DNA of 64,000 bases, taken from assembly GCF_036971445.1 (NCBI RefSeq), contig NC_091476.1, positions 27,962,001 to 28,026,000 on the forward strand, written 5' to 3'. The stretch is from Narcine bancroftii (taxonomy: Eukaryota). Below the pieces are notes generated by a model. It ran no database searches, was not told where the DNA came from, and saw nothing but the letters and a program-made list of their open reading frames with translations. Positions 1-64,000 of this stretch are shown here, piece after piece (the first letter of the stretch is position 1; the number at the start of each line of letters is the position of its first letter). Made by a program: the position numbers and the translations under genes.

Positions 1-690
1 ACCATCCATTTCAATTCCCGCCCAATTCCATGGCTGACATATCTATCCATGGTCTCGTGAATTGCCAGACTGAGATCCACCACAAATTGGAGGAACAACA
101 CCTCATATTCTGTCTCTGCAACCTCCAACTGGATGGCATTAACATCAGCTTCTCCAGTTTCCGTATCAATCCCCAACCCCCATCTTTCCCTTTGTCTCCC
201 AACTCTGTCTCTCTCTCACTCTTCCCTTTTCTCTTTGTCTCCTTTCCCATAGCTATGCTTCTACAGAGACCCAAACAAACCATCCTCTACGAGTTATTTC
301 TCACCTTTCCACTCTCCTGTGTCCCATCCATATCCAGTTAACACTTTTTGTCTGTTCATCTGTGCCTATTCTTTCACCCCCCAGCCTTTTGGCTTGTACA
401 TTGAAAAATGTCGGTGATATATCTTTACTTGCTATGGACATTGCTGAATTCCTCCAGCATTTCTGTGCTTTTACACAAGTCAAGTTTATAGTCAAGTCAA
501 GCCTATCTCCCTCCCAACTCTTTTGTTTGGACTCCCCCCCCCCCACCCCCACCCACTCTTTAATTTGGATGCCTACCGGCATTTTCGAAGGGCTCAAGCC
601 CAAAACGTCGGTCCTGTATCTTTACGTTTGCTACATAAAGGACACTGTTTGACCTGCTGAGCTTCTCCTGCATTTTGTATTTTTACAGTA
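1..690 (+). mobile_element. Penelope-like element, 3' part (GIY-YIG C-terminus plus terminal repeat), degenerate
   Basis: Translation DISIHGLVNCQTEIHHKLEEQHLIFCLCNLQLDGINISFSSF resembles the end of Penelope GIY-YIG endonucleases; followed by the gacctgctgag..ctccagca terminal motif repeated elsewhere in the window. Confidence 0.7.
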
Positions 691-726
691 CTCCAAATGA
701 GGCCTTTCCAATGTCTTGTACACTTC

Positions 727-1470
727 AAGGTTCCTTTCATTGTCATGTAATAATTCATAAAAATGTAAATGGTTAAAGTCCACACTGTGATGCAGCCAGC
801 CAGGATGCTCTCAATAGAGATCCTGTAGAAGGTTGACATAATGATGGCTGATATCCTTGCCCGGTTCAGTCTTCTGAGGACATGCAATCACTGTTGCTCC
901 TTCCTGACAAGTGAGGAGATGTTGAGTGTCTATGATAGATCACTACTTAAGTAAACTCCAAGAAACTTGGTGCTCTCCACTCTCTACCACAGAGTTGTTG
1001 ATGTGTAATAGAGGGTGGCCGTTCCTGGTCTTCCTGAAATCCATGATCATCTCCTTCGTCTTGTCCAAATTGAGACTCAGGATGCACCATTGTCGATGCT
1101 GATGTAGCCAACTACTGTTGTGTCATCTGCAAATGATGACACTGTTGGAGCTGGATCTGGCGATGCAGTCATGGGTCAGTAATGTGAACAGGGCGGGCTG
1201 AGCACATAGCTCAGCGTGACGGTAATTGACATTCTGCTACTTACCTGGACAATCAGTTGTCTTTCCATTCAGAAGTACAGGATCCAGTTAGGATCCTTGC
1301 TGGGTGTGGAGTCCCAGCAAGGGTAACTTTTCCATCAGCCTCTGGGGAATGATCGTACTAAACACCAAGCTGAAGATCATAAACAGAAGCCTGGTGTATA
1401 AGTCCTCGTTCTCCAGGAGGGACAGGATGGAGTGATGGGACAAGTCCATGCAGTAGGAGACAGCAGTGTT
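727..1470 (-). mobile_element. Rex1/Babar-like non-LTR retrotransposon fragment
   Basis: Minus-strand VESTKFLGVYL...LRRLNRARISAIIMSTFYRISIESILAGCITVW; atgacaatgaaaggaacc-type tail near 727-750; many stops. Confidence 0.7.
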
Positions 1471-1499
1471 TCACTCCCAGATGATCTTGATTCCTTCTA

Positions 1500-1945
1500 A
1501 TTCCAATATGCCCACCAGAACAAGGAAGAGCCACTGTGTACCCCCATGTTCCCTATGGATCTCTTCTGTCAGTCTCCAAGGATGATGTGCAGGCTGCCTT
1601 CAGGAGGGCGAATCCAAGAAAAGAATCCGGTCCAAAGAATCCAGCCGAGTACTGAAACCAATGCTGATTAATTGCAATTCACAGATACCTCACTCCGGCA
1701 GGGCATGGTACCCTCCTGTTTCAAACAGGCCTCAATCATACCAATGCCCAAGATAACCTGCCTAAATAACTTCTTACCAGAGGCACTGATATCCACAGCG
1801 ATGAAGTATTTTAAGAGGATGGTGTTGAAGCATATTGGCTCCTGTCTGAGCAACGACATGCATCCGTTCCAATTTGCCTACCACAGCAACAGATTTACAG
1901 CAGATGCCATCTCACTGACTCTGTACAAGCCCCTAGAACATGAGA
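1500..1945 (+). mobile_element. Rex1/Babar-like fragment (pre-RT and RT N-terminus)
   Basis: VPSCFKQASIIPMPK...ALISTAMKYFKRMVL...PFQFAYHSNRFTADAISLTL, typical of this LINE group. Confidence 0.7.
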
Positions 1946-1974
1946 GATGATGAGACGGACGAATTGCGAGAAAA

Positions 1975-3170
1975 GAATGGAATCCCTGCAGGGGACAGGG
2001 TGTGAAAATGTGCAGTCAAGATAACTGGAATTTGGTGGATTTGTAGAAGTCTTTCGAGAGTTTGTCTCCCCAGATGGAGACAGAGATATCGAGAAAGAGT
2101 TGAGTATTGCCAGAGATGGACCGTGAGGTTGGGATGGAAAAAGTGGAGGAGCTCGTCATGGGTCTGTGAGGCAGCATCAAAGTAGTTATGAGTGAACCAG
2201 AGGAATAGTTGAGGAGCCTTGCCTGTGTAGGCTTATAGAATGGATTCCTCCACATAACCAACAAAAAGGCAGGCATAACTGGGGACTATGCGAGTCTTAT
2301 GGCTATCACTTTGACTTAGAGAAAGTGGGATGAGTGAAAGGAGAAGTTATTGAGGGTGAGAACAAGTTCTGCCAGCTGGAGGAAGGTGGTGGTGAAGGGG
2401 GACTGGTTGGGTTAGTTCTCTTGAAACAAATGAAGGGCTTTGAGGCCTTTAGTATGGGGAATGGATGTCCATGGTGACGATGAGGTGGTTGAGTTAAGGG
2501 AATCGGAAATTGTTCGAGATGGTGGTGGGGAGAGATTGAACTAAGGGGGACAAAACAGAGTCAAGGTAACCTGTTACCAGTGCAGTTGGGCATAAACACA
2601 TGGAAACAATGGGTCTGCCAGAACAATTGGATTTGTTGATCTTGGGTAGGAGATAGTGTGGGTCTGGGAAACAATAAGGTGGCCATGGAAATGATGAGTT
2701 CAGAGATAGTGCATGAAAAGGTGGTTTGATGAATTTTGGTAGGGTCCTGTTGAAGTGCTAAATCAGAGGAGGTGCCTGAGAGTTATTGTCCATATAAAGA
2801 TTTAGTGCGCCAAACCACAACAGCGCCATCCTTGACAGCCAGATGGATAGTGAGGTTGGGATCGGTCTGGAGAGAGTATCGGTCGTGGCTTTCTGAGGGG
2901 GTAAGAGTGAGGGGAGTGGGGAAGTCGATATGCTTGATGTCACGGCGGCAGTTGGAAATGTAAAGGTCCAGAGCAGGCAGGCCGGAATAAGGAGTTCAGG
3001 AGGAGCAAGACAGTTTAAGGCAGAAGAAGCGGTCTGTAGTGGGGGGTGAAGAATCCTGGTTGTACAAGTAGGCCTGGAGATGGAGCCAACGGAACTAGAG
3101 TTTGGCATCATGGTGTGGGCAAAGGAGGATGAAGGGGAGGCCTCCACTGAGGACAAATTGTTCTGTCTCC
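1975..3170 (-). mobile_element. Penelope-like element, RT region, degenerate
   Basis: Frameshifted minus-strand translation contains PSYACLFVGYVEESIL, characteristic of Penelope RT. Confidence 0.6.
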
Positions 3171-4519
3171 AAGAGGAGAAGGTCAGAGTGGATGGTAAAG
3201 ATGAGTTAATGTAAGCGATGATCTGCTTGTCTACTGTTAATCATATTCTCTTCTATAAATCAACAAGGAGTCTCATCCCAGTGATATTTACTATACCAAT
3301 GACTGGATCCCTATTTATTTTAATATACTAACACTTCTTAACCAGAAATTTGTGATGGTGATTGAATATGTACTGATGCTATTACAGTTGGCTTCAGAAA
3401 TTGCAAAACATTCTGGGAAATTCAGCAGGTCACCTGGGCCCAAAACCTGACAAAGGGTCCAGGCCTGAAACCCTTTAACTCCTATGAATCCTATATGTTA
3501 ATTACTAATTTCTGCAGGTAATTTACTGATATGCATTGTCGCTATCAGCACTGATAATTCCTCCTAACCACTTATCATATTGCCATTCAAATATTTTCAC
3601 AATTAAAGCATTTGTTTAAAAAAATGTTGTGCTAATAGGATTTCCTACTGATGAGATACAATCCGCCTGAATCTACTGTGGATGAAAAATACAGCAGAAC
3701 CCCATTTTAATGGGATAGTTTGGGTCCAAAATATCACATCACAAAAAAAATAAACAGGGTTGCGCTAAATTGGAGTTTCAATAAATTGTTGTATTTCCAG
3801 TTAAAATTAAAACACAAATTAATTTTTAGTAAACTGACCGTCCCCATAGCTCACAGCAGCCCCAAGTACTTGTACTTGCTCCTGGCAGCAAGTCCAATGA
3901 CTCATCACATTATCTCCGGATTCACATTAAAATGGGGTTCACTGTACTGAGCATTAATCCTTCAAAAGTGTTGACCATTGTGAATCCTGATAAGAATTAA
4001 TTCTAGCAATTGATTTCATGAAAATGTATGTTGCTTATATAATACTGTTTTAATTGTGGATTTATAAGATATTTTTGATTTTTTTTTACAAGCAATATCT
4101 ACAATGAAATAAAAAATTGTGGAACCTGTAAACAATTATTCCTTGAATACTGAATAGCTGTATTTTACATTGGTGATGAGAGACACCATTGTAACTCATT
4201 CCAGATGCCAGCCTAGAGAGGGTAGGTTTATTCTCTTTAGTGAAGTATTAAATGGAAACATTCATTTTATTACATTAAGGAATACATGCCAACATTTTGT
4301 TTGATCTTATTCATTTTCTTTCTGCACCAATTTAGATTTTCAGGTGTGTGACATTTAAAAAAAAATTTGGATATTTAATCATTCTTCCAAAGACAACTGT
4401 TACAATCAATGCATCTTTGACAATTATTCAGAAATACTGAGTGGATTAACATGATAATCACAGAATGGATTCTGACAACCGTAGCACACTAATATATGTA
4501 TAATATTTTCAAAAGTTTG

Positions 4520-4888
4520 AATCATCAAGGATCCACACCACCCGGCACACACTATGTTCTCACTGCTGCCATCAGGAAAGAGGTATAAATGTCACAAGAC
4601 TCACACCACCAGGTTCAGGAATAGCTGCTACCCCTCCACCATCAGACTCCTCAACAATGAATTCAATTAGGGTCTCTTTTTGGACTCTTACTTTTGCACT
4701 GTATTATTTGTTTTACTTACCTCTCTATATTGCACAGTCAATTATTTACATTTCTTTATTTGCTTACATGTGTACATTATTGTTTGTACTACCAATCAAT
4801 GGTAATTCTGCCTCTCCCACAGGAAAGGGAATCTCAGGGTTGTATGCAATGTCATGTATGTACTCTGACAATAAATGTGAAATCTAAA
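4520..4888 (+). mobile_element. Rex1/Babar-like LINE 3' end
   Basis: IIKDPHHPAHTMFSLLPSGKRY, then 3' UTR ending tactctgacaataaatgtgaaatct; same family as 7384-8188 and 37123-37615. Confidence 0.75.
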
Positions 4889-5139
4889 ATTCAATTTATT
4901 TAATCGTGGAGTGTAGCTGCCTTCTGGAACTGTGGGTAGCTGCCCTGTTCCTGAGCTCTGAGATGAAGTTCCTGGAGCTGCTAGCCTTGCTGCAGATGTG
5001 AATCGCTATTTGATTTACTAGTTCCCACAAGTTGCAGTTACAATATATCGCTTGTCCAGCCATCTCTCTGTTTAAATGTTATTAATAAGGACAAGTAATT
5101 AATTAGTAGGTATAATTTTGTTGATAGATGGACCATATA

Positions 5140-5483
5140 CAGTAAAACCCTTGGCACAGGCACCTATGGGAGTTGGCAGATGTCAGATAAGTGAATTTTC
5201 CAGATGCTTATAATTGAGTGTTGCGTTTTTGGCAAACTAATGGCAAGATCGTTAATGAATGACGATCTACCGGGACCAATGCCTGAAGAGGGCGCACAAA
5301 ATCAGTGAACCGGTGCGGACTCGAAAGGCCAACATGGCCTGTTTCCGCTCCGTAAATGGTTATATGGTTATATGTGCCAATTTTGAACTTCCATATTTTG
5401 TACCTATTTATTTTCTGTGATTTTTTTTGCCTTTTACATGAAGCTTCCAGTTGCTTGAATATCAGATAATAGGGGTTTTACTG
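5140..5483. mobile_element. Tigger/pogo-like MITE with nested CR1 3' fragment
   Basis: TIRs CAGTAAAACCC (5140-5150, preceded by TA) and GGGTTTTACTG (5473-5483); internal CR1-like tail atggcctgtttccgctccgtaaatggttatatggttata at about 5330-5372. Confidence 0.55.
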
Positions 5484-5610
5484 TTCTGTATGTGGATTCG
5501 CAAATGAGGTATACATCTCCTACTTTATGAATATGGGGAGGAAAACAGTGATTTGGTGACATAAAATGAAAGAAACATCTATTGACCCCTAATATCTATT
5601 TTCTCTCAAG

Positions 5611-5783
5611 TGTGCTGAAAGAGGTTTACGCTTCGTTTAACCCTGAAGCAGTTGTCTGCCAGCTAGGAGCAGACACTATTGCTGGAGACCCCATGTGCTC
5701 CTTTAATATGACACCAGTCGGAGTGGGAAAGTGCCTGCGTTACATACTGAATTGGGAGTTGCCAACTCTGATCTTAGGAGGAG
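5611..5783 (+). CDS. HDAC8: Histone deacetylase 8, internal exon (173 bp; equivalent to human exon 8)
   Basis: AG at 5609-10, GTGAGT at 5784; [57 protein letters not shown] with the Zn-ligand Asp (GAD) and the HDAC8-typical Met (DPM). Upstream exons lie outside the window. Confidence 0.97.
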
Positions 5784-7383
5784 GTGAGTTCATCGGCCTA
5801 TTGATGAAGGATATTTGCTAATAATTATAGAAGTAATTGGAAATAGATAAACAAAATTAGTGTATTGGACAGTAATATTGTAGGGAAAGAAAATTTTCAA
5901 AATAAAATTGCATATCTTTACACTTGGGAATGTTTTTAAGCCAAAAAAAAATTGTAAAATTAAATTATAGTGAAGTCTGCATATAAACTGGACCATTGGA
6001 CAATATGCTAGAATCACTTTGCCAACACATTACGTCCTGTAACTATTTGAGCATAATCTGATTTCACCTACCTCATGATTTCACTCCATTAAAGAAATTT
6101 CCTTTGTTTCACCTATTGCCCCTCCCCACCCCATTTTAAATCCTAATTTATTTATCTTTCTCAAATCTGATGAGGAGTCTCTCATCTGAAGCATTAACTT
6201 TTTCTGATTCCAAAGCTGTGACCTGTTAAGCTGAGATTTTCCAGCTTTATCATTTTCTGTTTTATATCACAGTGGCTCGGTTTTCCTTATCCAGCTCTCA
6301 TAAGTCTGTCCTGCTGGGCAAGATGCACAACCTCATATTAACAATAGATTACACAGACCATGAAGCTTTTTATGCTGTAATTACACCCAATAAGCCATCC
6401 TACCCCTTTTTTCTTCCTACTAAAAACTAACTTGTAGTTAGTATTTCTTTCTCAGTTCTGTCCAAGGATCATATCTCTGAAATGCTGACCTAGTTCTCTT
6501 ACCACAAATGCTGCCTGACCCTGCTGAGTTTTCCCAGCACTTTTTGTTTTCAGATTCCTAGCATCAGTACTCTACTTTTATTTTCAAAATCTATACTGCT
6601 TTCTTCTTCCTTGTTTCCAGCAGTCTTTGCTTCTGTGCATAATCAAGTATGTACATAGAAGAATAATCTAAGGACTAAATTGAGTCCATCTATAAAATAA
6701 ATATTTTGAAAGGGAGAGACTGTAAAATGATTGTCACAGTAGGATACCAAACATTTGGTATGGGCTCTGTTTAAATACAAACCAGACTGAAGGAATGAAA
6801 CTCTCTTCATTTTCTGTGAAAATACATCTTAAAACAAATTTGCAAAATACTGTGGAACCTGAAATAAATACCAGAAAACACCAAAAAATGCTCTGAGGTT
6901 GGGTACATTTGTAGAGAATCAAACAGTTTTTTTGTGTTGTGTTGGCAAGGCACTTCTCCAAGGTTTCTGGGTTTCACCTGCCTCAAAAGACGCAGGTGAT
7001 TTTTAAAGAAAATCCAACCAAAAAAATTTATGGTATGTACTGAATCAACTTAAAATCGCCTCTGCCAGAAAATCCCTCCTTCATTTGAGATGAACACAAA
7101 TTTATTTGTGATACTTTTGAGAGACTCCCTCATCAAAAGGGCCATACAGTAGCTTTCAAACCACAAACTCAATTTATTTTCTTGCTCAATCCATTGCACA
7201 AGAAGTTGTTGATTCAGGTTTAATGTTAAAAATGGGGAAAGTAAGATTTAAATAACAAAGTCCAGGTGAAGGGGAATGGGAAGGAGAAAAGAGAATCAAA
7301 AAGAAAACATGTGAACAGGAAACCAATTGTGTGCCTAAATCTCCATTTTTCACTTCCCATTTTAATATTACCTGGCATCTGAC

Positions 7384-8188
7384 TGAATGGTGCACTCAAT
7401 GTCACTAAAACCAAGGAGCTGATTGTTGACTTCAAGAAAGTAAAGCCAGAGGTGGACAATCCATTGATCAATGGGGGATCAGAGGTGGAGAGGATGAGCA
7501 AATGTAGGTTCTTGGGAGTCACTATCTCAGAAGATCTTTCCTGGAACCAACACACCAATGGCATCATGAAGAAAGCCTCTACTTCCTCAGGAGTTTGCGG
7601 AGGTTTGGTATGACACCAGAAACCCTGGCAAATTTCTACAGAGGTGTGTTGGAAAGTGTGCTGACCAGCTGCATCATAGTCTGATATGGGAACACCAATA
7701 CCCCCAAGTGTAAAGCCCTGCAAAAGGTAGTGGACACAGTCCAGGACATCACAGGCAAAACCCTCCCCACTATCTACAGGGAACACGGCTGTCAGAGGGA
7801 AGCAGCAATCATCAAAGACCCAACCATCCAGCATTCTCTCTGTTCTCGCTGCTGCCATCAGGAAAGAGATATAGGTGCACAAGTCTCAGCACCAGTTTCA
7901 GGAATAGCTGCTATCCCTCCACCATCAGACTCCTCAACAACAAACTCATCAGAGACTTATTTAAGGACTCTTACTTGTGTACTTTATTGGTTGACTTTCT
8001 TTGTTCTCATAGTAGTATTGCAGTTTGTTTACATTTGTTATCTGTTCATAGTTCTTTTATATGCTTACGCTGTGTACAGTTTATTTTTGCTACCAATTAG
8101 GGGTAATTCTGCCATGCCCACAGGAAAAAGGAATTTCAGTTGAATGTGATCTCATGTATGTACTCTGACAATAAATCTGAAATATGAA
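7384..8188 (+). mobile_element. Rex1/Babar-like LINE 3' part
   Basis: LNVTKTKELIVDFKK...FLGVTISEDLSW...IIKDP; tail ctgacaataaatctgaaatatgaa. Confidence 0.8.
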
Positions 8189-8231
8189 CTTTAACCCTCT
8201 TAAGAGGATGGTAAGTTGTAATTGGAAGATT

Positions 8232-8535
8232 ATAAAAGTTGTCAGTGATCTTTTCTCTCCTTGGCAGAAGATTTCAGGTTTCCAGAATTCATACAAGAGA
8301 TGAAAACATTTCTTGAAAACTATCAAATGTTTTGTCCTTTTGGTTAAGAATGGATTGATATCAGTTGTCATGGAGGTATAACAAATCAGTAACATTATGT
8401 AAACAATGACTGGCACAAGCAGATCTATATTCTTCCTGTGTATTAGAGTGTTTGTTGAGAATTATTCGCAATTGCTGCTTGATGTTAGGACTATTAATCA
8501 CACAAATAACTAAGGGGGTAAAAACAAGAATGGCT
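8232..8535 (+). repeat. Copy 1 of an old ~300-bp direct repeat flanking HDAC8 exon 9
   Basis: Collinear shared blocks with 9162-9465 (cctt.gcag.agatttcag, tttgtccttttggt.aagaatggat, agatc.atattct, tgcttgatgtta.gactat). Confidence 0.7.
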
Positions 8536-8791
8536 GCATACGCATTTAATTCATCATTTAATGAATTGTACCAGCCCACAAAATACTAAGTTAAAGCAGA
8601 GAAGAAAGAAAGATGAAACAATTGATAGTTTTCTTAAACCAATAATTATGCCTTCAAAGGTAATCTATTAAATAACACAAAAATACAGTAAAGTAGTATT
8701 AAAATGAGAAATAAGTCATCTGGTTACAGTGCCTTCTGGTCTTGTCTCATAAGATATTTGTATATTGGTTTGTTTTTTCTGGTGGTGATAG

Positions 8792-8886
8792 GGGGCTATA
8801 ACCACGCTAACACAGCCCGGTGCTGGACGTACCTCACTGCCATTATCCTTGGAAAATCTCTTTCTTCAGAGATTCCTGACCATGAG
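8792..8886 (+). CDS. HDAC8: HDAC8 exon (95 bp; equivalent to human exon 9) with catalytic Tyr
   Basis: AG at 8790-91, GTAAGA at 8887; [32 protein letters not shown]; phase matches previous exon. Confidence 0.97.
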
Positions 8887-9161
8887 GTAAGACTGCAGCA
8901 GACTACTTTTCCTTTCTAACTGCTGAGTCATTCCAGCTAATCAAACCTCAGACTTTTACACTGAATACAGCTTTGTAGTCAAGTGACAGCTCTACAGATA
9001 AGTACTGTTTCTCCATTTTCCCCAAATGTCTCCCTGCCCTGGATCAAAATAAATGGTAACTATTTGACGATTAGCAAAGTCTTTAGACATTCTTAATTAC
9101 TGAGGCGTCTCTTAGCCATTTTGCATTATCCAAAAGAAAAAGAAGGCACTAAAGGATAGGG

Positions 9162-9465
9162 TAAAATTGTCAGACTTGACCTTTTCCCTCCTTAGCAGGA
9201 GATTTCAGAGGTGGGTCCTACAATTCATGAAGGAAATGAAAACACATCTTAGAAAACCAACAAACTTTTTGTCCTTTTGGTAAAGAATGGATCGATTGTC
9301 ACCAATTGTCCGCAGAGATCAATAGTTCATTGTGTAAACAGCAGACACAGATCCATATTCTGTCTGTATACTAGACTGTTCATTGAAAAGTTTGTAAGGT
9401 TACTGCTTGATGTTAAGACTATGTTAATGAATCACATTGATAATTGAGGGGATATAAAGGAATTG
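9162..9465 (+). repeat. Copy 2 of the ~300-bp direct repeat flanking HDAC8 exon 9
   Basis: Collinear blocks shared with 8232-8535. Confidence 0.7.
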
Positions 9466-11169
9466 AAAATATAAATAATACCTTACAAATATTGTGTATT
9501 TGCAATATTGTTGCAGATTAATTTAGTTTGCATTGTAGATAGTGGAGAAGTTTACATTTTTGCTGGCCATAGATGTATGCGTCTCATGAACAAAATTTGA
9601 ATTTATCATATTGCTTACATTAATAGATATTGATTTAGTAATTTGGAAGATGTTGTTCAGGCAGCATCTGCTAGGAGAGAACAGACTGTTGACCTTTCAC
9701 CAGAACTCATTTACTGCCAAGTATTTTCAGCAATTTCTTTTTTTATTTACAGATCTTCAACATCTGCAGCATTTTTCTTTGAGGGATAGGTTACCTCTCA
9801 AAAAATAAGATTTTGTTAATGACTTTGATCTGCTTTGGTATAAATCTAACTGCAACCCATCTGAACCCATCCTGACTCTGAGTACTTGGAATTTTTTGTA
9901 TCTGAAGCACAACTTGATGTAATTTATTTCCTCATCAAGCTAAGTCACATTGATTAGACAGGGTGCTGAATGAGATTGTCAAGGCATGTCCTGACCCAAA
10001 ATTAAGTATTTTATTAGAAAATGTGTCCAAGCTGATTTGAATCCAATCAAACATTCAACAGAACTCATCTGTCTCATAACAAGTAGTCAAGATCTACTTT
10101 CAACGGAGGTGTTAAGATACTGGCAGCCACAGTAACCTGATTAGATGGAATTCTGGGAACGATGGTATGAATTTGGATGGATTTTGGAGAGGAAATTAAG
10201 GTAGCCAGTAGATTTTATTGTTGAAGAAATAGGCGATGATATCATGTTTGGTGTAGACAAGAAGGTGAGAGAACCTTTAAAGGTAGGAATTAACAAGGAG
10301 ACCAAGGAATAAAGATGAGGAGAAGCAGGTGGGTCTCGTATTCAAGATAAATTCAAAGGAAGCATGAAAGGAAATGGAGAAACTGGAGAATGATGCAAAT
10401 TCATGGTCACTGTTGAGGGACCTGCTAGAGGTTTGGTCCATTGTGTTCGGAAACTGAGGGAAATGGCAGAGAAACGGGTAAATGGCAGAGATAGCAATTT
10501 GGATGGTCTTTGTATTAATGATGAGCCCCATGGACTCCTTTTTTTAAAGAAGACATTAGAATCAGGAAGTTGGCAGGCTGGATGGGTGAGGGAGGGATGT
10601 TTAAGATTTTTTCTGCACCAGAATAATGAAGCTGGTGATAAATGTTTTGCTATTTTGGTCAATGAATCTAAAATTAAGGATGGGCAATGTGAAATGACTT
10701 GGCATTTATCTTTTTGTAGCACTCATAGTCAAGGACCATTCAGATTTTGCTATTTTCATAATTTTTCTTAGTTATCCAAAGGATCTCAATGGCTATGTGT
10801 ACAGCAGAATTTTCCTCCCATCATAATCTCTTCAAGTACCCTGTTGTTGACTCTTGGTACTCTGGTATTTCAGCATCCGGTGAATGAAGTAGAAAATGTT
10901 TCACTGTGCCCTGTTTAAATTTTAAATTAATTTTGCAATTAGGCCTTCACGTGCAATGGTTCTCAACCTTTCTTCATCCCTTTGTTCCTTAAAAAATGTT
11001 TTACTTACAGCAGACAATCTATAACAAACCTGTGGACAACCAATGTGGGGAAGTGGTGGGGGGGGGGGGGGTGCCTCATGGACTGCTGCATTCCAGACCA
11101 TTGGTAGATATTTGGTTTCTTTTCTTGAGGAATTTTACAACCATCATTTTCATATTATTTATTGGCCGG

Positions 11170-11417
11170 GCTGAGCCCAGCCTAGGGGGAAAAATAGTCT
11201 GGCACCGGCCCTTGTGGGGAAGGGGAGGTGACAGACAGATAACCGGACAGGACAGGGGTAATAGATGGCCGGGGGGTGGGTGGGGGGGGTGACGGACGGC
11301 CGGCCAGCTGGGAGCTAGGAGTGGGGAATTTTCTTAAAGGGACTGAAATCCAGAAGATTCTAAATAATGGCAGGTGTCCAGTCCCGACGATCCCGGATAA
11401 AAGGTTAGGAACCTGTA
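11170..11417 (-). mobile_element. Probable pogo/Tigger-like DNA transposon end
   Basis: Minus strand begins TA-CAGGTTCCTAACCTTTTATCCGGGATCGTCGGGAC, resembling Tigger termini; partner TIR not found. Confidence 0.35.
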
Positions 11418-11702
11418 CTAAATGGACGGAAATAATTAATTTAGATGAAAGGTTGCTTTTCGACACCAAAATCTTGGTTAGTCAGTGTTGCAAAACCCTA
11501 TATGATTGTCAAACATATAGTCTGCAAAATTCTATAATATTTATAATTTATTTTGAAAGCCTTGACAATTGAATAGTATTTCTGTGTAAATTCTCAGCCT
11601 TTCAGAATATTGACAGTTAATTTGCTAACTTTTACCTGCAACTAAGCAAAGTAAAATCTTTCTACAGAAACATTCATTTTCATCATACAACAAAAAATAA
11701 GG

Positions 11703-11960
11703 TACAGTGTTCTCCATAATGTTTGGGACAAAGACATTTTTTTTTCCTTTATTTGCCTCTGTGCTCCAGTTTTAAATTTTAATCAAACAATTCACATGTG
11801 ATTAAAGTGTACATTTCCAGATTTTATTCAAGGTTATTTGTATACATTTTAGTTTGATCATGTAAAAATTACAGCACTTTTTATACATAGTCCCTTCATT
11901 TCAGGGCACCATAAAATTTGGGACACAGCGATGGAAAAGTAGTTATGTTTAATACTTTGT
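11703..11960 (+). mobile_element. Tc1-like transposon left end (IR/DR type), solo
   Basis: TA-CAGTG start; outer DR ccataatgtttgggaca (11714-30) and inner DR ccataaaatttgggaca (11909-25) about 195 bp apart. Confidence 0.6.
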
Positions 11961-12301
11961 TGAAATATTTGGTATAGTACTTTGTTTATGAAGTACCAAG
12001 GAATACTTTAAGGATTGTAATTTAATTGTCCTATTCAGACAACAGTTATAAAATACTCAATTTGATCATTACACTTTGAGATCTGAGCCATCAAGTTAAA
12101 TTCCATATTCTTTCCGAACTGGACATTCAAGCTTGTTAATCTGTTCCAGTTATCGATTATTCTGTGCAAAGTCTAAAGGTTTTAAGTTTGATTAGATTAT
12201 AGTACATCATTTATTCTGGTTTTAAAAATAAAATCAAAGGGAAGCTGAACATACCTGGAGACTTTTTTTTACTGTCATAACTAATCTAATTTCTTTCATA
12301 G

Positions 12302-12407
12302 TATTTTACAGAATATGGACCTGATTACGTACTGGAGATCACTCAAAGCTGCAGGACCGATCAGAATGATCCCCAACGTATTGAACAGTTACTTAATACT
12401 ATCCGAG
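12302..12407 (+). CDS. HDAC8: HDAC8 exon (106 bp; equivalent to human exon 10)
   Basis: AG at 12300-01, GTGAG at 12408; [35 protein letters not shown]. Not in the ORF track. Confidence 0.96.
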
Positions 12408-12751
12408 GTGAGCAGTAAAAACTCTCAGTAGTTTTATGTCAGAAAGAAATGAATTTCTTGAATGGATGTGGCATAAATTTCTGCAGCAATATTTCCTTTA
12501 AACATCAAAGGACAAGCCATGTCAGATCCTTCAAAGGGATCATGAAGTTACTCAATTCTGTCTTCTTATGACCAGCAATGGCAGGTGACTTGCTCAGAGC
12601 TCTGACCCACCTTCCGTCCCAGCCTGTGTTTGCTCTATGACGCTGCCACAAAACAATGAATTTCGTGACAAGTTCTTGACAATAAATTCTGATTCTAAGG
12701 CATTAAGGAAGGGCAGATCCCAGGACCAAAAGATTTAATTTTTAAAATTTA

Positions 12752-12986
12752 AAATACAGCACTGTAACAGGCCAATTTGGTCCTATGAGTCCATGCCGCC
12801 CAATTTACACCCCATTAACCTACACCCCACTACGTTTTGAAGGGTAGGAGGAAACTGAAAACCCATTCAAACACGGGGAGAAAGTACAAACTCCCTACAG
12901 ATGGCACGGGATTTGAACCCAGGTCCAGTCCCGATCGCTAGCGCTGTAAAGGCATTGTGCTAACTGCTATGCCAAATGTGCTGCCC
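12752..12986 (-). mobile_element. tRNA-derived V-SINE (HE1-like)
   Basis: Minus strand: A box tggcatagcagttag, B box ggttcaaatcc, V-domain-like ggagtttgtactttctccccgtgt. Confidence 0.7.
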
Positions 12987-14084
12987 GATTCTTTCACCGT
13001 TCAGATGTCCAAATTTTGCTCTTCCTGAATCCTCTCAGTTCAGGGTCTTTTACTTTACAAAGAAAAAGTCCTCATCTCAGTCTATTTAAGAAAGCTTTCA
13101 CTTTTAATGAAAACTGCACGAAGGATAGAGTAAAGAAGCATCTTGAAAAGTTTTAGTTGATTAAAGAGAGCTAGCTAGCACAGAGTTAAAAACGATGGAT
13201 CACAAAACCAGATGTGATATTTGCAGGAAACTGTTGAGGTCTCAACTAATTGCTGCATTAATGATGTAGATTATAGAATAGAGAGCTAGATCCCAGCTTT
13301 CTGGTTTTCAAACAAAAACTGCCTAAAAGAGCCTTCAAGGTTAAATTGTATACCCATTTTTTTTCCAGCTAGTTCACCAGTGAACTTGTTCACATAATAG
13401 AATTAGGATCATTGAAAAAAAGATCTCACCATGCCCTCTTGGCATTCATTCATCAAGGCCTCCACAATCAGCATTCTGTGGGATTGCCACTGACTAGTAG
13501 TGTAATTATTACCACCCACATAAATATTACTATTACAGGATCAGGTAGGGTATCCTGTGACAGACTGTATATCAAATGACGGTGCCTTATAATTTGGCTC
13601 ACTTAAGCCATTGCATCATCTGTGAGATAGAAATCAGGAACGTAATTTCATATTATTCACTCAGCAGAATGATTGTAGCCCTAACAACTCTCAAAGATCT
13701 CAATGATATCTGAGAGAAAAGCCCTCTTCTTTGATATCCCATCCACCATATCAGCTGATTACTCTTTCTACCACCTTTACAATATTGCAAAATACCTCTT
13801 GGTTATAAAGGGAGAAAACAGAAACCGGTCTTTTGGCCTACTGAGTCTGCATTAATGTTCAACATTCCTTTTTACCCTGTGTGTTCAGGCGTGGGCTATC
13901 ATGTCTCTCCATCCATCACATTCTCTGACCCTCTGAATTGTAGTTGTTGCCTCCCCTGTTTCTAACCGGGACATTAATCGATCTATCATTTTCATTCTCT
14001 GTCTGCCTAATCCTCTCTTAACCCATTTATTATTTCCACATTCCTATCTACTCACCCTCTCCCCTTTTTCAAATTCTACAGCTC

Positions 14085-14265
14085 ATTTAGGGTCAATTTA
14101 CCATGACCAATTACCTACAGCCTGCATATGTTTGGAATGTGAGAGAAAACCCTTGCGGTAACAGAGGAAACCCATAAATGTCAGGCAGCACCAGAAGTTA
14201 GGATTGAACCTTGGTTGCTGGGTGTGTAAAGCAGCAGCTCTACTAGCTGTACTATTGTGTTGCCT
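14085..14265 (-). mobile_element. V-SINE (HE1-like), degenerate
   Basis: B-box-like ggttcaatcc and gggtttcctc core on the minus strand. Confidence 0.55.
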
Positions 14266-15137
14266 GCAAGATGATTTATGGGAATAAATGTACAGGAATA
14301 TTGCCACCTCAAATTTCTCCATGAACTGCACGATCCTGGAACCTAACAATATTATGGAATCAAATTCACCACCTACTCAGGAAAGCAACTTACCTCCCAA
14401 CTTCACAAAGGCAATTAGGGGTGGGCAATAAATAGCTACAGGCTAAACACAGGAATGTACTTGGCTAACTTGTCTTGGATGAAATCAAATTCAGGAGGTT
14501 GCAGTTCTGCAGAAGCATAGATGCTAAATTGTTAGTAATGCAAAGCAGGGTATTTTAAAACTTTATGGGTGATAAAATGATAATTGTTTATTTTTACCTG
14601 TTAAGTGTGAATGCCTTTACAAATTTAAAAAGGATTGTGTAAATTTATCAAGATTTTAGTAAATGAATGTTGGTCATTTGCACATTTTAATATGGCTGAA
14701 GGTGGTTAATTAAGTATTTCCAATTTCAATAAATGCAAAATAATTATTTGGAATATAGGAGTATTTCCTGGTTTTGTATCTGAGTGAATGCTTGAAGATA
14801 ATGCAGTTTGAAAATGTGAAGCTGTATCTGCACATAGATTTTATCCCCAGATTATTAATCTCCGAAAATGAACCGTTGAAACCAAAGCAATTCTGATTTC
14901 TGTCCAGTAGATGTACAGATTTTTATTTTCAAAATAAGCATGGTTTTTGTTATACAGCTTAATATTCATCAAGACTGTCTCCTCAACTTAATAAAAATGC
15001 AGCTGTACTTGTCCATTTTTTGAGCTCTTCTTTTTGGGGATTATTTAAGCCTAAATTGTTATATGAGTAAAACAGTGGTGCAAGCTTGTGAGGTTAAAAG
15101 TTTATGTAAAAATGTTGTTCTTTTGTGTGTTTTCCAG

Positions 15138-15160
15138 GAAATTTGAAGAATGTAATTTAA
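15138..15160 (+). CDS. HDAC8: HDAC8 terminal coding exon
   Basis: tttccag acceptor (15136-37); completes GNLKNVI-stop, matching the vertebrate HDAC8 end (GNLKHVV). Candidate AATAAA at 15762 and 16307. Confidence 0.93.
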
Positions 15161-18100
15161 TATGTGACGGGGAATGAGCGGAAGGCTGGAGAAGCCTTTC
15201 AACTGAGTCCATTCTGTGCCTGCTGTAGCTGCAGGGGAGACTTGGGTCAAAATTACTTGCAAGTTCCAGGACAACAGATGTTCATTGAAACTTGAAGCTT
15301 TAGTTAACACTTTCTTGGTCGATTAAGGAGGAAAGACCTTTGAATATTCCAAGATTTAGTATATTTGCAATTGCTTATTTTGTTAATTTCATGTTGTAAA
15401 TGTATTTTTATTTCATTTTTAATTGTTTCCTCGCAATGTTATTTTGAAGTTGCAGTTTAATTTCCAGTTGGCCAAAGAAACTGCCAATTATGGATGCAGG
15501 AATTCAAATAATATTGTGTTCATTAGGAAACCGTTTATTTAATCAATTTCATTTACAAAGAAATTGCAAAAACAAAAAAAAAATTAAGTGTAAGTTATCA
15601 GTTTAGCATTTAGCTGTCCCGTGCTCTGTTCTTTATGTGAAAACCTGGATGTGTAGCTTGAGCTCTCCACTTGACAATTTTCTTGCCTAAGTCTTCAGTG
15701 AACGCCATGGTCTCAAACAAAGTTTGTAGAGAGGGAATGTGCAAGGATGAATCTGCCTTTCAATAAATATGTCTGGCCAGAAAATGCAGGATGAAATCTG
15801 GTTTTATAGGAATGCACTACAGCATATGGAAATGGTGTCTGCGCCGTAAAGCCATTTGGGAGGAGTTTCAAATAAGAGATTAAAGTTAGTCCTTTACTGT
15901 GGGCGTCACTTCAATAAGTTGATCCTACTTTCCTCATGAGGATTTTTTTTTTGATATGGTATTTTGTGTAAAATTTAATATTTTAATCCTTTTGAGGGAA
16001 TCATTTTGTAATAGCATGGAATCTGGTTTCTCAGCCATCCTTCACTGGGATTGTCTAGGAAAATGCTCTCATCTTTGCAACAATTGATTCTCAACTCAGA
16101 CAAGGGTCAGGGAAAATTAATTTTGGTGCTGTTTGAGATAAAATTCAGAATTAAAGTTACATGTTGCAAGTAAGTTTTGTTCTTGATTTTGAAGTGCATT
16201 CCCAAAAGCGATATTTTTAGTTATTAAGTTTAGTAATCAAAACCCATTTTACAGGGGTGTCCTAAAAACCGAAAGATGTCTCTCATCCTTGAACTGGAAC
16301 AACTGTAATAAAACCTATTTACATTTTACATGGACGATGGTTTGGAAAGTGTTGCTATTGCTGTGTAAATCCTAGATGAGACTTGTACAGATATTAACTC
16401 TATGATGGGCGAAAGTGGATGTGAATGTAGCATGTTAGGACAAGAGTTGGAAATTTTAATACTCTAAGATAAATGTCAGATATCACTAAAAATACTTTTT
16501 AAAGAGCAGGTATCAGTATTAATGTTTTAATCATTAGAAATTATGACTAGTATCACCAGTATATTGTTTCACTGCTGATGCTGTTGATAACGTGAGGGAA
16601 CTAGGTGGAGAAATTACGAAGCCTAACCGCATGAGGTAACTGAATTAAAAACTGAAACTGTAGAGAAACTAACAGGCTACTTTGAGCCTTACATAATGAG
16701 GAAGACTTGTTAGGTTAGGCAGTTAATTTAGAAGGGGGAGGTTCTTTATAAAATTATTATTATATAAGCCATTTTTATATTTCTCAAAGGGACCATACTG
16801 GTGTCAAAATCTAAAAATAAACTTGCCAAGATTTACTGAAACTTACCGGGTTTTATTTGGTTAATTCCATTATGTAATCCTGGAGAATTCTCACAAGTTG
16901 ATCATAGTTGACTGCTTGTGTTATGGGCATTGAAAGCTGCTCTTGAGTGTAAATTATTAGTAGTCATGGTCGTTATGTACTGGCTGGCAAATGTGACTGA
17001 GCCTAGGAACAATGAGGAACCAAACTTACCAATGGAGATAATATTTTAACCACTGAGTGCTGGGCATTTCCTAGTATTGATCCTAATAATGTGGAAGACT
17101 CTGCTCCACGGTCAGCACAGAGTTAAAATGACATTTAGTAATTATTTTTGCAACGTCTTTTGAAGTAAACATCTTCACACAACAGTCACAGTGAGTCGAT
17201 TAATAACAATAAAGATGTTTTGCTGTTGTGCTGTAGTACAGATACACTCCAATTTTGGAAGCCTAAAATGCTTTACAGAACTGGGGAAGTCCACACAAAC
17301 AAGTTTTTTGGTTTGCTCTTGTGTTTAAAAAAAAAAATGTATTGTTAATTAAAAAATGTTTCTTTGCTTCTCGCAGTGAATGGCTTTTGGAATGCAATGA
17401 CCAGTGATTTTGGCAACCACGATTATCTTCCATGTCCAGATATTGGATGAACAGTTTTTGGTCGTTTTGCTTTGAACATTAATCAGGATGCATTCAAGGT
17501 ATCTGGAATAAAATTTTGAAACACAAGAGTAGCGAATGAATGCAGTACCATGAGAGCAAAATAAAAGATGGCTGTAGAGAGCAGATGAGGCAATAAATGA
17601 GCAAAATGAAAATGAAAAGAATTAAAGAGACATTGTGAGACACATTTCTCATTGGACTCTCAGCATCATTTTGGTGATGTTATTGTAGTTGAGGGCGTAC
17701 GTAGATTTTGAGGGGAATCCAATCCAGCTGCAACTAACAGTTGATTTTTGGACCCCATAATTTCATTTTCCTTTAACATTTACTCACAGAAGCATTCCTG
17801 TGAAATTCCTTATTTATTACAAGGAGAAACAATGCCTTGTGTGGTATTGTCATAGGTAATGTGTAGAATTAATGAAACAAAAGATCAATTTATTTTTACA
17901 TTACTTTCATTTACCAATATTGATTTGTCATTGCCTTTTTATTTTATTTAAACCAGGTCCTAATTAAATGTCCTTTTAACATGTAATTTTAATTATACAT
18001 CATCCTAAGGTGTTTAGCATTTTATCAATGTTGAGAGTTGAAATCAAATGGTATTTTTTACATTTTCTCCGTAAATGGTTATATGGTTACTGTTTCTCAT

Positions 18101-18734
18101 TTCTGAAGATTTATAGTGAGCAGAAAATGTACACTGAATAGTTATTAATAAAAACAAAATTAAAAATACCAATCTTTTATCTTTACTTTCAGACACTATG
18201 CCTTTTAATAGGGCTTCTAAATTATAATGCTCCTTTTTAGGCAGTGCCTCAGGATTGCGGATGATCACTTGAGTTTTGTTGGTTCTGGGATGACGACTAT
18301 TTCATTTGTAAAAGTGGACCTGAGGTTGCTTGATAAACATCAATACAGCTACAAAACGTTTTTTAATTCACTTTGCAAAATGTAAGAACTCTGTTACAGC
18401 ATTGCTACAAGCAGCTAGTCTCAACTCAAGAAAGTTCCTTCATGGCTCACAGCTTGAATATTTATGCAAATTTCCAGTTTTCCAGAACATACTAATAAAC
18501 TTTCATCAAATACATGTTTCTTAGAATTCTTTTGGGATTTGTTAATCTAAGTCACATTCTTAACCAGTGGTAAAAAAAATTTTTTAACGGTTTTTGGCAG
18601 AAAAGAGTTCATAATCAGCCTTAGCCTTGCTGAAGTAGAAACAAGAGAATGGAATGCAGTTAGACTACTTTTCACCCAGTTGACAGTTTAGAACTCATAT
18701 TCTCAAATTGATGGGGCAATATGGTGGCTGAGGG

Positions 18735-19025
18735 GACAAATGGTGGGTGGTTTGTGAGGTGATTTGCTCTATCTGCCACTTGTGGAGGGCCTCTGTGTGA
18801 CTGATGAGTGACCAAAAGGTTTCAACACCATCTCGAATGCTCCTCTACTTTGAGCAATCATGGACAAGAGATTCCCAAGAGCCAGATGGGATGATGCACT
18901 TCTTCAAGGAGGCTTTAAGTGCATGCCTGCATATTTTCCTCTGTACTATTAATGTCTTTCCAATGGATAGCTTAGAATAGAGCATCTGTTTTGAGAGATT
19001 GGTTTTGGGCATCAGAGCACTAATG
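18735..19025 (-). mobile_element. RTE-clade LINE 3' fragment
   Basis: KQMLYSKLSIGK...ALKASLKKCIIPSGSWESLVHDCSK resembles the RTE ORF C-terminus. Confidence 0.6.
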
Positions 19026-20624
19026 AATGTGAATATAGGGGGGAAAAAATCTGCTGGAGTGATCTCAGGGGTGGGGGAGGGGGGACTGTCAGAGTGGAAC
19101 ATCAGCATTTCATTTTCTCCCACTGATGCTGCTTGAGCTATTGAGTTTCTCCAGCATTTTTTTCTCTCCCAGATTCCAGTATCTGCAGTCTCTCATATTT
19201 TGAATGTAACTAGGTTTTGGACCGAGAGAACTCTGACATTGATTCAGTTGTCATTCAAGTACGTGTGAAGGATGTTTCAGCTTCAATGTTGCTGGCATTG
19301 TGTCTTGCACTGTCAACTGTAAGTACTGTAGTCTAAATCTTGGAAGCATATAGAAGTTGGGCCATGAGTTTTCTATTAGGTCGGAGGTCTTGATTTTCAA
19401 ATGTTCTTGTCAATTGACTAAAGGCTCCATTAAAGATGTTAGTGAATTACACACAATTGACACTGGGCTTCCAAGATGTGGGAAGAGATCAGGTTTACCA
19501 AATCTATATGGAGTGCAGTATGATGAAGCAGGGACAAGTTTGTAGAAAATATTTGTCTTGCACATGTTGAGTGCAAGTTTAATGGAAGTATTAATGATGG
19601 CTTGGAGTTCAGCTTTTGAGCTTGAATACATACTGCACTTTGACTGCAGAGATTTGGAACCTGTGTAGTCGTGATAATGACAATGGCTAATAAATACTGG
19701 CCTTTCCAATCTTCCCCCAGGATTTAAAAAAAACAAATTAAGAAACCTTGAAGTTCATTTATACCATTCAGCTCAAATGTTTCTCATGGCAGAGGGCACA
19801 TATTCCTAAGTCTCTGAATATAAATGTTCTGATTGATATATTTTTGGTGAATGCATTTATTGATGACCTCTCATTTTGCTCTCATACTATGGTTCTCAGT
19901 GAGCACAATGAATGCTGTGAATATTTTGTTCACCACTGAATGGGAAAGAAAATGTTCATTTTGCAAAGAGGATAAAAGGCAGGGATCAAGATTGCCAGAC
20001 TTGCAAAAGCGCAAGGAAGATAATCAAGCAGTAAAGTGCAGTGTTACGGTTGCTTTGAAAAGGGTTTGAAGGAATCATTCCTTGTTAAAGAAAAGTAGGC
20101 AGTAATGTGAATAATTATCTCCATTGGTGAGCGATTGGAAAGAGATTAGTTCTGTCAGGAGCTATCAACACAACTCTTTCCTACTTTACGGGATTAATCC
20201 ATCCTCATTACCTTCTGTCAGATGGATAAATTTAAGTTGTGCTGATTTATTTCCTTTAAAGATCAAACATGATATTACGATCATGAAGGTAATAATTTCC
20301 CAATCTGTTGGCAGCACTTCTCTTTAAAAAGTCACCCAATTATTTTACTTTTTTGCATGTGACAGTAGAACTGAATTCTTACTCTTGTCTTTTTGTCTGA
20401 AGTGACAACTTTTTGGTATCCTAGTAAATTGCTCATGGTAATTTTTAACATAGAAACTTCATCTAGTGTGTGGCAACAGCCATTTTAACCCTGAGAAGCT
20501 TTCCAACCAAACTACGTCCATACTATTTGTGCAATTTCCTGCATAGTCTCAAAATGTCTAATATTTCTGAAAATAAATTACTCCTGAACGATTATACGTA
20601 TCCCAAACCCATGGCTCCCTGTAA

Positions 20625-21125
20625 GAGGTAGAGAGGATAATGAAAAGAGCATTTGGTATGTTTGTCCTCTTAGGCTGAGACCGTCACCTTGCAGTTGTAT
20701 AGAACATCAGTTAGACTGAAGGTATTGTGTACATTTCACCACACTATAGGATGGATGTGGTAGAAACAGAGAAGATGTTCACTGAGATGTTGTCTGGCAT
20801 GGATGGCTGTAGTTATAAGGAAAAATTGGATAGGCTGGATTTAATCTCAGGAATGTATGGGGGGGGGGGCGGTTAAGTCAAAAAGGACATAGATCAAACA
20901 AAATATTTTTTCTCAAGACAAAAGTCGAATCAAAGGCACAAGTTTAGGTTAAGAGGGGAGAAATTAAAGATACAAAGTGTAATTTTTTTCACACAAGGTG
21001 ATGATAATCTGGGGTGAGCTGCTCGAAGTGGTAATGGAGGTGGATACAATTACATCTTTTAAAAGTTATTTGAACAGAGATTAAGATATTGGCCTCATGC
21101 AGGTAAATGGGATTACTGTATATAG
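20625..21125 (+). mobile_element. CR1-like LINE 3' fragment, degenerate
   Basis: ttcaccacactataggatggatgtgg...gttataaggaaaaattggataggctggat...ttttttcacacaagg are CR1 3' hallmarks. Confidence 0.6.
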
Positions 21126-24100
21126 GTGGGTAATAGTCAAAACCCTTATTTTGGCCCCCAAATATGGTATTTTCCATATATTGTAAATGTTGACCCCCCT
21201 TATTTTTGGACTCAGCCCATCGGAGCACCCAACATCCTGACCCCAGACTTGCTGCCCGGTCCTGGATGCCCACCCACCCATCCAAGCTCCCAACACCTCA
21301 AACGACACAGGTACTTACTATGGTCAAAAGTACTAGCTTTTAACAGTTGACTCTCTAAATTTTACCCTAAAAATTGGTCCATAAGTCAGGGATTGAAACA
21401 CCTAGTCCTATAAATAACCCACTACTACACATGAATATACAGTAGCATTAATAGGTATGATGGTTGACATGGGAGAGATGGACAATAAGGTCTATTTACA
21501 TCTATTTCACTGGCCAAGTAACCACTTTTTTTCCCCGAAATATGAATAGAGCAATAATCAAGAACCTCAGTATAATGTGCATCTTTCCTCTAACTTGACA
21601 CTTATGTTCATGGCAGTTCTATATTTGAGTTAATATCTGTGTCATTGAAACATAATTTCCTCTGAATTTATTTTGTATGAGTCTCCTCTCCCTGCAGAAA
21701 CTGATGATGTAGTTTTTTGGAGTGCAGGATTTTCTGGACATTATTATTGGCAATCAAAATTGCCACAAGAATGTTCACAACATTCAATGAATTCAAAAGT
21801 CATTAAAACCATTCAAACGATAAAACATTCAAAACACAAGTCAATAAATTCATTGAATAATGTAAATTACTTTCACCTTAATTCCATGCAACCCATTTTC
21901 TCCATGGGTGGGAATTCTCTTTCTTCCTGGGGTAAATTTGCAGCCTTTGAGGAATCCAGCAGTCAGCAAAACTCTCCAAACACCTACATGCACACAGGTT
22001 TCCTGGACTTTCTGAAACTTACCAGAGGAAATGCAACTGTTCCTTGTTAAACAGCTGGCATTTTCATTCATCAGGAAAATCTGGGTCAGAATGACAGTTT
22101 GGATCAATGGAGTCTTTGAGTAAATGAGCCAGGAGATTTGGTAATGATATTTTCATCTTGTAGGAGAGGCGGTTTTCACATTTGAAACACAGATTCAAAT
22201 AACATCATCATCTTGTCAATCCATGGAATTTTGAAGAAACTGGAGTAATCATCAGGAAAAGATCTGAGGAAGAGTCTTTGACCTGAGACATTAATTCTGT
22301 TCCACCAATATGGTCCGACCTGTCGAGGATTGCCAGCATTTTCCACTTTGTATCAGAAAAAGATATTGTCAGGCTGGTTCATTTCTGATTTTTGAACTTA
22401 TTGATGAATCCACTTTCAAAGTAGCTATTTTAAAAAATCACGAAATTTCCACATCATCTGTTCTCGAAGTTTAGCACCCTTGTTTTTGTTAGTAGTGCCT
22501 ATATGGTGATAAGAATTTTGGTACATCTTAACATTGTAACTTATGCAATTTGCAATAAGTAAACACTCATTACCTATAATTGAGTGGCTTTAATGATGCG
22601 AGTTGCCAGGTGGGAGTGAACATCCCTCTTGACAGACGAAAAGCAGAATGCCAACATACAAAGAATCTGCTACCTGCTAACTCCGAAGGCTGCCCCTGAC
22701 ACTGAAACTCGAGGAAGATTGGGTTCCTTGCATCTTCCCATGTTGTTTACTATTAAAGTTGGCTGCAGACAATTGATATCCATCAAAGTCAGTACACTGA
22801 ATGTTCAAGGCTTACAGATAGATGTTCAAATAATGCCTCCTTGCAAAGCATCACAAATTAATCAAAACTGATGAATATCTGGTAAACAAGATCCTAACTG
22901 GCAAAGTATTGGGAATAGCTATTTCTCCCAGGTAACCGCATGTTGAGGATTCAGACTGCTTCGACAATCCAAACGAATGACTCTGGGCAACCTGCCAGTG
23001 ACGCTACTGGATTGGTCCTTCGACCCGACTATTCCAGACTAGAGTCATTTTAATCTCAGGACAGGACAAAACATCCTGCCAGATGCAGGAAGGAAGCCAG
23101 ATTGTACTCTTTCATGAAATGGTGGAAATTCCTATTATGGGTGGAAGCTGAAACCCTTTAAAAGAATCAAGACTCCATCTATATTAAAAGACTGCCATAT
23201 TTGTACTTCAAAGCCGAAGCAAATAATTTCATGTTGCTTTGAGAACTCGCTTTCTCAGTGAAGCCAATAAAAACATATTCTGTTCATCTTTCTTACTTGA
23301 ATGTGGCAAATAAAAGTTGATTAACACATGCGATGGAGATGGATATATAGGTATGAATTTGATATAATAAGTAAGAATTCACGGTAGCTGTGCCAAAAGG
23401 ATAAAGCACAGCTACAGGGAACATTTTTTCCCCCGCTGGAAGGAAGCGTAGTTTGCAATGCGAAGCGTTGGAATGATATGGCATTGAAAAGTGAATGGGT
23501 TTAACGGGCTGCCAAGTTGTCCTGAGCCCTGAGATACACTGTTAATGAAGTGTCGATTAGACGGCTACTTTTGTGCAAGAGTCCTGAACATCTGCCTGAT
23601 CTGAAGAATGGAAAAGGGCTGTTACAAAACATGGAGCCATATTTATGGCAAGCATCATGGACTGCTTTGGACAATAACACAGGACAACGAAGATTTTGCT
23701 TCTTGAACACTTTTATAGATTTTATAAATTTTGGGTAGCTGATCACGAAAATTACCTTAAAAATGTCCCATCACAATAAAAGTCAATTTACAGCAATGCT
23801 TTTTCAACTTCCTACGTGATACTGCAAATCTGAAATTATCTTTGAGTTCATTTTGAAGTCTATCTTAATCCTGATTTTTTTTTCAGGAAGCAAACTTTTA
23901 GGAAAAAAGTGTGTTGTCCAGTGTAATCTATCCGTGAAATTTTACATGACGTTTCTTGGCAATCCAAAATCAGAGTTACTGGTGGAAAATGGTGCTAGAA
24001 ATCAGAAATAAAAAGACTGTGATCAGGCAAGTGTCTCCAGAAAGAATAGGTCAAAGATCGATCATGTTTCACCAGAATTGGTGAATTAGATTTCACAGGA

Positions 24101-24855
24101 CGATAAAAGTTAGTTATTTTCTTCTGATCTCAAAGTATTCAATCTGCCAAATGCAAACTGAAATTAAATGCTCTCAAAAATCTTCTACATCCGATTTGTC
24201 AAAAATAAACACAAGGATGGTGGAGAAAGAAAATAATTCCGGAGAAACACAAAGATTGCAGACGAAGGGACTTTTAACGCGTCAGGCAGCATCCACAGTT
24301 TGAAATGGTCGGTCGACGTCTCGTGTGCGGTTCTTTTATCCAAATTAATGGTGGACAACATAAATATTTTGCAGGTGAAGTGCCATTTAAAAAAATTGTG
24401 GGCCGAATTGGTATTTTCCGAGTTCTTCAGTGCCCGTTAAAAAAAATCATATTCAAGTGATCTCTTAGTGGAACCAGCAACAACAAATAATAATGAAGGT
24501 CGTGGGATTCTGCAGAAAGTAAAATTCGAAAATCCGTAGACTCCATGGTTGAAGTAAACCGAAACGTTGGTTATGTATTTTTTACCGTTGCTATATAAAG
24601 GAAATTGACCTGCTGAGTTTTCTGCCTCTGGTTGTAAACGTTCAAGTGTAATCAGTTGTCCTTCTGAGTCCTCATCAGCTTTAGTTGGCATTTTAGATTT
24701 AAAAAAAATGAAAGCATTGGTTCTGTCGAATTCTCGAAATTCAACCAGAGCCGCTTAATATGCATTTCGAATCAAGAAGCGGACTGAAGGATTGGGCTGT
24801 TGTCCGCCCCAAGTTGTAGTCTGGCATCACATATTGGAAATATTCTCCCTTTGAT

Positions 24856-24962
24856 GAAGTAAAAACACAGTGCTGGAGAAACTCAGTGTGCTTTAGATGG
24901 TTATGTGCAGATAATAAAGGACCCCGACCTGCTGAATTTCTCCAGCACTGTGCTTTTACTTC
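24856..24962. repeat. 31-bp inverted repeat made of Penelope-type terminal sequence
   Basis: Arms 24856-24886 and 24932-24962 pair at 29 of 31 positions; 45-nt spacer. Confidence 0.8.
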
Positions 24963-25049
24963 AACCACGCTGTCTGCAGACTTTCATGTTTTACTCTCTC
25001 TGGTGAAGGCTTAGTTTTGTTGATCAGAGGAATGAATGAAAAGTCATTG

Positions 25050-27600
25050 CGACCTCGCACACATTCGAAGTATCTCAGCCGCTGGAATGCGCTTTGATTG
25101 AGAGGTAATGACAGGACAGGGGTGTGTTTTCCACTCGAGCACTCGAATCCAGACCAGATTTTTCCAACCACCCTACTCGGTGAAATCTGTACTTCGTATC
25201 CCTGAAAGCTGATGGAACTGGGACAGAATCAAGTGCGGAGACCGAGGAAAGGGACTTGCATTGCAATTGGGGGATTGACGGAGGGCGGATGGGATCTCAT
25301 GAAGCGCGGGCCACTCTTTAGGACCCGCGTGAACTCTTGGTCGCTCCACGTTCACCAGGATCCAATCTGCGTCGAGATCCCCTTCGCCCCATTCCTTCTA
25401 TTCGACCGTGTGCCCGGACCCAAGAATCGATTTTGATCTGCGGGGAGTTCTCCACGTCGTGCGGGTGAGCGAAGTCCAGCAGGGGTGGGATCGCGTCGCA
25501 GAGAAGCTCCGCATTTGGGGGGGGGGGGGGTCCATTGTTTGGGGAAGGGTGGGGTGGGAGAGGGAACTTGCACCTTCCATCGGATCCCGTTTGCGAGAAA
25601 TAATCTTGAGTCATCAACGCGGGTCGTCATCCTTGGAGAGTGAGTTTGGTCAGTGGACTCTCCCCATTGCCCTTTGTTTGAAGCCCAACTAGTGCATTTT
25701 GAAAACTAGATCGACTTCCAATAAAGCCAATGGAAGCAGCCTCCGGCTGGGTGGTTTAAGAGAGCCGGTCGCTCCTCCGCTACCTGCTGCTTTCGCCATT
25801 CTGTTGAATATCTATCTGGGGATATTTAGCCAGAGTCTGGCCCTTTCGACATCAGTTGGAGCCAGGCCGATGAGCTACGTTTGGAATTTAAACCCATCGA
25901 ACATTTACTTCGAATAAAAGAGCCGAAATCATCCTGCAACGGCGTTGGGGGACATCCGCCTCCTTGTTTAACCAACACGCGGGTCTCTTAACACACAAAT
26001 GTGCTGAAGAAACTCCAAGGAAGTCAATGGGATTCCTGCCGATGGGCGCAGGCTCCAAACCTTCCTGGTTGGGGACTGCGTTGACCTGCCGAGTTTCTCC
26101 AGCACTCGACCCCAGCACCTGCAGATGCTCATGTTTAACACGCAGGTCTCTGAGTTTTACCTCCACCCAGGCAAACCCTTCATCTTTCTAAATGTCCAGA
26201 CGTAATCCTCACTCAGTACCCTGCTTTCTAGTGCACGAGAGCAAATGCTTCACTTTGATGATCAATTCAGTGCGTTGGATGAATGGAGGTCGCTCGTAAA
26301 ATGTGTGTCGATGCTTTGAAAAGTTCAACTCATTCACCGAATATGAAGGTTGAAGCCCTGGGAAGTTAACATTAAAAGCGTCCGAGAAATTAGAATAACG
26401 GCGAATGTTAAACGTAATGCATTATTCTGGGATCTCCACAACCTTTCGTGTAGGTGACTGGCGGAAGAATTGGAGACCGACACGGTGTTAATGGGAATGT
26501 GAGAGAAAAAGTGTGAGAATGAAGTACTGGGATTGAGCTGAGACTCGACGTCCCGAATGGCTTTATTTTACATCGAAAGAAAAGATGGAATAGGAGGGAA
26601 CTAGAAAGGATATTGGTTCTCACACAAAGGAGTTTAGTGCCTTGGAACAGTTACTGGCTCTTCGGCCCGTCAATACCGATCCCATTTGACACCCCCTGGC
26701 TTGCCCCCCCCCCCTCTCTCTCTCGACCTTTGCGATTCAAGAACATGTCTTAAAATGTGGTGAAGGTTGACTGGAGAGGCCTTGCCAGGAGAAAAGTGTT
26801 GCAATTCTGCCTTGATAATTACAGAACCACGGGTCCAATAATTAAAAAAAACCCCTTTGTCGTAATTGAACAAGTAGAATTCAATTTTGTTACTGCAAAC
26901 CATGAAGCGTTTTAAAATAAATAACTTCCGGGGGGGGGGGGGGGGGGGTCGTCGGCACCTCTGTCCGGACACTTTTATTGCCCATTCCGAATTCCTTGAG
27001 GAGACGGGGGTGACTCGAGCCACCTCTCTGAACCACCGCCGTCCTCCTGTCTTTCACGGATGGTTTAAACCTCTCCGAGAAAACTACAAAGTGGCCTTCC
27101 CTATTATTTGAAAACTCTAGCCAGGAGGAGGAACATCCAAATGCAGGACCCGCTTTTAAATAGAAGCGAGGAAGGGAAAAGTGTGAAGTAAACTTTTGTA
27201 ACCTGTATCAACGACTTAATTTCGTTCGTCACGATCTTTGAAGGAGGTAATTTATAGAATAAAAGGAAGGACTGGAGCGGTGCTGAAAAGCAACTTTTTT
27301 TTTGCTGCGAATTCCTTTCAATGCAGGTATTTCTCGGGTTCCGCGTTGTTTCTGCCTTGTGATCATTTAGTTTCTAATTCAAGGTCCGTGTTCTGCAGCG
27401 CCTTCAGTCTGTAAAATGTGAACTGCACCATGTCAGGTGTCCGCAGACCCAATATTTTTTAAAATTTAAATTGAGACATGCAGTAACGAGCCCGTGCCGC
27501 CCAATTCACACCCAATTAACCTACACCCCCGGGGAAACCCTCGCAGACACGGCCAGAGCGTACAACAGCGCGGGATTCGAACCTCCTGTACGCCACGTTC
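25050..27600. promoter_or_regulatory. CpG-rich region, probable CITED promoter and non-coding 5' exon(s)
   Basis: Visible CpG enrichment against a depleted background; two CCAAT boxes near 25718 and 25727; candidate donors at 27247 (GAG/GTAAT) and 27327 (CAG/GTATT). TSS not determinable. Confidence 0.55.
27465..27600 (-). mobile_element. V-SINE (HE1-like), internally deleted
   Basis: B box ggttcgaatcc on the minus strand; shares ccgcccaatt.acacc.cattaacctacaccc-like block with 12752-12986. Confidence 0.6.
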
Positions 27601-27673
27601 TAAATGTAGTGTTACATGACAATATGGAACCTTTACCTTATCAAAGCCCAGGAAAACAATATCTGCTCCTCTT

Positions 27674-29898
27674 TTTTTTAAATTTTTTATTTTTCACACC
27701 ATAAATCACAATAGCCATGATATACACTTTTTCTTTTCCACACATTTACAGTGACTTTTTCTCCCTCCCCCCTCCCTCCTCCCAAGCCACCCCCCCACCC
27801 CCCCCCCTCTCATCCATTTTAGGTATGCAATCTAGGTTGCATTAATTCAGTCAGACAATGTTGTCATTCAACAAAAATACACCAGAAATTCTACTGAGTC
27901 CATTCTTTTCTTTTCTTCTCCTTCCATCAACTTAGGTAATGTTTGTTCCCGGTAGGTTTTCGCTATTGTATTTAATGTAAGGCTCCCATACTTGTTCGAA
28001 TATTTCAATATTATTTCTTAAACTATATGTTATTTTTTCTAATGGAATACATTTATTCATTTCTATATACCATTGTTGTATTTTCAAATTATCTTCCAAT
28101 TTCCAGGTTGACATAATACATTTTTTTTGCTACGGCTAGGGCTATCTTGACAAATCTTTTTTGTGCATCTTCCAAGTCAATTCCAAATTCTTTATTTTTT
28201 ATGTTACTTAGGAGAAAGATCTCTGGATTCTTTGGTATATTGTTTTCTGTTATTTTATTTAATATCTGATTGAGATCATCCCAAAATTTTTCTACTCTCT
28301 CACATGTCCAGATTGCATGAATTGTTGTTCCCCTTTCTTTTTTACATCGAAAACATCTATCAGATACTGTTGGGTCCCATTTATTTAACTTTTGCGGTGT
28401 AATGTATAGTCTGTGTAACCAATTATATTGTATCATACGCAGCCTCGTATTTATTGTATTTCTCATCGTTCCAGAGCATAACTTCTCCCATGTTTCCTTT
28501 TTTATCTTTATATTTAAATCTTGTTCCCATTTTTGTTTAGTTTTACCATTTGTTTCCTCATTCTCCTTTTCTTGCAGTTTAATATACATATTTGTTATAA
28601 ATCTTTTGATTAACATTGTATCTGTAATCACATATTCAAGGTTACTTCCCTCTGGTAAACTCAAATTGCTTCCTAATTTATCTTTCAAGTAGGATCTCAG
28701 TTGGTAATATGCCAGCGCTGTATCTCCAGTTATATTGTACTTATCTCTCATTTGTTCAAAGGATAAGAATCTACTTCCTGAAAAACAATTTTCTATTCTT
28801 TTAATCCCTTTTTTTTCCCATTTTCTAAAGGCAAGGTTGTCTATTGTAAAAGGGAGTAGCTTATTTTGCGTCAATATTAGGTTTGGTATTTGGTAATTTA
28901 TTTTATTTCTTTCTACATGAATCTTCTTCCATATATTGAGGAGATGGTGTAATACTGGAGAAGTTCTATGTTGTACCAATTTTTCGTCCCATTTATATAA
29001 TATGTGTTCAGGTATCTTTTCCCCTATTTTATCTAATTCTAGTCTCGTCCAGTCTGGTTTTTCCCTTGTTTGATAAAAATCTGATAGGTACCTTAATTGT
29101 GCGGCTCTATAATAATTTTTGAAGTTTGGCAATTGTAAGCCTCCTTGTTTATACCATTCTATTAATTTATCTAGTGCTATCCTCGGTTTCCCCCCTCTCC
29201 ATAAAAATCTCCTTATTATTTTCTTTAACTCTTTGAAGAATTTTTCTGTCAGTTGTATTGGCAATGCCTGAAATAAGTATAGTATCCTTGGAAAAATGTT
29301 CATTTTAATACAGTTTATCCTTCCTATCAGTGTTAGTGGTAGCTCTTTCCAATGCTCTAAATCGTCCTGTAATTTTTTCATTAGTGGATTGTAATTGAGT
29401 TTATATAATTGGCCTAGATTTTTGTTTATTTGCACACCTAGGTATCTTATTGCCTGCATTTGCCATCTGAATGGGGATTCCTCCTTAAATTTTGAGAAAT
29501 CCGCGTTATTCATAGGCATTGCTTCACTTTTATTTACGTTTATCTTGTATCCCGACACTTCTCCATATTCCTTCAATTTCTTATATAGTTCTTTTATTGA
29601 TAGTTCTGGTTCTGTTAAGTACACTATCACATCATCCGCAAACAGACTGATTTTATATTCCCTGTCTTTTATTTTTATTCCTTTTATATTATTATCTATT
29701 CTTATCGATTCTGCTAGTGGTTCTATAGCTAGCGCAAACAATAATGGTGATAGTGGGCATCCCTGCCGCGTTGACCTGCTTAAGTTAAATTGCTTTGATA
29801 CATGTCCATTTACTGTCACTTTCGCTAACGGTCCCTCATATAATGCTTTAATCCAATTAATAAACTTCTCCGGTAAACTGAATTTTTGCAATACTTTG
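27674..29898 (-). mobile_element. Young 5'-truncated L1/Tx1-clade LINE with 19-bp TSD
   Basis: 604-aa open ORF2 part with TRQGCPLSPLLF, FADD and CCHC knuckle CFRC..H..WTC; A-rich tail at 27672-27695; TSD AACAATATCTGCTCCTCTT at 27655-27673 and 29899-29917; one +1 slip in T8 (28121-28128) separates the last 60 aa (27932-28114). Confidence 0.95.
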
Positions 29899-30004
29899 AA
29901 CAATATCTGCTCCTCTTGACGTATACCTGCCTTGGTGATGCTAATTTTTAGTGATTTTGTCCCCCTCTCCCTATGCAGGTCCCTGCACGATCTCTCCGGG
30001 GTCT

Positions 30005-30487
30005 ATGAGTTCTCTGGCTTTCTCAGAACGAACAGACTGTGAAGCCGTCACCATGCTGCACTATGGGGATTCGGTGGCGAGGACCAGGGTTCCCAGCAGC
30101 TCCACGGGGCAGTTTAACGCTGGGCTGATCGCTTCTTCGTGCGGGGTCCAGAAGCAACAGTTCACCCTGCACGGCCCACAGCTGTTGGCCAGTTTCCAAC
30201 TGCAGAAACTCAACAGCCAGTACCACAGCTCGGCGCTGCAGCCAGCTCCAGTGCCCGGAGACCACCACCACCACGCCGCGGTTGCTGTCCATTCCCCAGC
30301 CCAGGCCAACCCAGGAGCGGCAGCCCAACACACGTCGGGCATCATGGACACGGACCTCATCGACGAGGACGCGCTGATGACCTTGGTGCTGGAATTGGGG
30401 TTGGATCGAGTGGACGAGCTGCCTGAACTCTGGTTGGGGCACAATGAGTTTGATTTCACCTCAGACGTGACGTCGGTCACCTGCTGA
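30005..30487 (+). CDS. CITED1: CBP/p300-interacting transactivator, CITED family (160 aa), probably CITED1
   Basis: Acceptor ctatgcag at 29977-78, first ATG at 30005; [17 protein letters not shown] and [42 protein letters not shown] conserved regions; position between HDAC8 and RPS4X as for human CITED1. Confidence 0.9.
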
Positions 30488-31384
30488 CAGAGCCAGGGAA
30501 CTGTGTGGACTCATCCGATCTCAACTCCTTCAAACGGACTTAAAGCAACTGCAGCCGGTTTCCAATTGCACGAACAACCTCAGATAATGAAGTGGCCTTT
30601 GCATTGTCCAGAGTTGCACCCTCAGTTTTTCAAACTTTCAAGGATATTCGGAGAAGCTGAGCCGACGAAGGAGTATTCTCAATCTTGAAAACCTTGCCTA
30701 TGTTCTTACCCAAGGACAAGAACGAGATCTATTGACACAAACCGAGATGTCAATTTTAAATCCCCTTAACGAGGGAGCCCAGGTATAAACAGAGGCTCGA
30801 ATGGCATGCCGTAATACAGCCCGTGCCTGGGGATATTCTGGCTGCTTTGTTGAGCTGGAGACTTTAAAACGGGACCCTAGGTTTTTCTATACGACCAAAT
30901 GGATGCAGTCACCTTTCCACTTCCTTTCATTGTTGCTCTGCAGGGCAGCTTCATGGAACCGCTGAGGGATTTGTAAAGTTGCTGTAGTTCGTGGTCAGCG
31001 CTGGGGTTGGACTTTCTCGCACCAGTCCATGTTGCCATGTGGCTCAGGCCTGAAACATCGCCAATATATCTCTCCATACATGCTGAAAAGGCCAACTGAG
31101 TTTCTCCAGCATTTCGGTGCTTTTACCGCAGCATTTCACACCTTCTCAGTGTTGCATCTCCGGGTCCCGGCTGATGACGAGAAAACAGTTGCCACCCATC
31201 CTTCCGATCGCTTGCACCCTGCATGGTTTGCTCACCCTCGTTTGTTGCGTTTTAAAAAATAGTACAACATGACTTAATGCAGGAGAATGTTTGCTCTTTG
31301 GAGTGAATGCAGAATAGTAGCACAAAGGAGACACTTCATTGGTAGATCTCCCCAGGCCAAGTCCCTGAACTGAGATTCGAATGA

Positions 31385-31597
31385 CTAGACATACAGCACG
31401 GTAACAGGCCCTTCTGCCCCACGAGCTCATACCGCCAAAATGCTCCAATGAACCTACAACCCCCAGTACATTTTGAACGTTGGGAGGAAACCATAGTCTC
31501 CAGAGGAAACCCACACAGACCTGGGGAAAACTTACAAACTCCTTACAGACAGCGTGGGATTTGGACCCAGGTCACTGGGGCTGTAATACCGCCACAC
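31385..31597 (-). mobile_element. V-SINE (HE1-like)
   Basis: Same family as 12752-12986 (atacagcacggtaacaggccc..., acaaactccttacagac). Confidence 0.65.
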
Positions 31598-32202
31598 AAT
31601 TCTTAAGACAGCAGTAGTGAGTGTTTACCATTTCTGTGTGAAGCAGCACGAGTGATCTCTTGATCGCCACATAAAACCATCAAGTGACAACTGGTCTTAA
31701 ATTAGAAAAGGTGTTCAACCTGACCTTGGACATAAATGAAGAATAACACAGTAAACTAATTGAAAAATACTACATGAATTGGTACTGCAGTTCCATAAAG
31801 AATGAGTTTAATCAGTCCGTGACTTCCAGCATTCATTCCATCAGCAACTGGCCAGTTATACGCAAGTTCCTTCAGAAAACCAGAAAGTAAAATCTAACGA
31901 GTAACATACTCCAGTATGGTTCGATAGTCAGTGGATCATACCTTGAATATATTCAATGACTCAGCCTCCACATCCATCTGAGGTAGAGAATTCCAGGGTC
32001 ACAGAGAAGAAATACCTTCTCATTTAAGATAACAATGGGTAACATCGTATTCTGACACAATGCTCCCTAGTTCTAGATACCCCAAACAGAGTAAACATCC
32101 TCTCAGCAAACCCCAGTTGATTGCCTTTCACAATCTTATCTGTTTCAATGAAATCACCTCTTAATTTTTTTTGAACATGAATGAGTATAGACCCAATTTG
32201 CT

Positions 32203-32690
32203 CAATCTTTCAAGATTAGTTTTATTGTAAAAGAAATAATACATAAATGTAATATTACACAAAATTTCCTTTTGCCTGCTGTTAGGCAAATATTCTCCTG
32301 GCATTTCTTACAACAAAAGAGAGTCCCTTCAGAGTCAGTGTCCGTGGATTCACCTCCAGCGCTTCTGCAACCTCTGCAGCTGCTCAGGCCTGTCTGATCC
32401 ATTGGTAACCTGAGTTCCAGATCCAAACCTTCGATACGATCAGGAAGTGTTGGGTCCCTGAGCCTCATCAGGAGCCCTTCTTGCTCTCAGCACCCTTATC
32501 GAACCTTGGTTCCAATACATGATTCCCAGGAGCCAGTGTGCGAAGGCCCGCAGACTATGTAGGTCCTTCGACCGCAAATTGCCAACAGCCCACAGTCTGT
32601 GTTAGTCTTTCAGCCACTGAGCCCCTTGCAGGTCCGCTGCTATGGTCACCGTCCGGTAGGGTTGACTCCTATGAGATCAACTATTTATAT
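32203..32690 (-). mobile_element. Copy of a ~700-bp non-coding dispersed repeat
   Basis: Shares ggatctggaactcaggtt.ccaatgg, gaatccacggacactgac and a caataaa-(atcttga) tail with 41540, 51590 and 62589 copies. Confidence 0.6.
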
Positions 32691-34114
32691 CAAGAATCAA
32701 CCTTGTGGAGCCTTTCTGAATTGCACCAATTCAATCATATCCTTCTTTAACTAGGGAGCATCCTATAAATTTGCATCCACATTTCCCTTTTGTACTCCAT
32801 ATCCCAGCAACAAAGGGAAGCAGCTTCTTGGCCTTATAACTTGTTGTACATTATTGTTTTATGTTTCATGTACTTAGGACCTGCAGATTCTCTCTTCTCT
32901 TTTCCTACAACATTTGAATAATTTACCCTTTCATTTACCTCACATTTTCCTATACTATACTCCAGATGCTAACTCATGTAGACCATCTATATCCTTCTGG
33001 AGGTTTCTCACAATTTGCTAATCCTTTGGATCATCAGAAAAATTGTTTATTTGTACACTTTTTCCAAAATGTTAATACAGATCATTAATAGTTAAGTCCC
33101 AGCACAGATCCATGTGGCTCTTTGTTTACTATTAGTCATTTGCCTATCCATACCTATATATGACCCCACCCTATGCAGTCTGAACTCATAAGAATAAATT
33201 TATATTGAAAAGTTTGAACAATTAGGGTGAGAGTTGAATTTCAGTGCTATCATATTGATGGGCAAATAAGTAAAATAAAGAACTCCCTATAATTCTGACA
33301 ACTGTTTTAACTGCAGTTACATACTTAATAGGGAATTGCTGACTAGAAATTCAGGAAATGGACATGAGCCAGTTCACACTGAAATGCACCAAAGTGATCA
33401 TTAAATCCTTGAACGTGACATTTTTGTGAAGGAAATAATATTCAGTTCTTCTTTCTCATGGACTTAAAGGTAGTTTCTCCTAAACAAAAATGTTGTGCAA
33501 AGTTGACACTAATTTAGTCATGAATGGCTCACTTACAGCTCCTTTCTGCTATGGCTTTGCAATATAGAAATAAAATAAAGGATCCTACTGGTCTACATGA
33601 TAGATATGAAACATTTCCAGAGATTATTCAGAGGAAGTTCTGTAAATTCTAATGATTATTGTCTTATTTTTAAACAACATTCAATGGTGAAACAGTATTT
33701 TATACAAACAGTACCATTAAATTACTTCCTTTTGTAAAGTCATTTGCTGATGTTTAATACAGACACATGCTAGAGAAAAATGACAAACTGTGGCACTTTT
33801 GACTTATTCTGCGGTGCATGTTGTAAAACTGTATAGCTTGCACCAAAATTAATTTACCAGAATGATACTTAATAAACATTTGTTGAATTCAAGTGAAGGA
33901 GCTTTGTGTGCCTCATTTAATTTCACTTAGTAGTTAAAAATTTGGGCTGACATTTAGAATGCTTATTGTATGGTTGAATGAAGAAATGGTACAAATAATG
34001 AATAATTCTTTCAATATGTTATTTCTCTTCACATCTTCAACATTTTATTGCTAAATCTGACTTTTTTTTAACTAGTCACTCTCGTCATCCTTTTCTGTTC
34101 ATATTGGAATTGAT

Positions 34115-34750
34115 AGCAATTGGAAACAAAATCTCCTCCTCACTGATTATCAACCCAGACACTCCTCAAGGATGCATGCTTAGCCCCCTGCTCTACTGTG
34201 CGGCCAGGCACAATTCCAATGCTATCTACAAGTTTGTCGATGACACAACAATCGTCAGAAGAATTACAGACAGTAATGAGGAAACATACAGGAGGGAGAT
34301 AGATCAGCTCGTTGAGGGTGTCACAACAACAACCTTGCACTCGATGTTAGCAAGACCATGGATAGGATTGTGGACTTCAGGGGGAAGTCAGGAGAACACA
34401 AACCAGTCCTTGTGAAGGGCACAGCAATGAAGAGGGTCAAGTATTTCAAATTCCTGGGTGTCAACATCTCTGAAAATCTGTTCTTGATGCAATCATAAAG
34501 AAGGCTCGTCAATGTAAGGAGTTTCAGGAGATACATTATGTCACTGAAATTTTCGGAAACCTCTACAGGTGGACCATGGAGAGCATTCTACCTGGTTGCA
34601 TCACTGTCTGGTATGGACAGTGTCAAGGCACAGGACAGGAAAAAACTCCAGAGGGTTGTTAACTTGGCCTATAACATCACGGGCATCAGACTTCACTCCA
34701 TCAAGGACATCTACGTGTCTTAAGAAAGCAACCCTATTCTCAAGGACCCC
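34115..34750 (+). mobile_element. Rex1/Babar-like RT fragment
   Basis: TPQGCMLSPLLY...IYKFVDDTTIV...FKFLGVNISE. Confidence 0.75.
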
Positions 34751-35022
34751 TTGATGGTAGAGGGGATAGCAGTTGAACCTGGTGGTGCGAGTCTTGTGGC
34801 ACCTGAACCTCTTTCCTGATGGCAGCAGTGAGAACAGAGCATGTGCTGGGTGGTGTAGGTCTTTGATGATTGTTGCTGCTCTCCGATGGCAGCGCTCCCT
34901 GTAGGTGTACTCAGTAGTGGGGAGGGTTTTGCCTGTGATGTCCTGGGCTGTGTTCATTACCTTTTGGAGGGTTTTATGCTTGGAGGTATTGGTGTTTCCA
35001 TACCAGACCGTGATGCAGCCAT
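34751..35022 (-). mobile_element. Rex1/Babar-like 3' fragment, abutting the + copy tail-to-tail
   Basis: GCITVWYGNT...IIKDLHHPAHALFSLLPSGKRFR. Confidence 0.75.
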
Positions 35023-35809
35023 TTTTATGCCTCTTCATCTTGTTTAGCTTGTATTGCTTTGAAATATATTAGTCAGGTTTTCATATTGTAAGTATGGTAC
35101 TCCTGTAACAATTTGCATGACAATTCCAGTGTTTCAATACTTTTAAAATGTCAATTCACATGTTAACGATTGAAAGTATGTTGGTACAGGATGTTGGAAC
35201 TCAAGACCATTCTACCTTTGTTCCAACTACACAGTGCAAAGATGTCATTTATTGTGAGAGCATTCAGCTATTGAGAATAATAGATGATGAGTCTCAATAA
35301 TTTAACTCAATAGTGATGTATACTGCAGACGAGAGCAGACTTTTGCCGAAATGGGGAGTATTTTAAACAAAAAAAAATGGTCAGTTACAACGGAATTAAG
35401 TGGAAAAAACTCCATATATGCTGTTTCTAAAATTTATAGCAGCAGGTTCAGGCTCAAAATTATTCTTGGAAGTTTATAGTATTTCATCAGTTTTGAAACA
35501 ACACTATGGATTTTTAGAATGCAATACATTTATTTGAAATAACTCTTTCCTCTTTCAGTGAGTTTCTATCCATAACTCAGTGAAAATTGAAAAAAAAAAC
35601 GGTCATATTTAACCTTGAAAGTGATTTGATCTACTTATGTCTTGTACCCAATTCCAGTCATGGTATCCATGCTATGAAAATGTAGTGAATGACTACACAC
35701 AGACACCTGGCATTAGATACGTTAGTTATAAGGAGATCATGGAGGAAGAATGGGTTTTCAAACTTGAAAAGAGACAGGTAATTTTATAAAGAAACAGAAA
35801 AGTTAAATG

Positions 35810-36590
35810 CTGGGGTCTAGTGAAGTACACAAAAGTGCTGGTGAAACTCAGCAGGTCACTCAGCAGCTATAGAAAGTAGTCAATATTTCAGGCCTAAGAT
35901 TTTCAATTTGGAACATTGCTTTCAATATTTCTGTTTGAAGTATGAAAGTCTGCATATGCTGTGATTGTAGTAACACACAGAAATGCTGGAGGAACTCAGC
36001 TGGTCTCACAGTGTCCATAGGAGGTAAAGCTATATTGCTGACATTTCGGGCCTGCACCCTTCTTCAAATAATAAGTAAAGAGCACGAAGGTGCCAGTATA
36101 AACGGTGCTGGCTTGGGAAGGAGTCAAGACTAACAAAAGGTATTAATTGGATATGATATGAGAAGAGGTGAGAATTGATTTTAACTCTGTGAAAGGAGAC
36201 AGAAAAAGGGAGAAAAAGAGACAGAACCAAGGGAAAGGCGACGGATGAAGAAGGCAGGGGGGGGGGTTTAACAGAACCCAGAGAAGATGATGTTAATGCC
36301 CTCCAGTTGGAGGGTGCCCAGACAGAAGATAAAGCATTGTTCCTCCAATTTACGGGTGGTCTCAGTCTGGCAATGCATGAGTCCATGGACAGACATGTTA
36401 ACAAAGGAATGAAATGGAGAATTGAAATAGGTGGGCACTGGGAGATGCACGCTATTGCGGTGGATGGAGTTAAGGTGTTCAACAAAGCGATCTCCCAGTC
36501 TGCGTCCAGTCTCTCTGATGTAGGAGCATCGGATGCAGTTGATGACCCTTGCAGATTCACAAGTGAAATGTTGCTTCACTTTGAAAGACA
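35810..36590 (-). mobile_element. Penelope-like element 3' part with GIY-YIG and tandem terminal repeats
   Basis: VKQHFTCESARVINCIRCS-YIRETGRRLGDRFVEHL...RKLEEQCFIFCLGTLQLEGINIIFS; two terminal-motif copies at about 35825-35900 and 35945-36070. Confidence 0.75.
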
Positions 36591-37122
36591 CTCCATGGAA
36601 GGAATATTATTGTGCCTTATCTAATATCCTTTACCTTCTTCATGACCCTATCTGAATGTGCTGCCACCTTCAGGATCCTTCAATTTATACATCATTCCCT
36701 CTGTTGCAAAAGCTTTCATTGTGCATATTCTACCTAACCTCACGTCCTCAGAAAATATAGCACCTCTCACTTATCATTTTAGTTGCCATTGTTCTGCCAA
36801 TTTTACCATCTGGTTAATCTTATCCTGTAGCTTACAATCGACCACCAATTTTAATGACAAATGCAAACTTCCTAATCATACTCTTGTGATTCATGTGTAT
36901 AGCAAGTGGTGAGAGTCCATCACCAACCCTCATGGTACAACAGTGATCACAGACTTCCAATCATAAAAACAATCTTCCACCATTACACTTTATCTTAATC
37001 TCTGAGCTAATTTTGGGTCTAATCTGCCAATTTGCCTCTGGGCTCCAATCTTTTATTTTGTTTTTTTTATTTTCTGCAGTGGTTTCTTTAATATTCAGCC
37101 ACAGCCACTCTTGCTGCTCCAA

Positions 37123-37615
37123 GTCAGATTCAGATTTATTGTCAGAGTACATACATGACAATTCATACAACCTTTATCCTGTGGGCAAGGCAGAATTACT
37201 ACTTATTGGTAGGGCAAAAAACTGTGCACCACATACACATGTAAACAAATAAAGAACTGTAAACAATTAACAAATGTAAACAACTGACTGTGCAATACAG
37301 AGAGAATTTTTAAAAAATCAATAAAGTGCACAAGTAAGTCCTTAAATAAGTCCTTGATTGAGTTTGTTGTTGAGGAGTCTGATGGTGGAGGGGTTTCTGA
37401 ACCTGGTGATGTGAGTCTTGTGGCACCTATACCTCTTTCCTGATGGTAGCAGTGAGATCAGAGCACGTACTGGGTGGTGTGGATCGTTGATGATTGCTGC
37501 TGCTGTCTGACAGCAGTGTTCCCTGTAGATGTTCTCGAGAGTGGGGAGGGTTTTGCCTGTGATTTCTTGGGCAGGGCTTTATGCTCAGTGGGATTGGTGT
37601 CCCCATACCACATAG
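37123..37615 (-). mobile_element. Rex1/Babar-like LINE 3' end
   Basis: Reverse complement of the 7384-8188 family; tail ctgacaataaatctgaatctga. Confidence 0.75.
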
Positions 37616-38281
37616 TAGTTGGGTAGCCATCCTGGGACCCAGGTGCGATTACTGGAGCAAAGGTGCTGGAAGCACCTTTTAAATTGCAAGGGGATCGACC
37701 CACCCCTTCAATGACGCGTCATGCACCAGAAGTACTGGCGGATGTTCAGATGCTAGCTGCCCGTGACGCAAGCACGAGAGTCAGGGTTAGAATCATAGAG
37801 CATTACAGCACAGAAACAGGCCCTCTAGTCTGTGACCATCCATTTTTTCTGCCTAGACCCACTGACCTGCACCCAGTTCTCCCATCCATGTACCGTAAAT
37901 GTTAAAATTAAGCCCGCATTCACCACCGGCTGGCAGTTTTCCTGATTGGTTGTGAACTAAAAATTAAACTGGAAAGTCTGCGGACGCTGGGGTTGTAGTG
38001 CAATACATAAAAGTGCTGGAGAGAGAGTTGAGTACAAAGGAGTGTGCTGGGCGTCAGGGTCCAGACTTTGGAGGGTGTGTGCGGCCGGAGCCCAGGCCCA
38101 GACTCCGGGTCAGTGGGTGGCCGGACCTGCATGCCGGTGCTTGGGAACATGGGCAAGTTTGTGAGCAGAGCTCGGGTCCGGAATGGTTGTATCCCTTGAG
38201 TTCACTGAAGCATTTATTACTCCATGTAATACATGAAAATATCAATGATGCTTGCCTATGAATAAGAAGTCCTCCCGGGTG

Positions 38282-38409
38282 CCGGCCGATCGAAGTGTCA
38301 CTGCGCGCATGCGTGCCTCAGAGTGACCTCTGACCCACAGTGCGACCGGCCGATCGGAGTGTCACTGCGCGCATGCGTGCCTCGGTGTGACCTCCGACCC
38401 AAAGCGCGA
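38282..38409 (+). repeat. 64-bp tandem duplication in the RPS4X proximal promoter
   Basis: Units 38282-38345 and 38346-38409; each carries TGCGCGCATGCGTG (NRF1-like) and TGACCTCYGACCC (DR1-like). Confidence 0.9.
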
Positions 38410-38420
38410 CGGTCGATTGA

Positions 38421-38465
38421 GCACTGCATTGTGGGAAATTGCTCCTTTTCCTCGCAGACGCTAAG
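38421..38465 (+). promoter_or_regulatory. RPS4X core promoter: ZNF143/Staf-like site, TCT/5'TOP start tract, short 5' UTR
   Basis: TTTCCCACAATGCAGTGC on the minus strand (38421-38438); pyrimidine tract CTCCTTTTCC (38442-51) just upstream of the ATG; within a CpG island (about 37700-39000). Confidence 0.75.
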
Positions 38466-38468
38466 ATG
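38466..38468 (+). CDS. RPS4X: 40S ribosomal protein eS4, exon 1 (ATG only)
   Basis: aagATG followed by GTGAGG donor, as in vertebrate RPS4 genes. Confidence 0.9.
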
Positions 38469-38935
38469 GTGAGGATTATGTGGGGTTGCGCGGGTGTAAT
38501 CCAGCAACATCCACTCTATCAATAAAATAAAAGAGATCAATGTCATGGGAATGGGATGGGTAACAGCTGGGGAAGCGGATCCGAGGCCAATTTGCCCGCA
38601 GCGCATGGCAGGGTGGCGGATATTTTAATGTTCGGTGAGCGGCCGGGGCGGAGGTCGGTGCCAGGCCGCAGCTCGGCTTCAGCCCTTCGCCGGATGCGGG
38701 AGTGGGTTTAACGTGATCAGTACTCATGGCCGAGTCTTGGCCCACGCCTGCAGGTAGCTGGAGGTTCAGGTTAAACCGGGACTCTCCATTTCACCCCCCC
38801 CCCCCCACCTTGTTGGGAGTTGGAACAAGGGAGGGACGGGAGGGGGTGTTGAAGGGAGTGCGAACGGCGGATCAGGTCAACCGATCATGCGAACTCCGGC
38901 TATTAGTTTCGACCCGAACTAAATAACTTCTCTGA

Positions 38936-39082
<147 letters not shown>

Positions 39083-39709
39083 TAGAAGGAATTGGAACTG
39101 AAATAGGAACATTGTAATCACAAACTATGGTTTGTTGAAACACTAGTTGGTGTCTTTCTCTACGAAGTGGTTATCTCACGACCTAGTAGCTTTCAAAATG
39201 CGATCAATGTCCTGGCACGTTTAATGCCTAAATAAGTTTTGTTAATTAAAATGTTACGGTAATGTTTCCACACTTCAGGTTAAAGAAATAATTTTCTTCA
39301 TTGACATTAAGAAAATGATGGAAATAGTTGCTGGGGTTCAGTGGGGAGTTAAATATTTAATAATTTTAAGGTAAAAATTGGGAAAAGGTAGAATTAGGTT
39401 CTGAAGATGCATGAAATGTGGGAAGTGGATCCAAAAAAAAGTAAAGGACTTAAATGGGTAAATGACAGGGGAGAGGTTACATGAAAGTGAGAGTAGTAAT
39501 AACTACAGTATTTTTGACAGCTAGAAGTAAAGTTTGTAGGTTTGTACGTTAATCTCTAATTGAAGACAGTGAAAAACAAAATTCTGTGTCATGTGGCTTA
39601 AAGAACAACTGATACAGCTTATATAGTTTCACACTTTTCATTTGGAACATTCTGTATTTGTACATTCCATTGGTTTGTTATAAGTTAAGCTCACCTTTCA
39701 CTTTGCTAG

Positions 39710-39922
<213 letters not shown>

Positions 39923-40588
39923 TAAATGTGCTTGCAGCTTAAAACTGCTAAAGCGAAGATTGTCTAAATCCTTGTTGCCCTTGTTTAAATTCACCAAGTA
40001 CTGTCAAAGTGTTGTTCTCGTTCTCTGATCGAGACTGCATTTTGTTTCAGTACAGTCTTGCACGGCAGTCTTCCACTCAGTTTCCAACCTCCCAAGACTT
40101 GCTGAGATTTCTGCATCTCTCTTCTGGCCTAATCATTGTTGAATCTGTAGTGTCACAATGTATTAAATGTAGCCTCTGTTATTCTTTCCTTGTTCCTCCA
40201 CAGATTCTTTAATCTCTTGACTAACTATTTAAAAAAAAATACTCTGACAAAGTTTTTGATCATCTGTTTAGAAACATTTTTAACATAGTCTCGTATCAAA
40301 TTTTATTGTATATAATGAGATATTTCACACAAATCTAATTTGCAAGTACAAATTTCTCATCTTTGAGTTATCTGAAGTCATACATTCAAAGGGAACTTCT
40401 GAAATATGGATTGTTGTATGCAGAAGTGAGGTTCTACTCTTGCATTTTTCATGTCTTCCCGATGTACTACTGCTGAGTATTGTAAATAATGGGCACTACT
40501 GTGGATTTGGGAAGGACAGAAACTAGCGGGTCTGCAATGGAATTTGGTTTTTGTTTATAAAATTGTGTGTTCTATGTTCATTTTTCAG

Positions 40589-40686
40589 ATGTTATCAGCA
40601 TCGAAAAGACGAATGAGCACTTCCGTCTGATCTATGATACAAAGGGTCGTTTTGCTGTGCACAGAATCACAGTTGAAGAGGCAAAG
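40589..40686 (+). CDS. RPS4X: RPS4X exon 4 (98 bp)
   Basis: [33 protein letters not shown]. Confidence 0.98.
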
Positions 40687-54292: not shown

Positions 54293-55644
54293 GTAAATTG
54301 CACTTAAATTCTCTCGAGGTAGATCTTTGGAATCCCATTTCATTTTCATTTCTCAATATTATCTAAGATTGGAACTCAATTATAAAGAAGATTGCAATGA
54401 TCAGAACATTAATATAATGGATTGTATTTGACTATTTTACTTTGTTGGCTTGATTGTTTAATTGAGGACACTGTAAAGATTTTGTTTATTGCTCCTTTTA
54501 TTTTTAGCAATGTTCTTCAAACAAATCGTCACATTTTTGAAATTCTCTTTTTCCAATATTTATTTTGGGAGTCGCAGTTTTGTTTGAACCCTAATCTTTA
54601 TTTTAAGCTTACTTAATGTGCAAGCCTATTTGACAATGGTGAAAATCACAACCTTGCCTGACTCTGTCCTTACTCAACATCCAATAGCATTAATGGAAAC
54701 AGATCAAGAATAACATTTTCTTCCCCTTAACAATAGTTATATAGGCCATATAATTTGCTCTGCTAAAGGAACATTTATTTTTTCAGGAATATTTTTGTTT
54801 TTTCAAAAAATATACATAGTAAGATTTTAAATGAATTAAACTTTTTCTCACAAACATATCAAACAAAAACAAAACAGTCCCTCCCTCCCTCCTCCCCTTC
54901 CATACATACAGATCCATTCACCTTCAAGAGCTTGCATATATTTTAAGTCCATAGAGAACAGTTGGGGAAACTGTTCTTGTATAATTTCTTTTATGTTCCT
55001 TTTTATTACTGTATCTGGGCCATCTCAGGAACATTTATTGAAAATTTGTGAAATCTGAATCACATCAGAAGAATTTGAAACATGGTTAATATAAAGCTTA
55101 GTTGCACTTTAACAAATCCAGAGCATGGCAGAATTAAGTACACGGGGAGTAGACTTTAACTTTACCCAGTGATGTAAAATTAGCAGGCCCATTTTACTGA
55201 TTTTTGACTATTCCTGTTAACATGAACTGACCAGAAGAAATAAAAAAAAAAGACAGGTAAGACACTTATCTAATGCAGTTAATTTAGATAAAATCAGAAG
55301 TTAACATTTTTATTATAAAAATAAAATATTACCAATGCAAGAACTTTTAATAATAATAAAACAAAAATCAGGAACTACTCATTAGATGTACCACATCTGA
55401 GAAGAATGGAACAGAATAAATGCTACTTTTCAATGAATGTTACCTTTCATCTGAACTGAACATTAATATTAGCCAGTTGATGATTTTGTCCAATGTTTGA
55501 TGGATCCTGAGATGTAGTAACCTGACTAAGGTTAAACTAAGTGGTAATGGAGCTCTTTTTTCAGCAAAATGTTACTTTTAATTCACATATTTGAAGGTTT
55601 TGTGCTTGTCTGAGTGTAATATTTCCATTCTGTGCTTTTGTAAT

Positions 55645-55862
55645 GGTTGTAGTGGTTAGGGCAACGTATAACAGTGCCAGCAAACCAGGTTCAAATCCAG
55701 AACTATCTGTAAGGAGTTTGTACCTTCTCCCTATGTCTGTGTGGGCTTCCTCCACGTGCTCCTACTCTTCAAAAGGGTATGGGGTTTGTAAGTTAATTGG
55801 TGTATGTGGTGGCATGGGCTCATGGGCCAGAAGGGCCTGTTACCATGCTTTATGTCTAAATT
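55645..55862 (+). mobile_element. V-SINE (HE1-like)
   Basis: A-box-like tggttgtagtgg, B box ggttcaaatcc, ggagtttgtaccttctccc core. Confidence 0.7.
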
Positions 55863-56018
55863 TAAAAAGAAATGTCACCCAAAACCTAAAACGTGTTATG
55901 GTGAGCCTTCTCCACTCTGACACTTTGATCCTATGATAGCAGAGAATGGAGGCTGAACCATCTATTTTTACCCTTCCATTTGTTTTTAATGCCATCATTT
56001 CCTTTAACTTCCTTACAG

Positions 56019-56094
56019 TTATTCGCCTCCCTGGAGACCCTGGGTAATGACATCTGGAGACATGGAGAGACAGAGATGCAGAAGACAAAACTCG
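56019..56094 (+). CDS. RIPPLY1: Ripply-family exon 2 (76 bp) with WRPW Groucho/TLE-binding motif
   Basis: Strong acceptor tttcctttaacttccttacag and donor TCG/GTAAAT; YSPPWRPWVMTSGDMERQRCRRQNS resembles Ripply WRPW blocks as I recall them (RIPPLY3 PWRPWIQTPGDAE; fish ripply1 WRPW...CRR). The HPVR/FPVQ exons are not in the window; paralogue identity is inferred. Confidence 0.75.
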
Positions 56095-56499
56095 GTAAAT
56101 GATTATTTACTCACTGCATAGGCCGTTGGAATCTAAAATTCACTGCCTTTGAGAGGGAATTGATTAAATATACGGTGGAGAAAAATTTGCTAGGCCATGG
56201 AGTAAGAGCCAATGGATGGAGTCATTGTTGCTGTGGTGGTGAGCTAGCATAAATATGATAGTCTAAATGGATTCATTCTGTGCTATAACCAGACTATAAA
56301 AATTTACAGTTAATGCCTTTTGCCTTAAGGACTGTGGAATCTACACATCTCTTCTGGCCAAGAGTGATAATTGCAATTCTACATTCGGATCCAGACAGGC
56401 ATGAAAGTTGCAATTCAACAGAAAGGTCCTGGCAGCAGTGAGAGTTGGACTCTGGCAGGAATGGCAATGGCAACACTGCCAATAAGTTCTGGCAGAAAT

Positions 56500-56687
56500 T
56501 GTCACCCTTCAGTGGTAAATCTAGCCAAAGCAAAATAGCACTGCCAGAGAGTAGGAAGAGGAGACGCAGCGCTCCTCCACAGGGTTCTACCACCCAGTCG
56601 AACAACCAACAGCTCGATACAGGCTTTAAATGGCCTGTTAAAGGGGTCAATGGTGATTTGCTTTAAAAAATAATGATTACAAGGTCT
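56500..56687 (+). mobile_element. 5' part of a ~700-bp repeat copy split by the ERV (continues at 62589-63185)
   Basis: taggaagaggagac...aaatggcctgttaaagg aligns with the starts of the 41540 and 51590 copies. Confidence 0.6.
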
Positions 56688-57383
56688 TGTTAGAAATTAA
56701 AGTACCTTTAAAGAAATTGCTCGAGACAAAAATTGAGAACAAAGAACATTTATTACTACAACAATGCAAAGTTGGGTGCTTCCCCTTACCCTGGGAATAC
56801 ACACACACACTGGGGCTCACCCAACTTTTATACAGTTGATTTCAGTGTAGGAATACCCTCCCCCTTACATTCTTCTGCCTCCTGCTGGAGAGGTTTGGCA
56901 TTAGGCAATCCTGCCTGCCTACGTGCAATTTCAGTATACTTGGAGAACCAGGGGGGGGTATCCTGTCGGTGTCCCTTCATGTCATTGTCCTTATTCACAC
57001 CTTCCTGATTCTCGGGGCTACAGTCTCTTGATATGCAGAGTTGACTCATTCTATCTAGGGTTGGCTAATTTCATATGTATAAATCTGTGTATGGTTAGCT
57101 AATTAGAAATGTATGACTTGGTACTTCTGTCCAGGGCTAGGAGACCCTTATCTGATCCAGACTACCTCAACTTCCTACATTCTATTGTACCTTACCATTC
57201 CTTATCTTAGTCTTATGGTCTTGTCACAAAGACTAGAAGATTCTTATGTTAATCGTGCTGACTCTGCTTTCCTGCATCCTAAGCCCCAAGCTTATCCTGT
57301 TTGAACTGGTTACAGCCATTTTACTGATGAACTTTAGTTTCTTCCATGTTCATAATTTTAGGTCAATTTTCCCATCTCTCACA
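56688..57383 (-). repeat. 3' LTR (696 bp)
   Basis: Differs from the 5' LTR at one base that I could find (T57213 vs C62418); minus-strand TATAAAA at 56826-32 and AATAAA at 56749-54. Confidence 0.97.
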
Positions 57384-57384
57384 A

Positions 57385-57400
57385 TCCTCACTTTTCTTTT
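57385..57400 (-). other. Polypurine tract
   Basis: AAAAGAAAAGTGAGGA immediately before the 3' LTR; second copy at about 57488-57503. Confidence 0.85.
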
Positions 57401-57754
57401 AGATCAGTAATACTGATCTTTCACCATGATCAGTGTTACTGATCTTTGGTTACTAGTGTCAGTGTGACTGATCCACCCCCCCCCCTCTCCTCACTTTTCT
57501 TTTAGATCAGTAACACTGATCTTTCAAGTGTAAGGTGTAGTTTTACCCAGCTGGTCAATAACCGAATTGTAATGTCTGTGTAAAGTCTTTAGGTAGGGGA
57601 GCACCATGAAGGTCAGGGGAGTGAGTCCAGCTGCTTATTAGGGTTTGGAGTATCAGGCTCCAGTTCTCAGTAAAGAGTCTAGTCCATCCCATACGTTGAA
57701 ATATTGAAGCAGTGTCTTTGAAGCACACGACCTTTGTAAGTGTTGTCCCGACGA

Positions 57755-57917
57755 AGTCTGTGAGAGGCGCTGCCTTCAGCAGCGAACGAGTAGCAGTCTA
57801 TGAGAAGCGCTGCCTTCAGCAGCGAACGAGTAGCAGTCTATGAGAAGCGCTGCCTTCAGCAGCGAACGAGTAGCAGTCTATGAGAAGCGCTGCCTTCAGC
57901 AGCGAACGAGTAGCAGT
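57755..57917. repeat. 40-bp x4 tandem repeat inside the ERV
   Basis: Unit agtctatgagaagcgctgccttcagcagcgaacgagtagc; units 2-4 identical. Confidence 0.95.
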
Positions 57918-58519
57918 AGTCAGGCGGTTCCGTTGAATTGTGGCTCGTATCTGATGTCCTCTTCAGCCCCGAACCCTAGGGCCACCGATCTCCGAAGGCT
58001 GTTTGGAGCCTGATATTAAAGTGTCAAGCAGCTCACGTTGTTGGAAACTGGTGCTCCCCTTCATGGGGTGATGAAAAGTGACCAAGCAGGGGGGGGATTG
58101 TTTCTTGTGATTTAACTGTGTGTTGCAGCTTGTCTGCTAACATTAGCATATATATCATTGAACTTGTGAGTTGCAGCCTGTCTGTGTACATTAGCATATG
58201 TATTAACTCTCTCTCTCTCTGTTACATGTACAATGCTGACTACCATTCTGTCTGTCTTTGTCCCACCATGTCCTTTGTGCTATCGCTTCAAAACTCCTGT
58301 CTTTAATACCTGTGTAGGCTAAGATACAAATTAGATGTACTCCACTAAAGCTGTTCAGTTCCCCTGGTCCGTATTGGAATCCCTTGTTAACCCATATCCC
58401 ACTATGACTATACATTAAATCTATGCCCTGTCTACATTCTAAAGGAGCACAATTGTAACCTCTGCTGCCCCTATTCCAGGGGGACTTAAAACATTAACGA
58501 ACAATATTCCAAAAAATGA

Positions 58520-58760
58520 GTAAAACAACAATGAAAGTAAAACCCATTGAAAGCAGCAATAAAATATAACAATAACTGAATAAACAACAATAAATGTAAA
58601 GCTCATTGAAAACAGCAATAAAATACACAAAAACTGAATAAACCACGATAAATGTAAAGCTCATTGAAAACAGCAATAAAATACACAAAACTGAATAAAC
58701 CACGATAAATGTAAAGCTCATTGAAAACAGCAATAAAATACACAAAACTGAATAAACCAT
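58520..58760. repeat. 57-bp x~4 tandem repeat inside the ERV
   Basis: ctgaataaac recurs at 58576, 58634, 58691 and 58748. Confidence 0.92.
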
Positions 58761-58786
58761 TAAAAAAAACGAATAAAATTGTAACA

Positions 58787-58945
58787 TTATGGCACTTTGT
58801 CATTAATTCTTTGAATGTGGGTCCAGCCTTTCTCTCTTGTTCTTACTGCGGTGTCTGTAATTAAAAGTACACAGAAGGGACCATCCCAGGCAGGTTTTAG
58901 TTGATCCTCTTGCCATGCTTTTACATATAACCAATCACTAGATTT
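58787..58945 (-). pseudogene. pol: Retroviral integrase C-terminal (GPY/F-type) remnant
   Basis: DWLYVKAWQEDQLKPAWDGPFCVLLITDTAVRTREKGWTHIQRI matches the class I IN C-terminus. Confidence 0.85.
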
Positions 58946-60408
58946 TAATAAAATGAATAACAATCTGACTTTCCTTTGTGTTAGTGTAAAAATTGTAAAA
59001 TGAAACACAAACCATATTTGCATGGGTTTTGAATATGTTAGACCTTATTAAAATGCAGTTGGAGCTGCTTGTCTGTATGGGGCACAACCCTCCAATTTGT
59101 TAGAGTGAGTACATAACAGACATTGCAGCACAAGAGCCCCTGCAAGAGAACTTGAAACATATTCAACCTTTAGTTCTGCCTTAAGTAAAATGCCTTGTGC
59201 CACAGCTCACAGGAGCTGGCCTTATTTAAAACAGTCTGTAAAACAGGCACCAAAAAAAGTTAAAAGATGTTCTTATGAAGATTGCACACACAATAATTTA
59301 AGTACAGGCTAGTTTCTATTATATTCCACTTAAAAGTTCTGCTGCATGAATCCTGGAGCTTGTGGAGTCATTATTGAATCAAGAAATATTGGTACCATGC
59401 CAATCTCATTCTAACATGCCAATTTCTCCAGTCCTTAAGTCAAGATGTACTGAATAGCATCTGGTACAAGATCTGTGAGTTCTTAATGATATTATTATTC
59501 TTATGCACCCAATTGTTCTGAACAATGCCACCAATTTAAATCATATTCCACCTATTGCAGTACTCACACACCACCATAGACCAGTTCGCAGGTTTATTTC
59601 TCCATTAAGCTGAATCCAGTTGCGCAGGATTTACCTCCGTGATTATTTACAATGTAACTTCCGCACTACCGGATTTAAATATAAACCTGATGAATGGGGG
59701 AAAGTTATCATGAATTAAATAACAGCGGCAATACAGAGAAATTGTGCTGAGGCATTAATTTCACTCCGGAGGAAAATGCACCAGAGAAATGAATGATTAA
59801 ACTTATAGGAATCCCCATAGGAATCCCCAGAGGTATCTTTATTCTCCAGAGGTGGGTGATCTTTAAACTCACGGACCTTGACTGCTGAATGTGTAGAAGA
59901 AATGTATTAAATGTGTTGATAGGGCTCCATACCTCTAACTGCAAGACAAGAGCCTGAAGCCTCAATTTCAAGTGCCACAGTGCACTTAAAGGGACATGCA
60001 CACTCCCCCTTCAACTGGCTGATCCAGCCACTTTACACATCAGATCCTTTCTTTATCTCACATACACTTAAAGTTAAGATGTATAGAACTCACCCTATTT
60101 GCGCAAACATTTCTCCCTGCAAATGTTATAACATCACTCAACTCTCAGGTACTCCCTGTGCAAAATCACATTTAAATACAATTTATTTCATAAATTGGAA
60201 TTAACTGGTAGTTAAATTCGCTAATTCTACAGTATTGAAAAACGATCATTTATGACATTTAATTTTTAGCATGAATTTTAATCAATATTGGTCAGTGACT
60301 GAAGTGGGAAGTCGTGATTTATGAAATTATCTCTGGTCTCTACTCTCCCACTCCCTGCACTTCTCCCAACATTCAGGAGCTGGCACACAGTCCCTGCCTT
60401 TTTCCATG

Positions 60409-61507
60409 TTACTCATCTACTATTACTTTAACTGCTTGCATCAAAATGTTAGCCTTTGCTTTCTGCTTATCCTCAGATGTCTGGACAAATGCTTTTTGTG
60501 TGATCTGTAGAAGCTGGGTTATTCCCTGCTCATGCCAATTTTCTGTCTTTTGTAATTTTCTCTTAATGTCTGGGGCTGAGTTGGTAACAAAACCTGTTAG
60601 TACCAATTGTTCCCCTGCTGGGGATTCTATGTCGAGACCCCCATATTGTATATATATATGGTCCCAAAAATTGGTCTAACTGTTCAGCACATCCCTGGGG
60701 ATCTTCTATCAGGGAGGTCAGTTCTTTCTTAAAGTTACACACTTCAGTACTGGTCAGGGGCACATTTACGAAACCGAGACCCTCTCCCATGGGAACTTCC
60801 CACAGTGGTCTCATCCAATTGGTTTCTGGCTTATTAGGTCTGGGTTCCTGCTCCCTGGGAAATGAATCAAAGGGTTCTGCCCTTTCTTCCTGAAGAGTCT
60901 CACGCTGTTCTGAATTAAAGTTACCTCTCTCTCCTGCCAACAGAGGTGGTAATCGAGTGCTTTGTGAGCAAGTTATCATACCACTCCTGCTCTCTTCTCT
61001 CTTCTCTAGTGGTGGGGGAGGTGGGGAAGGTGCAGAAGGGTAGGTCATAGGAGGGGAAGGAAAGATAGGAGCCGGCATAGGAGGAACATAGGGTGGAGGG
61101 AGGGAATGTAACACATCCCAACCCTGTGATTCAGGGACAAGAGGTTCCTCCTCTCTCTTATCCCTGGATTCTTTCTCATTCAAAACCAGCTGTTCAATGG
61201 ATCCCTTGAGCCAGCAGGCTGCATATTCCCTGCTCTCAACATTGTCTTTCTGGTTTTGATAGAGCCATAGGTTCAAAGCTTTACACATCCATTCATCCTC
61301 AGATCCGAATTTTGGCCAGTACACGGAGCTCCCTTTAACCGGGTATTTAACCCATTCAATACAACAATACCTGACCATTGTCAGTTTGTCTTTACCACGG
61401 GTCTTTCCTGTGCCCCACTCAGATAACATCAACCCAAGCGGGCTGTACGTAGCTATCTGGTGGTCACGTCCTGTGTCAGGACTCTCTTTACTGCCCGTTA
61501 TTCCCAT
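60409..61507 (-). pseudogene. gag: ERV gag, internally deleted and frameshifted
   Basis: MGITGS myristoylation signal, WPKFGS matrix motif, PPPY and PSAP late domains, FVNVPLTSTEV capsid start, then FVTNSAPDIKRKLQK in a shifted frame; no nucleocapsid knuckle seen. Confidence 0.88.
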
Positions 61508-61689
61508 GCTTAGAAACAAGTAAAATACCTGACCGTCGTCAGTTTCTCTTTACCACGGGTCTTTCCTGTGCCCCACTCAGATAACATCAACCCAAGCGGG
61601 CTGTACGTAGCTATCTGGTGGTCACGTCCTGTGTCAGGACTCTCATCTCTACTGCCCGCTATTCCCATGCTTAGGAACAAGTAAAATAC
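61371..61689 (-). repeat. Tandem duplication (158/161 bp) of the gag start
   Basis: Units 61371-61528 and 61529-61689 bounded by AATAC microhomology. Confidence 0.92.
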
Positions 61690-61872
61690 TCTTACCGAGT
61701 TCTGGCAGTACTGCTCTAGCGCGCGTCCTTCCGCCGTTTGTTCTCAATGCCTCTTCTCGGATATCACTCGCTTCTTCCACTGACCAGCCACCCGTCGCCC
61801 GTGAGTCCAGCTGAATCAGCCGGGGTGCACCTACTCTCGTCATCGGGGTACTCTGTCAGTGGAGGGAGTGTG

Positions 61873-61890
61873 ATCCCGGACGAGCCCCCA
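61873..61890 (-). other. Primer-binding site, tRNA-Pro
   Basis: TGGGGGCTCGTCCGGGAT, the same 18-mer as the MLV tRNA-Pro PBS, 2 nt after the 5' LTR. Confidence 0.95.
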
Positions 61891-61892
61891 TT

Positions 61893-62588
61893 TGTTAGAA
61901 ATTAAAGTACCTTTAAAGAAATTGCTCGAGACAAAAATTGAGAACAAAGAACATTTATTACTACAACAATGCAAAGTTGGGTGCTTCCCCTTACCCTGGG
62001 AATACACACACACACTGGGGCTCACCCAACTTTTATACAGTTGATTTCAGTGTAGGAATACCCTCCCCCTTACATTCTTCTGCCTCCTGCTGGAGAGGTT
62101 TGGCATTAGGCAATCCTGCCTGCCTACGTGCAATTTCAGTATACTTGGAGAACCAGGGGGGGGTATCCTGTCGGTGTCCCTTCATGTCATTGTCCTTATT
62201 CACACCTTCCTGATTCTCGGGGCTACAGTCTCTTGATATGCAGAGTTGACTCATTCTATCTAGGGTTGGCTAATTTCATATGTATAAATCTGTGTATGGT
62301 TAGCTAATTAGAAATGTATGACTTGGTACTTCTGTCCAGGGCTAGGAGACCCTTATCTGATCCAGACTACCTCAACTTCCTACATTCTATTGTACCTTAC
62401 CATTCCTTATCTTAGTCCTATGGTCTTGTCACAAAGACTAGAAGATTCTTATGTTAATCGTGCTGACTCTGCTTTCCTGCATCCTAAGCCCCAAGCTTAT
62501 CCTGTTTGAACTGGTTACAGCCATTTTACTGATGAACTTTAGTTTCTTCCATGTTCATAATTTTAGGTCAATTTTCCCATCTCTCACA
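61893..62588 (-). repeat. 5' LTR (696 bp)
   Basis: Direct repeat of 56688-57383 at offset 5205. Confidence 0.97.
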
Positions 62589-63185
62589 GTCTGGACCGAG
62601 ATGGTGTTGCCTGTGGGGTTGCATACTCCGGGGGAGCAGAGGACTGGGATACGGCACCAGAAAATGGGGAGAACACCCCTGTTTGAGAGGGAGAAGCTGA
62701 GGAGATGACCCTATGGGATGGGGACCACACCAAATGGCAGTGATGAGTTCTCCGGCTGAAGAACTCACACAGGTGGTGGGCTGTTGGCAACTCAAGGTGA
62801 GGAATCTGTGCAGGCTGAGGACTGCTGATAACTGCGGTCATGGGACTCGAACGAGCTGTGGACTGCTGGAAAATGGCTTGAAGGGGTTTTGGAACAAGGA
62901 TACGCGTGGGTGCTGAAGGATTCCTGATTATGTCAGATGGTTGGATCTGGAGTTCTGGTTGCTGATGGTTTGGATTGAAGTCTGTGTGGCTGCTGAAGTA
63001 TTGGAAGAGAATCCACAGAAACTCAGTTGCTTGGGGGGGGGGGGGGGTGGAGGGAGAAGGGAGGAAGGGGGGGAGGCCTCTTTCTCTTTTGCATCTCTTT
63101 CTCTGACTATAAAGGGTGCCAGGCAATTTGTGCAGATAGTGAATCGGTAAGTTGATTTTCATGCAATCAAATTCAATCTTGAGAT
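62589..63185 (+). mobile_element. 3' part of the ~700-bp repeat copy split by the ERV
   Basis: caccagaaaatggggaga...gagaagctgaggagatgaccc...ggatctggagtt; ends ttcaatcttga. Confidence 0.65.
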
Positions 63186-64000
63186 TGAATTTGGCAAGAG
63201 TGGAAATTGCAATACAAGAGATGGATCCTGAAGGGTGTGGTAATTGCAGAGATTATGTCAGGAGTGGGAATTGGACAGACAGGTCTTAGCAGACGTGGTG
63301 ATAATAATCTTTGGACAGGAACTGGGAGAAATGGTCATTCCTGCTCTACAAGCGAATCCAGGTAGGAGACCTATTTCTAAAGGCAGGATAGCTGGACTGT
63401 TAAAACTAGCCTACCATTAGTGTCGAGATATTTAGGACTTGTTCACAGAGCAGAATTCCCAGATTGCTGGCCAATGTGTGCTGGTGATTTTCCACATGTT
63501 ATCAAATTTCAAAGCATGCATTTACTATAATTCTATAGCAATTACCCGAGGGAACATACCCTCATGCATATGCACAAAATTTGCAACAATCAGCCCATTC
63601 CCTTCAACGAAGAGGAAGTGCTGTAAGTGAGGAAGGTAAGTATAAGGGAACTTATTTTTGCACTGAGTTTGCATCAGTATTTTTTTGTATTTTAGCTTTT
63701 AGCAATATTTACGGTTAAAAAAAAATCATTGCATTGATTTTAATGTTTTTTTTAATGTTCCTGAAGAACATTCAAAATCTTTTAAGGTCGTCAACTGCTA
63801 TGACAGCTGGCAATGTTTAGAAAATTGATTTGCCCCCCCCCCCCCCCCCCCCGATATCCCTCATGAATTACAATGTGAAGTGCCAGATTGAATTTCACAG
63901 TCCTTGCAGAGTTTTTTTGCAAAATATTTTTAGGCTTTCCTTTTAAAATCTTCAGTTTTTCATTGCATCATTCTTAAAACACATTGCTACATGGCCATGT

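Follow-up and report, generated by a model that had tools for sequence, protein, structure and literature searches.

The locus at positions 56684..62592 of the 64-kb window (the whole stretch of DNA analysed here) raises the question of how an endogenous retrovirus (ERV) with nearly identical long terminal repeats (LTRs) but no working pol came to be inserted. The nearest named proteins are those of Narcine bancroftii, a ray (97%), in agreement with the cartilaginous-fish host proposed in an earlier note on this DNA.

The element is a minus-strand ERV of 5.9 kb flanked by the target-site duplication GTCT (56684..56687 on the left and 62589..62592 on the right). Its two 696-nt LTRs (3' LTR at 56688..57383, 5' LTR at 61893..62588; minus strand, TG...CA) have a single mismatch, at 57213, and the 5' LTR is 99% identical to that of locus L060 on the U3 side and 92% on the R/U5 side. 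The primer-binding site (61873..61890, minus strand), labelled as tRNA-Pro type after MLV, lies 2 nt past the 5' LTR and is identical in a pol-bearing sister family; no tRNA genes were found within the 64-kb window. The polypurine tract (57384..57400, minus strand) adjoins the 3' LTR and is repeated over 39 nt at 57488-57526. These hallmarks of an integrase-made provirus, all reported in the earlier note, were confirmed here, and 16 of the 20 best-matching loci each have two LTRs differing by 0-2 mismatches and their own 4-bp duplication.

Apart from the central insert, the features of the interior lie on the minus strand. On the side of the 3' LTR they include a 40-bp tandem repeat in the 3' untranslated region (57755..57914), also present in the pol-bearing family, a decayed env-derived region (58062..58601; 91-94% identical to the young pol-bearing family), together with a 57-59-bp tandem repeat (58504-58759), and the C-terminal tail of integrase (58787..58957; 94-95%). 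A foreign central insert (58958..60330) separates this tail from the 3' piece of capsid gag (60331..60648), which is out of frame beyond a 332-nt deletion at 60648/60649 relative to a gag-pol copy. Upstream lie a Gag stub of 314 codons starting with MG (60563..61507) and a gag start duplicated in tandem (158 bp; 61366..61697), a duplication that is absent from most copies and created an upstream 52-aa ORF (61510-61668). Pfam matched only a Gag_p30 fragment and MLVIN_C, with no other pol domain; gag is indeed deleted and frameshifted, and only an integrase tail is left of pol. The Gag stub, however, is still open, which amends the earlier note; it is 97% identical to the young pol-bearing family in its 5' part and just 84% in its middle part.

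The insert occupies the place of the gag end, protease, reverse transcriptase (RT), RNase H and most of integrase, about 3.5 kb in the pol-bearing family. It had been called AT-rich and unrecognisable: its GC content (37%) is low relative to the sister pol (44.6%) but near that of the host flank (39.5%), and it does replace the pol centre, but positions 59326..59565 (plus strand) are recognisable as a decayed, antisense RT N-terminal fragment from another, older elasmobranch ERV lineage. This fragment matches the MMLV RT (E 2e-7) and is 55% identical to a shark ERV protein, and a clade uniting it with the helper RT was rejected (p-AU 9e-6) in a tree of the sequences collected in this analysis. 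The centre was thus swapped for a piece of an old retroelement, with about 240 of 1,370 nt assigned to RT. A decayed copy of the element's own pol is ruled out, since there is no DNA match to helper pol, the fragment is on the opposite strand, and its RT falls in a separate clade. Comparisons gave no support for env or a captured host gene. With Pfam, six interior frames, three frames of the insert halves and six frames from the insert of an older copy gave weak, irrelevant matches only, and the RT piece went undetected. No donor locus for the whole insert was found, the best DNA match being 73% over 195 nt, and a comparison with four older ERV loci, extended to about 16 kb, yielded at best the RT piece.

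The same deletions, predicted in the earlier note to recur, were found in many independent insertions with differing target duplications. An exact 24-mer over the young-insert junction (present in 19/20 young and 0/7 old copies) retrieved at least 877 defective copies, and an exact 24-mer in the helper RT (20/20 helper copies, 0/8 older relatives) retrieved 82 pol-bearing copies, both with no match for the reversed control; the resulting ratio is about 11:1, and both counts may contain duplicated assembly, as some helper matches are identical copies on small contigs. In an evenly stepped sample of 20 copies from contig C1, 9 have both LTRs and a clean duplication, with 14 mismatches in 6,245 nt (0.22%) between LTR pairs, while the other 11 lack a clean two-LTR structure inside the fetched stretch. 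Among helper-type loci, 18/20 have LTR pairs with 0-4 mismatches, pooling to 0.22%. The two families are equally young by their LTR pairs, 0.22% each, although on a mutation rate borrowed from shark a "fresh" insertion may mean about 1 million generations.

A coding-competent relative of equal age sharing the cis signals is present, as had been anticipated. Open copies (3 of 20 sampled) have a gag frame of 579 codons and a pol frame of 1,182 codons with all domains, the same primer site, and LTRs 96% identical to those of the element. The family is class I (gamma/epsilon-like) by content, having Gag_p30, MLVIN_C, an MLV-like RT (E 2e-157 for helper Pol) and gag-stop-pol in a single frame; this assignment is by domains and gene order, the RT tree being without named reference viruses. 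An RVT_1 profile search of the genome gave a best 150 matches that looked mostly like LINE-type RTs, and this set was left unused; a homolog search among longer proteins returned none of 3,341 candidates. None of the 20 helper-type loci has an env frame, only env remnants, so an intracellular ERV-retrotransposon is a better reading of the helper than the competent retrovirus originally envisaged. With this amendment, the data support a non-autonomous lineage that was probably mobilised recently by a helper.

All seven older defective loci carry the insert, 86-95% identical to that of the young element, at the same gag junction, but with other LTRs, whose pairs have diverged by about 4%; all seven were retrieved via one 30-nt motif, and the set is therefore biased. 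The presence of the same insert in older proviruses with other LTRs is a new finding of this work. Trees of the gag start (support 100/98) and of the env remnant (100/100) place young defective and young helper copies in one clade, whereas such a clade is rejected for mid-gag (p-AU 3e-49), and in unrooted trees of the insert the young copies are sister to the older ones, not nested among them. The young copies thus appear to be mosaics of today's-helper ends, an earlier-relative mid-gag and an old-lineage core. Two of the 20 evenly sampled defective copies (L102 and L112) are fresh recombinants with the helper, having an insert 99-100% identical and a helper gag 96-100% identical, and among 13 copies with measurable R/U5, 7 are of helper type and 4 resemble the element studied here. 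Descent of the defective lineage by decay from today's helper is ruled out, as the core is much older and was recombined onto helper ends. The core being much older than the present helper, the element seems to have changed helpers over time.

We propose, with a probability of about 85%, that the element belongs to a long-lived class I non-autonomous ERV lineage that is copied in trans by env-less gag-pol sisters and has re-acquired its cis signals from successive helpers. Long ago, the pol centre of an ERV of this clan was swapped for about 1.7 kb of foreign DNA containing the inverted scrap of an unrelated old ERV. This centre-swapped form spread, as the older copies show, and today's copies join the old core to parts of the young pol-bearing family (LTRs, leader, gag start, integrase tail and 3' region), with a mid-gag from an earlier relative. 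The defective RNA, with primer site, packaging region, polypurine tract and integrase ends intact, would be co-packaged in helper particles, and helper Pol would then reverse-transcribe and integrate it. Switches of template inside mixed particles would renew its cis signals, thereby handing the core over as each helper wave succeeds the last. A bolder version, which we regard as tentative and rather doubtful, is that one defective core, tens of millions of years old in the ray lineage, persists through serial capture of helper LTRs and packaging regions and is still transposing, the antisense RT scrap or the flanking insert being kept for an advantage. If true, that advantage could concern packaging, the stability of the RNA or the silencing of rival ERVs, and the core would persist as a "parasite of the parasite", outliving the families it drains.

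The Gag stub might itself be functional, either in cis, as the IAP 1-delta-1 fusion is, or by serving as a dominant-negative capsid, in which case the element would not be coding-dead. The frame is open in most top-scoring copies, and 15 long-frame copies show 14 synonymous changes per 182 sites against 26 non-synonymous per 664 (ratio about 0.5), for copies picked for open frames and with transition bias left in. We nevertheless consider this unlikely: the stub is uninterrupted in just 6/20 evenly sampled copies and split in at least 7/20, and among eight examined the same frameshifts repeat across loci (three at 60827, two at 61278), so broken stubs kept being copied.

It is quite improbable that, with the element mobilised in trans by the same helper, proviruses already integrated produced the mosaic among themselves through unequal recombination or ectopic gene conversion, without co-packaging. 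About 900 near-identical loci offer many templates, nested and head-to-head elements exist (L017, L026, L043), and the stage of a template switch is not readable from sequence alone; against this, the target duplications of L102 and L112 are clean and their LTR pairs differ at 0-2 positions, and L012-L015 carry helper-type R/U5 in both LTRs, as expected if the switch preceded or accompanied reverse transcription. Very unlikely, too, is VL30-style movement in infectious pseudotypes by an env-bearing family that is unrelated (its Gag is 502 aa long and its primer site of the Pro type). That family is young, its LTR pairs are identical and its primer site is the same, and in some copies (L028, L030-L032) the env frame is open, but it shares with the element two short stretches at 70-76% and no LTR similarity, and recombinants were seen with the env-less family, none with this one. 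We regard as virtually refuted that the copies were all intact when they integrated and then decayed where they stood, or that the identity of the LTRs was produced artefactually by assembly or conversion: a few exact duplicates do occur on small contigs, but the same deletions and insert are found at many loci with differing target duplications, and 0-5 differences separate the insert from contigs of independent sequencing runs, two runs of low and patchy depth (X10 and X11) having been set aside.

A literature search covering mostly openly accessible main texts found none combining "Narcine" and "endogenous retrovirus", and no report of such a helper/defective pair in sharks or rays. The centre-swap design has been described from three mammalian cases (PMC10924933), and that a cartilaginous fish has it too suggests that it is a general product of ERV evolution. 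In the cattle model, as outlined there, defectives displace competent elements until the family dies (PMC10924933). The ray core is roughly 20 times older than the current wave, with layered capture from successive relatives, so a single genome, holding about 900 copies, allows the fate of defectives past helper death to be studied. In a group with a very low point-mutation rate (PMC10587355), the ERV pair moreover points to a large and recent supply of structural variation.

Several known systems invite comparison, as far as the cited accounts describe them. In recKoRV (KoRV x PhER), a gamma-like provirus exchanged its centre for an older degraded retroelement and then spread (PMC6112702). 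The ray element is likewise a class I provirus that spread with an older retroelement piece in its centre, but recKoRVs arose in many separate and very recent events, whereas the ray case is one old persisting event with an antisense RT piece. IAP 1-delta-1 is an internally deleted partner dependent on helper proteins (PMC6466679); its fusion protein acts in cis, whereas the ray Gag stub may be dispensable. VL30, non-autonomous and of class I, is packaged together with MLV (PMC6466679). The ray element has most cis regions in common with its helper, whereas VL30 is barely related to its own. Soybean non-autonomous elements reportedly take LTRs from autonomous partners (Du et al. 2010), but those are plant retrotransposons and the ray case is an ERV. 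In mouse ETn/MusD, an env-less helper of about 100 copies has a non-coding partner of about 240 copies, with a swapped centre and gag and pol ends kept (PMC6466679; PMC10924933). The ray pair shares the env-less helper, the centre swap and the commoner defective partner, but ETn/MusD is class II and mammalian while the ray pair is class I at about 11:1, and the ray core can be followed back to far older proviruses whose LTRs differ. In cattle, the C/D pair of ERVK[2-1-LTR], 15% competent and 85% defective, has an old retroelement piece replacing the centre and C-D recombinants, described by a "parasite-of-parasite" model (PMC10924933). The ray pair resembles it in its defective majority, old-retroelement centre and helper recombinants; however, the cattle helper bears env and its mobility was measured, whereas the ray helper is env-less with mobility deduced from sequence, and, unlike in cattle, the ray defective core outlived earlier helpers.

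The defective provirus occupies 62588 to 56688 on the minus strand and carries two 696-nt LTRs differing by one mismatch, a GTCT target duplication on either side, a PPT, and a primer site of the Pro type, as in MLV; each of these features had been read from the sequence in an earlier note. In a six-frame Pfam scan (X at stops), only a Gag_p30 fragment and an MLV-type integrase tail were matched, which agrees with the coding-dead interior and IN tail described there. The Gag stub is an open frame of 314 codons beginning MG. Among named proteins, the one nearest to it carries the label Narcine bancroftii (97%), and ERV Gags of other rays, of sharks, and of birds come next, so a cartilaginous-fish host fits. 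Another dispersed repeat adjoins the provirus (62631-62882, recurring at 51763-51996 with 68% identity), and within the env remnant a tandem array of 57-59-bp units (58504-58759; 1434-2570 in L022, another fetched locus) ranges in length from ~4 to ~19 units depending on the copy. Some 26 kb from the insertion lies an ORF for a CITED-family transcriptional co-activator (29945-30484, plus strand; Pfam CITED, E 3e-34), and a 637-codon LINE-like frame with RVT_1 and zf-RVT (28092-30002, minus strand) ends right at it.

The element belongs to a family. LTR and insert queries gave ~100% identity in 40/40 scored matches each (2,815 and 1,428 candidates, respectively). When the 20 loci with the best matches were retrieved, 16 showed the interior of the window element together with a pair of LTRs differing at 0-2 positions and a 4-bp duplication of their own; the remaining four were single, nested, or truncated within the fetched stretch. 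The genome contains 877 exact occurrences of a 24-mer that spans a junction of the young insert, and 132 of a 31-mer placed at the gag deletion and containing a TA run, against 0 for the reversed control in both cases; the several copies with common deletions anticipated by the note thus exist. A less biased set of 20, made up of every fifth match among the first 100 listed (all on contig C1), includes nine copies that retain two LTRs and a clean duplication, their LTR pairs showing 14 mismatches over 6,245 nt (0.22%); inserts in this set, where measurable, are 92-100% identical to that of the window. Class I ERVs are abundant in the genome searched (3,521 Gag_p30 and 4,883 MLVIN_C search candidates), for comparison with the 100-700 insertions that PMC4977317 gives for the elephant shark, the coelacanth, and the lamprey. 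A head-to-head or nested pair of defective and pol-bearing copies (L026, L043) lies in a block repeated several times, with identical matches on contigs C8, C109, C117, C119, and C193; the block is probably a segmental duplication or a set of assembly duplicates. Among sequencing runs, X4 (organism label B) covers both insert and gag deeply, its contigs showing 0-1 differences, and may be a close relative or a mislabelled sample; X10 (C) and X11 (D) cover them at low depth only.

A family search with the integrase tail led to a helper locus in which a gag frame of 579 codons is followed by a TAG and then by a pol frame of 1,182 codons containing PR (a weak match), RT, RNase H, and IN. Its Pol is MLV-like, and it has in common with the defective element the primer site, an LTR at 96% identity, and 3' tandem repeats. 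Of 20 helper-type loci, LTR pairs differ by 0-4 mismatches in 18 (pooled 0.22%), duplications match in 17, gag and pol are both open and in the same register in three, and an env frame is absent from all 20. An exact helper RT 24-mer occurs 82 times. From these data, the helper is an env-less class I ERV as old as the defective wave and outnumbered ~11 to 1. The gag-pol relative predicted by the note was therefore found, and its idea of a non-autonomous lineage with a helper holds, but the helper lacks env. In both families the post-pol region is an env remnant, judging by its similarity to an ORF from a related family; the C-terminal part of this ORF in turn matches an Env that Pfam recognises. 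A second young class I family (L028, L030, L031, L032) has a 502-aa Gag, LTR pairs 99-100% identical, a Pro-type primer site in 3/4 loci, open env frames of 545-569 codons in 3/4, and a shortened or interrupted pol in 4/4.

Between the gag end and the integrase tail, ~3.5 kb of the helper is absent from the window element. The insert found there (58958..60330) gave no DNA match to helper pol, and sequence searches assigned no source to 1.1 kb of it. The centre was nonetheless not wholly "unrecognisable", as the note had put it: protein matches identify 59326-59565, on the strand opposite to the element, as the decayed N-terminal part of an RT (E 2e-7 to MMLV RT; 37% to helper RT; 55%, 51%, and 45% to smooth-hound, skate, and devil ray proteins). 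At the DNA level the piece is 73% identical to an old ERV locus of the same genome, and it falls with the old elasmobranch lineage of that locus in a tree of 80 residues and 28 rows; a clade with the helper family was rejected (p-AU 9e-6).

A diverged contig noticed when mapping reads led to seven old defective loci, all with the insert at the same gag junction (86-95% identical by segment). Their LTRs are different, they have more env, and they carry an additional ~155 and ~212 nt; five lack the 332-nt gag deletion. In the five whose LTR pairs can be aligned, the substitution divergence is ~4%, and target duplications were seen in two. The window element matches the helper copy L060 at 94-99% in U3, leader, gag start, IN tail, and 3' region (90-99% for a second copy, L047) and at 92% in R/U5; its mid-gag is 84% identical to L060 and 93% to L033, an older pol-bearing relative, and in these comparisons its insert matches old defective copies only. 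Trees agree with the segment-wise identities: young defective and helper copies form one clade for gag start (21 rows, 100/98) and env remnant (15 rows, 100/100; six rows left out for short cover), a clade rejected for mid-gag (p-AU 3e-49). By these comparisons the core is older than the helper. Speaking against this reading, the seven old loci were selected through a motif, and the young inserts form a sister group to the old ones instead of nesting among them. In two defective copies (L112, L102), a 99-100% insert is combined with helper gag at 96-100%, a third (L097) is partly of this kind, and helper-type R/U5 is present in 7/13 measurable copies; exchange between defective and helper copies continued recently. 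LTR swapping between partners is reportedly known in soybean.

With a rate borrowed from the epaulette shark (7e-10 per site per generation; PMC10587355), one mismatch in 696 corresponds to ~1.0 million generations (0.5-5 million over the rate's interval), the young waves to ~1.6 million, and the old copies to ~29 million. Because this rate comes from another species, and because errors of reverse transcription and of assembly raise the figures, only the old-to-young ratio of roughly twenty is robust, and the note's "freshly integrated" and "active" are not established.

The observation is real. Lesions are shared among independent integrations, a coding relative is coeval, and mosaicism is layered. 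From established retroviral biology, defective RNA would be co-packaged in helper particles, helper Pol would carry out its reverse transcription and integration, and template switching would renew its cis signals. As for the Gag stub, it is whole in 6/20 copies of the sample, and the same frameshifts are found again at separate loci; it therefore looks dispensable, the variant ratio of ~0.5 being weak evidence of constraint.

No such defective/helper pair in sharks or rays was found in the literature searched, most subscription papers being outside reach; context on ERVs also came from PMC6466679, PMC6112702, PMC4977317, and PMC6894440. In MusD/ETn, KoRV/recKoRV, and bovine C/D, as described in PMC10924933, the centre was swapped for a piece of an old retroelement while the gag and pol or env ends were kept. 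The window element fits this design, which is already known; as a variant of it, the element is new in its host group, in the antisense scrap of RT, and in having one core that persisted through successive waves of helpers.
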